This document shows positions 1 to 64,000 of a stretch of 64,000 nucleotides of DNA, piece after piece; the first letter of the stretch is position 1; the number at the start of each line of letters is the position of its first letter. Origin of the DNA: Octopus sinensis. Taxonomy: Eukaryota. Under the pieces are notes generated by a model. The model ran no database searches. It was not told the origin of the DNA and saw only the letters and a list, made by a program, of their open reading frames with translations. The stretch is taken from positions 8,494,001 to 8,558,000 of the forward strand of contig NC_043003.1 of assembly GCF_006345805.1 (NCBI RefSeq), written 5' to 3'. The translations under genes were made by a program, and so were the position numbers.

Positions 1-10
1 TATATACATA

Positions 11-64
<54 letters not shown>

Positions 65-77
65 TGTATGTATGTAT

Positions 78-268
78 GTAGGGAGAGTTTACGAAAAAAT
101 CAAAAGACGAAGACAGGTGGTGTACAAAACAAACAGATGTATTAGTATAACGCCTAGGAATAGAAAAAGTCTTTTACGTTTCGAGCCTACGCTCTTCTAC
201 AGAAAGGGACACAGAAAAAAAAAACAAGGAGAGAAACAAAATGTGTGTAGTGGCTACCGATCTATCAT
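78..268 (-). mobile_element. Short non-coding repeat next to a (TATG)n tract, carrying a minimal hammerhead-like motif (Penelope/retrozyme-like)
   Basis: Minus strand 206-171 reads CTTT-CTGTAGA-A-GAGC-GTAG-GCTC-GAA-ACGT-A-AAAG: stem I, core with A6U, stem II, and palindromic stem III. Confidence 0.55.
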
Positions 269-355
269 ACATATATTTTTGTGCGCAACATATACACAAA
301 CACTTATAATATAGTTATAAACAGATATACAGACAGTTAGGCACCTAGAGATATT

Positions 356-405
<50 letters not shown>

Positions 406-3400
406 AATTTTATCTTAAATTTGATATTTCAGTGTAAAGTTTTAAATGTTTTATAGAAATATAACCAAAGAATAATCATATTCATGTTAATAACAACAGT
501 AATAACAACCATATCGTAATGATAGCAACACTAATGATCATAACAATGAAAGCAGCAACCACAACCACCACCACTACCACCACTACCACAACAACAACAA
601 CAATAACAACAAAAGATACAATTGTAATACTAATGATTATATAACAGAATTCCTTCGAGTTATTAGGATAATTAATCTAGAGGTTACACTAATTACTTAG
701 AACATTATACATACATATACAATAATATATATAGTTTTGTTTATATTATTCGGTTTAATTATGCTGTTATTGATGGTAATTTGCAATGCCTTCACAAATA
801 TCTAAAATTCGTTATTTTGTAGCATCTTTTGTAGTTATTGTTTGTTATGTTAATAGATTCTTCGCGATTTTATTTACGCAAACGAAGCTGAAATAGTTTA
901 TTCAAATCCAATCTATACTTCCGTAGTCATTATAATAATGAAACCACTCTAGAGTTAATTAAACAAGTCAAAGGCAAACTTAATTTGGCATAAGACTTTC
1001 TTTTCCTTTTTCTTTCATTTTATTATTTTATATTTTTATGTATTTTTGTTTTGTTTTGGTTATTTTATTCTGCTTTATTGCATTGCGTACGGCTGAGATT
1101 AATCTGATAAATGTATCTTAGTTTTGTCTGAAAATACGAAATCTCAGAATATACTTTTATTTATTTATTTTATTTGTGTTTGTCTTCTTATTAAAGTCTG
1201 CAATATTTTGGTCAACAAGAAAATAATAAAACTTCGTTGTTTGTTGTGAAAATCAATTAGCCCCATTTTTCAGGTCTGTAGAATTCAACAGCCTGTAGCA
1301 TCTAACCTCACCTCTATTGCTAAAACTACTTTAATTCAACATACACATATGTGCATATGAATATTAGCACACACACAAAAACGCATATAGACAAACACAC
1401 ATACACACGCACACGCATATAAAACTGCATACATAATATGGCGCCGTCGGCAACAAGTGTTCTCTTAGAGACTTCATTTAAAAATTTTGTTCTTCAGCTT
1501 TTTCTTTTACCATTGAATTGACCTAACCCGACCAACATTCGTAACATACATTTTCTTGTTATTTACATAAGAGAAACAGTTTTATAACTGAATATTTTAA
1601 TGTTATTTAGATTATATAAAATTATTTCCAGCTTGTGGAAATTCGCGGCAACAATCATGGTTGCCACTAGTAACAATAATACCATTTCTGTCATCAACAA
1701 TTCTACGAAATTTGTGAACTATCAAAACATTTAGATATGAACTATCAGAAAGTCCTTGAAAACCACATCAAGCACTTAAAATAATACTGGGTTTAACATA
1801 AACCCAAGCGCAATCCACTTCATAAATGATAGCAATGATGATTTTCGTCCTTCGTGAGGAAGCTGACCGACATACCGTCGACTTCGTCTCTATCATCACT
1901 ACCAAATTCTTATTTAAATTTTCTTTAGGCGATGTATCTACATTACGTATGATACACAAATGACTGTTATATAGCCCCGTGTAAAATTAATCTGAGAGAG
2001 ATGAATGTGGAATATCTATAAATTACAATGAATTTCCGACTAGAATTTAAGGGAGAATTCTTCAAAAATTCTTGAACATTTTTTGCGGCCAATAAACGGT
2101 TCTTGACATTAGTTAAAAACTCACAACCATTCTGGATATAAAAGTAATCGATGATATCCTTAAAGATGACATGAAACTGCGATAATACAAATTCAAACAT
2201 CAATTTGAATTTCTTATATAAACACCATCAAAATATTTGTATTATATTTGGTAATGGAATTATTCAAACTAAGCACTCTCAATGGATTACAAAGCTAGAA
2301 GAAAATACTAACAACACTCTTAGTAGAATTGGTAAGATGGTTACATTATCATAAGGTACACAATCATAAATACATCATATCCCAACTAAGAAGAAACAAA
2401 TTGATTAAAACGGCGGAAGTTCTGTCTTCAACTCTTGAGGTGTAATTAACTGTCTTAAACTATGATGACATGAAGTTGGGTGAGAAAACTCGCTTTTGAA
2501 AACGAAATCATCAATGAATGTGTCTCGCGCTTAATTGTGGATGAAAGTCAAATCCTCCCTCTGAAAAGAGCCCTTTCAAGGAGACCAGAAGTTATTTTGG
2601 TCAAAGATATTAATTGAAAAATTAGGATGACAGCCATAATGTATCATGAGTGAATACAATCAAGAATAAATATTGAAAAACACTAGTAGTTAAAATATAT
2701 ACAACTGTCTCCAGAATGCGTACAAAGGTTATGAGAAAGCTATATAATACGAAGGCTGCAAGTAGAGGACAACGTTCTACTGAACAGCTGTTACGTGTAT
2801 ATTAGATATAACTACAGAATAACAAATTGACATATCATGCTTGCCTAAACATTATGCATAACCTTTGAGGAGGCTCTTTGTATGAATCCTTTTGCGATCA
2901 TCGATATTCTAAGTAGCTGATGAGCAAGCAACTGGAAAGAGAGGAGTGGTGTTTAATGGTGCTGAAAACAGTTAATTAGTACAGGTGAGCTCTCGAAGTA
3001 AAACAAATAAAAAGGCAAAGTTTTATCCTCGTCGAAATATGGTTTGATATGAAAAATTATGTCTGGCTCTATCTATTATCATGTTTCGAATGGCTGCATT
3101 ATATGATTCTGGTAAATACGGAACTTGCTATCTATTCTGTTGCTATTAATAGGCTTACACAACCTGGTTAAATAACTGTTTCTTTACTATCCACAAGGGG
3201 CTAAAAACCTGGTTAAATAACTTCAGCTGTGTAACTAAAAGTACACCTGTGTTCTCTGATATAAATCTTTTGAATGAAAATATTATGGAAACCGCAGCTT
3301 TTACCTTTACTTACCTCAGCACTAAGTCCACGCAAAGGGCTACTAGGAGGACATAGGTAAAATAAATCAAGTCTTCCAAACGCAAGAATAAGTATGCCAT

Positions 3401-4154
3401 TCAGCAAAAAAAATACACTCATATCTTCATCCAATAATTTTTTACGGGTATTCAAATTCAATTAATAATGGAAAAATTTCATATGAAAATAATGAATTGA
3501 AAGTTAATGGAAAATTCAGGAAAAATGTTTAGTTGTCATTCTTAATAAAATAATTTTTCTTTAAACGTCATAGCTGCTAAGAATTTAACACAGTCTAAAA
3601 CGGATCAATTTTGATGTTTTCGGTGTGTTTTTTGGGATTATGATACTTTTGGTGAGTGGATTTGTAGAGGAGATCTACTGAGAAATCAGGAAAATTGTGT
3701 ATTTTTAGGAATACTATTTAGATGTTATGATTTATACAGAAGGTAGAACATGTAGAGATTCCCATTTGGTATACGCGGCAGAATGCACGAAACACAACTT
3801 GATTTATTGGTTGTGCAACAGAACAACTAAGCAAAATATTTCATGGAGACAGATATGACGTCGGGCGCAATAACAGTGGTCCGAAAGAACTTTCAGAGCA
3901 TTTTGCTTCAAACGGCTGCAATTTTGGAAAAAGACTTGAAAGTTCATATTCTCAGAAAGTATTCTGAATCTGCTTCACTTTCAATACATGTGGAGAAACA
4001 TGTTTGCGAGTTATTAACACCACGCCTTGGGGGAATGTGGAGGAATGGATAAAATGATAGAATATCATCAAATTTATACAAAACTGTTTGATTAAATGTT
4101 GTTTTTTCCTTTCTTTCTTTCTTTTTTCAGCTTCTTTCTTTTCGACAGTTATAA

Positions 4155-4200
<46 letters not shown>

Positions 4201-4216
4201 TAATAATAATAATAAT

Positions 4217-4615
4217 AACCAGGTGAGCATGTCCCTTAGTGGCTGACGATATGTGCATCTCTGATCACGAGCAGAAGTAGTGGGGGAGCATCATAGCCAT
4301 GTGTGGAGAGGGATTCTTTGGGTTTGAATAGTTCACCTCTGGAAACATGGGTGGTTCTTTCAACATCCTTAAACAACCCTTATTCAGGGACCGTTTGAGC
4401 GGGATGGGCTACTCAACCTGAAGAAAATTCTAATTGGGCCCCACCTGCAAGGTCATGTGCTGTTTAATTTGATATGAGATTACCATGTCGCGCACATATG
4501 GTTGTGATGCATGTGCCTGGTGTACCTTTATCAGACGGGTAGTCATGATGGGTATATTGGGCTTCGTATATTTTACCCCAGTGTCACTTTGATGGCATGA
4601 ACTGCTCTCTCACTC
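4217..4615 (+). mobile_element. Repeat family A copy 1 (5'-truncated, (AAT)n-tailed; probable 3' end of a non-LTR element)
   Basis: Near-identical to 5074-5543 and 17744-18211. All three end CTCTCTCACTC-(AAT)n. Confidence 0.7.
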
Positions 4616-4672
<57 letters not shown>

Positions 4673-4682
4673 TAATAATAAT

Positions 4683-5022
4683 GTGGTGACCCCCTTCGGT
4701 CAGACACAGACCATGGGTTTGCACCTAGAGAGTTACCCTCCCAGGCACAAGTCCGGGCAAGGTTGTTTATGGAAGACCAGCAGTTACCCATGCATACCAA
4801 CCTCCCCTCTTCACGCTACAGATGTTATCCAAGGGAAAGGCAAGGGCCGATACAGTTTGGCACCTGTGACGTCGCAACTCATTTTTACAGCTGAGTGAAC
4901 TGGAGCAATGTGAAATAAAGTGTCTTGCTCAAGAACACAACACGCAGCCCGGTCCGGGATTCGAGCTCACAACCTCACGATCGTAAGCTCGACGCTCTAA
5001 CCACTGAGCCACGCGCCTTCAC
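4683..5022 (-). mobile_element. tRNA-derived SINE (family B)
   Basis: Minus-strand head GGCGCGTGGCTCAGTGGTTAGAGCG...GCTCGAATCCC has A/B boxes, followed by a TTCTTGAGCAAGACACTT central domain. Near-identical copy at 18266-18605. Confidence 0.85.
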
Positions 5023-5024
5023 TA

Positions 5025-5073
<49 letters not shown>

Positions 5074-5543
5074 TGGTATAAAAGATGGGCTACAGCAAAT
5101 ATTCTGCTCAATACCACAGATTTGCTTGTCAGTTGTTTGACCTTAACCAGTTGAGCATGTCCCTTAGTGGCTGACAATATGTGCATCTCTGATCACGAGC
5201 AGAAGTAGTGGGGGAGCATCATAGCCATGTGTTGAGAGGGATTCTTTGGGTTTGAATAGTTCACCTCTGGAAACATGGGTGGTTCTTTCAACATCCTTAA
5301 ACAACCCTTATTCAGGGACCTTTTGAGCGGGATGGGCTACTCAACCTGAAGAAATTTCTAACTGGGCCCCACTTGCAAGGTCATGTGCTGTTTATCTTGA
5401 TATGAGATCATCATGTCGCGCACATATGGTTGTGATGCATGTGCCTGGTGTACCCTTATCAGACGGGTAGTCATGATGGGTATATTGGGCTTCGTATATT
5501 TTACCCCAGTGTCACTTTGATGGCATGAACTGCTCTCTCACTC
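5074..5543 (+). mobile_element. Repeat family A copy 2
   Basis: Direct similarity to copies 1 and 3, flanked by (AAT)n. Confidence 0.7.
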
Positions 5544-6360
5544 AATAATAATAATAGTCACGGCCAAATCCTTATACACTTTGCACATTTATTCAACAAA
5601 TACTTATACAGATTTATATTGTTGACGTATGTGTTTGGAAATTACTTCATAATGAAACAAAGAGAAAACAATGTTTTCCATTAGTTTTGTCTAAAGCGAG
5701 AGCAAGGTCATTATTAATAGGTGTGATGGAACTTGTTCAATAAAATTAGATGAAGAGAGAATCAATGTGTTCTTACCGTTTTTCATCGATCGCTTCTTGT
5801 TTCGTGTAATGTTGCTTTCATAAAAATTAATTGTAGAGGTGTTCTCAAATAATGTTGAAGAGTAGAAGTCAAAAGTTTATTTATATTTTATATTATTAAT
5901 GTAATTTTAGTTCAGACAATTCGACAATATCCTGTAATTTTATCAATTTATTATTTGCCAAGTATATGAATTGTAACCTTGGAAACTGATAGTTCTGAGA
6001 AAATTCGTGTGAAAATTTCTCATACGGTTTGAATAGTTCTTTTCTTTTTGTTTGTATCGTTTTTCGCTTGGTGTTTACATAATAAGCGACATATGTGATT
6101 CTAGTAATTAAAGAGGGGCACTAGATCGTATACTACAATTTTAGTAAATGAAGTTCTATTTATTAGTACTGGTTAGTTTAATGTGGAGGTTATTCATGAG
6201 ATGATTCTATCGAGAATGCCCTTCTATGTAGGCGCAAATATAGCACTGTGGTTAAGAAACTAAATTTGCAAACAAATGGTTCGTCGGGTTCGGCCCTACC
6301 GCTTTGGGGCGAATAATGCCTTGGGATTGAACTTATAGACGGAAAAATGTGAGAAAACCC

Positions 6361-6510
6361 AAGGCGGCGAGCTGGCAGAAATGTTAGCACGCCGGGTGAA
6401 ATGCGTAGCCGTATTTCGTCTGGGGGTCGATATAATTGACTTAATCCGTTTGTCTGTCCGTGTTTCTTCTCTCTGTGTTTGGCTCCTTGTGGGTAGTAAA
6501 GAAATAGAAA
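6361..6510 (+). mobile_element. SINE family C fragment (AAGGCGGCGAGCTGGCAG head), internally deleted
   Basis: Same head and tail as the copy at 49834-50575. Confidence 0.7.
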
Positions 6511-6992
6511 TGTGAGAAAACCCAGCGTGAAATTCGCAAGCACATCAGGCAAGATTTAAAAACGAGTAAACAATAACTTGTTTAGTAATCCATTGGTTTT
6601 CAACAAGTGAAATTACAAATCCGAATACTAATATATAATATGCTCAAAGGTCCCGAATCTGTTAATCAAGAATAGCATATAGTTTGTAGGGGGTTGCACG
6701 GTGTATTGTAGAATCTAGTTGTATAAAAACATCTATCGAAACCGTTGTAACAACACTTGAAAACTGTTCGTTTATTTTTAATATTATTTTATACCACACA
6801 CAAAGTTTCATTCTTCGTTGGATACTATGAATATCGTTGGAATTGCGAATTACCTAACAATAGTGTGTTTATTCCATCAATGCTTTCAACGCGGGGATCA
6901 ATTCGTTGCATTAAAATTCTTCAAGGCATTGTTCCAACATGGCCGCAGTCTAATTACTGGAACAAGTAAAAGCTAGAAAATAAAACGTATAT

Positions 6993-7325
6993 AACAATTG
7001 CAGCGTGGAAGGTGTTTGTAAGCCATTAGAGAAACACACAAAAGCCGTTCGATTCACTTCAACATTTAAGTTTAATTTGTCAAAATATTTTCGTCACTAA
7101 AATCCGCGACCTGTTCACTGACAAGAATCCGTGTCAGTGAACAGGTCGCGGATTTTAGCGACGAAAATATTTTGACAAATTAAACTTAAATGTTGAAGTG
7201 AATCGAACGGCTTTTGTGTGTTTCTTAAATGGCTTACAAACACCTTCCACGCTGCAATTGTTTTCGTTTCAGCACACGATCTCAGATCAAATCACTTGCT
7301 ATGCGAGTACATCTCCGTAAAAGAT
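6993..7325. mobile_element. Palindromic element (~130-bp arms) with one hammerhead-like motif per arm (G3:C8 variant)
   Basis: 6993-7123 is the near-perfect reverse complement of 7132-7262. The element abuts (TA)n. Confidence 0.75.
7132..7177 (+). ncRNA. Putative minimal type I hammerhead ribozyme, core GUGAACA
   Basis: TGTCA-GTGAACA-G-GTCGC-GGATTTTA-GCGAC-GAA-AATATT-T-TGACA. Mirror copy on the minus strand at 7078-7123. Confidence 0.55.
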
Positions 7326-7330
7326 ATATA

Positions 7331-7396
<66 letters not shown>

Positions 7397-7708
7397 TTTA
7401 TTTAAAGCAGCAGAAAATTCAACAAAACCTGTTACTCTGAGTTTCCCGTTGCTGTTCATCGGACAGTTTTTGCTAGAATATATATATATATATATTTTAT
7501 TTAAAAGCAGCAGAAATTTTTAAAAAACTGTTACTCTGAGTTTCACGTTCCCGTTCGTCGGACAGTTTTGTCCGACGAACGGGAACGTGAAACTCAGAGT
7601 AACACGTTTTGTTGAATTTCTGCTGCTTTTAAATAAGGCATATTACTCTAACCCTGGTATTTGAGTACTCTTTTTTCCATCCTGTTTCACATTTATGTGT
7701 TTACTCCA

Positions 7709-7710
<2 letters not shown>
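7397..7710. mobile_element. Palindromic/tandem element in (TA)n with three minimal hammerhead-like motifs (U4C variant)
   Basis: Inverted arms ~7497-7565 and ~7569-7637, plus an extra minus-strand copy at 7397-7466. Confidence 0.7.
7569..7604 (+). ncRNA. Putative minimal type I hammerhead ribozyme, core CCGACGA
   Basis: TGT-CCGACGA-ACG-GGAA-CGT-GAA-ACTCAGAGT-A-ACA, with a GUA cleavage triplet. Confidence 0.6.
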
Positions 7711-7773
<63 letters not shown>

Positions 7774-7814
7774 ATATATATATATTTATTTATATATGGA
7801 TGTATGTATGGGTA

Positions 7815-8205
7815 GATGGATGATGGCCGTCCACTCGTGACCGAGGAAGACCATTGCTGACCTTTAGGAACATTGTGGGCTCTAGGACTAACTTATATTT
7901 TGCATTTGCGGCTCTGTTGGTGGCTAATGAGCCCTGCTCTTGAGAAGCATACACAACTGCAAACATTGTAATCCAAGCTTCCCCATTCACTACACCAACA
8001 GTGCGCTTTCGGGCAGCACACTTAAGTTCTTCATGCAGAATACGTGCTCTCTCAAAGGTGTCGACCCTTTCCTTAACCTGCTTCCTCCATCTGTGGCGAC
8101 GGCATGCATTACTCACTCAGTCAGTCTCCTGCATATCACAGGTTCTGGCAAATATTCTTCTTACCCGCCTGAATGTGTGTCTCGTAAATTGTCCTATCTG
8201 AACTT
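7815..8205 (-). mobile_element. RTE-clade LINE, 3' end of ORF (decayed)
   Basis: Peptide ...NACRRHRWRKQVKERVDTFERARILHEELKCAARKR resembles RTE C-termini. Confidence 0.7.
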
Positions 8206-8211
8206 CAATGT

Positions 8212-9340
8212 GGCTTCCGATCTGGTAGAGAGACAATGGATATGAGTTTCACCGCAAGGCAGATGCAGAAGTGCTATGAGCAGAATATGGATCTTGTCCA
8301 GGTATTCATCGATTTAACGAAGGCCTTTGATACTGTGAATAAGGTCTTGCTATGAAAAATACTTGGCCAACTTGGATGTCCAGATCACTTTGTATCTATA
8401 ATTAAATCATTTCATGGTGGGATGGAGGCTTGGGGCAATGTTGGTGGTGGTATGTTGGGACCCATTCCTGTAGAGAATAGTGTCAAGCAGGGTAACATCC
8501 TTGCCCCAACTCTCTTTTCTTTGTACTTTGCTGCTGCTTTTACTCATGCTTTTGCTAAGGTTAGCTCTCTGGAAATATATGCCAGATAGCGATCTTCTGT
8601 TCACTTCTTTAATCTGCGGGAATTTGCTGCCAATTCAAAAGTTTTCCAGTCTCTTATTCGTGACCTCCTTTACGCAGATGACTATGACTTAGTCACTCAT
8701 ACAGCTGGATGACATGCAAATACTTAGGAATCTTATTTCTGCTTCTTGCAAGGCATTTGGACTCAGAATTAGCCTCGACAAGACCGTTGTAATGTTCCAG
8801 CCTGCACCAGGAAATCCATATGTGGTTGAATCCATATCTTGGTTGAAGGAATAATTCTGTAAGTGGTAGACAAGTTTATCTACCTGAACAGCACACTCAG
8901 GCAGTTTTCCTCCCTAGGTGTGAAATATCTTTCAGGCTGCAGCGAGCAACTTGTTCCTTCCGGTCTCTTCAGTCTCGTATCTGGTCCCAGCATGGCATCA
9001 CAAGGCAAACAGAAATTGCTGTGTACTGTGCATGTATACTGACACCACCCCTTTACTCTTGTGTACATGGACTCTTTACAAACGTCATATAAGAGTCCTT
9101 GAACGCTTTCATCAGAGATGTCTCAGACACATTCTGAATGTTGGCAGGACCTTAAAATCTCCAGACACACAGGTCCTGAGGACAGCTGATATCTTGCGTA
9201 TTGAGGCGATGGTGTAGAAGCACTGGTTACGTTGTACTGGACACCTTATTAGAATGAAGGATAGCAGGGTCCCTAAGCAGTTGCTATATGGGGAACTTGT
9301 GAATGGAAAGAGACCCCGGCAGAAACCAGGGCTTCGATTT
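8212..9340 (+). pseudogene. RTE-clade LINE reverse transcriptase, decayed and inverted relative to its 3' end
   Basis: Motifs FIDLTKAFDTV, VKQGNILAPTLFSLYF, LLYADD, LERFHQRCLRHIL and RVPKQLLYGELVNGKR, with stops and frameshifts. Confidence 0.9.
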
Positions 9341-9443
9341 TATATGCATGGATACATACACACACATACGCACACACACACACACACACACGTAATTATA
9401 ATCTTTAATATAGTCACACACGTGTGTGTGTGTGTGTGTGTGT

Positions 9444-9485
<42 letters not shown>

Positions 9486-10049
9486 TGTATGGTTGTTGTG
9501 ATTGTGAGTTATAGCGTCCAGAAAGTTGATGGAGTTGAAAGAGTTTATTATTCCTAAGCCTATTTCAATATGAATATGTAACTGACGTCACAGGTGCAAC
9601 GATCATCTTCTTCAGTTAGGCTAGGGCTGACTTAGAGATAAACAGGATTTAGAATTAGACGAGTAGATATGAATGTTACCAACATCTGTCCTGTTGACTA
9701 TATTAAAGCCAGATTATAATTGCCGAGAGATTTGGATAACATCTTACTTTGATTGCATTATATGTAAGTCTCAGCCATAATTTCTTTCTTTGTGCGTACA
9801 GGTTTGTCGATATTCTATCAAAATACTATCTATATTACTGGTATATTCTTATACATTTATCAGACATCAGAAATATGTTCAGACATATGAAATTTTTGAG
9901 AACATCGCATCTATCTCTACACTTCAACCAGGATATAATAATTCTGTTTTATTTATTCAAGACCAGCAGTCCTACTTGAGAACTATGTCAAGGGGTACAC
10001 GTGACTTCGGAATACTCAATCGATTTGAATTCTAATTCAATAAGTATAT

Positions 10050-10390
10050 TCTTTGCTACTCTAGGCACAAGGCCCGAAATTTTGGGGGAGGGATCCAGCC
10101 GATTACAAATTACCCCAGTACGCAACTGGTACTTAATTTAATTCAATGAGTATATTTATTTCTTTATTGCCCACAGGGGGCTAAACATAGACGGGACAAA
10201 CAAGGACAGACAAACGGATTAAATCGATTATATCCCCACAGTGCGTAACTGGTACTTAATTTATCGACCTCGAAAGGATGAAAGGCAAAGTCGACCTCGG
10301 CGGAATTTGAACTCAGAACGTAACGACAGACAAAATACCGCTAAGCATTTCGCCCGACGTGCTAACGATTCTGCCAACTCGCCGCCTTAT
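10050..10390 (-). mobile_element. SINE family C (Meta-domain-like GCCTTTCATCCTTTCGAGGTCGATAAA)
   Basis: Reverse complement of the family C head and central domain. Confidence 0.8.
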
Positions 10391-10879
10391 TTAATTCAAT
10401 GAGTATATTTTCCAGCTGTTTGAGCATCTGGACACTCATAAAAGAAATCATTATAATCTTCACAAATATAACTGACATTGATTCTATAAAATTGGAAATA
10501 TTTTATTAATTGCTTGAGCGTACCAGTTGGAAAAATTATTTTAATCAAACTAAACGTGTTTGGAAATTCGAATTTCTGTGATTAAAATATTGCTTGCTGA
10601 ATTAATGGTGGTCATAATATCTACGATAATGATGATAACTCTCATTCTGTCTTGCACCGTAGCAGTTATTTAAAATCTAAATAACGACCATATCTAGATA
10701 CTGGTGATGCATGTCAAAAGTGAAAGCTCAACATATGTTTCTTTAGTTTATATCAAAAAGTTGAACCCCTAAAGTCTACGGAATTTTTTGCATTACTGAG
10801 ATACAAAATAAGATTTCCAGCCGACTTAGTCATCCTTAGATAAGAGCTACGTGATGACTGCTTTACAGAATTTAATCTA

Positions 10880-11150
10880 CCCAATTTAATCGTTATGCAT
10901 ATTGGTCACTTAGTTTAAAATGGATGATAATCATCTACCTAAGGACCTCTTCTATGGTCACTATAGCCCTTGTGCCAGGCACCAAGGCCGACCACGGCAC
11001 CGTTATACGGACACTTTTAAGACTTATTTAAATTATTTAAAAACCCGCAAGATATGGAGATCCTACGTATTGAATAAAGACCAATTGACGAGCTCTTGTC
11101 CTAATCCATCTCTGATGTAGAGGGAGGCAAGATCAATATCAACAACAGGA
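10880..11150 (+). mobile_element. RTE LINE C-terminal fragment
   Basis: MDDNHLPKDLFYG...GRPRHRYTDTFK matches the RTE post-RT motif. Confidence 0.65.
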
Positions 11151-11194
11151 AAAGATCTCAGCGTAGACCCCGGTCCAAGTTATATTCCTTTATT

Positions 11195-11432
11195 TCTTTA
11201 CTCTTTTACTTGTTTCAGTCATTTCACTGCAGCCATGCTGGAGCACCACCTTTTAGCCGAACAAATCGACCCCAGTACTTATTCTTTGTAATCCTAGTAC
11301 TTATTCTACGGGGACGTAAACACACCAGCATCGCATGTCAAACGTTGTTGGTGGGGAGGCAAATACAGACATAAACACACACACGCACACATACGCACAC
11401 ATACACACACACACACACACGCACACACACAC

Positions 11433-11494
<62 letters not shown>

Positions 11495-11662
11495 AATATG
11501 CTTCGGGCTTCTTTCAGTTTCCGTCTACCAAATCCACTCACAAGGCTTTAGTCAGCCCGAGGCTATAGTAGAAGACATTTGCCCAAGGTGACACGCAGTG
11601 CAACTAAACCCAGAACCATGTGGTTGGTAAGCAAGCTATTTACCACACACCCACTCCTGTGC
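11195..11662 (-). mobile_element. tRNA-derived SINE family D with an internal (TA)/(TG) microsatellite
   Basis: Reverse complement of the 15829-16235 element. Confidence 0.85.
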
Positions 11663-12506
11663 CTATAATAAAGAAAACATTTCTGCAACGTCTTCAACCG
11701 GATTTGCAAATCCCGTATAGTTTTGAGTTCCAACGAGGCGACACGATAAAACGTTGAGCTACGAACCGAACACTGAATAACTGTGTCCTGCTCAACGCTC
11801 ATCTGTCGAAGTGACGGGAGTCCAACGCATGGGTCTATAAATATACAATATCTTTTATAGTTACGAGGCATCACGACATAAAAACAACACGTCTTTTTTA
11901 ACATCACAAGAAAAGAGATACATTCATATAACTTGAGACGATTTACAAGAAAAGCCCTTTCTAATTATCTTTTTAGTTGCAATGAACTTCTAAGCAAAAT
12001 AACACTTCAGTGTTTGTTTTGTCCCAAGGCAGCCCAATCGATTCTATTTATGATAAAAGACGTTCTGTCCTTCATCGCCTTCCTTTGTTTTATTTCTAGA
12101 TTACCTTGCTCAATATATGGTTCTTTATTCAGGATGATATAGGATGTTACTTTATGGATATTTAGCTGTTATATCTAGAAGTTGAATTGAACCTATACAA
12201 GCTCTTTAATTGGCTTATAAACTGGTCTTCTCTCATAAGAAGGGGGTGTGTTTAATCGGTTGAGAAATAATTGCTTAGCGACTCTGAATTAACCAAATGA
12301 AGCAGCGATATCGTAATTTGAACACTGAATTGTTATCCATTGATTGTAGAGAGAATATGGATTAACGAATACATAACGTGTAAGGAAAGATAATTGAACT
12401 ACTTATAGCATTATTACTATAATTAATACTAATAAAACAGATGGAAAGGAAAAAAAGAGAAGCTTTATAAGAACTACCTGTTAGGAAATATTCTTTTATA
12501 AGATTA

Positions 12507-13145
12507 CAGGCGTGTCTGGGTGGTAAGACGTTTGCTTCCCAACCACTTGGTACCAGGTTCCGTCCCACTGCATGGCACCTTGGGCGAGTGTTTTCTGCTA
12601 TTGCGAGTGGATTTGGTTGACGGAAACTGAAAGAAGCCCATCGAGTGTGTAAGTATATATATGTATGAGTGAATGTGTATGCGTGTGTGTGTATTCATGT
12701 GTGTGTGTGTGTCCTTATGCCTGTATTTGTCCCCCATCACCACTTGGCAGCTGGTGTTGGTGTGCTTACGTCCCCGAAAGCTAAAGGTTCGGCAAACATA
12801 GGCCGGTTAAGCTTTTTTTTTAAAAAAAAGCTTTTTCAATAAAAGTCCTGGGGTCAATTCATTCGAATCGAGACGGTGCTCCAGCATGGCCGCAGTCAAA
12901 TGACTGAAACAAGTAAAAAATATAGGAATAAAGACTATGTGAGCGTGTGTGTGTGTGTGTGTGTGTGTGTGGTGTCTTTGTTGGTGTGCTCACGTTCTCG
13001 TAACTTAACGATTCGGCAAAAGTGATTGATAAAACAAGCACCCGGCTTTACAATAATAATTACCGGGGTCTGCTCGTCCCACTAAAATTCTTCAAAGGGG
13101 TGCCCCAGCATGGCCTCAGCCTTGTGACTGAGACAAGTGAACATT
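12507..13145 (+). mobile_element. SINE family D copy plus an additional 3' fragment
   Basis: GTGGTAAG...GGTTCCGTCCCACTGCATGGCACCTTGGGC head and CAGCATGGCCGCAGTCAAATGACTGAAACAAGTAAAA tail. Confidence 0.8.
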
Positions 13146-13874
13146 AAAAGAATATATAAATACACATCACCTTTTAAAATGCCCAAAACGAGTTTAGCTA
13201 CCTTCATCTTGGTTTTTCTTTTTCTTTTCTTTTTCTGCTTTCGTTTATTCATTGCTGCATTAAAAACGTAAACGAATTTCTTCCAGAAGGGAATAATATC
13301 CATATCGGATGTGGCATCAGCTGCGATTTCTCATTCACGCAACAAAAAAAAGTACATTTCCAATAGATGGCGCATATATGTTGTACGTAGTTCTCGTATC
13401 AGCTAATTCAATTCACATCTGACAAGAAGAAATTGACGGAACCACATTTGATTATCTACCTTCGAATCGAAAACCGTTCAAACGGGGACTAATTAAGACA
13501 ACGTAAGTTATATAACACAACCGCGAGAGAGAAAGAAAGTTTTTCTTGCGACGAGAAATGATCATACAATGTAAAAATCGAATCCTCAAAATATAAAAAA
13601 AAATCTGAAATCACTTAGCTAAATTCGATCCACAGTGATGCATATCGCAGTAAGCTGTTGCCTAGTTACAAATGTTAAAACAATTAACATAGCACTAATG
13701 CAATAACCAATGTTCACGCATGAGCAGATAAGATGAAAATGCAAAACATCAATACAGCGTTACTCTGCTAATCATAACCACCAAAGATAGTATACATCAT
13801 ATAAAAATATATATGTGAGTGTGTGTTTGGTAGTAGGGAACTGGAAGAAAGCTGTCGTATGTATATATATATAT

Positions 13875-14251
13875 AAGGATAAGATTGTTAATTTAAAATA
13901 ACGATTTTATCAAGTGGTCAGCATGGAAAAAAATATCCTTCAAAGGTAATAATTATTAAAATTATAAATTAGGGTATCTACGAGATACGACCATGCTGAA
14001 AATAGCAGCCATGATCTGACTCTAAAACCACCTTATTTGTCCATATATCAACACGGAGAGAAAATAAAAAGACAAGATGAAACAAGTAAAAAATTACTGT
14101 ATAATTCTAGATACCGGATTTCTGCTTTTGGATTCAGTAATGCTTTGCCTCGTCCGTGTTGATATGTGGACAGTTAAGGTGGTTTTAGAGTCAGATCAGG
14201 GCTACTATTTTCAGCATGGTGGTATCTCGTAGATACCCAAATTTATAATTT

Positions 14252-14252
<1 letters not shown>
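13875..14252. mobile_element. Palindromic element in (TA)n with a truncated hammerhead-like 3' half
   Basis: Arms 13958-14057 and 14153-14252. Minus strand 14125-14106 reads GCA-GAAATCCGGTA-TCTAGA. Confidence 0.55.
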
Positions 14253-14295
<43 letters not shown>

Positions 14296-14502
14296 TTTAT
14301 GCGTATGTGTTTGTGTTAGTCCCCCCCCTCGCCATCGCTTCACAACCGATGCTGGTATCTGTGTCCGATTAATCTAGCGGTTCGGCAACAGAGACCAATA
14401 CAATAAGTACTAGGCTTACAAAGAATAAGTCCTAGGGTCAAAGATGGTATACCTCATATATAAATATATATGTGAGTGTGTGTGCGTGTTACTGTGTGAG
14501 TG

Positions 14503-14860
14503 TACAGGGAGCCATTTTATATATTGTCGCCGTTTTATATTTTTAATAACACCAAGGATGATTTGAAGGCAAGGATTATGGCAGCATTCACCAACTTAAA
14601 CAAGGAGACCGTCCAGAAAAGTTGCAGGAGATTCCGAAATGGTCTGAAGGTCGTGGTTTAAGCCAATAGCAAGATTATTGAATAAATTTACGTTTTTATT
14701 TATTTTATTTTATCTAGTTTCAGCTCACGAGCAGTGGCTATGTTGGAGCACCGCCACTTCATATCTCTTTATGAATTTTCTGTTAATATATCTCTTAAAA
14801 TGAGATGTCGGTGTTATTTTCATTTTTGGGTAATTTAGACGACAATTTATTGCAGCCACA
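14503..14860 (+). mobile_element. Tc1/mariner-superfamily transposon relic (transposase C-terminus)
   Basis: NTKDDLKARIMAAFTNLNKETVQKSCRRFRNGLKVVV*ANSKIIE resembles Tc1-like C-termini. Confidence 0.65.
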
Positions 14861-15358
14861 TGCTTCCAGGTTTGGGCAAGTATTTTCTACTTTGGCCTCG
14901 GGTCGACGAAACACTTATATTTAACGGTTTTTCGTAAAGTCTGTTGCCATGTAATTTCCAGCTTAAGCGTCAGACACTGGAATAAACGAAAGACTACTAA
15001 ATTACCCAGTTATATATGGTCTTTAAAGGTGTTAACTACAGTATTGTGCGAGTGTACGTAGGTAGACGTTGTGAACGCAGGTGTTTTATGTCTTTATAAC
15101 TTTTTAGATTTTTTATCTCTTTGTTATTTTTCTCTTTTTTTCCATCTATTAAAGTTACTTCCCTTATATGTAACAGTTTTTCGTAGTGTGTGTTGCCATT
15201 TAGTAGCCAGTAACTCTTCGCTCCGACAGTAACTCTTCGCTTCGACATTCGAAACTCTGAGTACTATGACAGCCGTTTACTGTTTGCTCTATAAATTATA
15301 GCTTATAAAATAATCCTCTATTTTTATGAATATCGGTCTCATTCTTTTGTTGTTGTTG

Positions 15359-15401
<43 letters not shown>

Positions 15402-15404
<3 letters not shown>

Positions 15405-15785
15405 TGGCACTCTGTCGGTTACGACGACGAAGGTTCCAGTTGATCCAATCAACGGAATAGTCTCCTCGTGAAATTAACATGCAAGTGGCAGAGCACTCCG
15501 TAGACACGTGTATCCTTAACGTATTTCTAGGGGAGATTCAGCGTGACACAGAGTATGACAAGGCTGGCCCTTTGAAATAGAAGTACAAGAGAGACAGGAG
15601 GAAAGAGTGAGAGAAAGTTGTGGTGAAAGAGTACAGCAGTGTTCACCACCACCCACTGCCGGAGCCTCGTGGAGCTTTGGGTGTTTTCGGTCAATAAACA
15701 CTCACAACGCCCGGTCTGGGAATCGAAAACGAAATCCTACGACCACGAGTCCGCTGCCCTAACTACTGGGCCATTGCGCTTCCAC
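15402..15785 (-). mobile_element. tRNA-derived SINE family E
   Basis: Minus-strand head GCGCAATGGCCCAGTAGTTAGGGCAGCGGACTC...TTCGATTCCC. Second copy at 58912-59297. Confidence 0.85.
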
Positions 15786-15828
15786 GCACGCGCGCACACA
15801 CACACGCACACACACACACACACACATA

Positions 15829-16235
15829 GGCGCAGGAGTGGCTGTGTGGTAAGTAGCTTGTTTACCAACCACATGGTTCCGGGTTCAGTCCCACTGCGTG
15901 GCACCTTGGGCAAGTGTCTTCTGCTATAGCCTCGGGCCGACCAAAGCCTTTTGAGTGGATTTGGTAGACGGAAACTGAAAGAAGCCTGTCGTATATATGT
16001 ATATATATGCATATATGTGTGTGCGTGTATGTTTGTGTTTGTCCCCCTAGCATTGCTTGACAACCGATGCTGGTGTGTTTAGGTCCCCGTCACTTAGCGG
16101 TTCGGCAAAAGAGACCGATAGAATAAGTACTGGGCTTACAAAGAATAAATCCTGGGGTCGAGTTGCTCGATTAAAGGCGGTGCTCCAGCATGGCCACAGT
16201 CAAATGACTGAAACAAGTAAAAGAGAGTAAAAGAG
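15829..16235 (+). mobile_element. tRNA-derived SINE family D, full length
   Basis: GGCGCAGGAGTGGCTGTGTGGTAAG...GGTTCAGTCCC (A/B boxes), an internal microsatellite and a conserved tail. More than 10 copies in the window. Confidence 0.9.
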
Positions 16236-16934
16236 ATATGTGTGTGTGTGTGAATATATATATATACGTACATATATATGCATATACGTAAATATATATG
16301 TACGTGTGTGTATGTGTGTGTGCGCGCTCGTTGGTGTAATCATATTGTGCGTGTGAATTACTGTATTTTCCTGTATAATTTATTGGGCGATCGGAATTAA
16401 TCAGAGCCCTTTTTTTTACTCATTTCACTTTGTAAGTATATTTCTTCTCACGCAGCGTAAATCTTGAAGATTGAGAACGTAGCTACCTGTCCATCTCCCT
16501 ATGTCTCACACTTTCTCTTCCTCTGTCACTTCATCTCATTCTCTCTCTTTTCTCTCTCTTTATATCTTTGTGTGTGCATGTGTCCATCAAGAAACACGGA
16601 AGCTACTGGACGCATACACCTAGCCAATTTTCTTCTATAATGTCCTTCTGGCTTGCATTCAAGGTTGTTAAAAGGCTAACATAATTACGTAGGCGTCTCT
16701 AAGTGTTGGGATTTCTTTAAAACCCGGCATTAAACTCATTCTATATTCGTGCACAAAATAAATAGTTAGTTGTTGAGCAGTTTGATCCGTGTCCAACAAT
16801 ATTTACGCCAGCGTTTGCGTCCTCACGAACGGGCACTCACACACCCACACACCAGATATCCGCCCAAATATGTACGATGTGGGGAATCAGGTATGTGAAT
16901 CCCTCATTTTAGTGTGCATGTGTCTGCATGTATG

Positions 16935-16971
<37 letters not shown>

Positions 16972-17210
16972 GCAAACACATGCTTATATATACTTACATA
17001 TATATACATATGTATACATATGTACATATATGGATATATATGTATATATATATATGTATATATAAGTATATATATATATATATATATACATATATACATA
17101 CACACATATATATGTGTGTATATATATATATATATAAAATCTAAGCTGGATCCTCATTAACCATTTCTACGAATACTGGCTATCAAGAGTAGAAAATACA
17201 CATACACGCG

Positions 17211-17260
<50 letters not shown>

Positions 17261-17344
17261 TAGAGAGATAGATGAATAGACAGATCGATCGATCGATAGA
17301 TAGATAGATAGATAGATAGATAGACAGACAGACGACAGACAGAC

Positions 17345-17454
<110 letters not shown>

Positions 17455-17671
17455 GTATATATATATATAGAGAGAGAGAGAGATAGATAGATAGAAAAAC
17501 AGGAACAAATTACATCCGTATATATGAAATTTATGGAAAACGTTGTATTTTTGTGAATTAGTTCACTTTGAAGGGGTTGCAAGTGTTGGACCTCTGATGA
17601 AATTGCAGCAACTAGGATGAATAATTGCATAGGGAGCAATGTGCAGTCTCTGCAGTAGTCATTGTCAATTA

Positions 17672-17743
<72 letters not shown>

Positions 17744-18211
17744 TGGTATAAAAGATGGGCTACAGCAAATATTCTGCTCAATACCACAGATTTGCTTGTC
17801 AGTTGTTTGACCTTAACCAGTTGAGCATGTCCCTTAGTGGCTGACAATATGTGCATCTCTGATCACGAGCAGAAGTAGTGGGGGAGCATCATAGCCATGT
17901 GTTGAGAGGGATTCTTGGGTTTGAATAGTTCACCTCTGGAAACATGGGTGGTTCTTTCAACATCCTTAAACAACCCTTATTCAGGGACCGTTTGAGTGGG
18001 ATGGGCTACTCAACCTGAAGAAAATTCTAATTGGGCCCCACCTGCAAGGTCATGTGCTTTTTATTTGATATGAGATTACCATGTCGCGCACATATGGTTG
18101 TGATGCATGTGCCTGGTGTACCTTTATCAGACGGGTAGTCATGATGGGTATATTGAGCTTCGTATATTTTACCCCAGTGTCACTTTGATGGCATGAACTG
18201 CTCTCTCACTC
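17744..18211 (+). mobile_element. Repeat family A copy 3
   Basis: Near-identical to 5074-5543 and 4217-4615. Confidence 0.7.
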
Positions 18212-18265
<54 letters not shown>

Positions 18266-18266
<1 letters not shown>

Positions 18267-18605
18267 TGGTGACCCCCTTCGGTCAGACACAGACCATGGG
18301 TTTGCACCTAGAGAGTTACCCTCCCAGGCACAAGTCCGGGCAAGGTTGTTTATGGAAGACCAGCAGTTACCCATGCATACCAACCTCCCCTCTTCACGCT
18401 ACAGATGTTATCCAAGGGAAAAGGCAAGGGCCGATACAGTTGGCACCTGTGACGTCGCAACTCATTTTTACAGCTGAGTGAACTGGAGCAATGTGAAATA
18501 AAGTGTCTTGCTCAAGAACACAACACGCAGCCCGGTCCGGGATTCGAGCTCACAACCTCACGATCGTAAGCTCGACGCTCTAACCACTGAGCCACGCGCC
18601 TTCAC
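18266..18605 (-). mobile_element. tRNA-derived SINE family B copy 2
   Basis: Near-identical to 4683-5022, with the same ends. Confidence 0.85.
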
Positions 18606-18669
<64 letters not shown>

Positions 18670-18690
18670 AAGAAGAAGAAGAAGAATATT

Positions 18691-18723
<33 letters not shown>

Positions 18724-18797
18724 GGAATATAATTCCAAAAGTTACAGGGAAAAATTCAATTTAACAATTTAAAATCAAATTCCACATTATATAATAT

Positions 18798-18924
18798 ATG
18801 TATATAATTGAGAGAAAAACCTCTATTAAATAATTCAATAATGAAAGATGTTATTCACACCATATTGACAACATATACTATAAAAAAAAACTTTTCTAAA
18901 AATCAATAAAGTACAGTAAATAGT

Positions 18925-18994
<70 letters not shown>

Positions 18995-18995
18995 T

Positions 18996-19028
<33 letters not shown>

Positions 19029-19167
19029 AAAAGACTACTATTTACTATTGTACTTTATTGATTTTTAGAATAAGGTTTTTTTATAATATATGTTTTCTAT
19101 ATGGTGTGAATAACATCTTTCATTATTGAATTGATTAATAGAGGTTTTACTCTAAATTATATACATA
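18798..19167. repeat. Imperfect inverted repeat (~130-bp arms) around a (TAG)n tract
   Basis: AATGAAAGATGTTATTCACACCATA on the left versus TATGGTGTGAATAACATCTTTCATT on the right. Confidence 0.8.
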
Positions 19168-19184
19168 CATACATATACATACAT

Positions 19185-19215
<31 letters not shown>

Positions 19216-19263
19216 CATATAATATATATATTATATATATATATATTATATATATATATATAT

Positions 19264-21582
19264 TATAAAACAAGAAGGGTAGTAATATTATTTACTACCA
19301 GGTGCCCAGCACAAAAGACGAATTAGTATAAGACAAAAATATTATTCATATAGAAAAATATTATTCATGTAGTTATACAATTAAGGGCTCCTAAATAAAG
19401 ATGCCGAGTGCTGGGAACACCAAAAGGGGGATGATTTATCGAGAGTGAAAATCAAAAACGTTTACCGATAACTTTAACAACTCGTACCGCGGTTTCTGCT
19501 TCTTTCTAGCAAAACACAGAATATGTTTGCTAAGGCCAGCTTCATCAGCGAGTTGCCTGAATTTAATCGAGGTCTGCAGCGATGTGGGGCTATACGTTAA
19601 ACCCGACTACTAGCAGATCTTAACTTTTCAAATCTCTGCGCAGACGCAAAATTTACGCGGGCATGCCGGGAAGAATTTTACGAATAATTCATCATGTAGT
19701 ATGCGAATATAAACAAGAAGGGTAGTAATATTATTTACTACCAGGTGCCCAGCACAAAAGACGAATTAGTCATAAGACAAAAATATATTCATATAGAAAA
19801 ATATTATTCATGTAGTTATACAATTAAGGGCTCCTAAATAAAGATGCCGAGTGCTGGGAACACAAAAAGGGGATGAATTTATCGAGAGTGAAAATCAAAA
19901 ACGTTTACCGATAACTTTAACAACTCGTACCGCGGTTTCTGCTTCTTTCTAGCAAAACACAGAATATGTTTGCTAAGGCCAGCTTCATCAGCGAGTTGCC
20001 TGAATTTAATCGAGGTCTGCAGCGATGTGGGGCTATACGTTAAACCCGACTACTAGCAGATCTTAACTTTTCAAATCTCTGCGCAGACGCAAAATTTACG
20101 CGGGCATGCCGGGAAGAATTTTACGAATAAATTCATCATGTAGTATGCGAATATAAACAAGAGGGTAGTAATATTATTTACTACCAGGTGCCCAGCACAA
20201 AAGACGAATTATCATAAGACAAAAATATTATTCATATAGAAAAATATTATTCATGTAGTTATACAATTAAGGGCTCCTAAATAAAGATGCCGAGTGCTGG
20301 GAACACAAAAAGGGGATGAATTTATCGAGAGTGAAAATCAAAAACGTTTACCGATAACTTTAACAACTCGTACCGCGGTTTCTGCTTCTTTCTAGCAAAA
20401 CACAGAATATGTTTGCTAAGGCCAGCTTCATCAGCGAGTTGCCTGAATTTAATCGAGGTCTGCAGCGATGTGGGGCTATACGTTAAACCCGACTACTAGC
20501 AGATCTTAACTTTTCAAATCTCTGCGCAGACGCAAAATTTACGCGGGCATGCCGGGAAGAATTTTACGAATAATTCATCATGTAGTATGCGAATATAAAC
20601 AAGAAGGGTAGTAATATTATTTACTACCAGGTGCCCAGCACAAAAGACGAATTAGTCATAAGACAAAAATATTATTCATATAGAAAAATATTATTCATGT
20701 AGTTATACAATTAAGGGCTCCTAATAAAGATGCCGAGTGCTGGGAACACAAAAAGGGGATGAATTTATCGAGAGTGAAAATCAAAAACGTTTACCGATAA
20801 CTTTAACAACTCGTACCGCGGTTTCTGCTTCTTTCTAGCAAAACACAGAATATGTTTGCTAAGGCCAGCTTCATCAGCGAGTTGCCTGAATTTAATCGAG
20901 GTCTGCAGCGATGTGGGGCTATACGTTAAACCCGACTACTAGCAGATCTTAACTTTTCAAATCTCTGCGCAGACGCAAAATTTACGCGGGCATGCCGGGA
21001 AGAATTTTACGAATAAATTCATCATGTAGTATGCGAATATAAACAAGAAGGGTAGTAATATTATTTACTACCAGGTGCCCAGCACAAAAGACGAATTAGT
21101 CATAAGACAAAAATATTATTCATATAGAAAAATATTATTCATGTAGTTATACAATTAAGGGCTCCTAAATAAAGATGCCGAGTGCTGGGAACACAAAAAG
21201 GGGATGAATTTATCGAGAGTGAAAATCAAAAACGTTTACCGATAACTTTAACAACTCGTACCGCGGTTTCTGCTTCTTTCTAGCAAAACACAGAATATGT
21301 TTGCTAAGGCCAGCTTCATCAGCGAGTTGCCTGAATTTAATCGAGGTCTGCAGCGATGTGGGGCTATTTAAACCCGACTACTAGCAGATCTTAACTTTTC
21401 AAATCTCTGCGCAGACGCAAAATTTACGCGGGCATGCCGGGAAGATTTTACGAATAAATTCATCATGTAGTATGCGAATATAAACAAGAAGGGTAGTAAT
21501 ATTATTCTACCAGGTGCCCAGCACAAAAGACGAATTAGTCATAAGACAAAAATATTATTCATATAGAAAAATATTATTCATG
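19264..21582 (-). repeat. Tandem array of ~444-bp hammerhead-containing units, left arm (~5.2 units)
   Basis: Unit starts at about 19271, 19714, 20158, 20600, 21044 and 21485. HHR motifs on the minus strand at 19478-19555, 19921-19998, 20364-20441, 20807-20884 and 21252-21329. Confidence 0.95.
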
Positions 21583-24398
21583 GCCTTAGCAAACACTATT
21601 CTGTGTTTTGCTAGAAAGAAGCAGAAACCGCGGTACGAGTTGTTAAAGTTATCGGTAACGTTTTTGATTTTCACTCTCGATAATTCATCCCCTTTTTGTG
21701 TTCCCAGCACTCGGCATCTTTATTAGGAGCCCTTAATTGTATAACTACATGAATAATATTTTTCTATATGAATAATATTTTTGTCTTATGACTAATCGTC
21801 TTTTGTGCTGGGCACCTGGTAGTAAATAATATTACTACCCTTCTTGTTTATATTCGCATACTACATGATGAATTTATTCGTAAAATTCTTCCCGGCATGC
21901 CCGCGTAAATTTTGCGTCTGCGCAGAGATTTGAAAAGTTAAGATCTGCTAGTAGTCGGGTTTAACGTATAGCCCCACATCGCTGCAGACCTCGATTAAAT
22001 TCAGGCAACTCGCTGATGAAGCTGGCCTTAGCAAACATATTCTGTGTTTTGCTAGAAAGAAGCAGAAACCGCGGTACGAGTTGTTAAAGTTATCGGTAAA
22101 CGTTTTTGATTTTCACTCTCGATAAATTCACCCCTTTTGTGTTCCCAGCACTCGGCATCTTTATTTAGGAGCCCTTAATTGTATAACTACATGAATAATA
22201 TTTTTCTATATGAATAATATTTTTGTCTTATGACTAATTCGTCTTTTGTGCTGGGCACCTGGTAGTAAATAATATTACTACCCTTCTTGTTTATATTCGC
22301 ATACTACGATGAATTTATTCGTAAAATTCTTCCCGGCATGCCCGCGTAAATTTTGCGTCTGCGCAAGATTTGAAAAGTTAAGACTGCTAGTAGTCGGGTT
22401 TAACGTATAGCCCCACATCGCTGCAGACCTCGATTAAATTCAGGCAACTCGCTGATGAAGCTGGCCTTAGCAAACATATTCTGTGTTTTGCTAGAAAGAA
22501 GCAGAAACCGCGGTACGAGTTGTTAAAGTTATCGGTAAACGTTTTTGATTTTCACTCTCGATAAATTCATCCCCTTTTTGTGTTCCCAGCACTCGGCATC
22601 TTTATTTAGGAGCCCTTAATTGTATAACTACATGAATAATTTTTTCTATATGAATAATATTTTTGTCTTATGACTAATTCGTCTTTTGTGCTGGGCACCT
22701 GGTAGTAAATAATATTACTACCCTTCTTGTTTATATTCGCATACTACATGATGAATTTATTCGTAAAATCTTCTTCCCGGCATGCCCGCGTAAATTTTGC
22801 GTCTGCGCAGAGATTTGAAAAGTTAAGATCTGCTAGTAGTCGGGTTTAACGTATAGCCCCACATCGCTGCAGACCTCGATTAAATTCAGGCAACTCGCTG
22901 ATGAAGCTGGCCTTAGCAAACATATTCTGTGTTTTGCTAGAAAGAAGCAGAAACCGCGGTACGAGTTGTTAAAGTTATCGGTAAACGTTTTTGATTTTCA
23001 CTCTCGATAAATTCATCCCCTTTTTGTGTTCCCAGCACTCGGCATCTTTATTTAGGAGCCCTTAATTGTATAACTACATGAATAATATTTTTCTCTATAT
23101 GAATAATATTTTTGTCTTATGACTAATTCGTCTTTTGTGCTGGGCACCTGGTAGTAAATAATATTACTACCCTTCTTGTTTATATTCGCATACTACATGA
23201 TGAATTTATTCGTAAAATTCTTCCCGGCATGCCCGCGTAAATTTTGCGTCTGCGCAGAGATTTGAAAAGTTAAGATCTGCTAGTAGTCGGGTTTAACGTA
23301 TAGCCCCACATCGCTGCAGACCTCGATTAAATTCAGGCAACTCGCTGATGAAGCTGGCCTTAGCAAACATATTCTGTGTTTTGCTAGAAAGAAGCAGAAA
23401 CCGCGGTACGAGTTGTTAAAGTTATCGGTAAACGTTTTTGATTTTCACTCTCGATAAATTCATCCCCTTTTTGTGTTCCCAGCACTCGGCATCTTTATTT
23501 AGGAGCCCTTAATTGTATAACTACATGAATAATATTTTTCTATATGAATAATATTTTTGTCTTATGACTAATTCGTCTTTTGTGCTGGGCACCTGGTAGT
23601 AAATAATATTACTACCCTTCTTGTTTATATTCGCATACTACATGATGAATTTATTCGTAAAATTCTTCCCGGCATGCCCGCGTAAATTTTGCGTCTGCGC
23701 AGAGATTTGAAAAGTTAAGATCTGCTAGTAGTCGTTTAACGTATAGCCCCACATCGCTGCAGACCTCGATTAAATTCAGGCAACTCGCTGATGAAGCTGG
23801 CCTTAGCAAACATATTCTGTGTTTTGCTAGAAAGAAGCAGAAACCGCGGTACGAGTTGTTAAAGTTATCGGTAAACGTTTTTGATTTTCACTCTCGATAA
23901 ATTCATCCCCTTTTTGTGTTCCCAGCACTCGGCATCTTTATTTAGGAGCCCTTAATTGTATAACTACATGAATAATATTTTTCTATATGAATAATATTTT
24001 TGTCTTATGACTAATTCGTCTTTTGTGCTGGGCACCTGATAGTAAATAATATTACTACCCTTCTTGTTTATATTCGCATACTACATGATGAATTATTCGT
24101 AAATTCTTCCCGGCATGCCCGCGTAAATTTTGCGTCTCTGCGCAGAGATTTGAAAAGTTAAGATCTGCTAGTAGTCGGGTTTAACGTATAGCCCCACATC
24201 GCTGCAGACCTCGATTAAATTCAGGCAACTCGCTGATGAAGCTGGCCTTAGCAACATATTCTGTGTTTTGCTAGAAAGAAGCAGAAACCGCGGTACGAGT
24301 TGTTAAAGTTATCGGTAAACGTTTTTGATTTTCACTCTCGATAAATTCATCCCCTTTTTGTGTTCCCAGCACTCGGCATCTTTATTTAGGAGCCCTTA

Positions 24399-24406
<8 letters not shown>
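21581..24406 (+). repeat. Tandem array of the same ~444-bp unit, inverted right arm (~6.4 units)
   Basis: HHR motifs on the plus strand at 22006-22083, 22445-22522, 22891-22968, 23338-23415, 23781-23858 and 24226-24302, plus a truncated one at 21581-21642. Confidence 0.95.
22006..22083 (+). ncRNA. Type I hammerhead ribozyme motif (representative of 11 copies)
   Basis: CAACTCG-CTGATGA-[A GCT..TAGCAAA..TTTGCTA..AGC A]-GAA-ACCGCGGT-A-CGAGTTG: 7-bp stem I, canonical core, palindromic stem III, and a GUA site (predicted cut after 22076). Confidence 0.8.
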
Positions 24407-24438
<32 letters not shown>

Positions 24439-25113
24439 CTGTCCATATGCATCGTTCTAATGTAGAGAGGCGGCTTAACTTTGACAACGAAGTAAAAAAA
24501 CTGCACCGCGAGGATTATATAGGCCTTTACCAGAATTCTTGTTGTCTTAGTATGATCTATGATCGCTTTTTGTTGTTCTTTTTTTAATTCTACAATCAGA
24601 AATGTTTGCGAATGCCACTGACAGAAATCTGAGGGACGTTATCTGAAAGCGCTGTTCCGATCCATGAGTGGAACCGTCAGATATCCAGAGGGATTCAACA
24701 GCTCTGGGTCGGCTGTCACCAGTCTTGTGAAGTTTAATCGAGTCTATAATCAGCGGCTGCCATGCATAATTAGCAAAATATTCTCAGTGGTTAATGGGAA
24801 ATAAACTTTAGGAGTTTAGGGTACCTAAGACAAATTAATTAGGCAGGGCTACATAGATTTTAACTTTCTGTATGAAGCAAAAAGCCTTCATCCTCTGACT
24901 TCTGAAGATGTAGTTATGTTGGTAGTGAATTACTTTTGTCGTTTTTTCTTTTATTCGTTTCACAAATGTTTTGTCCCATAAGCTTGAACCCGCGACAGGG
25001 AAGAAAGAATGTATGCCATGGGCAAACTTACTTTTGCTGTTCTTGGCTCTGTGTTGAGAAGTTTGCTTCCTAATTACATGGTTCCGAGTTCATTCACACA
25101 ACATGTATGTATG

Positions 25114-25145
<32 letters not shown>

Positions 25146-25156
25146 TGTATGTGTGG

Positions 25157-25508
25157 TGTAGGAGTTTGCTGTGTGGTAAGTAGCTTGCTTACGAACCACA
25201 TGGTTCCGGGTTCAGTCTCACTGCGTGGCACCTTGGGCGAGTGTCTTCTATGATGCCTCGGGTCGACCGAAAACTTGTGAGTAGATTTAGTAAACGGAAA
25301 GCCCGTCGTATATATGTATATGTGTGTGTGTCTTTGTGCTTGTGTGTGTGTGTGTGTGCGAATATGTGTGTGCAAATGTATCTGTGTATGCGTGTGTGTG
25401 TGTGTATGTACGTGTGTGTGTGTGAATGTGTCTTTGTCAGTGTGCGTATGTGTTTGTTAATGTGTCTAAGCATCTGTATATGTGTATGTGTGTGCGTGTG
25501 TTTGTGTC

Positions 25509-25562
<54 letters not shown>

Positions 25563-25745
25563 TGTGAATGTGTTTGCTCCCCACAACTGCTTGACAACCG
25601 GTGTCGGTGTATTTACATTCCCCGTAATCTATCGGTTGGGCAAACGCAAACAAGATAAGTACCAGGCTAAAAAAGAATTCCTCGGGGTGGTGCCCCAGAA
25701 TGGCCGCAGTCTAATTACTAAAAAAAGTAAAAGATAAAAGATAAA
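25157..25745 (+). mobile_element. SINE family D with an expanded (TG)n interior
   Basis: Head and tail match 15829-16235. Confidence 0.8.
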
Positions 25746-27835
25746 AGGGCTATTCTACTCATCCTCTAACAAAATGAAAGGGAAAGATCGATGTTTATGC
25801 AATTATTTTCCCCCGAAATTTGATGCAATTGATACAGCCATTTGTCCAAAATGGTATCCTTTGATCATTTAAGCCTCAACATAAAGAGACTTTCTTGAAT
25901 GTTATACTGAACACTGATCAGAGTCGGAGATGTGAAGGGGTAATTTTTGGGATTAAGTAACTGAAGACCCTCTTGCATATTCTTGGAACAATCTTTCGTC
26001 AAGGAAATTAGGTTCAGTTATGATAATGAGGTAAGTAATAAGTTCAAAGACTCTACTTGTCAAGTTCGAGAAAAATTAGGTGAAATTTAGTTATATTAGC
26101 GGAAATATCTCCGTCAAAATCCATCTGTAAGCTAGAGGATATGGATAACGAAGATTTTAACATCTACAATGGCGCTTAAGTTGTTCATTCTTTGACAGAA
26201 GTTATTCTCAATGAATATGATCCTTATTATAACGATGACGTTGAAGAGGACTTGGTTAATGAGGTGGTGTATGCGCCCATACAATATGTCGGAGATATTT
26301 GGGAACTTATAGCAAGACCAGAGCGACATGCAATTCTATACAGAAGAATCGCAACAATGTATGAATGCAAAAAGAAATGGAAAGTCTTTGCTAAAAATTA
26401 CATTTTAAAGGGGCCTTTGAATGTAGAATTTGGTCCTTCTTATGGTGCTGATAATGTGTTAAACTTGGGTCCCATCACTTCATCGCACAATTTTGCACCA
26501 TCCCCTAATTCGAGATTATCTAAAGCACTGAATATGGTAATTCTGATTCTCCAAAATGGCTACTCTTGTTACATGTAGAGGCTTTTGTGTTATGTTTTGT
26601 TTCCCAATGTGGTCCCTTTCTCTTCGCACTTCTCCCTCTCCGGGCATCCAATTTTAAGAATTCTAGAACAACGACTGCAGCTGAGATACTTCACTAATTG
26701 GGAAGGCTCACGAAAGCTATGAGCAGTTTCTCTTCCTTCCACCGGGCGGTTATAAAAATACGCGTCAGATAAGACTTAAAGGTAAAGAAAGAGTTGGTAA
26801 AGCTAGGGAGAGGGAGAGAAAGCGGAGAGCAGATGAATAATAATTGGTGTGTGGAGAAGTGGGGTGCGAACCGATTGCAGAGACCACAGAATATTTTGTG
26901 AAAAGAAAATACAAGGAGAAACTAAGAGTAAAAATATGAATACTTTTAAATCTAATCAAAAGTTACAAGAAATAATGATGTAGAACTGATACAATCTCAT
27001 GTTTCAGTCGCTCTACTGCGTATTTAAATTTGAATATCTGTGTAACCGAAAGATCAAATATACGTTGAAATATGTATGCGTGTAAAAAGACAGATACTTT
27101 AATGATGTTATTTGTTTCACGCACAAAAGGTGTTAAATCACATAGCAAGCACATGAACGTAACAGCGGTGATTTGGCACTATCTCTAACTTCAATTACAG
27201 GCATAAACATAACTTATTTCAAATAGCAAATTGTAAATTCTATTTGACACATATTGACATCGTTGTAAAAATAGATATGTGCAAAGGTTATGATGTAGGA
27301 AAGAAAATGAAACTATAAAACAGATGTATAGGAATATCTGGTCGTTATATTTTAGCCCAAATGATGCGTAATGGCAACCGCAATACGGTCATTATTGTTC
27401 ATTTTCAGTTTGTCAACATATGAGTATTCCTTTCTCTCGGCAATGCGCTTATAGCCATAATTTCCATTTCAATTATGTTAAAAGATGAGCAAGCCAGCAT
27501 CCGTAATGAACATAGTAGTTTGCATTCAATACGAGAAGCAGCCAAAAGTAAAATAAACAGTCGGAGATAAAAAGATACACAGAAGTTTATTATAACTTCA
27601 TTGCAAACCGAACGATTTTATAGTTGTTACGCTTCGTTGGGTTTCGCTTCCATGCATGCTGTGAATCTCTTGAATAAAGCTTGGAGATTAAAAAAAAACA
27701 CTCGTTATTGTTGTTGGAACCAATGAACGATGAAACGTATGTAAATATTTGAAGAAAATGATTAATAAATGTATGTATATGTGTGTGCAGGTATGTTACG
27801 TGGTAGCAGCATACCTGCAGCATACATATAGCCAC

Positions 27836-27985
27836 AGGTATTGCTGCGTGGTAAAAAGCTAGCTTCTCAACTACATGGTTTCTGATTCAGTCCCACCACG
27901 GGGCAACTTGAACAAGTTTCTTCAATCCCGGGCCGACTAAAGAGCCTTGTGAATGGATTTGATACATGGAAAACTGAAAGACATC
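27836..27985 (+). mobile_element. SINE family D 5' half, degenerate
   Basis: Similarity to the family D head. Confidence 0.6.
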
Positions 27986-28005
27986 TGTTGTCTATCTATC
28001 TATCT

Positions 28006-28048
<43 letters not shown>

Positions 28049-28146
28049 GCCTGTCTGGCTGGCTGTCTATTTATCTATCTCTCTGTCTATATATCTGTCT
28101 GTCTACCTATCTATCTGTCTATCTAACTGTCTATCTGTCCGTCGAT

Positions 28147-28224
<78 letters not shown>

Positions 28225-30058
28225 ATTTAGGGCTTAACAACAAGTTGCCTCACCACATGCCTGATACTCACAAAACTTTAACAGCTACAAAACACTGTCT
28301 GTAGGAAAGTTGTTCTTGCTTTTTGTAAAGGATCAGCGAAAGGTATGATAATATTATAAAGGATTATGAGCTACCAATGGTCTAGTGAGAGAGCGTATTT
28401 GCCGCCACCATCCAGTGTCCCCGCCCAATCCTTTACAAGCGTATATAACAGAGCCAAAAGTGCCGCCCTCATAAAAGTGAACCGCACCCGCCCTCGCCCC
28501 AGCTATGTTACTGTAAACGATGCTACCATGAAAACTATACTGGGCGTTGAGGAAAACGGTGTTTTGGGAGGAAGTAATGACTTCCGTCGTAAGTCCTTGG
28601 ATTGGCGGTTATATAGGGCGACATTATTTGTTCAAGGCAAGCTTCAAAGTAACAGAAGTGCAAACAGCTGGATCTATCCAAGACGAGCAAAAGCTGAAGA
28701 GACTGTTCTGCACGCTAGAGTTCAGTATCATTGTATTATATTTTTGTGGGTTTGTGTCGAACAGCTTCTGTCGGATGTAAAAAGAATCTAGATAGCAGCC
28801 GAGTCGATAGTGAAAATGTGAAAATCGAGATATCCCCTTCCTTTGGTAGGAAATGGCAGGTATGGCAAAAGAAGTTCTGTGGTTGACTCACCTGAATTTT
28901 TTGTAGACGGACATTTTCTACACGAGCTAAGCCCTCATCAACTTCTTCAAAAACCACTGCAAAGTGATCGAGGTTCCCTTTGAACATGTGATTCGAACGT
29001 ATAAGGAAATAAATAGGAATTGTTGTTTTCACTAGAAGAATCACTCACCATTTCTAGAAGAAGGTTAATGGACGTTTGTAACCTCTATAATTGTCTTAAT
29101 GAAGTTGCTAATGAAATTATCAAGATAGGAATCTAGCATAAAACCGAAAACAACTTGTAAACACGATACTTTACGGTTTGCTTCGAGGTGCCTCGTACAA
29201 GCGATATTCATGATATTCAATAGCATGTTTATATATCTATTGAATATCCTTTGTTCTAACTATAATGAAATTGGATACGAAAGGGTGAGCGTGCATGGTT
29301 TTATAAGTAATTGTGTTCCAGGAATTCTGTATGTGCAATGTCAGCCATATTGACTTATATACATTTCAAAACAATGAAAACACAAAGCAGCATTTCATAT
29401 AACAAGAATAATAAATGAAATATAGATGGATTTTTCAAGAATATAATATAATAATATTCCATCTATATTCACACAGTCAATATTTTCTTTATCCTTTATC
29501 ATCATCGGATTCCATGATATAATTTTTCTTTCTTTTCTTTTCGCGTTCTCTCATAATTGTCAAAATCCCGAGACGCATGCATGATTGATACATTTTGTAA
29601 ATTTGTGTTAGTCGTGGAATCTCTAGATAGTTCTAAAGCATTTGCTTCTGGTTGGTCGCGAGAATTCGCGTGATATATGATTTTTTTTTTTTGTTGTGGT
29701 TGTTTCTTTTTCCATTTTTTTTTAATAGGATGTGATTGTTATGACAGAACATCTACATTAATCCGACAGACCAACATGTGTCCATGGAATCATCTCGTGA
29801 TAATTAAATGCGTAAATATGTGTTGACTGAGAAAAATATGCAACGACAGCAGGTGTGTGAAAAAAACAAGAACAATACGAAACGACACACAGCCAAGACA
29901 CACACACACACCCACACATATGTATATATATACATATATACATGAACATATATACATGTACATATATATGTACATATACATATCTATATATACATATATA
30001 CATGAACATATATACATGTACATATATATGTACATACATATATATGAATATATATATC

Positions 30059-30090
<32 letters not shown>

Positions 30091-30257
30091 TGCATATTTA
30101 TGTACATTCATGCATACATGTACATGTATGTATATTCGCTTATATTCTTTAATTGTGTTATTGATAAATACACATATATACATGTACATACATATATATG
30201 AATATATATATCTATATATACATATGTATATATATGAATATATATATCTATATATAC

Positions 30258-30397
<140 letters not shown>

Positions 30398-30789
30398 TGC
30401 ATATATATGTACATACATATATGTGTATGTATCTTCGCTTCCATTCTTTCATTGTCCTATTGATATTTCAATGAGTTTCTATTGATAAACGTAAATATAA
30501 TTTACCAGGTATTTACATACAGAGGAGGTATACACAAATATATTATTTACTGTATATGTATGTCTGTGTATATGTATGTATGCGTGTTCTTTTGTGAATG
30601 TATGTGTGTATGTCTATGTGTGTGTGTCTGAGTGTGGATGTGTGTTGTGCGCTTGTATAATATTAACACTTCATCGAAGGATACACTATAAAATGAGTCT
30701 TTAATAAATATATAGACGCAGGAGTGGCTGTGTGGTAAGAAGCTTGCTTCCCTACCACATGTTTCCGGCTTCAGTTCAATTCCGCTGTT

Positions 30790-31171
30790 AATTCAGAAAG
30801 AAAGCAATCGATGTTGGAGCATAGATATATCATGTCCAGTTGACAACAAGGTATACGATTAGGAAGAAAGAAAAGTTGATAGCTATGACAGATAAGCTTG
30901 GGAGGTTAAGCAGTTATGGTCGCTGAAAAAGGTAGTAGTAATATCAATAATTGTCGGAACCCTGGGAACAGTGAGTAAAAATCTTGAGAAGTACATGGAA
31001 CAAATAGGGGCTGCAATAAGGGTGGAGCACTTGCAGAAAAAAGTACTGCTTGGAACCGCTCGAATACTCCGGATAGTATTTTAAAAGTAAGGGGTGTTAC
31101 CTTAGTTCACTGGTAATGAACAGCTGACGCCGTAGTACATCTCCAGCGTTAGAAGCTGTGCAAAGGCAATA

Positions 31172-31172
<1 letters not shown>
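30790..31172 (+). mobile_element. R4/Dong-type LINE 3' fragment ending in (AAT)n
   Basis: IIVGTLGTVSKNLEKYMEQIGAAIRVEHLQKKVLLGTARILR is the typical post-RLE C-terminus. Confidence 0.8.
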
Positions 31173-31244
<72 letters not shown>

Positions 31245-31247
31245 TTA

Positions 31248-31281
<34 letters not shown>

Positions 31282-31289
31282 CAATAATA

Positions 31290-31440
31290 ATATCAGCAAA
31301 ATATACCTTAGGAATGAGTACCCAGGGCTGAGTTCAAAATTTCACCAGGACACCTGATGAAGGCTGGAGAGTAAATCAGCCGAAACGTTGTGCTAACAAC
31401 AAACAAGATGAGGACACATATCCGTCCAATGTAAATAATA
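31290..31440 (+). mobile_element. 3' part of the tRNA-headed hammerhead element; HHR at 31351-31392
   Basis: CAC-CTGATGA-A-GGCTG-GAGAGTAAAT-CAGCC-GAA-ACGT-T-GTG. Homologous to 38700-38850. Confidence 0.75.
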
Positions 31441-34400
31441 TCCTTAACCTAGCTACTTAACAGTGGAACTGAACTCAAACAATGTGGTTTCAAAGCAAGC
31501 GTCTTGACCACACGGACGCACCTGCGAGAATCATTTCCTTTAAAACGGGATGGTCAAGACTCTTATAACTTTACTGGTAAATCAACTCGACCTCGACAGA
31601 GTTTGAACTCAGAACGAAATGCCACTATGTATTTTGCCCGGCTTGCTAACGATTCTGCCAGCTCGCCGCTTTATGTATATGAATGGTAGTGGTTTCGGAT
31701 TTAGACACTCTGCTTGATGAGAGTTACACAACAAAAACTGCCATGAAATTGATTAGTGACGCAATTTCTTAGAAACACAACAGGAACAACAGCGAAGTTA
31801 ATTACGATGTCAGATTTAAACAGAGTAATTTTCTAATTTATAAATCAGTGACCAGTTGTCACTTTGAAAACTATATATTCTGAACGGGAATTTGGCAGCG
31901 CCACCTCTAGCCGAAAAATTATTCTGTGCTGATGAAGGGAAATAACCCGGAAATCGTGATACACAGATATTGTTTTGAGCTGAGTGTGGGGTGCTAGATT
32001 CCCTTGTTCGAAAATATAAGGACATAGATTGTGTCGTATAGCCAGCTGGAGACGATGTCTCCTGGGGCTAAATTACAGCAACATTAGTCCTAAACCAGGA
32101 CTGCCATGTTATGTTGGCAAATAATCTTTACTACAATTATTCTGGTATCCTACCATTCAGCCGTATCTTGTTTTCCGATAATGTCAGTTCCTTTTGATGT
32201 TTAATAAACGTGGTTAGATTTCCAAAGAAATTACAGATATACAATTACAAGGTCACGTGTATGTTAATAGACATGTAGCACTGTCGTCTGGAACCGCTTA
32301 TAATCCGCACTTACTTACACCGAGACACAGGTATCTGTATTTAATTTAAATATTGAATTGGCGGAAATTTAATATTTAAGTGTGTTGACCAAGGTGACAA
32401 GCTGTGGTTCGGAAAAATCAGAAATCCGGAAAACCTTTGGTACCAAAGGTTCCGGAAAATCAATATTGTGCCTGTAGTGCATATCTTACCGATTTTGGAG
32501 AAATGAAAGTAAAAGGTGACCACATGCGGAATCGAACTTAAGACATACAATGTTGAAACTAAATGAATTGCAGTATTTAATCTTTCCAATCTTTCTGCAA
32601 ATTTCATTTAATTACTTGAGATAATATTGATACCAAAGTTCCAGACGTAGTAAATTTTGACAAGAGCTTTTGAAAATATTGAATATGTCACTGGAATATT
32701 CCAAAGACTATACACATTTTTTTCTATAATTGAATTTCTGAACATTCTGTTATGTTATTTTCATTTCTATATATTAGATTTTCTTTGCACATCGCATCTG
32801 TGCACTTTTCTTCTCTTCAGATCAAAACTGTGGCTGCCACATTATTATATAATAGAATGTAACGGAATAGAAGTAATGACAGCGCGTTTCCGGTAAATCT
32901 TATTTGTAAATTCCATTCTAAAGACAGGAAGATGCGAAAGCAACCATTTCAAAGTGACATTTAGATCGATCTTGTTCATGAAATTGTTTGTTTTTTTAAT
33001 AAAAATTACATCTGCTTCTATCCATAGAAGTTAAATTTAAAGTTACTACAGATTCATACACCCATATATTCGTGCATCTAACGTATGCGTGTTTCAAATA
33101 CTTCCTACCGTATTGTCTAGAAGCAAATTAAAAATTAAATGAAGCAGATTAAATTACATAAACAAATACACAGATTCTTTCGATGTAACGAGTGAACCTC
33201 TTGGCGGTAAGACGAACTGCTAAAACGTCAGCCAAATATCCCTCATCAAGGTTACATAGGATAAGGTGATCCTATCGATACGATTTCAAGAAAAAGAAAC
33301 AGAAATGATTAAAGATGTGACCTCTATGATCATGCGTCGGCTCAGTTAAGACTGCTCTTGGTTGAAAAACAACAGAAGCCAGAAATGTCTTGCTCATTTG
33401 TGTGTGAAGACCTGAAGCATGATTTCGGAATAAAACCCTGTAGGTTTCTGCTCTGAAAGAAAATATATTTAAACAGAACACCTATATGCAAGTTCAACCA
33501 CTAGCTAAACCTTTGCTAAAACTCTCGATTTCTAACCACATTCAGTTCCACAGAACGGCAACTTGGTCAACTATCTTCTCTGCATTAAGAAATGTTTTGT
33601 GAGTGAACTCGGTACACAGAAGTTGCATGGAGGCCCATTTCATATAAATATATATCTATGTGTATATCTTTGTATCTGTGTTTGATCCCTTAACTTTCAG
33701 CTCTTGACAATAAGAGTTGGTTTGTTTGCGACATCGCAACTTAGTGGTTCGGCAAAAAAAAAACTGATAGAATAAATAACCGACTTAAAAATAAGTGCGG
33801 CAGACTATGTGTTCGTCTAACCCCTCCAAGGCCGCACAACAACGACTGAAACAAGGAAAATATAAAATCTAAAGGATTTCTTTAAAATTTTTCGCTTGGT
33901 TTTTCCTTTGCTTGTTTGGTCAATCGGGACCACAAGTCTCTAGAAGCACATTTCTCTGTCGGTAGAATTCCCTTATAAACACCGTTTGAGTCATTTGCTG
34001 GAAATATGCACAGCCATGGCTGAATGGAAAGAAGACTGCTTCCCAACCATCCGACATCATGGCTTTCGTTTCACCTTTGGCAAGTGTTTCCTGTAGCTCT
34101 CGGCTGACCAAAGCCTTGTGAGTGGATTTGATAAACTGAAAGAAAACCATCGTATCTGTGTCTGTGTGTGTGTGTAATACATCAAGTACAGAACATCACC
34201 AACGAGTAAAAACTGCATAAACACATAATGAGAGACAAGTACGTGACAAAATACTGGAAGAAGTCTAACTCCTCCTCAGTTGTCGACTATTAATTACTCC
34301 CTATTTCGAGCTTTCATATATCTACATGGTATACATATAAGATTCCAACACCTTATGAGTAAAATCCAATAGTATTTAAAATTGGTTATTCCAAGTATAG

Positions 34401-34466
34401 AGTTTATACACATCGTTATTGAATCAAGGTTTTTTTAAGTGACCTAAAAATAGGTCAAATTGAAAA

Positions 34467-34520
<54 letters not shown>

Positions 34521-34567
34521 ATATTATATATATATATATCTTCCTCGTGGTAATATTGAACCGTTGC

Positions 34568-34760
34568 AAGGCAGCGAGCTAGCAGAGTCGTTAGCGTGCT
34601 GGGCTAAATGTTAAGCAGCATTTTGTCCGTCTTTACGCTCTGTGTTCAATTTTCCCCTAGGTCCACGTCGTCAGTCATCCTTCGGGGTCGATAAAACCAG
34701 TACCAGTTGAACACTTGACTCAATGTAATCCACTAGTCCCATCATCAAAACTTTAGGCTT
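34568..34760 (+). mobile_element. SINE family C, degenerate
   Basis: AAGGCAGCGAGCTAGCAG head and CATCCTTTCGGGGTCGATAAA. Confidence 0.7.
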
Positions 34761-34794
34761 TCTCGAAATTTTAGTAGTAATAGTTTCAAAATTT

Positions 34795-35030
34795 GGAGCC
34801 AAGGCGGTTACAATACCAATGATTGTAGGATCACTTGGAATGATCAAAAACGGAACTGAAAATATTTTGGTGATGATCCTTGGCTTACCATTCCTGCAAC
34901 AGTTGCAAAACGATTGTTTTAACTGGTACCGTTCAATGTATGCAATGAGTTTCTTTACCCTAGGTATCAGGAAGACACACGGCAAGAAATGGAAACAAAA
35001 TAGAAAGAAAAAACACGTAATAGTAATAAC
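34795..35030 (+). mobile_element. R4/Dong-type LINE 3' fragment, same family as 41075-44650
   Basis: AVTIPMIVGSLGMIKNGTEN...GLPFLQ and a 3'UTR GGAAGACACACGGCAAGAAATGGAA matching the long copy. Confidence 0.85.
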
Positions 35031-35081
35031 AATAATAATAATGATAATAATAATAATTATTATTATTATATTATTATATTA

Positions 35082-35119
<38 letters not shown>

Positions 35120-35265
35120 TATATTATTATTATTATTACTATTATTATTGCTGTTGTTGTTGTTATTATTATTATCATCACTATTATTATTATTATTATC
35201 ATTGTTGTTGTTGTTGCTGTTTTTGTTGTTGCTGCTTCTGTTGTTGTTGCTGCTGCTGTTGTTGT

Positions 35266-35298
<33 letters not shown>

Positions 35299-36249
35299 TA
35301 CTATTATTATAGTTGTTGTTGTTGTTGTTATTATTATCATCACTATTATTATTATTGTTGTTGTTGCTGCTTCTGTTGTTGTTGTTGTTGTTATTATTAT
35401 CATTATTATTATTACATAAATCACTCTGAGCTAATATTGAAATTGAGGTAAGTTTTCTTTTTTTATCCATTCCGTCTTTGCTACTTTTTTTCTATGACTT
35501 TCCACGACCTCTTTTCCATGAATGGCGTCTACCTGCTTTGTCTCCTCTCGAGCTTACAATAGTTATAGATTTCTAATACATTGGCAAATGTATTCATAAA
35601 GGAACAAAGCCGAAACTGATGTTACTAGCTAAATGTTCAACGCAAAAACGATATATTGCACAGCAAGCGATACGGGCAACCTCTTTTCTGTTTAAATATC
35701 AACAAATTATGCTACGTTTCAATTTGATACGCCTTGATACTATTCTACCAATGATAAGTATAGCTGAAGACGTTTATTGCGTGAATATAGGAAAATTGAC
35801 AGAAGACATCGAGCATCTGTCCATCTCATTTGCCTGAGGATAAATCAATATTTTCATTCATTGCTTTCTGCAGCAGAGAGAAACGGTCTTTCTCGGTTCT
35901 TTTTTCCACGAATATTAACTAAAGACGGAGAAGAGTACGTAAGTTGACTGAGAGCAAAAAACTAAGGGTACCTGTCTGTTCCCGTGTGTTCATGTGAATG
36001 TAGGTCCGTCTGATTTGGGGCCACCAGGGATGGGATTTGCTTCGCTTGTTACCTAAGTTGTTGCCACACGTTTCTGGATTGGGCAGAGCTGTAAAGTGCA
36101 GAATTAAATGTTTTGCCTAAATTTATATCTGTTCAAATTTATATCTTTGCTACATTTTTTATGACTTTCCATGGCCTCTTTTCTATGAATAACGATTACC
36201 AGCTTTGTCTCCTCTCGATTTTATAATAGTTATAGATTTCTAATACATT

Positions 36250-36410
36250 AGCCTTTTCCTCGGATAATATAGATGACGTGGAGAATGGAGGCTGGTATGT
36301 ATGGGTGACTGCTTATCTTCCATTAAACAACCTTGCCCTGACTTGTGCCCCGGAGGGTAACTTTCCTGGTGCAATCCCATGATCATCCATGACTGAAGTG
36401 GGGTTACCCT
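36250..36410 (+). mobile_element. SINE family B 3' fragment
   Basis: AAACAACCTTGCCCTGACTTGTGCC...GGTGCAATCCCATG matches the reverse complement of 4683-4820. Confidence 0.7.
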
Positions 36411-38321
36411 TCATATATATATATATATATATATATATAAACACACATTCTCCCCATTCCTCACCCTCTTTTACTCTCCTATATCTCTCCCCACCCCTAC
36501 ACACTCCATAATACTATAAAAAGAGATGAATCCTCTCAAACACCTTCTAGTCTGGAGAATCTACCAGAGTAGATGCAAGCGCTAATATATGATTTATAAA
36601 AACATGTGACATATTAATAAAATTCTGTAAATATAAAACCATCCAGATTTCTGAGTATCATATTTCTTCTAATATATATATAGTATTATTTCTAAATCTC
36701 TCGGAGAGAGAGACATATAATAACATTTCTTTAAAGTAAAATTTAATTGTGAACATAATATGGCTGTCCTGGAAGGGGCACTGTTACTGTTTATTGAGCC
36801 CCAAGTACCATCGTTTCTAGCTGGCTATACGACACATATATATATATATATATATATACCGAATTGTTTCATCATTTATTTGCTTCCGATGTATTCATAA
36901 ATATGTCTCTCGTCGCCATATGTTCCAAGTAAGTGAATATATGGCCCATACTTATGCTATACTAATCAGTTTGAATATTTTTGTGTGATATTTGACCTGT
37001 AAAATAGACATTTTTCGCTACGGTCTACCGTAGAATAAATTCTAGCTTTAGATAACTGGCGTTAAATGACCAACAGTCATTTCAGTGAACTCTGTTATTG
37101 TATTCAAGTAATTGACAATCGTTCGTCAGAAGCGTATACCAAGAAAGATAACCATGAAATTACTTTAGAAGTGAAAGGTATGGCTTCGCAGAAAATATCT
37201 AGAAATGAATGTAGGCCATTTATTACCTGTTACCGACAGAGAGAATTTTCCACCGACAAACTGCAGTGAAAATAGTCCTTTTACAAGTTGATTATGTCCC
37301 AAACATTATTTGAACTTATTCAAACGTTTATTAAAAGTTACAACATTGCTATCGCATGTCTGCTACATGTTCATTACATGTATTTTTTATGAGATACGTG
37401 TGTCAGTATTTTTGTTCGTGTGTGTTAGTTCGTTTGTCTGTATGAATGTGTCTTTGTGATAAGAACGCCAACCATTTTATAATAAATGATTTTAAAGCAA
37501 GAATAAAATTAAATATCGAACTGAAATCGTTTTATAAATATCTTTTAATTGAAATACAAATATTCAATGCAGAAGTTATTTTTTGAAACTAATTTAAATG
37601 GACAGAAAAATGTTTAATTCCTGCCACAATTTCCATAGAAAATGTGTATGTATATGCATATCTCTGCCTTTCATTAAATGCGCGACTATAATTGTGCTTT
37701 GCACGTGTCTACGTGTACCTGCAACTCTGCATGTTTGCGTGCATGTACGTACGCTTGTGTATAAGCACACATGCATGTATGTTTGTGCATGCGTTTTTTG
37801 CTTGTGATAGCATGTGATTTTATTAGAAATTCATAAAGTTTTGTGAGCTTAATAGAAGCTGTGATTAATAATTTGCAAGAATTACGTTATGGAAACTTGA
37901 AGCCATACCGAAAGCTAGAAAAATTTGTCTCATAAATATAACTAAATATTGTTCAATTTTAATTATTATGCCGTTTTCTTCTAAATTCGCTTAAATCGAT
38001 CGCATAACTCTTTCATTCTCATGAGTGCGTGTTTATGTATTTATAAGACGTATGTGAATTTTCGTTTTTATTTTATATGTTTATATTGTGTATTTTTAAA
38101 AAATTATTTTTAACTAAACGGGTTATAAATTTTCGTTATGTTTATTATTAGATTTCTAGTTCTTTCATTATTCAAATTATAATTTCAGCACAGCTTTCTT
38201 TAAATAGATTGGAATTATTTGGAATCTTACTGTGGCATTACGTCAGCAAAGATTTTACTGTGGTAAAACTTCCGAAGTTGGTGACCCTGAATGCAATGTT
38301 TTAAGACTAGTCTTCCCGATA

Positions 38322-38852
38322 CAGTTCTATATTTAAGAGATGAGGAATTATGTACATTATTTACATTATTTACATTTGACTGATATTTCTCCTCATCTTG
38401 TTTGTTGTTAACACAACATTTCGACTGATATACTCTTCAGCCTTCATCAGGTGTCTCGGGGAAATTTCGAACCTGGGTTCTCATTCCTAAGGTATTTTTC
38501 GATGTTGTTGCTATTATTATTATTGTTGTTGTTGTTGTTGTTCAGGTCACTGCTTGGAATCGAACTCGGAATTTTGGGATTAGTAGCCCGCGCTCTTAAC
38601 CACTACGCCACGGTCATACGGCGTAGTGGTTAAGAGCGCAGGCTAATAACCCCAAGATTCTGAGTTCAATTCCAAGCAGGAAACTGAAAAATAATAATAG
38701 TAATAATAACATCGAAAAATACCTTAGAAATGAGAACCTAGGTTCGAAATTTCCCCAAGACACCTGATGAAGGCTGGAGGGTATATCAACTGAAACGTTG
38801 TGTTAACAACAAACAAGATAAGGACAAATATCCGTCAAATGTAAATAATGTA
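38322..38852. mobile_element. Head-to-head pair of tRNA-headed, hammerhead-bearing SINE-like elements
   Basis: Centre at ~38614. Each arm is a tRNA-like head (GGCGTAGTGGTTAAGAGCG...GAGTTCRATTCC), then (AAT)n, then an HHR (plus strand 38759-38804; minus strand ~38411-38455). Confidence 0.8.
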
Positions 38853-39324
38853 TTCTTCCCGATGTTTATTAGGTATGACTCATAGACAGACGCTACAGCT
38901 TATGTGGATAAAACGTCAGACAACCTTTGAAGAGTCGGTGGATTATCTTCCTCTACAGATTGTGTGTTGTGCTGCATTCAATACTTCTGATATGCCAACG
39001 AGTGAGACTTCGTGCTGGATTATTCTCAAATCTGTGGTTACGAGGCTCGCTTTGCAGCCTTGTGTTTTCCGGTTCAATCCCACTGCATGGCACCTTGTGC
39101 GAGTGTATTCTACCATAGCCCCAGGCCGGCAAAGCCTTGTGAGGGAATTTGATAGAAGGAAACTGTGTGGAAGTCTCTCTCTCTCTCTCTCTTTCTCTCT
39201 CTTTTCTCTCTCATCTCTCTCTCTCTCGTCTCTCCTCTCTCTTCTCTCTCTCTCTCTCCCTCCATCTCTCTCTCTCTCTCTCTCTCTAATAATATATATA
39301 TATATATATATATATAATAGTATT

Positions 39325-39695
39325 CTTTTATTTGTTTCAGTCATTTGATTACGGCCTTACTGGAGCACCGCCTCTTCTCGAACAGATCAACTCCAAGACT
39401 TATTTTTTAAAGCCTAGTACTTATTATATAGGTCTCTTTTCCGAACCGCAAATTTCCTGGGACGTAAACACACCAACATCGGTTGTCAAGTGAAGGTGGG
39501 GGGGGGAACACAGACACAGAAACACAGAAACACACCACACACATATATATATATATATATATATGCGACGGGCTTCTTTCAGTTTCCGTCTACCAAATCC
39601 ACTCACAAGGCATTGGTTGGTTCGAGGCTATAGTAGAAGGCACTTGCCGAAGGCGCCCCTCTGTGGGACTGAACCCGGAATCATGTGGTTAGTAA
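39325..39695 (-). mobile_element. SINE family D
   Basis: Reverse complement of the family D consensus. Further fragments at 39060-39175 and 39900-40060. Confidence 0.8.
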
Positions 39696-39724
39696 CCGTG
39701 TGTGTGTGTGTGTGTGTGTGTGTG

Positions 39725-39765
<41 letters not shown>

Positions 39766-39788
39766 TGTGTGTGTGTTGTAGTGTGTGT

Positions 39789-39862
<74 letters not shown>

Positions 39863-40410
39863 CCACCACTTCAGAAGCGGCTTTGGTTTTTTTTTCCTCC
39901 TGTAAATTAGATGGTTGGCACAAAAGACCGATAGAATAAATATCATTCTTAAAATAAGTATCGAGGTTGATTGCTCCGACTAAAACCCTTTGAAGGGAGG
40001 GGTGCACCATCATGGCTGCAGTCCAATGACGGAACCAAGTAAGAAGTAAAGAGTAAAAGATATTTTCTCCAATTCGGCCCTTAAATAACATTTCTCAATT
40101 TGTAACAACATACCGAAATATTCACCCAATTTCAATTCAAGAAATTTAAAGGGAAACCTTTCGACGAGCTAGCGAGCATTGTCTTCTAGCAATTTCTATC
40201 TTATATTGATCAGTTTCAACGTAAAGTAATTACTTTCTGCCAACGAACATTGTTTATCTATGTTCGTGTGGGACATTCCAAACAGGGTTTCGGAATAGAT
40301 ATCCAATTACCGCGTTTTTGTTATATGTGTGCATGTGACGAGAGAAAACACCTGAAGCATAATAACAACTAACATATGAAACATACCAGTAATGGAAACA
40401 TAGCAGCACA

Positions 40411-40419
40411 TTATTATTA

Positions 40420-40450
<31 letters not shown>

Positions 40451-40497
40451 CATTATTATTATTATTATTATTATCATTATTATTATTATCATTATTA

Positions 40498-40543
<46 letters not shown>

Positions 40544-40617
40544 CATTATTATTATTATTATTATTATCATCATTATTATTAGTATTATTATTATCATTAT
40601 TATTATTATTATTATTA

Positions 40618-40657
<40 letters not shown>

Positions 40658-40787
40658 CATTATATTATCATCATTATTATTATATTATTAATTATTATTA
40701 TTATATTATCATTATTATTATTATTATTATTATCATTTTATTATTATTATCATTATTATATTATTATCATTATTATTATTATTATTA

Positions 40788-40821
<34 letters not shown>

Positions 40822-41008
40822 CATTATTATTATTATTATTATTATTATCATTATTATTATTTTATTATTATTATCATTATTATTATTATTATTATCATTA
40901 TTATTATTATTATTATTATCATTATTATTATTATTATTATTATTATCATTATTATTATTATTAATTATTATTATTATTATCATATTATTATTATTATCAT
41001 TATTATTA

Positions 41009-41039
<31 letters not shown>

Positions 41040-41068
41040 CATTATTATTATCATTATTATTATTATTA
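40411..41068. repeat. (ATT/ATC)n microsatellite array, on the 3' flank of the R4/Dong element
   Basis: Seen directly. Confidence 0.95.
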
Positions 41069-41074
41069 CTTTTT

Positions 41075-44000
41075 TTTTCTTCTTTCCAATTTCTTCTTCC
41101 ATTTCTTGCCGAGTGTCTTCCCGACTCCTAGGGCAAGAAACTCATAGTGTATATTGGTAGGCCATTAACCAAACTCAGTAGTTCGTTCATTTTTTTTTTT
41201 TAAGTTAAATTAAAATGCATGAGCAGCAACAGTTCTCACATCGACAATGCTCTTCTCAATACGTGTGATGTACCAGTTAAGACAATCTTTTGCACTTCTT
41301 GCAGGGATGGTAAGCCAGGGATCATTCTCATATAATTTTCGGTTCCCTTCTTGATCATTCCTAGTGCTCCTACGATCACTGGTATTGTAACCGCCTTGAG
41401 ATGCCACATTTTCTCAATTTCAATGAGTAGGTCTTTATATTTTCTGAGCTTGTCAAACTCTTTCGCTGAGATATTATGATCACAGGGGATGCTCATGTCG
41501 ATCAATAAGCAAACTTTATTGTTTTGGTCTTTCACAACAATATCTGGTTTATTGGCCTTGATGGTTCGATCTGTATGTACTGGAAAGTCCCACAGAATGG
41601 TTACATTTTCTCCTTCAGTTACAGCCTCAGGGTGGTGATTATACCACTTGTCGGCAGTTTTGATATTGTAATGCCGACTTATTAGCCAGTGGAGATATTG
41701 GCCAACTCTGTCATGTCTTAATTTTACTCCACTGGTGCTGCTAGACTTTACATCCAGAGATTAGGTGGTCCACTGTTTCAATCATGTCGTTGCAGAATCG
41801 GCATTTTGGGTCTGCTCCATTTTTCATCACATTGGCCTGGTAGTTCCGGGTTGATAGGCTTTGGTCTTGAGCAGCCAGGATGAAACCTTCGCTCTCTGAG
41901 TTTAGCCCTGAGCTCCGCAGCCACTGATGGGTTTGCTTCTGGTCAACATCAGCTTGTTTGCTGCAGGTCACATATTTGCCGTGCAGAGGTTTCTCCTCCC
42001 ACCTATCAGCCAATTGCTCGTGCGCTTTTTTCATTGCCATCATTTTCACCTTCTTTGCAACAATAGTTGCCGTACTTCCCTCGGGTTGTTCAGTTTGGGT
42101 ATCCTGCACGAGATCAATAGCAAATTTTTTGCTTTCCTTGATGATAGAATGAAGCTTCTTTCGTCTCTCGTGATTTTCCACGAGCTTTAGCATCCAGTCA
42201 TTCGATATTTCGAGATATTTGGCCAGTCCAATTGTGGTTGTTTTGTAAGCTAGTTCAAATTGGATCAGGCCTCGACCTCCTTGGGCTCTGGGAAGGTAAA
42301 GGCGATCTACATCTGCCTTGGGTGGTGCATCCTATTACAACTCAGCAGCTTGCGTATTTTTCTATCTATATTTTTACTTCACTCATATTCCAGTTCAACA
42401 CATTGTAGCTATAAGTAACAACTGGAACTGCTAGGGAATTTATAGCTAACACCTTTAGTTTTAAGTCATCCATATAAAATAGATGGCTTATTTTTTTATT
42501 GGCAAGTTTATACCCATACCCTGTTCTGTTTAATTCACTTGTAAGGGGTATTAGGGTTATGCAGAATATTAAAGGTGAAAGTGAGTCACCTTGAAAAATT
42601 CCACAGTTGATGTTTATATTTTCTGAGGCAAGTACTCCATTAGAGTGGTATAATTGGAGATTCGTATTCCACAATGACATATTGTGCTTCAGGAAGTTTG
42701 AAATCACAGGGGAAATTTTGAAGATGTCCAGCGATCTCAAGATCCATGGATGCGGTATACTGTCGAAGGCCTTTTTATAGTCAATCCATGCGGTGCTGAG
42801 ATTTCTGCGCTTGTTGTGACAGTTCTCAAGGATCATACGATTGATTAGCAGTTGATCTTTGCATCCGTAAGAGCCTCGGCGGCACCCTTTTTGTTCAATG
42901 GGGAAAATATCGTTCTTCTCCATGAATGCATATGTTTTCTCCGCCAGGATAGATGTTAGGATTTTATACGTGGTGGATAGACAGGTTATAGGCCGATAGT
43001 TTTTTGGAAGGTTGGTTTCGTTATTCTTTGGGAGTAGGTAAGTAACGCCACTTGCTAACCATTCAGGTGTTTTCTTTGGGTCTCTCATAATTCCATTGAG
43101 CAGCTGAACTAGCTTACCGTGTGCGCACGGGAGCGATGCGAGCCAGAAATTCGGCACCCTATCTTTACCGGGGGATTTCCAATTATGGGCCTTCGTGAGT
43201 GCCTTTCTTAGGTCTGCTATTGTGATGTCTTCCCATGCTTGTTGTTGTAAATTTTGGTAGGATCCTTCAGTTTGTATAATCCAGTCTGCATTTATGTTGT
43301 ACGTCTTCTTGTCACTCCAAATCCTTTTCCAAAAGTGTTGAACTTCTTCCATGGGAGGGGGGTCTTTAACGGTTACTTTCTCCTTCCCTATTTCTCTGTA
43401 GAAATTTTTGGCATTGGATGTGAACAGCTTATTTTGCTTGTAAAACTTGTTTCTCTTCTCAATCTTCGTATTCTTGGGCTTTTGCTTGGACTTTTTGTTT
43501 CAGCGTTTCTTTTATTGATATCAGTTCTTCTCTTGGTGAGGATCCAAATTTTCTCTTCATCTTTCTTCCTGTTCTGGATCTTACATCATTTCCACATATT
43601 AGTTCATTTAATATTGATATTTCCCCTCTCATAAATTCAATCTCTTTTTCAATTTTACTTCTCCAGGTTTGATTTCTTCCCAGGTTTTGTTTTCTTTGTT
43701 TTTTCGGGGGCATACAGCTGGTTTCAATTGCCCTAGCAGAAGCGTAAATAATTTCATTTAACTCAGTAAAATCAGGTTTTAATTCTCGTATTATTTCATT
43801 TGTTACATAGTTGCCAATTTGGATTGTTTTTTATTTTGGTTTGTATTTGAGAGTTTATGAAGCGGTTCTCTATCATTCATACTTGTATGTCTTACAACTT
43901 CAAGCGTATTCAGGATCTTCTGCCTCATTTCTGCTATAGACTCTCTGTGTTCTTCAGCAAATGCGAGATCTTCAGTTACTGTTGTTTTTTCGTTTTCCTG

Positions 44001-44650
44001 GCTATCTTAACAGGTACAATAGAATTTCTTGTATCTTCAGGCCTTTGCGTACTTTGGTCAGATGGCAGTCTTTCAATTAAGCCTCGTGGCGGGCTATACT
44101 GTTCATCTGATTCTTCATTCCTTTGTGTCTTATATTTATGTCATTTTCCGTTGCGTGCTTGATCGCGCTTATTTCACTGTCTGTGAGTCTGTTATTTCTA
44201 AAGATATCCCTCCTCACATTTGCTAATTTGTTCTCGTCCAAATAGGGCCTACTGTCTTGATTCCGTGTTCTCCATATACTGTAAGAGTTTGCGGTGTGTC
44301 TCTCTTGAGATGGCCTACCTAATGCATAGTAATAAGCGTATATTACTTCTTTATACTCTTCTCGGGTCCATTTGTTCCGCTTACATTTTTCTTTCTGTGG
44401 TGGTTGTGGTGGTGAACTTGGAGGGCTCGAGTTGGGGGATTTCCCGTTCAAGTGACCATCCATGTCCGTATTCGGAGAAGAGTTTGTGCCAGTTGATGAC
44501 TTTTCGATCCCAGGCTGGCTCTTCCCTGGGGGACGCGCTTCCAGATTAACCATAGGACAAGCGATTTGGTATACTGATTTAGTTTTCCTTTTAGTTTCCA
44601 AAAACATTTTGGTGCTACGATAATGTTATCATTTTTTAGCTTTGATTGGC
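41075..44650 (-). mobile_element. Near full-length R4/Dong-clade non-LTR retrotransposon (RT, CCHC and restriction-like endonuclease), disrupted
   Basis: N-terminal KWTREEYKEVIYAYY; RT motifs KSPGKDRVPNFW, NYRPITCL, WIDYKKAFDSIPH, GIFQGDSLSPLIF and FYMDDLKL; zinc knuckle CRFCNDMIETVDHLISGC; RLE KPDIVVKD...LIDMSIP. The ORF (44607 to 41236) is broken by frameshifts, stops and a deletion. Confidence 0.93.
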
Positions 44651-44739
44651 TCGTGGGGAGACGGCCATCATTGCCGTTACAATTATAATCGTACCATTAT
44701 AGCAGCCGTAGTCGGCTTATTATTGTTATTATCATCACC

Positions 44740-46545
<1,806 letters not shown>

Positions 46546-47291
46546 ATCATAGTCATCGCAAACCAGAAATAATGTTAATGAATATGAAATCTTGAAGAAC
46601 TTATGTCTATAAAAATATAATGTAAGTGACAAAATGAAAAGCTATCAGAAAATGCAAAATGGAATATTTATGAAGAAAGTTAGCACCGAATTGCAGAAAT
46701 AGTAGAAAATTTATGTGTTATGGAAAAGGATAGAAATTCAGATCAAGAATTACGTATTAAAAATAACGATAAAAAAGATATTGAAGGTCTAGTTTTAGAA
46801 TATTTAATTAGTCTTATTTCGAGTTAATATTCCCGTTACGAAGGCACGGATGAGGAGACCAAGAGAACACGATTTAGATGATGGGTTCATTAAAATGACT
46901 TGCCGTATGATTGCGTGTGATATTTTAAACGCCATATGTGTTACGGATTTCTTTATTACCCACAAGGGGTTAAACATAGATGGGACGATACACACACGCG
47001 GGGGTAATCAACAGAACGGAACGGTGAAATTATACAATTAAGATGGAACGGCCACCCAGCCCCGCTTCGGGGTGGTTACGTTATTTCAGTTATTTCAACA
47101 CTTCTTTTCAAAATTATTTCAACATTTTTCAATATTGACAAGGTGTAGGGAATGTATTGGCATGTGCTTTTATCTATTCGAATTTAAAGATGAGAATTCT
47201 GAGCATAGCAAGTTTGAGATCAAGTTCGTGGTGGTGTGGATTGAATAAAGATGGATATCTGAGTGACAGACAACGAATCTTGTGAAAGAGA

Positions 47292-47384
<93 letters not shown>

Positions 47385-48003
47385 TAGTGACGGTGGTGGT
47401 GGAAGTGGTAGTGGTAGTCGTGGTAGTCGTGGTGGTGGTGCTGGTGATGGTGATGGTTTTAGCTATGTTGTTGGGAGATGTTAGATGCAGATATGAGCTG
47501 TAAGGCGGTTAGCAAAAAGAAAAGAAGAAGAAGAAGAAGAAGAAGAAGAAGAAGAAGAAGAAGAAGAAAGAATTTGGCTTTTGTTATCGAGTTTAGATTT
47601 GTGTTAGAAACGTTGTTCCAAAATAAATTTTGAATCGAAGCGGAACAGTTTGAATTCTGTGGAGAAGAGAAGTCCGGTCAGATGTATGACAAAAGGTTGG
47701 ACATTGATGGCGAGTTGTGTGTCACCGTTGATGGACTTAATGGTAATGGCAGTAGCAACGTTGCTGCATCTGTCAGAATTGATGCTTATGATAAGAATTG
47801 TCGTAATAGGATGTTTTGGTTTAAGTCATTTCTTCTTGTGATCCACACCAACGTTGTGGCATCGCTTTATAGCTACACTCGTTTCTCAAAGATAAAAGAC
47901 CAGGAATAATATTCCTTGGGATGCGCATTCTAGAATTTTGTGAATGGCGTGGTGAAGGTGACGTCCACGGATTGTTTCTTTTACCTAAAAGTTCTATATA
48001 ATT

Positions 48004-48405
48004 GGCGCACGCGTAGTTGTGTGGTAAAAAACTTGCTCCCAGCCACATGGTTCCGAGTTCAGTTCCACTGCGTCACACCTTGGTCAAGTGTTTGCTACTA
48101 TAGCATCGAGCCGACCAAAGCCTTGTGAGTAGATTTAGTTGAAGGAAACTGAAAGAAGCCTGTCGTATATATGCATATATATATGTGCGTGTGTTTGTGT
48201 GTCTGTGTTTGTCCCCGCACAATCGCTTGGCAACCGATGCTGGTGTGTTTACGTCCCCGTAACTTAGCCGTTTGGCAAAAGAGACCGATAGAATAAATAC
48301 TAGGCTTACAAAGAATAAGTCCCGGGGTCAATTTCCTCGACTAAAGGCGGTGCTCCAGCATGGCCCCAGTCAAATGACTGAAACAAATAAAAGTGTAAAA
48401 GAGTA
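48004..48405 (+). mobile_element. SINE family D, full length
   Basis: Matches 15829-16235. Confidence 0.88.
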
Positions 48406-49833
48406 TATCAGTAAGAGACGCAAACTGTCCAGCAATAGCGGTGGAAATGCTAAACCTGAATTTCTGCCCCTTTGGCTTTGTCAGTAGTGTCTACCTGCTG
48501 GCCGCTATATGGTGAGGCTAAATCTATTAGTACCGGTACAGGAAAACTATGTGCAGTAAATGATGACCACGTTGAAATTCTATATGATAAATGATAGGTT
48601 TTAATTTGATCTACAACAAAGGATATGAACATATCTTAAATTGAAACAGTAGTCATTTTAAAACCTGGTACTTATTCTATCCGTCTCTTTACCAAATACC
48701 ACAATGTTACGGGTACGTAAACGAACTAACATCGGTTGTCAGGTGCTGGTGAGCAGACAAACACAAGCACACATTAGCCGACAACTGATGAAGGATCATT
48801 TCTCTGTTTTTACTTGTCCTGTTTTCCACCTTTGGTAACGTTCTGTACCCATACATGCATGTATATGTATGTATATATATATATATATATATGTTATTTA
48901 TTATTTAATTGAACATGACGCATCCATTTCCAAATAAGGTAATCTTCACCTTTTTGATGCGACTCTCTACTGTATGCTGTTTTCTTCCTCCATCCTTCAC
49001 CATTTCCTTTTTTCTCCCCTTTCTCTTTTCTCCCTCTCTCTTTCGTTGCTCACACGTGACCATCGTCCATCGTTCTTTTCCTCACGTGACCATCTTTCTT
49101 TTCCTGCACGGACATTCAAAAGAATGGACATGTTTTTCCTCTTTCTCTTCTATATTTTCTCTTTTCCAAAAAATCCTTCCTCCCAGCGTTCACTATTTTC
49201 CTTTCGTACTGATCTAACGACTCTCCATCTTTGTTTTCGGTCGGTTTCCTTGTTTGTCTCCACTGTCATGTTTTTGTTCCCAAATTTCATTTTAGAATTT
49301 ATGGGAGCAACTGTCTTTGAAGACTCGTATTGTCGTTGAATGCTCGGAAAGAGTAGTAGATAAACAGCCAAAAACTGATGAAGGGTCCTTTCTTTCTGTT
49401 TACTTGTTCTGTTGTCTCCATTTTTTCTCGTTGTTTACGTATTTCATGTTATTTGCACCGTTGGTTTATGTATGTATGTATGTATGTATGTATGTATGTA
49501 TGTATGTATGTACGTATGTATGTATGTATGTATGTGTGTATGTATGTATGTATGTATGTATGTATGTATGTATGTATATATGTATGTATGTACAAGACCG
49601 TCATTCAGTGTCCGCCAACCAAATCCACTGGCAACGCTTTGGTCGGCCCGGGGCTACAGTAGAAGACATTTGTCAAAGGTACCACGAAGTGGGACTGAAA
49701 CCGAGGCCATGTGATTGGGAAACAAACTTGTTACTACAGAACCACGCTTATGTTTAAAACACCGCCTGAATCCAACCGGAGAATAACCTGAACGGACTAC
49801 AGTGCTAGTGAATACACAATAAATAGAACTAGT

Positions 49834-50575
49834 AAGGCGGCGAGCTGGCAGAAACGTTAGGCGAAATGCTTAGCGGTATTTCGTCTGCCGTTACGTTGTG
49901 AGTTCAAATTCCGCCGAGGTCGACTTTGCCTTTTATCCTTTCGGGGTCGATAAATTAAGTACCAGTTACGCACTGGGGTCGATATAATCGACTTAATACC
50001 TATGTCTGTCCTTGTCTGTCCCCTCTATGTTTAGCTCCTGGTGGGTAATAAAGAAATAGGTATTTTGTCTGCCGCTATGTTCTGAGTTCAAATTCCGCCG
50101 AGGTCGACTTTGCCTTTTATCCTTTCGGGGTCGATAAATTAAGTACCAGTTACGCACTGGGGTCGAAATAATCGACTTAATCCGTTTGTCTGTCCTTCTT
50201 TGTCCCCTCTGTGTTTAGCCTCTTGTGGGTAATAAAGAAATAGGTATTTCGTCTGCCGTTACGTTCTGAGTTTAAATTCCGCTGAGGTCGACTTTGCCTT
50301 TCATCCTTTCGGGGTCGATTAAATAGGTACCAGTTACGCACTGGGTTCGATATTATCGACTTAATCCATTTGTCTGTCCTTGTTTGTCCTCTCTGTGTTT
50401 GTCCTCTCTGTGTTTGGCCCCTTGTGGGTAGTAAAGAAATATGCATTTCGTCTGTCTTTATGTTCTGAGTTCAAATTCCGCTGAGGTTGACTTTGCCTTT
50501 TACCCTTTCGGGGTAGATAAATCAAGTACCAGTTGCGTACTGGAGTCGATCTAATCGACTGCCCCGCTCCCAAAA
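49834..50575 (+). mobile_element. SINE family C with four internal tandem ~184-bp bodies
   Basis: One head, then bodies starting at about 49876, 50060, 50244 and 50442. Confidence 0.85.
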
Positions 50576-52202
50576 ATAATAAAGAGAATTAATATCATGC
50601 TACATAACCCCTTAAGTCCTACTATCCTATAAATAGGACACTAAATGAGAACATTAATAAGGACACCGAATATTTCCCTTTCTACTTGAAGTAAAGGGGT
50701 TTTAATAACTACTTGTTTACATTTTAACCTATTTTCAATCAGCTGTAAAAATTCAAAAGCAATATTCAGAAATTTAAGTACCCTGGGACTTAATGGGATA
50801 AAGCAACAAGCTCTCAGATTTGTTACCACAACGGGAAAAAAATGTTTAGCAGCAATATTTCGAAAATTACGTTCCGAACTTCCTGGCTTTGGGCAAAAAC
50901 TTGAAGCCAATATGGAGGTACATAAAACACGATATACATGTCCTATGCAGTTAGGCACGAATTAGATTTCATATATTCACCAACTGTTTAGATTTTATTA
51001 GCAATGCGTTAGTGGTATCTTTATTCGAATTTTCATTTAGCGTATTATCATTCCTATGTTGTTATTGATTCAGAAGATACAGCAAATGTTCTCTCTATGC
51101 CATTGTGTATGTATATGTGTAGAACTAACTATGTGAGTTTATGTAGAATCGATGATGTATATGTGCCTCTATGTGTGTGTGTATGACAATATATATGTTT
51201 GGATGTAAGTGATTAAGTATCTATATGTATATGTATGCCGTTACATGTATTTATGCTGTTCCATGCCTATACTTATATGCGAATATAAATATGTTTCCTT
51301 TCAAAATTATTAAATTATAGCTATGGCCACGCTGAAGAAACGAAGTCTCTTTGTTAGTTTCTTAGATTTTTTAATTTATTTTTCAGTAACTTATCAATTC
51401 TTCAACTTTCATGCCTTTCTTCTTCCAAAGTTTCTTTGTTCTGTCGCCTTCTCTCCTTTTCCTTAACCCTCACTTCTCTCTCTCTTTCTCTCTAACACAC
51501 ACCAGTCTAACAAACAACTGTATTACTTTTATTTTCCGTAATAGCATCATTTCACATTTCATTTTATTTTGTTGTTTGTAATTTTCAACTTACTTTCCTG
51601 CCGCCAAAATATAAATGATTTATCAGCATCCGCTGTAACAAATAAAAATAGATAAATGAATTTAACAAGAAAATTATAAGGAAACGAATACGTAAGATAT
51701 AAAAGCCTTTCTGTCTATGAAATTCAACGAATGAAACAAACAGCAGATAATTCTCTTCCGTGCTACTTTTGAACTTCGCTAGAAATAGCTCGATACACAT
51801 AGCCAGACGAGTGATTTAGAGCTTTTGAAGGGAGAAGAAAAAGAAATCAATCAATTTATTGGAAACTGTTTTCAAAATACATTTATTTTTAGAAAATGAT
51901 AAATAAATACATAAGTAAATAACGTTTGCGCGGCTTACTTGGCAACATCAACGCCATACTTGTTAATTAAATATATTTCATTCTGTGAACCTCAACCTGA
52001 TAAACAACAACGCATAGATGTTGATTAGGTGGTAGATATAGGCGCATGCGTGGCTGTGCATTGAGAAGTTTCTTTCCTCAACCACATGGTTTAAGGCTCA
52101 GTCCCACTGTCTGGCCCTCTTCGGTAGTGTCTTCCACTACAATCCTGGGCTGGCCAATACCGTATGAAAAAATCTGGGAGACGAAAACTGTGTGGAAGCC
52201 AG

Positions 52203-52247
<45 letters not shown>

Positions 52248-55079
52248 CTCTTTACTTGTTTCAGCCATTTTACTGTGGCCATGCTGATAAGTGGGCAAAC
52301 GAAAGAAAGAGGCATTCAACAAATTTAGATGTTACATATATTATTATTTAAAGCGGATTGATTCGGTTTCCTGAGACTTAAAGTTTCCTAGGCTTCTGAC
52401 GGAAAGGTAGCTCGTCAGTCTGACATGCTACCATACAGTTTCCGTCTAACAAACTCACTCACAAGGCATTGGTCTGCCAGGAATTATAGTAAAAGACACT
52501 AGTCCTTGGTGTCACCCAGTGGAACTGAACCTGGTAACACGTGCTAGCAACGCGTACGAAATATTATTTTTTTTGTTTTAATTATTTGCTAATTTAAGTG
52601 GAAGAGAAAATCGATGTAAATGATCCGAACCATTTTAATTAATTGAAGAATTTTTCTAAAACAACATCGATGAGTAGGTGTAAGAAGTCGTAGTTGTTGC
52701 TGTTGTTATTGTAGTTGTTATTGTTGTTGTTGCTGTTGCTGCTGCTGTTGTTCTTGTTATTCTTTTTATCGCTGTTGTTGTCGTTGTCGATGATGATGAC
52801 AATGATGATGATACTCTTGTTTTTGTTTGTGTTGTTGTTGTTGATGTTTTTAACGATGTTGTTGTTGATGCCGTTGTTGTTGACGTTGCAGTCGTTGTCC
52901 CTGCTGCTATTGTTGCAGTTATTGTTATTGTTGTAGCTGAATACTCGACAAGTAACGATTTCTAACATTTCCAAATAATTTATAGGAATTCCTGGTATTT
53001 ATGGACGTCCATGTGTTCCTCTACATCAAATTTTACTCAAGCTTTTTTTTCTTTACTGAACGCATCATCATACAAACAGTAAATCTCCTCAAACATCGCC
53101 ACCAATACAAATCTGAGAAACCTACGGTAGTATCTCAGTAACAGAGAAAGAAACTCCTAAATGATTGTGTACAATAATAGTAAGTAACAATCGTTGTATT
53201 TAATGTGGACAGTTATTTTCCTTCTTCGAACAAAACGTGACAATTGTGTTTTATTGTCGAACATTCATTGGAAGAGGAGGAGGGAACGTTTGTCAGCTTT
53301 CGATAGTCAGGAAATGTGAAGCTTCCAGCATGGAATATTCTGGAGAGTCAATATAAATGTAATTCTCGGCAAACAAACAAACATCTATTTATTAGAAAAG
53401 TGCAAATTAGTTTTGCTCTCATAAAACATCATTTTGTTGTGGCTGTTTTCTTGCTGTTGTTATTACTACTGCCACTGCTGCCCCTGAAATTGTTCTTGTT
53501 GTTGCTGCTGCTGCTGTTATTACTACTGCTAGTGCTGTTCCTGTTGTTGTTGTTGTTGTTTTTCTTGCATCGGAAATATACCTTACTCGTATGAGGCAAA
53601 AATAAATTAGATGGAGTGAATTGGTTGATTGAAAAAAAAAACATCTCATAAGAATCAATTAATTTAAATGAAACCATTTTATTGCAAAACTATTTATTTT
53701 GTTGGATAAATTGTTATTATCATCGATCAATATATATATAGCGAAGAACATTCCAAGATGCATAACAACATTGACTTAATTACTCCACTTAAAATAAAAC
53801 TAGTTGCTAAAGAAACTGTACAGAAAAGAAAAATCATTATTTCAGTGAAACATTTTATGCTACATGAACAACCTTTTACGCGGAGTGAGTTTTCTTTTCT
53901 AACCAGCAACAGAGATAATCAAAAATAATTATTCTTATTTTCTCCTAAAGGTACTTTAAAACGAAGATGTATTACGCAAAAATTGATTAAAACTAAAGTT
54001 ACACAATGGATTTAGGGAAGTTTCTAACAATCTTTAGATAAGTTTGAAACAATTTTTTAGGGAAATTTCTTACAGAGATATAGATATATCTCTAAGAAAA
54101 GAAGACGCAAAAGAGAAGGAAAGCAAAGTACTGGGGGCTAGTGAATGTTTCATTCTATCATTTTATTTGTTAACTAAATATTTAGCAAGAAAATTATTAC
54201 TAACCACTTCAAACGCTTAGGGTCCTTGTGCAGTAGATTGTTGGTGAGCTATAAAAAATGTGTTTTGAAGTCAGAGAAATAAGATCGACTCTAGTGGAAT
54301 TGAGTACATTAGCGTGCGCATTCTTTTGCAATTGGGTGCCTTGCCTTGTTTTTATTGATCTCCCGGACAACGCTGAAACAATTAGAGTTACTGCAGGTCC
54401 TACGAATTATATTATCTTAGTAAAACGTATTTATCTTCTTACAGAAGTTGAAAATGAAGTTTAAAGAAATATCTGACAGAATAGTTTCATTTTATTGCAA
54501 AAGAGAATGTTACGAATTCCTAGATTTATCTAAAGTTATTAGAGAAAAGCAGACATTACCGAGAGCTTAATTATTACCTAACGGAACTAACCATTCCACC
54601 TGCCTTAACTGGACGACTGTATTTAAGTAGCACAATGATATAGAGTTATATACATAGAAAAACAGTGATTTATTCACTAAAGGGAGGCAATAGATGGAGT
54701 AAACTTCGGAGTATATTGTCCCCACACTGAAAGAGCAGGAGTTACTCAGAGGTATTGAAAGTTCTTCTGAATCTATTACAATGTCGGAAACACTTTCATA
54801 TCATCAGCGAATATCTCATGGTCAAAAGCGTTTTGGCCCTTAACTTACACGCTTGACCTGAGTGGAGCAGCTAAGATTGAACTAATATTTGCCTACGAGG
54901 AGTTCCACCCGCAATCTCTTGTCCTTTACAGCCAACTTAAGCTGGTTTCAACGCTAACAAGACGAGTACTTTTAAATAACAATTTTTTTTTAGTTTCAGC
55001 TCAGAGCTGCGGCCATGCTGATGCACCGCCGTTTTGTGCTACACTGTTATTACTAAGAGCCTCCTCTAATATGTGGTAC

Positions 55080-55680
55080 TTGGTGAAGAATAGAGTTTGA
55101 TATAGCTACCCTCATTTGCACCTCTTGTCGTGAGGTAGGTTCATCTGGGACTCTCGACAGGAAGAGGTCCAGCTTTGATTTAAAAACCCCTACATCTATT
55201 TGTGCAAGTTCCTCAGACTCTTTGGGAGAATATTAAAATAGCTGTGGGCCCTTGAAACCCAGTCTGTTGCAGTAACTGATCCTGAAGCGTGATGGCATTG
55301 CTGGGATCTTTGGCACTATGCAGTGTCGTCCCGTTCTGGCATTGGTGTAGCTTTCAATGCCAAAATTTGGCACAATTCCTTCCAGGATCTTCCAGATATA
55401 TATTACTGCATACCTCTCCCGTCTTCTCTCCAGGGAGTAGACTCTTAGCTGTTCCAAACTTTCCCAGTAGCTGATCTTTGGGAATCTTCTCTGGATTGCT
55501 TCAAGGTCCGCTGTTAATTTCACACTGGTGGGGGTCCATAGCTGTGAGCAGTAATCCAGGCGGCTGAGGACGAATGTCCGCCAGAAGACCATCATGGTTT
55601 CTTTATCTCTGGTTCTGAATGTTCTTAGGATCCAGCCAGCCAGTCGTCTGCACTTCGTCGCCATCCTGGTAATGTGCACT
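55080..55680 (-). mobile_element. CR1-group LINE 3' fragment
   Basis: GWILRTFRTRD...FVLSRLDYCSQLW.P...LEAIQRRF...SLERRRERYAVIYIWKIL is a typical CR1-type post-RT region. Confidence 0.85.
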
Positions 55681-56459
55681 AAATGATCTAAAGAAATTAA
55701 TATACAAAAAAGTTATTTATTCGCTAAATGGAGAAATATATTACAAAATACTTAGAAATGAATATAACATTTGTCGTATAGACTGAGCGGATAATGAAAA
55801 ATAATTGAGACGTTTTCAATGGCTATTGACGGAGAAAGGTCGGTGTAGAAATGATAGCAAGCGAATATATATTCATTTGCGTAATAGACATTTAATTAAT
55901 ATACTCATTAACAATGTTCATTTAATAAGTTCCTTTAATTGTTCCATGGCGTTATCTTAATTTAAGAGCTGTTGCTACTGGTTTTAATTAATATTGAAGA
56001 TTTACTGAGTATAATGTGGATGCCATTAAGTCTTAGCTGTACTTGAAAACTCGGTGACTATTTGTTTCACGTATTGTAATATCCTTATTAAGTTGAAAGC
56101 GCGTAACGGAGGTGGGGCAAAAAAAACCTAATTTCTATTTTTGTTTTTAAGAACAAATACAGGAAAACAATTTTGAACATGATTCCTGTTGAGTTTGCTT
56201 ATTCACTTCATTTAGACTAAAATTGGCTGATTTCAAAACTACAGTCTATAATCTCAATGTTTTTCTACAACTGAACTGTCTTTCTGAATAGGCACAATTA
56301 TATCATTTGTCCGTAAGTAATAGGGCTGGTCATTTGCGTTTATTATAATAAATTGATAGACAGTTTGAGATAGATATGAATATCTTTTGTATTTTGGAAT
56401 ATATTGCATTTTATAAATCGTTTTTAACGGTGGAATTAGACGTAGATAAAACTAGAAAT

Positions 56460-56886
56460 AATCCTTTCCGCTAAAAATACAAGGCCTTAAATTTTGACTA
56501 CATCGAACCCAGTGCTTCAATGGTACTTATTGTGGTGCCCAATAATTGCGGCTTGTTTTCAACAAATTTTATTCAACAAAAGCAATAACAATATTTAATG
56601 AAAAATCTTTAAACGACGGTCTGACAAACAAATGGGAAGCAGTAATTGAAGCAGATGGTGAATATACTTCGGAATAATCATTTAAAGATGTTTTTGTTAC
56701 ATGTTGTTATTGTTTTTGTTGAATAAAATCCGCAATAATTAAGCACCAGCTCAATAATTTATCGACCTAGAAAGGATGAAACGCAAAGTCGACCTCGGCG
56801 GAATTTGAACTTAGAACGTAAAAATGGATGAAACGCCACTTAGCATTTTGTCCGGCGTGCTAACGATTCTGCCAGCTCGCCGCCTT
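56460..56886 (-). mobile_element. SINE family C interrupted by a mariner-derived element
   Basis: SINE pieces at 56460-56530 and 56755-56886 join across the insert. Confidence 0.7.
56533..56748 (+). mobile_element. Mariner-derived MITE or internal-deletion derivative
   Basis: Imperfect TIRs TGGTGC..AATTGCGG..TTATTCAACAAAA and TTTTGTTGAATAA..CCGCAAT..GCACCA. Internal peptide GLTNKWEAVIEADGEY resembles the mariner C-terminus. Confidence 0.75.
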
Positions 56887-57432
56887 CATACGGTTTATAA
56901 TAATATATTGCATTTTCTTACAGTATAGTCTAATTGTTTTGTTTTTTGTGTGCTGCTAAATATTATTTCAAGTAATAGGTTAGTCTAGGTGGTCTCAGAA
57001 GCACCGGTTTTAAGTTTGAATTCCTTTTAATCGAATTAGGTTTCTGGGATCCTACAAAAAATGCTTTATGCAGGAGCAGGATACAAACAGGTTATCATGA
57101 AACTGGCTCCCAAAACTGAGCTCCCCATATCTTGCTAACAAATCGCTTTCTAATTACGTTTTGTGCATTATTTAAGTAAGTTTTATCCCTTAATAACTCT
57201 TACATGCAAAGCTGGATGCATTATGATATAAGAATATAATACTTTTCGTCGCTATTTAAGATAAACTAAACTATGAGTCGATAAGTAAGTAACGTTTTTC
57301 ACACGGACTACTGCAGTCCTTTAATCTGACAATCAAAGCATTGCTAATCGAAGTCGACGAATTCTTGTTTTCTCACGGCTAACATATTGATTTGGTTATC
57401 AAAAGATTTCTTACAACAAGACGCAACTATTT

Positions 57433-58448
57433 TCATGTGTCAAATGAAGGCGATATAGTTCTTTGTGCACGAGGCTTCATCCAGTTCTCCACAAACAGGC
57501 AGCCTGCTAAGAATATACACACGGCCAGTAATGATGCTCCTAAGGAGCTGGCCAAGGCCACGATATTGCTTTCCTCTTGTTTACTATACATGCTCTGGAC
57601 CATTTGCATACTTTCTCCTTCATTCGAGGAGAGACCGAGGAGCTTGCAACCTTTTACAAACGTAAGATCTTCATCGAACAGTCCATCCCCATCGTCGTCC
57701 TTTTGATTATTCAGTTCTTCGTCTGTCCTACTGTCGCAGTCGTCGTCGATGCCGTTACCCAAATTTAACCTATACAGAGTGGATAGTTGTATGTTGGTCA
57801 ACAATGCTATATCGGATGGCTTCAGCCATGTGAAAGAATCGGTAATTAAATTTCGCTTTATATTCGGAGAAGAAATCGATTCTAAAATCGAAATCAAAGT
57901 TAAGTTTGGACAATTAATCGTTGGAAAAGAATGTATCGGAAATGGATACATTCGCTTAAAAGTTTGGTTCACCATCCCGAAATAACCATAAAATGACACA
58001 GATTTGAAATTTTTTCGCATTGTTGAATTTTTACTCTGATTTGGGTAAGTAGTAATCGACCATTCCGCTATGTAACGATTGTAAACCGTGAAATGTTTAG
58101 AGTTCTTCAATACTGGCACTGACAAAAGATTTGGTGTCGCTTCAGTAGAACCATTGCAGTGATTATAAAGAATGAAAATAAAGGTTTGATAGACACTGCT
58201 TGAAGCTAATAACAGATACTTTAAGTTTAAATACTGTAAAGTTGGTGGAATGCAATGCAGAGCCATTGCGTTGGGTTGGTTCATTGTGTGGTGAATGTGA
58301 GTCAACAGCAGGACACCTTTTTCCGAGTGAATAAAAGCGAAATCTCCTGCAGAAAGAGATAAAGAAAGCTGCTGTTGAGAAGCTGCTAATGTCTTGGATT
58401 GTTCTCCATTTTTTGTCCGCCATGTAATCTTGGTGTCATTTTGTAAAG
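57433..58448 (-). CDS. Last coding exon of an IgGFc-binding-like single-pass membrane protein
   Basis: Acceptor TTTTCTCTTTTCGCAG at 58449-58450 (phase 1). The frame is open to TGA at 57433. It contains an acidic linker, a TM segment NIVALASSLGASLLAVCIFLAGCLFV and an 18-aa tail. Confidence 0.8.
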
Positions 58449-58911
58449 CTGCGAAAAGAGAAAAAAAATAGGTTAATTTTGTGCAAATGCTGTAAGTGCT
58501 ATATTTATCTTCATTACTGAGCCTCTTTCAGCCAACCACATCATGCCTGCAGTTAAATGTTCTCTGCTTTGACATGGGAATACATTATCCATACATGGAT
58601 TCTTGTATACGTGTATGCCTATACAGGTATATAATTGTGTGTTTGATCATTATTTTTCGGCGTAAACGAAGTCAACGTGAGATCGAAAGGAATTCACGAA
58701 TTTCTGGGAATTAAACCTACATCAATCATGTTGTATTTTTGTCTTTCCTGATAACGCTTTTGTACCTCGTCACAGTATACACCTCTTATGCATATACGCA
58801 GAGTAAGAATGTAAAAGATTCTGCAATCGAAATTCAGCCACGGCACCAAAAGACAGAAATGGTCTCGCAAAGACAGAAGCGTCAAAAGAAATGCAAACTT
58901 ATAGTATTAAT

Positions 58912-59297
58912 GTGGAAGCACTCCGTCGGTTACGACGACGAGGTTTCTGGTTGATCCGAATCAACGGAACAACCTGCTCGTGAAATTAACGTGTAAGTGG
59001 CTGAGCACTCCACAGACACGTGTACCCTTAACGTTGTTCTCGGGGATATTCAGTGTGACACAGAGAGTGACAAGGCCGGCCCTTTGAAATACAGGTACAA
59101 CAGAAACAGGAAGTAAGAGTGAGAGAAAGTTGTGGTGAAAGAGTACAGCAGGGATCACCACCATCCCCTGCCGGAGTCTCGTGGAGCTTTAGGTGTTTTC
59201 GCTCAATAAACACTCACAACGCCCGGTCTGGAAATCGAAGAAGCAATCCTATGACAGCGAGTCCGCTGCCCTAACCACTGGGCCATTGCGCCTCTAC
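58912..59297 (-). mobile_element. SINE family E (intronic)
   Basis: Homologous to 15402-15785. Confidence 0.85.
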
Positions 59298-59374
59298 AGT
59301 ATTAATGTATGAATGTATTAAATGAAAAGCAGACAATTTACAAATAGTTTTTTCTGAGTAGGGTATTCATTTAT

Positions 59375-59999
59375 TCTTTTACTTCTTTCAGTCATTTGAT
59401 TGCGGCCATGCTGGAGCACCGCACCGCACCCCCTTTAGTCGAAAAACCCAACCCCATGACTTATTCTTTGTAAGCCTAGCACTGATTCTAGCGGTCCCTT
59501 TTGCCGAACAGCTAAGTTAAGGGGACGCACACACACCGTCATCGGTTGTCAAGCGATGGTGGGAGGGGACAAGCACAGACACACAAACATATACTCTCTT
59601 TTACTCTCTTTTACTTGTTTCAGTCATTTGACTGCGGTCATGCTGGAGCACCGCCTTTAGTCGAGCAAATGGACCCCGGGACTTATTCTTTGTAAGCCCA
59701 GTACTTATTCTATCGGTCTCTTTTGCCGAACCGCTAAGTGATGGGGACGTAAACACACCAGCATCGGTTGTCAAGCAATGCTAGGGGGACAAACACAGAA
59801 ACACAAACACACACATATATATATATACATATATACGACAGGCTTCTTTCAGTTTCCGTCTACCAAATCCACTCACAAGGCATTGGTCGACCTGGGGCTA
59901 TAGCAGAAGACACTTGCCCAAGATGCCACGCAGTGGAACTGAACCCAGAACCATGTGGTTGGTAGGCAAGCTACTTACCACACAGCCACTCCTGCGCCT
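59375..59999 (-). mobile_element. SINE family D: full copy at 59595-59999 plus a 3' half at 59375-59590
   Basis: Reverse complement of the consensus. Confidence 0.88.
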
Positions 60000-60354
60000 A
60001 TATATATATATATAGGAGGGGCTTCTTTCAGTTTCCGTCTATGTATGTATGTACCCTTACAGAGCATTTTCAAGAGTTTGGAAAGTATGAAATCACCTTT
60101 TAGACAATATTATTCCAAGGTGTACTTCAACCCGGATTGGCCGCGTCTATCAGGGTCCCAGCATATGGCACAGCTCAGTCGAAATAATAACCCTTACATT
60201 GTTATATGTTTTCTCAAATGATTTTAACGTCGTTTACGTTTTCTTAGAATCCTACATAAACAGAATTTACTGTATCACTTGTATGGATGGTAATGATGCA
60301 CGTGCCTTTCTTTCTAGTTTCACTTGTGTATTTCTAGTGTGTGAAAGATTAAGT

Positions 60355-60818
60355 TGATCTCGACAGAATATGAACTCAGAACATAGCGACGGGCTTATAC
60401 CTATTTCTTTACTATCCACAAGGGACTAAACACAGAAGGGACAAACAAGGACAGACAAACGTATTAAGTCGATTATATCGACTCCAGTGCGTAACTAATA
60501 CTTAATCTATCGACCCCGAAAGGATGAAAGGCAAAGTCGACCTCGGCGGAATTTAAACTCAGAACGTAACGGCAGACGAAATACCTATTTCTTTACTACC
60601 CACCAGAGGCTAAATACAGAGAGGACAAACAAGGACAGACAAATGGATTAAGTCGATTATATTGACCCCAGTGCGTAACTGGTACTTATTTAATCGACCC
60701 CGAAAGGATGAAAGGCAAAGTCGACCTCGGCGGAATTTGAACTCAGAACGTAACGGCAGACGAAATACCGTTTGGCATTTCGCCCGGCGTGCTAACGAAT
60801 CTGCCAGCTCGCTGCCTC
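60355..60818 (-). mobile_element. SINE family C with internal tandem bodies
   Basis: Reverse complement of the 49834-50575 structure. Confidence 0.85.
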
Positions 60819-61805
60819 AATAGTAATAATAATAATAATAATAATGAACGCACATACACAATGTATGTGCTTTGCTAGTTAGTCATCGGTGGGTTGCGTG
60901 AGGGGAAAGTCAGTCCCAGACGGACAAGACAACTCAGTCAAGCTTCGTTCAGGGTCGATGGACATCGTTGTGTCGTTAATTTTGTGACTTTATTAACATC
61001 ACAAATCCGAACCGAACCTGATGCAACTTGAACAGCTTGTCAATGATTATATGTAAAAAAGTGCAAGAACCGTTTGCTGGTAAGCCCGAATGATGCATAC
61101 GTGAGGATAAATTCAAATATGGGTTCGAAGCAGCTCGAGTGCTGTACACAATATCGAACAGGCATACACTCTATTTGTGCTAGATCGTCTGTCGGCTGCG
61201 TGAGGGGAGAAACAATTGAATATAACGAAAGACGAGGCGATATAAGTTGTATTACAGTTTTCCCTGAAGGGAGAGAATAAGATTGCAGAATATTTTACCT
61301 TTGAGACAATTAAAAGTGACGTGGACGGTGCGAATATATTACAGTGTACATCAATTTTCATCTTGGTGTGAATAAAAGGTGAAAACTAATGTTAAGAAAA
61401 TTACGGAATATATATGGAGGTATAAACTTGAACAAAATCAAAGGAAGACGAAGAAAACGAAAAGAAAATCTGAACATTAAAATAATGACTTCATTTATAG
61501 ACCAGAGAATTTAGCAGCTCTGGTAGATTGCGTTTGAAATTTCATTAGCGTATCTTTTAAGGAGATATACGACCATCACTGTCTAATAAATAGCCAACCA
61601 CGCGTTAGCGTTAATAGAAAGTCAGCCGGAAGATTTTTAATAAAAAGATCTTTTAAAATTTGTATATATCTTCTCTTGTCTTCTATTATCGTCTCTGACC
61701 TATATCAGTCATTGGACTCCGACCATGCTGGAACACTGCCTTGAAGGATTATAGTTGAACCAGTCAATACCAGTAGTAACTTTTCTTAAAAATAATAAAT
61801 GCTCC

Positions 61806-62038
61806 CTTTTAAAGCCTAGCCAGGCTCATGGGCCCGGTTTCCCGGTTCCTATGGCGTATGTGTTCCCCAGCTGGACGAGACGCCAGTCCATCGCAGCGTT
61901 GCTCATTTTTGCCAGCTGAATGGACTGGAACAACGTGAAATGAAGTGTTTTGCTCAAGAACACAACGCGTCGCCTGGTCCAGGAATCGAAACCACAATCT
62001 TACGATCATGATGCTGACACCAAGCCATACGCCTCCAC
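61806..62038 (-). mobile_element. tRNA-derived SINE with a V-domain-like segment
   Basis: Minus strand reads GGTTTCGATTCCTGG..TTCTTGAGCAAAACACTT..GCGATGGACTGGCGTCTCGTCCAG. Confidence 0.7.
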
Positions 62039-62234
62039 AGTCACTTTTCTTACGTTCTGGTATTTATTCTAGCTGTCTCTTTTTCGAAACCATTAAATTA
62101 CGGATACATGCAGACAGACCACCATCTGCTGCCAGGTGATGGGCGGCAGACAAACATCGCATACACACGGGAGTGGGAGAAATAGTTTTGATTTTGATAT
62201 TTTTAAAGTTTGAACACGAAGTAGAAAAGTGTCA

Positions 62235-62580
62235 TTGGGCGTCTTCTGCTGTAGCCTCGGGCCGACCAAAGCCTTGTGAGTGGATTTGATAAACGGAAAC
62301 TAAAAGAAGCCCATTGTATATGTGTGTTTCTGTGTGTGCATGTATGTGCGCGTGTGTGCATGCGTGTGTGTGTGTGTGAGTATGTACATTTTTGCGTCTG
62401 TGTCTGCCCCACACACACCCCCATCACTTGGCAACTGGTTTTTGTGTATGTTTAGGCCCCCGTAACCTAGCGGTTTGGCAAATGAGGCAGATAGAATAAA
62501 TACCGGAATCATTTGATTAAAATGCTTTAATGCGGTGCTGTAGCATGGCTGCAATCTAATGACTGAAACAAATAAAAAAT
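62235..62580 (+). mobile_element. SINE family D, 5'-truncated
   Basis: GCCTCGGGCCGACCAAAGCCTTGTGAGTGGATTTG and the family tail. Confidence 0.75.
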
Positions 62581-62627
62581 AACATATAAATAAATTAAAC
62601 GAATGATATAAAATCTAAGATATTTAC

Positions 62628-63128
62628 CCAGGATATAAAGTACTGAGTTTATCTGGATCCAGTTGGGAACATACACAAAATACTGCCCAGTTAAAGTTGA
62701 AACCGGTTGGAGTGATTCAATCATCAAAACATATTCATTGTTTTGTTGTTTTGAATATTGTCCGAAGATCACAAATACTGGCTGGTTAGCGACCAGACGA
62801 AAACCCGAGAGGCTGCATTGACATGAAATAGCAACCGTCTCAGAATCATTGAGAACTAAGACGTGAGAAGAAGGTGATGTTTTGACAAATGGTTTTAATA
62901 TTGATTTAGATGATTCATGTGATGGCGGTGTGGTTAATGTTAAAGTGGTGTTGTTGTTATAACTCATGATGACCGTGAAATTGAAATAATTCGTTCCAGG
63001 CTGCTGGGAATTTGGTAAAATCGGGATAACGTATATATATCCCAAGCTTGATAAAGAATAGACGAGATAGACGTCGTGAAGATACTCCACATAGACACTT
63101 ATCACTTGGGATGAAGATAATTTGTAGC
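62628..63128 (-). CDS. Internal coding exon (501 bp, phase 1-1), IgGFc-binding N-terminal-like domain
   Basis: Acceptor TTTTTATTTTTCAG at 63129-63130 and donor G|GTAAAT at 62627. It splices in frame to 58448. Motifs SLSSLGYIYV, LSGFRLVANQPVFVIFG and MIESLQPVSTLTGQYF resemble the IgGFc_binding family. Confidence 0.8.
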
Positions 63129-63239
63129 CTGAAAAATAAAAACGTGGCTCATTAAGTTAGAATACATCGTTGCTTTAAAAAATTATTTGGTTACATTTGG
63201 TTATTTTAGGGGACTGGAAATCGATTACATCCACCTCAA

Positions 63240-63394
63240 TTATTTACATTATTTACATTCGACGGATATTTGTCCTCATATTGTTTGTTGTTAACACAAC
63301 GTTTTGGCTTATATACGCTCCAACCTTCTTCAGGTGTCTTGAGGAAATTTCGAAACTGGGTTCTCATTCCTAAGGTATTTTTCGATGTTGTTGC

Positions 63395-63471
<77 letters not shown>

Positions 63472-63693
63472 TCGTTACCTGGAATCGAACTCGGAATCTT
63501 GCGGTTTGTAGCTCGCGCTCATAACCACTATGCCATATACCCTTTCTCAAGATACTTGAAGAAGGCTGTAGGGTTTATGAGCCGAAATGTTGTGTTAACA
63601 ACAAACAAGATGAGGACAAATATCCATCAAATGTAAATAATGTAAATAATGTAAATAATGTACATAATTCCTCATCTCTTAAATATAGAACTG
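63240..63693. mobile_element. Inverted pair of the tRNA-headed hammerhead element (full minus arm, 5'-truncated plus arm), degenerate
   Basis: Homologous to 38322-38852. HHR remnants at ~63294-63337 (minus) and ~63551-63596 (plus). Confidence 0.75.
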
Positions 63694-63699
63694 TATCGA

Positions 63700-64000
63700 C
63701 CTCAATGTTCTACTGGTATTTATTTCATCGACTGCAAATGAATGAAAGGTAAAGTCGACCTCGAGAGAATTTGAGCTACTAAGCATTTTTTCCGGCATGC
63801 TAACGTTTCTCCTAGTTCGCCACCTTAATATCCTTCCTATTATAGGCAAAAGACATGAACTTTTGTGGTTGGGTGGAGAGCTAGTCGAATATGTCGACAC
63901 CATTGCTTTACTAGCACTTGTTTTATCGACCCCGAGTGTATGAAAGATGAAGTCAACCTCAGAAGATCTTCAACTCAGTACGTGTAGAACCGGAAGAAAT
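63700..64000 (-). mobile_element. SINE family C fragments
   Basis: ATGAAAGGTAAAGTCGACCTCG and related segments, present twice. Confidence 0.6.

Follow-up and report, generated by a model that had tools for sequence, protein, structure and literature searches.

How does a tandem array of short units come to lie head-to-head between two (TA)n tracts? The question is raised by a locus of Octopus sinensis in the window analysed here, a 64,000-nt stretch of contig NC_043003.1, in which a 445-nt unit, repeated 5.2 + 6.4 times in head-to-head arms, occupies positions 19268-24406 with (TA)n at each end (Table 1). A first-pass annotation read the array as a single twin-primed retro-insertion with the geometry described for L1. 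Its description of the layout is largely borne out: the orientation switches at 21581-21582 with a 2-nt TG overlap, the left-arm start and the right-arm end lie 4 nt apart in the unit (positions 1 and 437-441), and TRF and the sequence place both outer ends directly against (TA)n. The span assigned to the array, 21560..24410, contains the junction and the right arm, but the array begins outside it, at 19268.

Table 1. Features of the head-to-head array (coordinates of the window; TRF, period 2 repeats)
Feature	Position	Strand	Basis or remark
Left (TA)n target remnant	19158..19267	.	TRF period 2 and sequence
Left arm, 5.2 units, hammerhead sense on minus strand	19268..21582	-	5 complete hammerhead cores; runs from its inner start at unit position 1 out to site A, the tailed end (unit position ~103)
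Head-to-head junction, 2-nt overlap	21581..21582	.	Left-arm unit position 1 meets right-arm position 277
Right arm, 6.4 units	21581..24406	+	6 complete hammerhead cores; runs from its inner start at unit position 277 out to site B, the short end (unit position 437-441)
Type I hammerhead motif, one example	22890..22968	+	Fold, motif scan and variant pattern
One complete unit, used as genome query	23524..23966	+	443 nt in this copy; cleaner ones have 445 nt
Site A within the query unit	about 23618-23630	+	
Right (TA)n target remnant	24403..24438	.	TRF period 2 and sequence

From its sequence, the array is predicted to consist of the arms of a non-coding 445-nt non-LTR retrozyme carrying a type I hammerhead ribozyme. 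Animal non-LTR retrozymes (Cervera and de la Pena 2020, PMC7229834; Li, Clavereau and Pollet, bioRxiv 10.64898/2026.07.22.740005) occur as scattered tandem arrays whose non-coding, low-GC unit measures 150-450 bp and contains a type I hammerhead each time, and the family of the window is similar in these respects. The unit is 443-445 nt long with a GC content under 50% (0.36-0.39 over the window array), its six frames contain no stop-free stretch longer than about 55 aa, and motif scanning and folding assign every unit a type I hammerhead motif. The tabulated example comprises stem I, a CUGAUGA core (22898-22904), a long stem II with one additional unpaired A per side, GAAA and a palindromic helix III, and cleavage is predicted after 22961 (unit position 330). 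At gathering score Rfam matched nothing in the window, and with E values up to 10 it found no hammerhead in 22800-23600. Variation falls mostly at positions tolerated in hammerheads: position 7 varies in 11 loci, and the cleavage base changes from A to T or C, never to G, in 24. The core change C3 to U occurs in 6 loci and the stem II change T277C in 13, without a compensating change in 6 of the 13.

The layout is not peculiar to the window. The family is dispersed and multicopy, with 168 genomic loci parsed on many contigs, a lower bound given that the initial genome search scored the best 40 of 994 candidates. In 105 of the 168 the arms are head-to-head, always minus-then-plus. It can scarcely be credited that the array is a long-read fold-back chimera or a misassembled satellite. 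The units do carry scattered single-base indels that are largely absent from short-read contigs, and among the contig pieces listed for 4 of 24 sequencing runs, alignment to 21470-21740 gave evidence neither for nor against this junction. The flanks, however, are unrelated rather than mirrored, and the same layout, with fixed and different ends, is common to the 105 loci and recurs in a second family. The first-pass annotation had also argued against a fold-back artefact.

What unites these loci is where they end. Outer ends lie at two fixed sites of the unit, A and B, which are 111 nt apart and both contain TATA, and exactly one A end is present in 103 of the 105 inverted loci. The pairs comprise 89 A+B, 14 A+other, one A+A, one B+other and no B+B, and 9 of the 15 other-type ends are near B, at unit position 396-417 or 8. 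A set of loci not chosen by their ends gave 21 A+B and 3 A+other of 24 (heterotypic, 21/21; p 5e-7), and a held-out set gave 13 A+B, 6 A+other and no A+A of 19. The right-arm end of the window array lies at such a fixed site, used throughout the family, and does not depend on the point at which the left arm stopped. Across the family the outer ends enter (TA)n, although locus sets 2 and 3 were selected for (TA)n at one end, and TA is also found at the 5' side of 31/46 single-arm loci. Anchored target-site duplications of at least 25 nt were found in 0/86 inverted and 1/46 single loci; short ones would be hidden in (TA)n.

Second copies or fragments in L082, L113, L123, L145, L242, L260 and L286 were left out of the counts, as were L298 (the same locus as L260), 18 re-fetched duplicates, and L263 and L270, which are truncated at the edge of the locus. 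L097, which has no anchor, was left out of the microhomology count only, and two ends (L057 left and L059 right) were assigned to B by eye. A single apparent B+B pair proved to be two separate A+B copies (L082).

In twin and dual priming of L1, two target ends each prime a cDNA and the inverted arms are joined by short microhomology, as described in PMC2837659. If the array had arisen by twin priming, with a linear transcript of over 11 units as template, the first cDNA would have run to a second primer annealed upstream, and the inner start of one arm should continue the outer end of the other. The window locus displays this continuity (4 nt), as do 5/89 A+B loci within 5 nt, compared with 2.2 expected if uniform and 3/89 in a length-matched control. 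Within 40 nt it extends to 30/89 loci versus 16.2 under the uniform null, but this excess is gone against the length-matched control (25/89; Fisher p 0.26), the long arms alone give 13/40 versus 10/40, and none of 13 held-out loci is continuous within 10 nt. An early signal (27/76 within 40 nt; p 0.0003, uniform null) was lost once B-arm lengths served as the control. The 4-nt continuity at the window locus is not shown to be above chance, and the L1 geometry that the first-pass annotation had read from it failed the comparison with other copies that the annotation itself had proposed.

The junctions and arm sequences are more favorable to twin priming. A 2-nt overlap at one locus is weak evidence, since 17% of simulated random junctions reach 2 nt or more, but the family as a whole is enriched (at least 2 nt in 33/60 clean junctions), and both arms share a common haplotype. 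Inserted or unmatched bases occur at 44/104 junctions. Against twin priming, the second site is fixed, poly(A) is absent, and many short insertions (e.g., L070, L112, L118 and L153) copy the same stretch on both arms. Twin priming in the L1 sense is improbable. The family resembles L1 insertions as described in PMC2837659 in its junction microhomology and departs from them in several ways. Poly(A) is missing, and the outer ends of both arms are instead internal positions of the unit joined to (TA)n. The second site is fixed rather than opportunistic, there is neither general continuity nor internal deletion, no target-site duplication could be read, and inversion is the majority outcome in the sampled family (105/168).

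A second possibility is that priming occurred once and the cDNA then primed itself by folding back, with an endonuclease or TATA microhomology determining where the second end falls. Self-priming (PMC3846280) and endonuclease resolution (PMC8557442) are similar ideas put forward for Penelope-like elements (PLEs), for which palindromic junctions are on record, and a fold-back accounts for both the shared haplotype and the single tailed end. Symmetric junctions are indeed in excess (16/89 within 20 nt versus a permutation mean of 9.4; p 0.02). The other 73/89 are asymmetric, however, and either arm can far exceed the other: the A arm is the longer in 47/76 loci, and the arms of L043 measure 1,194 and 6,929 nt. 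Moreover, a PLE enzyme in vitro extends both strands from RNA (PMC11167929), and fold-back is on balance unlikely.

Inner truncation points are scattered among loci. By eye, inner starts seem to pile up at unit 331-375, a short way downstream of the predicted cleavage site, which may stem from short arms or from the stem II hairpin.

The two arms of an insertion share one haplotype, and arrays are nearly homogeneous. Within loci the arms differ at 90/15,139 compared positions, versus 19,319/671,893 across loci, and private variants are found on both arms in 12/45 loci. Among family-shared variants at positions covered at least three times, 131/157 cases are present in every copy and 8/157 in all but one, a pattern that points to a bottleneck through a monomer. 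Gene conversion or a homogeneous source array could also give such shared haplotypes. Two separate RNA molecules, one per DNA end in an asymmetric complex, would yield overlapping arms of unrelated length, and for L1 such dual priming is called indistinguishable from twin priming in PMC2837659. With 22 haplotypes among 30 multi-unit loci, however, two RNAs should often differ, yet the arms match even in their private variants, and both RNAs would have to come from one source locus. Dual priming from two RNAs is highly improbable.

Arrays could instead have grown after a short head-to-head insertion, by slippage or unequal crossing-over, much as later amplification has been proposed for retrozyme tandems (bioRxiv 10.64898/2026.07.22.740005). 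Such growth would bear only on how long the arrays are and does not conflict with the end rule. Some growth is recorded in L051, where four private variants are duplicated in register on one arm, and 10 private variants are present in some but not all copies. On the other hand, the nearly substitution-free haplotype of the window is carried by 8 multi-unit loci that include arrays of 6-12 units, and variants fixed on both inverted arms (L061; private variants in 7/7 copies) are easier to derive from a template that already carried them. Later growth as the general source of the arrays is doubtful. The earlier proposal of one copying event from more than 11 units fits the near-uniform window array, with 2 substitutions in 11.6 units, but is unproven, and a unit of L051 was duplicated after insertion.

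A close parallel, missed in the first-pass annotation, is with PLEs, of which non-LTR retrozymes have been proposed to be non-autonomous partners, with circles as proposed intermediates (PMC7229834; bioRxiv 10.64898/2026.07.22.740005). PLE insertions have an inverted copy, a tail often at one end only and a (TA)n bias (PMC8557442), and in vitro the enzyme cuts both strands and extends them, the RT starts at two internal sites that bound the tail, and a dimer is predicted (PMC11167929). The window family shares with PLEs (PMC8557442, PMC3846280 and PMC11167929) the head-to-head, inverted, 5'-truncated copy (105/168), the one-end tail (103/105), two internal start sites, a (TA)n or AT-rich target and a hammerhead upstream of the start sites. 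It differs in being non-coding, with neither the RT nor the GIY-YIG endonuclease ORF of an autonomous PLE, in having multi-unit arms on both sides, and in its 111-nt tail, compared with a published 30-40 bp. In PMC11167929, priming required no target homology and the start sites were the same on both strands; in the window family, TATA that matches the target is present at both sites, and A and B are paired asymmetrically.

We consider that the head-to-head insertion was probably made in trans by a PLE RT/GIY-YIG endonuclease, priming both DNA ends on the same RNA. On the model of the published in vitro data, the enzyme would cut (TA)n on both strands. One DNA end would then be primed at site A while the other is primed at site B of the same RNA, with the target annealing through the TATA of each site, and the two cDNAs would be end-joined by microhomology. 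The best reading is of a mechanism that resembles twin priming but falls outside its L1 definition. The earlier view that retro-insertion was primed on (TA)n gains support, for both target ends and with both arms from one template lineage.

The chances are about even that the template of the multi-unit arms was circular, i.e., a monomer self-cleaved, re-ligated and copied for several turns. Double continuity, in which each arm ends near the start of the other, is what two primers on one circle would give. It was seen in 5/76 discovery loci (permutation mean 1.45; p about 0.001-0.002), with windows chosen after seeing the data, and in 0/13 held-out loci (0.15 expected). More speculatively, a PLE RT dimer might hold one circular retrozyme RNA asymmetrically at its two fixed sites and roll from both cut ends. 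If so, a single step would account for the tail known from PLEs, for the inverted head-to-head layout and for tandem arrays already complete at insertion, and the arrays would be genomic proof that RNA circles made by ribozymes are the transposition template.

The element class and the layout were each already known; what is added is the link between PLEs and retrozymes, with counts, in that a known PLE layout (inverted copy and one-end tail) is here carried by a non-LTR retrozyme. Head-to-head arms, fixed end sites, a tail and (TA)n targeting, the main features of this family, are absent from both retrozyme papers by word search. No prior description of the end rule was found in searches of papers, although subscription journals and bioRxiv supplements, outside those searches, may hold one. 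The origin of the inverted copy and one-sided tail of PLEs has been called undefined (PMC8557442), and whether retrozyme arrays are inserted whole or amplified later is open (bioRxiv 10.64898/2026.07.22.740005). The family bears on both questions with more than 100 young, countable insertion records that follow one rule, one end per site and one haplotype per insertion, and both become directly testable with a 445-nt RNA.

A candidate source of the enzyme was sought in the same genome, in the best 150 of 5,029 GIY-YIG candidates and 50 loci from that search. Among the PLE-type loci examined, blastn, tblastx and nhmmer revealed no autonomous PLE with sequence in common with the unit, including by tblastx of the unit itself, and no pLTR homology was seen among the loci from the 150 endonuclease candidates scored. 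Searches by GIY-YIG family, by a second RT family and by a hammerhead pattern of shorter stem II likewise led to no PLE linked to the unit. RT+GIY-YIG ORFs of 781 and 775 aa are nevertheless present elsewhere in the genome, and members of the 781-aa family stop in (TA)n either at a short site or at one about 35 nt longer. One of its copies, L210, is head-to-head with one short and one longer end. In a second hammerhead family of this genome, 7/7 head-to-head copies likewise pair a short end with a tailed one.

Outer ends of the 445-nt unit arrays lie at one of two fixed unit positions, site A (unit 97 to 116, the tailed end) or site B (435 to 445, the short end), 111 nt apart around the unit, and the inner, junction-side starts are scattered along it. 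Three sets of loci from the same genome were compared: set 1, 40 places scored of 994 candidates in a genome DNA search, not selected for ends and including the window; set 2, 92 new stretches from two exact end patterns (68 and 74 matches in the genome); and held-out set 3, 36 usable new loci recovered with two variants of the end patterns (54 and 7 matches). One end was fixed by selection in sets 2 and 3, so the other end is what was tested. The 168 loci comprised 105 head-to-head and 63 single-arm insertions. The pairing of outer-end types was strongly nonrandom: 89 head-to-head loci were A+B, 14 A+other, 1 A+A, 1 B+other, and none B+B, and set 1 gave 21 A+B and 3 A+other among 24. The layout recurs across loci with unrelated flanks, which excludes a fold-back artifact as the general cause, in agreement with the first-pass annotation. 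In the literature that could be searched, no report of a one-A-one-B end rule in retrozyme arrays turned up.

The arms, their overlap, and the (TA)n adjoining both outer ends of the window array were found again as first described. Several single-base indels in its units are probably assembly errors, because they are mostly absent from short-read contigs of public runs. The array is young, as it carries 2 substitutions across 11.6 units and its haplotype is common to 8 multi-unit loci. The surrounding sequence is rich in microsatellites and resembles cephalopod genomes.

Features in the window and at other loci of the same genome (L handles, locus-internal coordinates)
Feature	Position	Strand or layout	Details
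Tandem array of 445-nt unit	window 19268-24406	minus then plus	tandem-repeat detection
Left arm		minus	unit 1 to 103 after five full turns; alignment versus one unit
Right arm		plus	unit 277 to 441 after six full turns; alignment versus one unit
Arm-arm overlap	window 21581-21582		2 nt
Second hammerhead-bearing element	window 7391-7712	head-to-head, switch about 7561-7564	short end and ~70-nt tailed end
Stop-free frames	window 41239-43499	minus	three, 174-377 aa; resemble broken non-LTR reverse transcriptase by eye
184-bp tandem repeats	window 49875-50560 and 60397-60769		3.6 and 2.0 copies; apparently SINE-like by eye
Unit copy, L054	1753-3260	single-arm	between 54-nt duplicated degenerate TA stretches
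PLE with 781-aa frame	L192 674-4374; L196 2739-6439		young, abundant family
Different hammerhead array, L090	about 3423-6201	head-to-head, switch near 4675	period roughly 470 nt; right end beyond region examined
Type I hammerhead-like motifs	window 31923; L031-L161 flanks		many; other stems and palindromic helix III loops
Hammerhead-like family, L299-L301	about 1500-1750		older, unrelated

L1-like twin priming had been proposed from the 4-nt continuity between the left-arm start and the right-arm end. The proposed mechanism shares two primers and one RNA lineage with L1, but the arrays depart from twin priming as defined in PMC2837659: they lack poly(A), their second site is fixed, and continuity is not general. 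Inner start and outer end lay within 5 nt in 5/89 A+B loci and within 40 nt in 30/89, versus 3 and 25 for length-matched control B arms. Short arms are common and explain the apparent excess, so the 4-nt gap is probably a coincidence or a minority outcome. Symmetric junctions (16/89 versus 9.4 by permutation; p 0.02) are a weaker signal, as is double continuity, in which each arm's end falls close to where the other arm begins and the two lengths add up to whole units (5/76 discovery loci versus 1.45 expected, p about 0.001 to 0.002; 0/13 held-out loci). Overlaps of at least 2 nt occurred at 33/60 clean junctions versus 17% simulated, and extra or unmatched bases at 44/104 junctions.

The arrays are real, a variant on already known kinds, and have the layout of Penelope-like element (PLE) insertions. 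PMC8557442 and PMC3846280 describe an inverted PLE copy, a one-sided tail, and a preference for (TA)n; their cause is left undefined or put down to self-priming. In PMC11167929, a PLE protein, predicted to be a dimer, cuts and extends both target strands, and priming starts at two internal RNA sites bounding the tail. For the unit arrays, each cut (TA)n end would prime at one of sites A and B, both on one RNA; the two cDNAs would halt at variable points and be joined via microhomology, and failure of one end would leave a single-arm insertion. Unlike in those in vitro data, TATA homology is present at both sites, which are used asymmetrically. Among 132 loci, L054 is the sole anchored case resembling a target site duplication.

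Where arms overlapped by at least 150 unit positions (45 loci), they differed at 0.6% of positions within loci versus 2.9% between loci, and 12 of the 45 carried private variants on both arms. Family-shared variants were present in every array copy in 131/157 cases, and 30 multi-unit loci held 22 haplotypes. Arm identity and variant sharing suggest that insertion passed through a bottleneck of one unit, the outcome expected from a circle; the same pattern could also arise by gene conversion or from a homogeneous source array. Repeated turns on an RNA circle are the most likely origin of multi-unit arms, a reading we hold with about even confidence; circle copying was previously raised for PLEs (PMC4209133). 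In L051, one unit was duplicated after insertion.

The unit (GC, 36 to 39%) has no coding capacity. Motif scanning and folding predict a type I hammerhead with stem I, CUGAUGA, a long stem II, GAAA, and a palindromic helix III, cleaving at UA (unit 330). Predicted cofolding of two copies runs via helix III, the dimeric mode reported in PMC4209133. Across about 100 loci, hammerhead core positions varied at 1.0% versus 2.6% elsewhere, position 7 was variant in 11 loci, and the cleavage base was changed in 24, to T or C but never G. Counting against a hammerhead are one extra A per side in stem II, the core change C3U in 6 loci, and compensation of stem II changes in just 7/13; an Rfam search gave no hammerhead match in the array. 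Every retrozyme feature tested is present, and the unit, with its predicted ribozyme, fits the non-LTR retrozymes of PMC7229834 and bioRxiv 10.64898/2026.07.22.740005.

The enzyme behind the insertions is likely of PLE type. Elements with the PLE endonuclease domain GIY-YIG are numerous (150 of 5,029 candidates were scored, and 147 of these matched), and open reading frames of 781 and 775 aa combine it with reverse transcriptase (RT). Copies of the 781-aa family run into (TA)n either at a short site or roughly 35 nt past it, and L210, the one copy observed head-to-head, combines a short with a longer end. One short and one tailed end were also found in 7/7 head-to-head copies, among the loci examined, of a second hammerhead-bearing family, whose window element has (TA)n at both ends and a duplicated short arm. 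Neither this family nor the 781- and 775-aa elements share sequence with the unit, and any PLE partner therefore remains a candidate. In the L192/L196 PLE, a 479-aa upstream stop-free frame without a Pfam match overlaps the 781-aa RT and GIY-YIG frame, and a motif scan of the ~1.1-kb 3' region gave no canonical hammerhead.

The varied hammerhead-like motifs suggest numerous PLE or retrozyme families in this genome. The L299-L301 family has the same helix III palindrome as the unit and otherwise no sequence in common with it.
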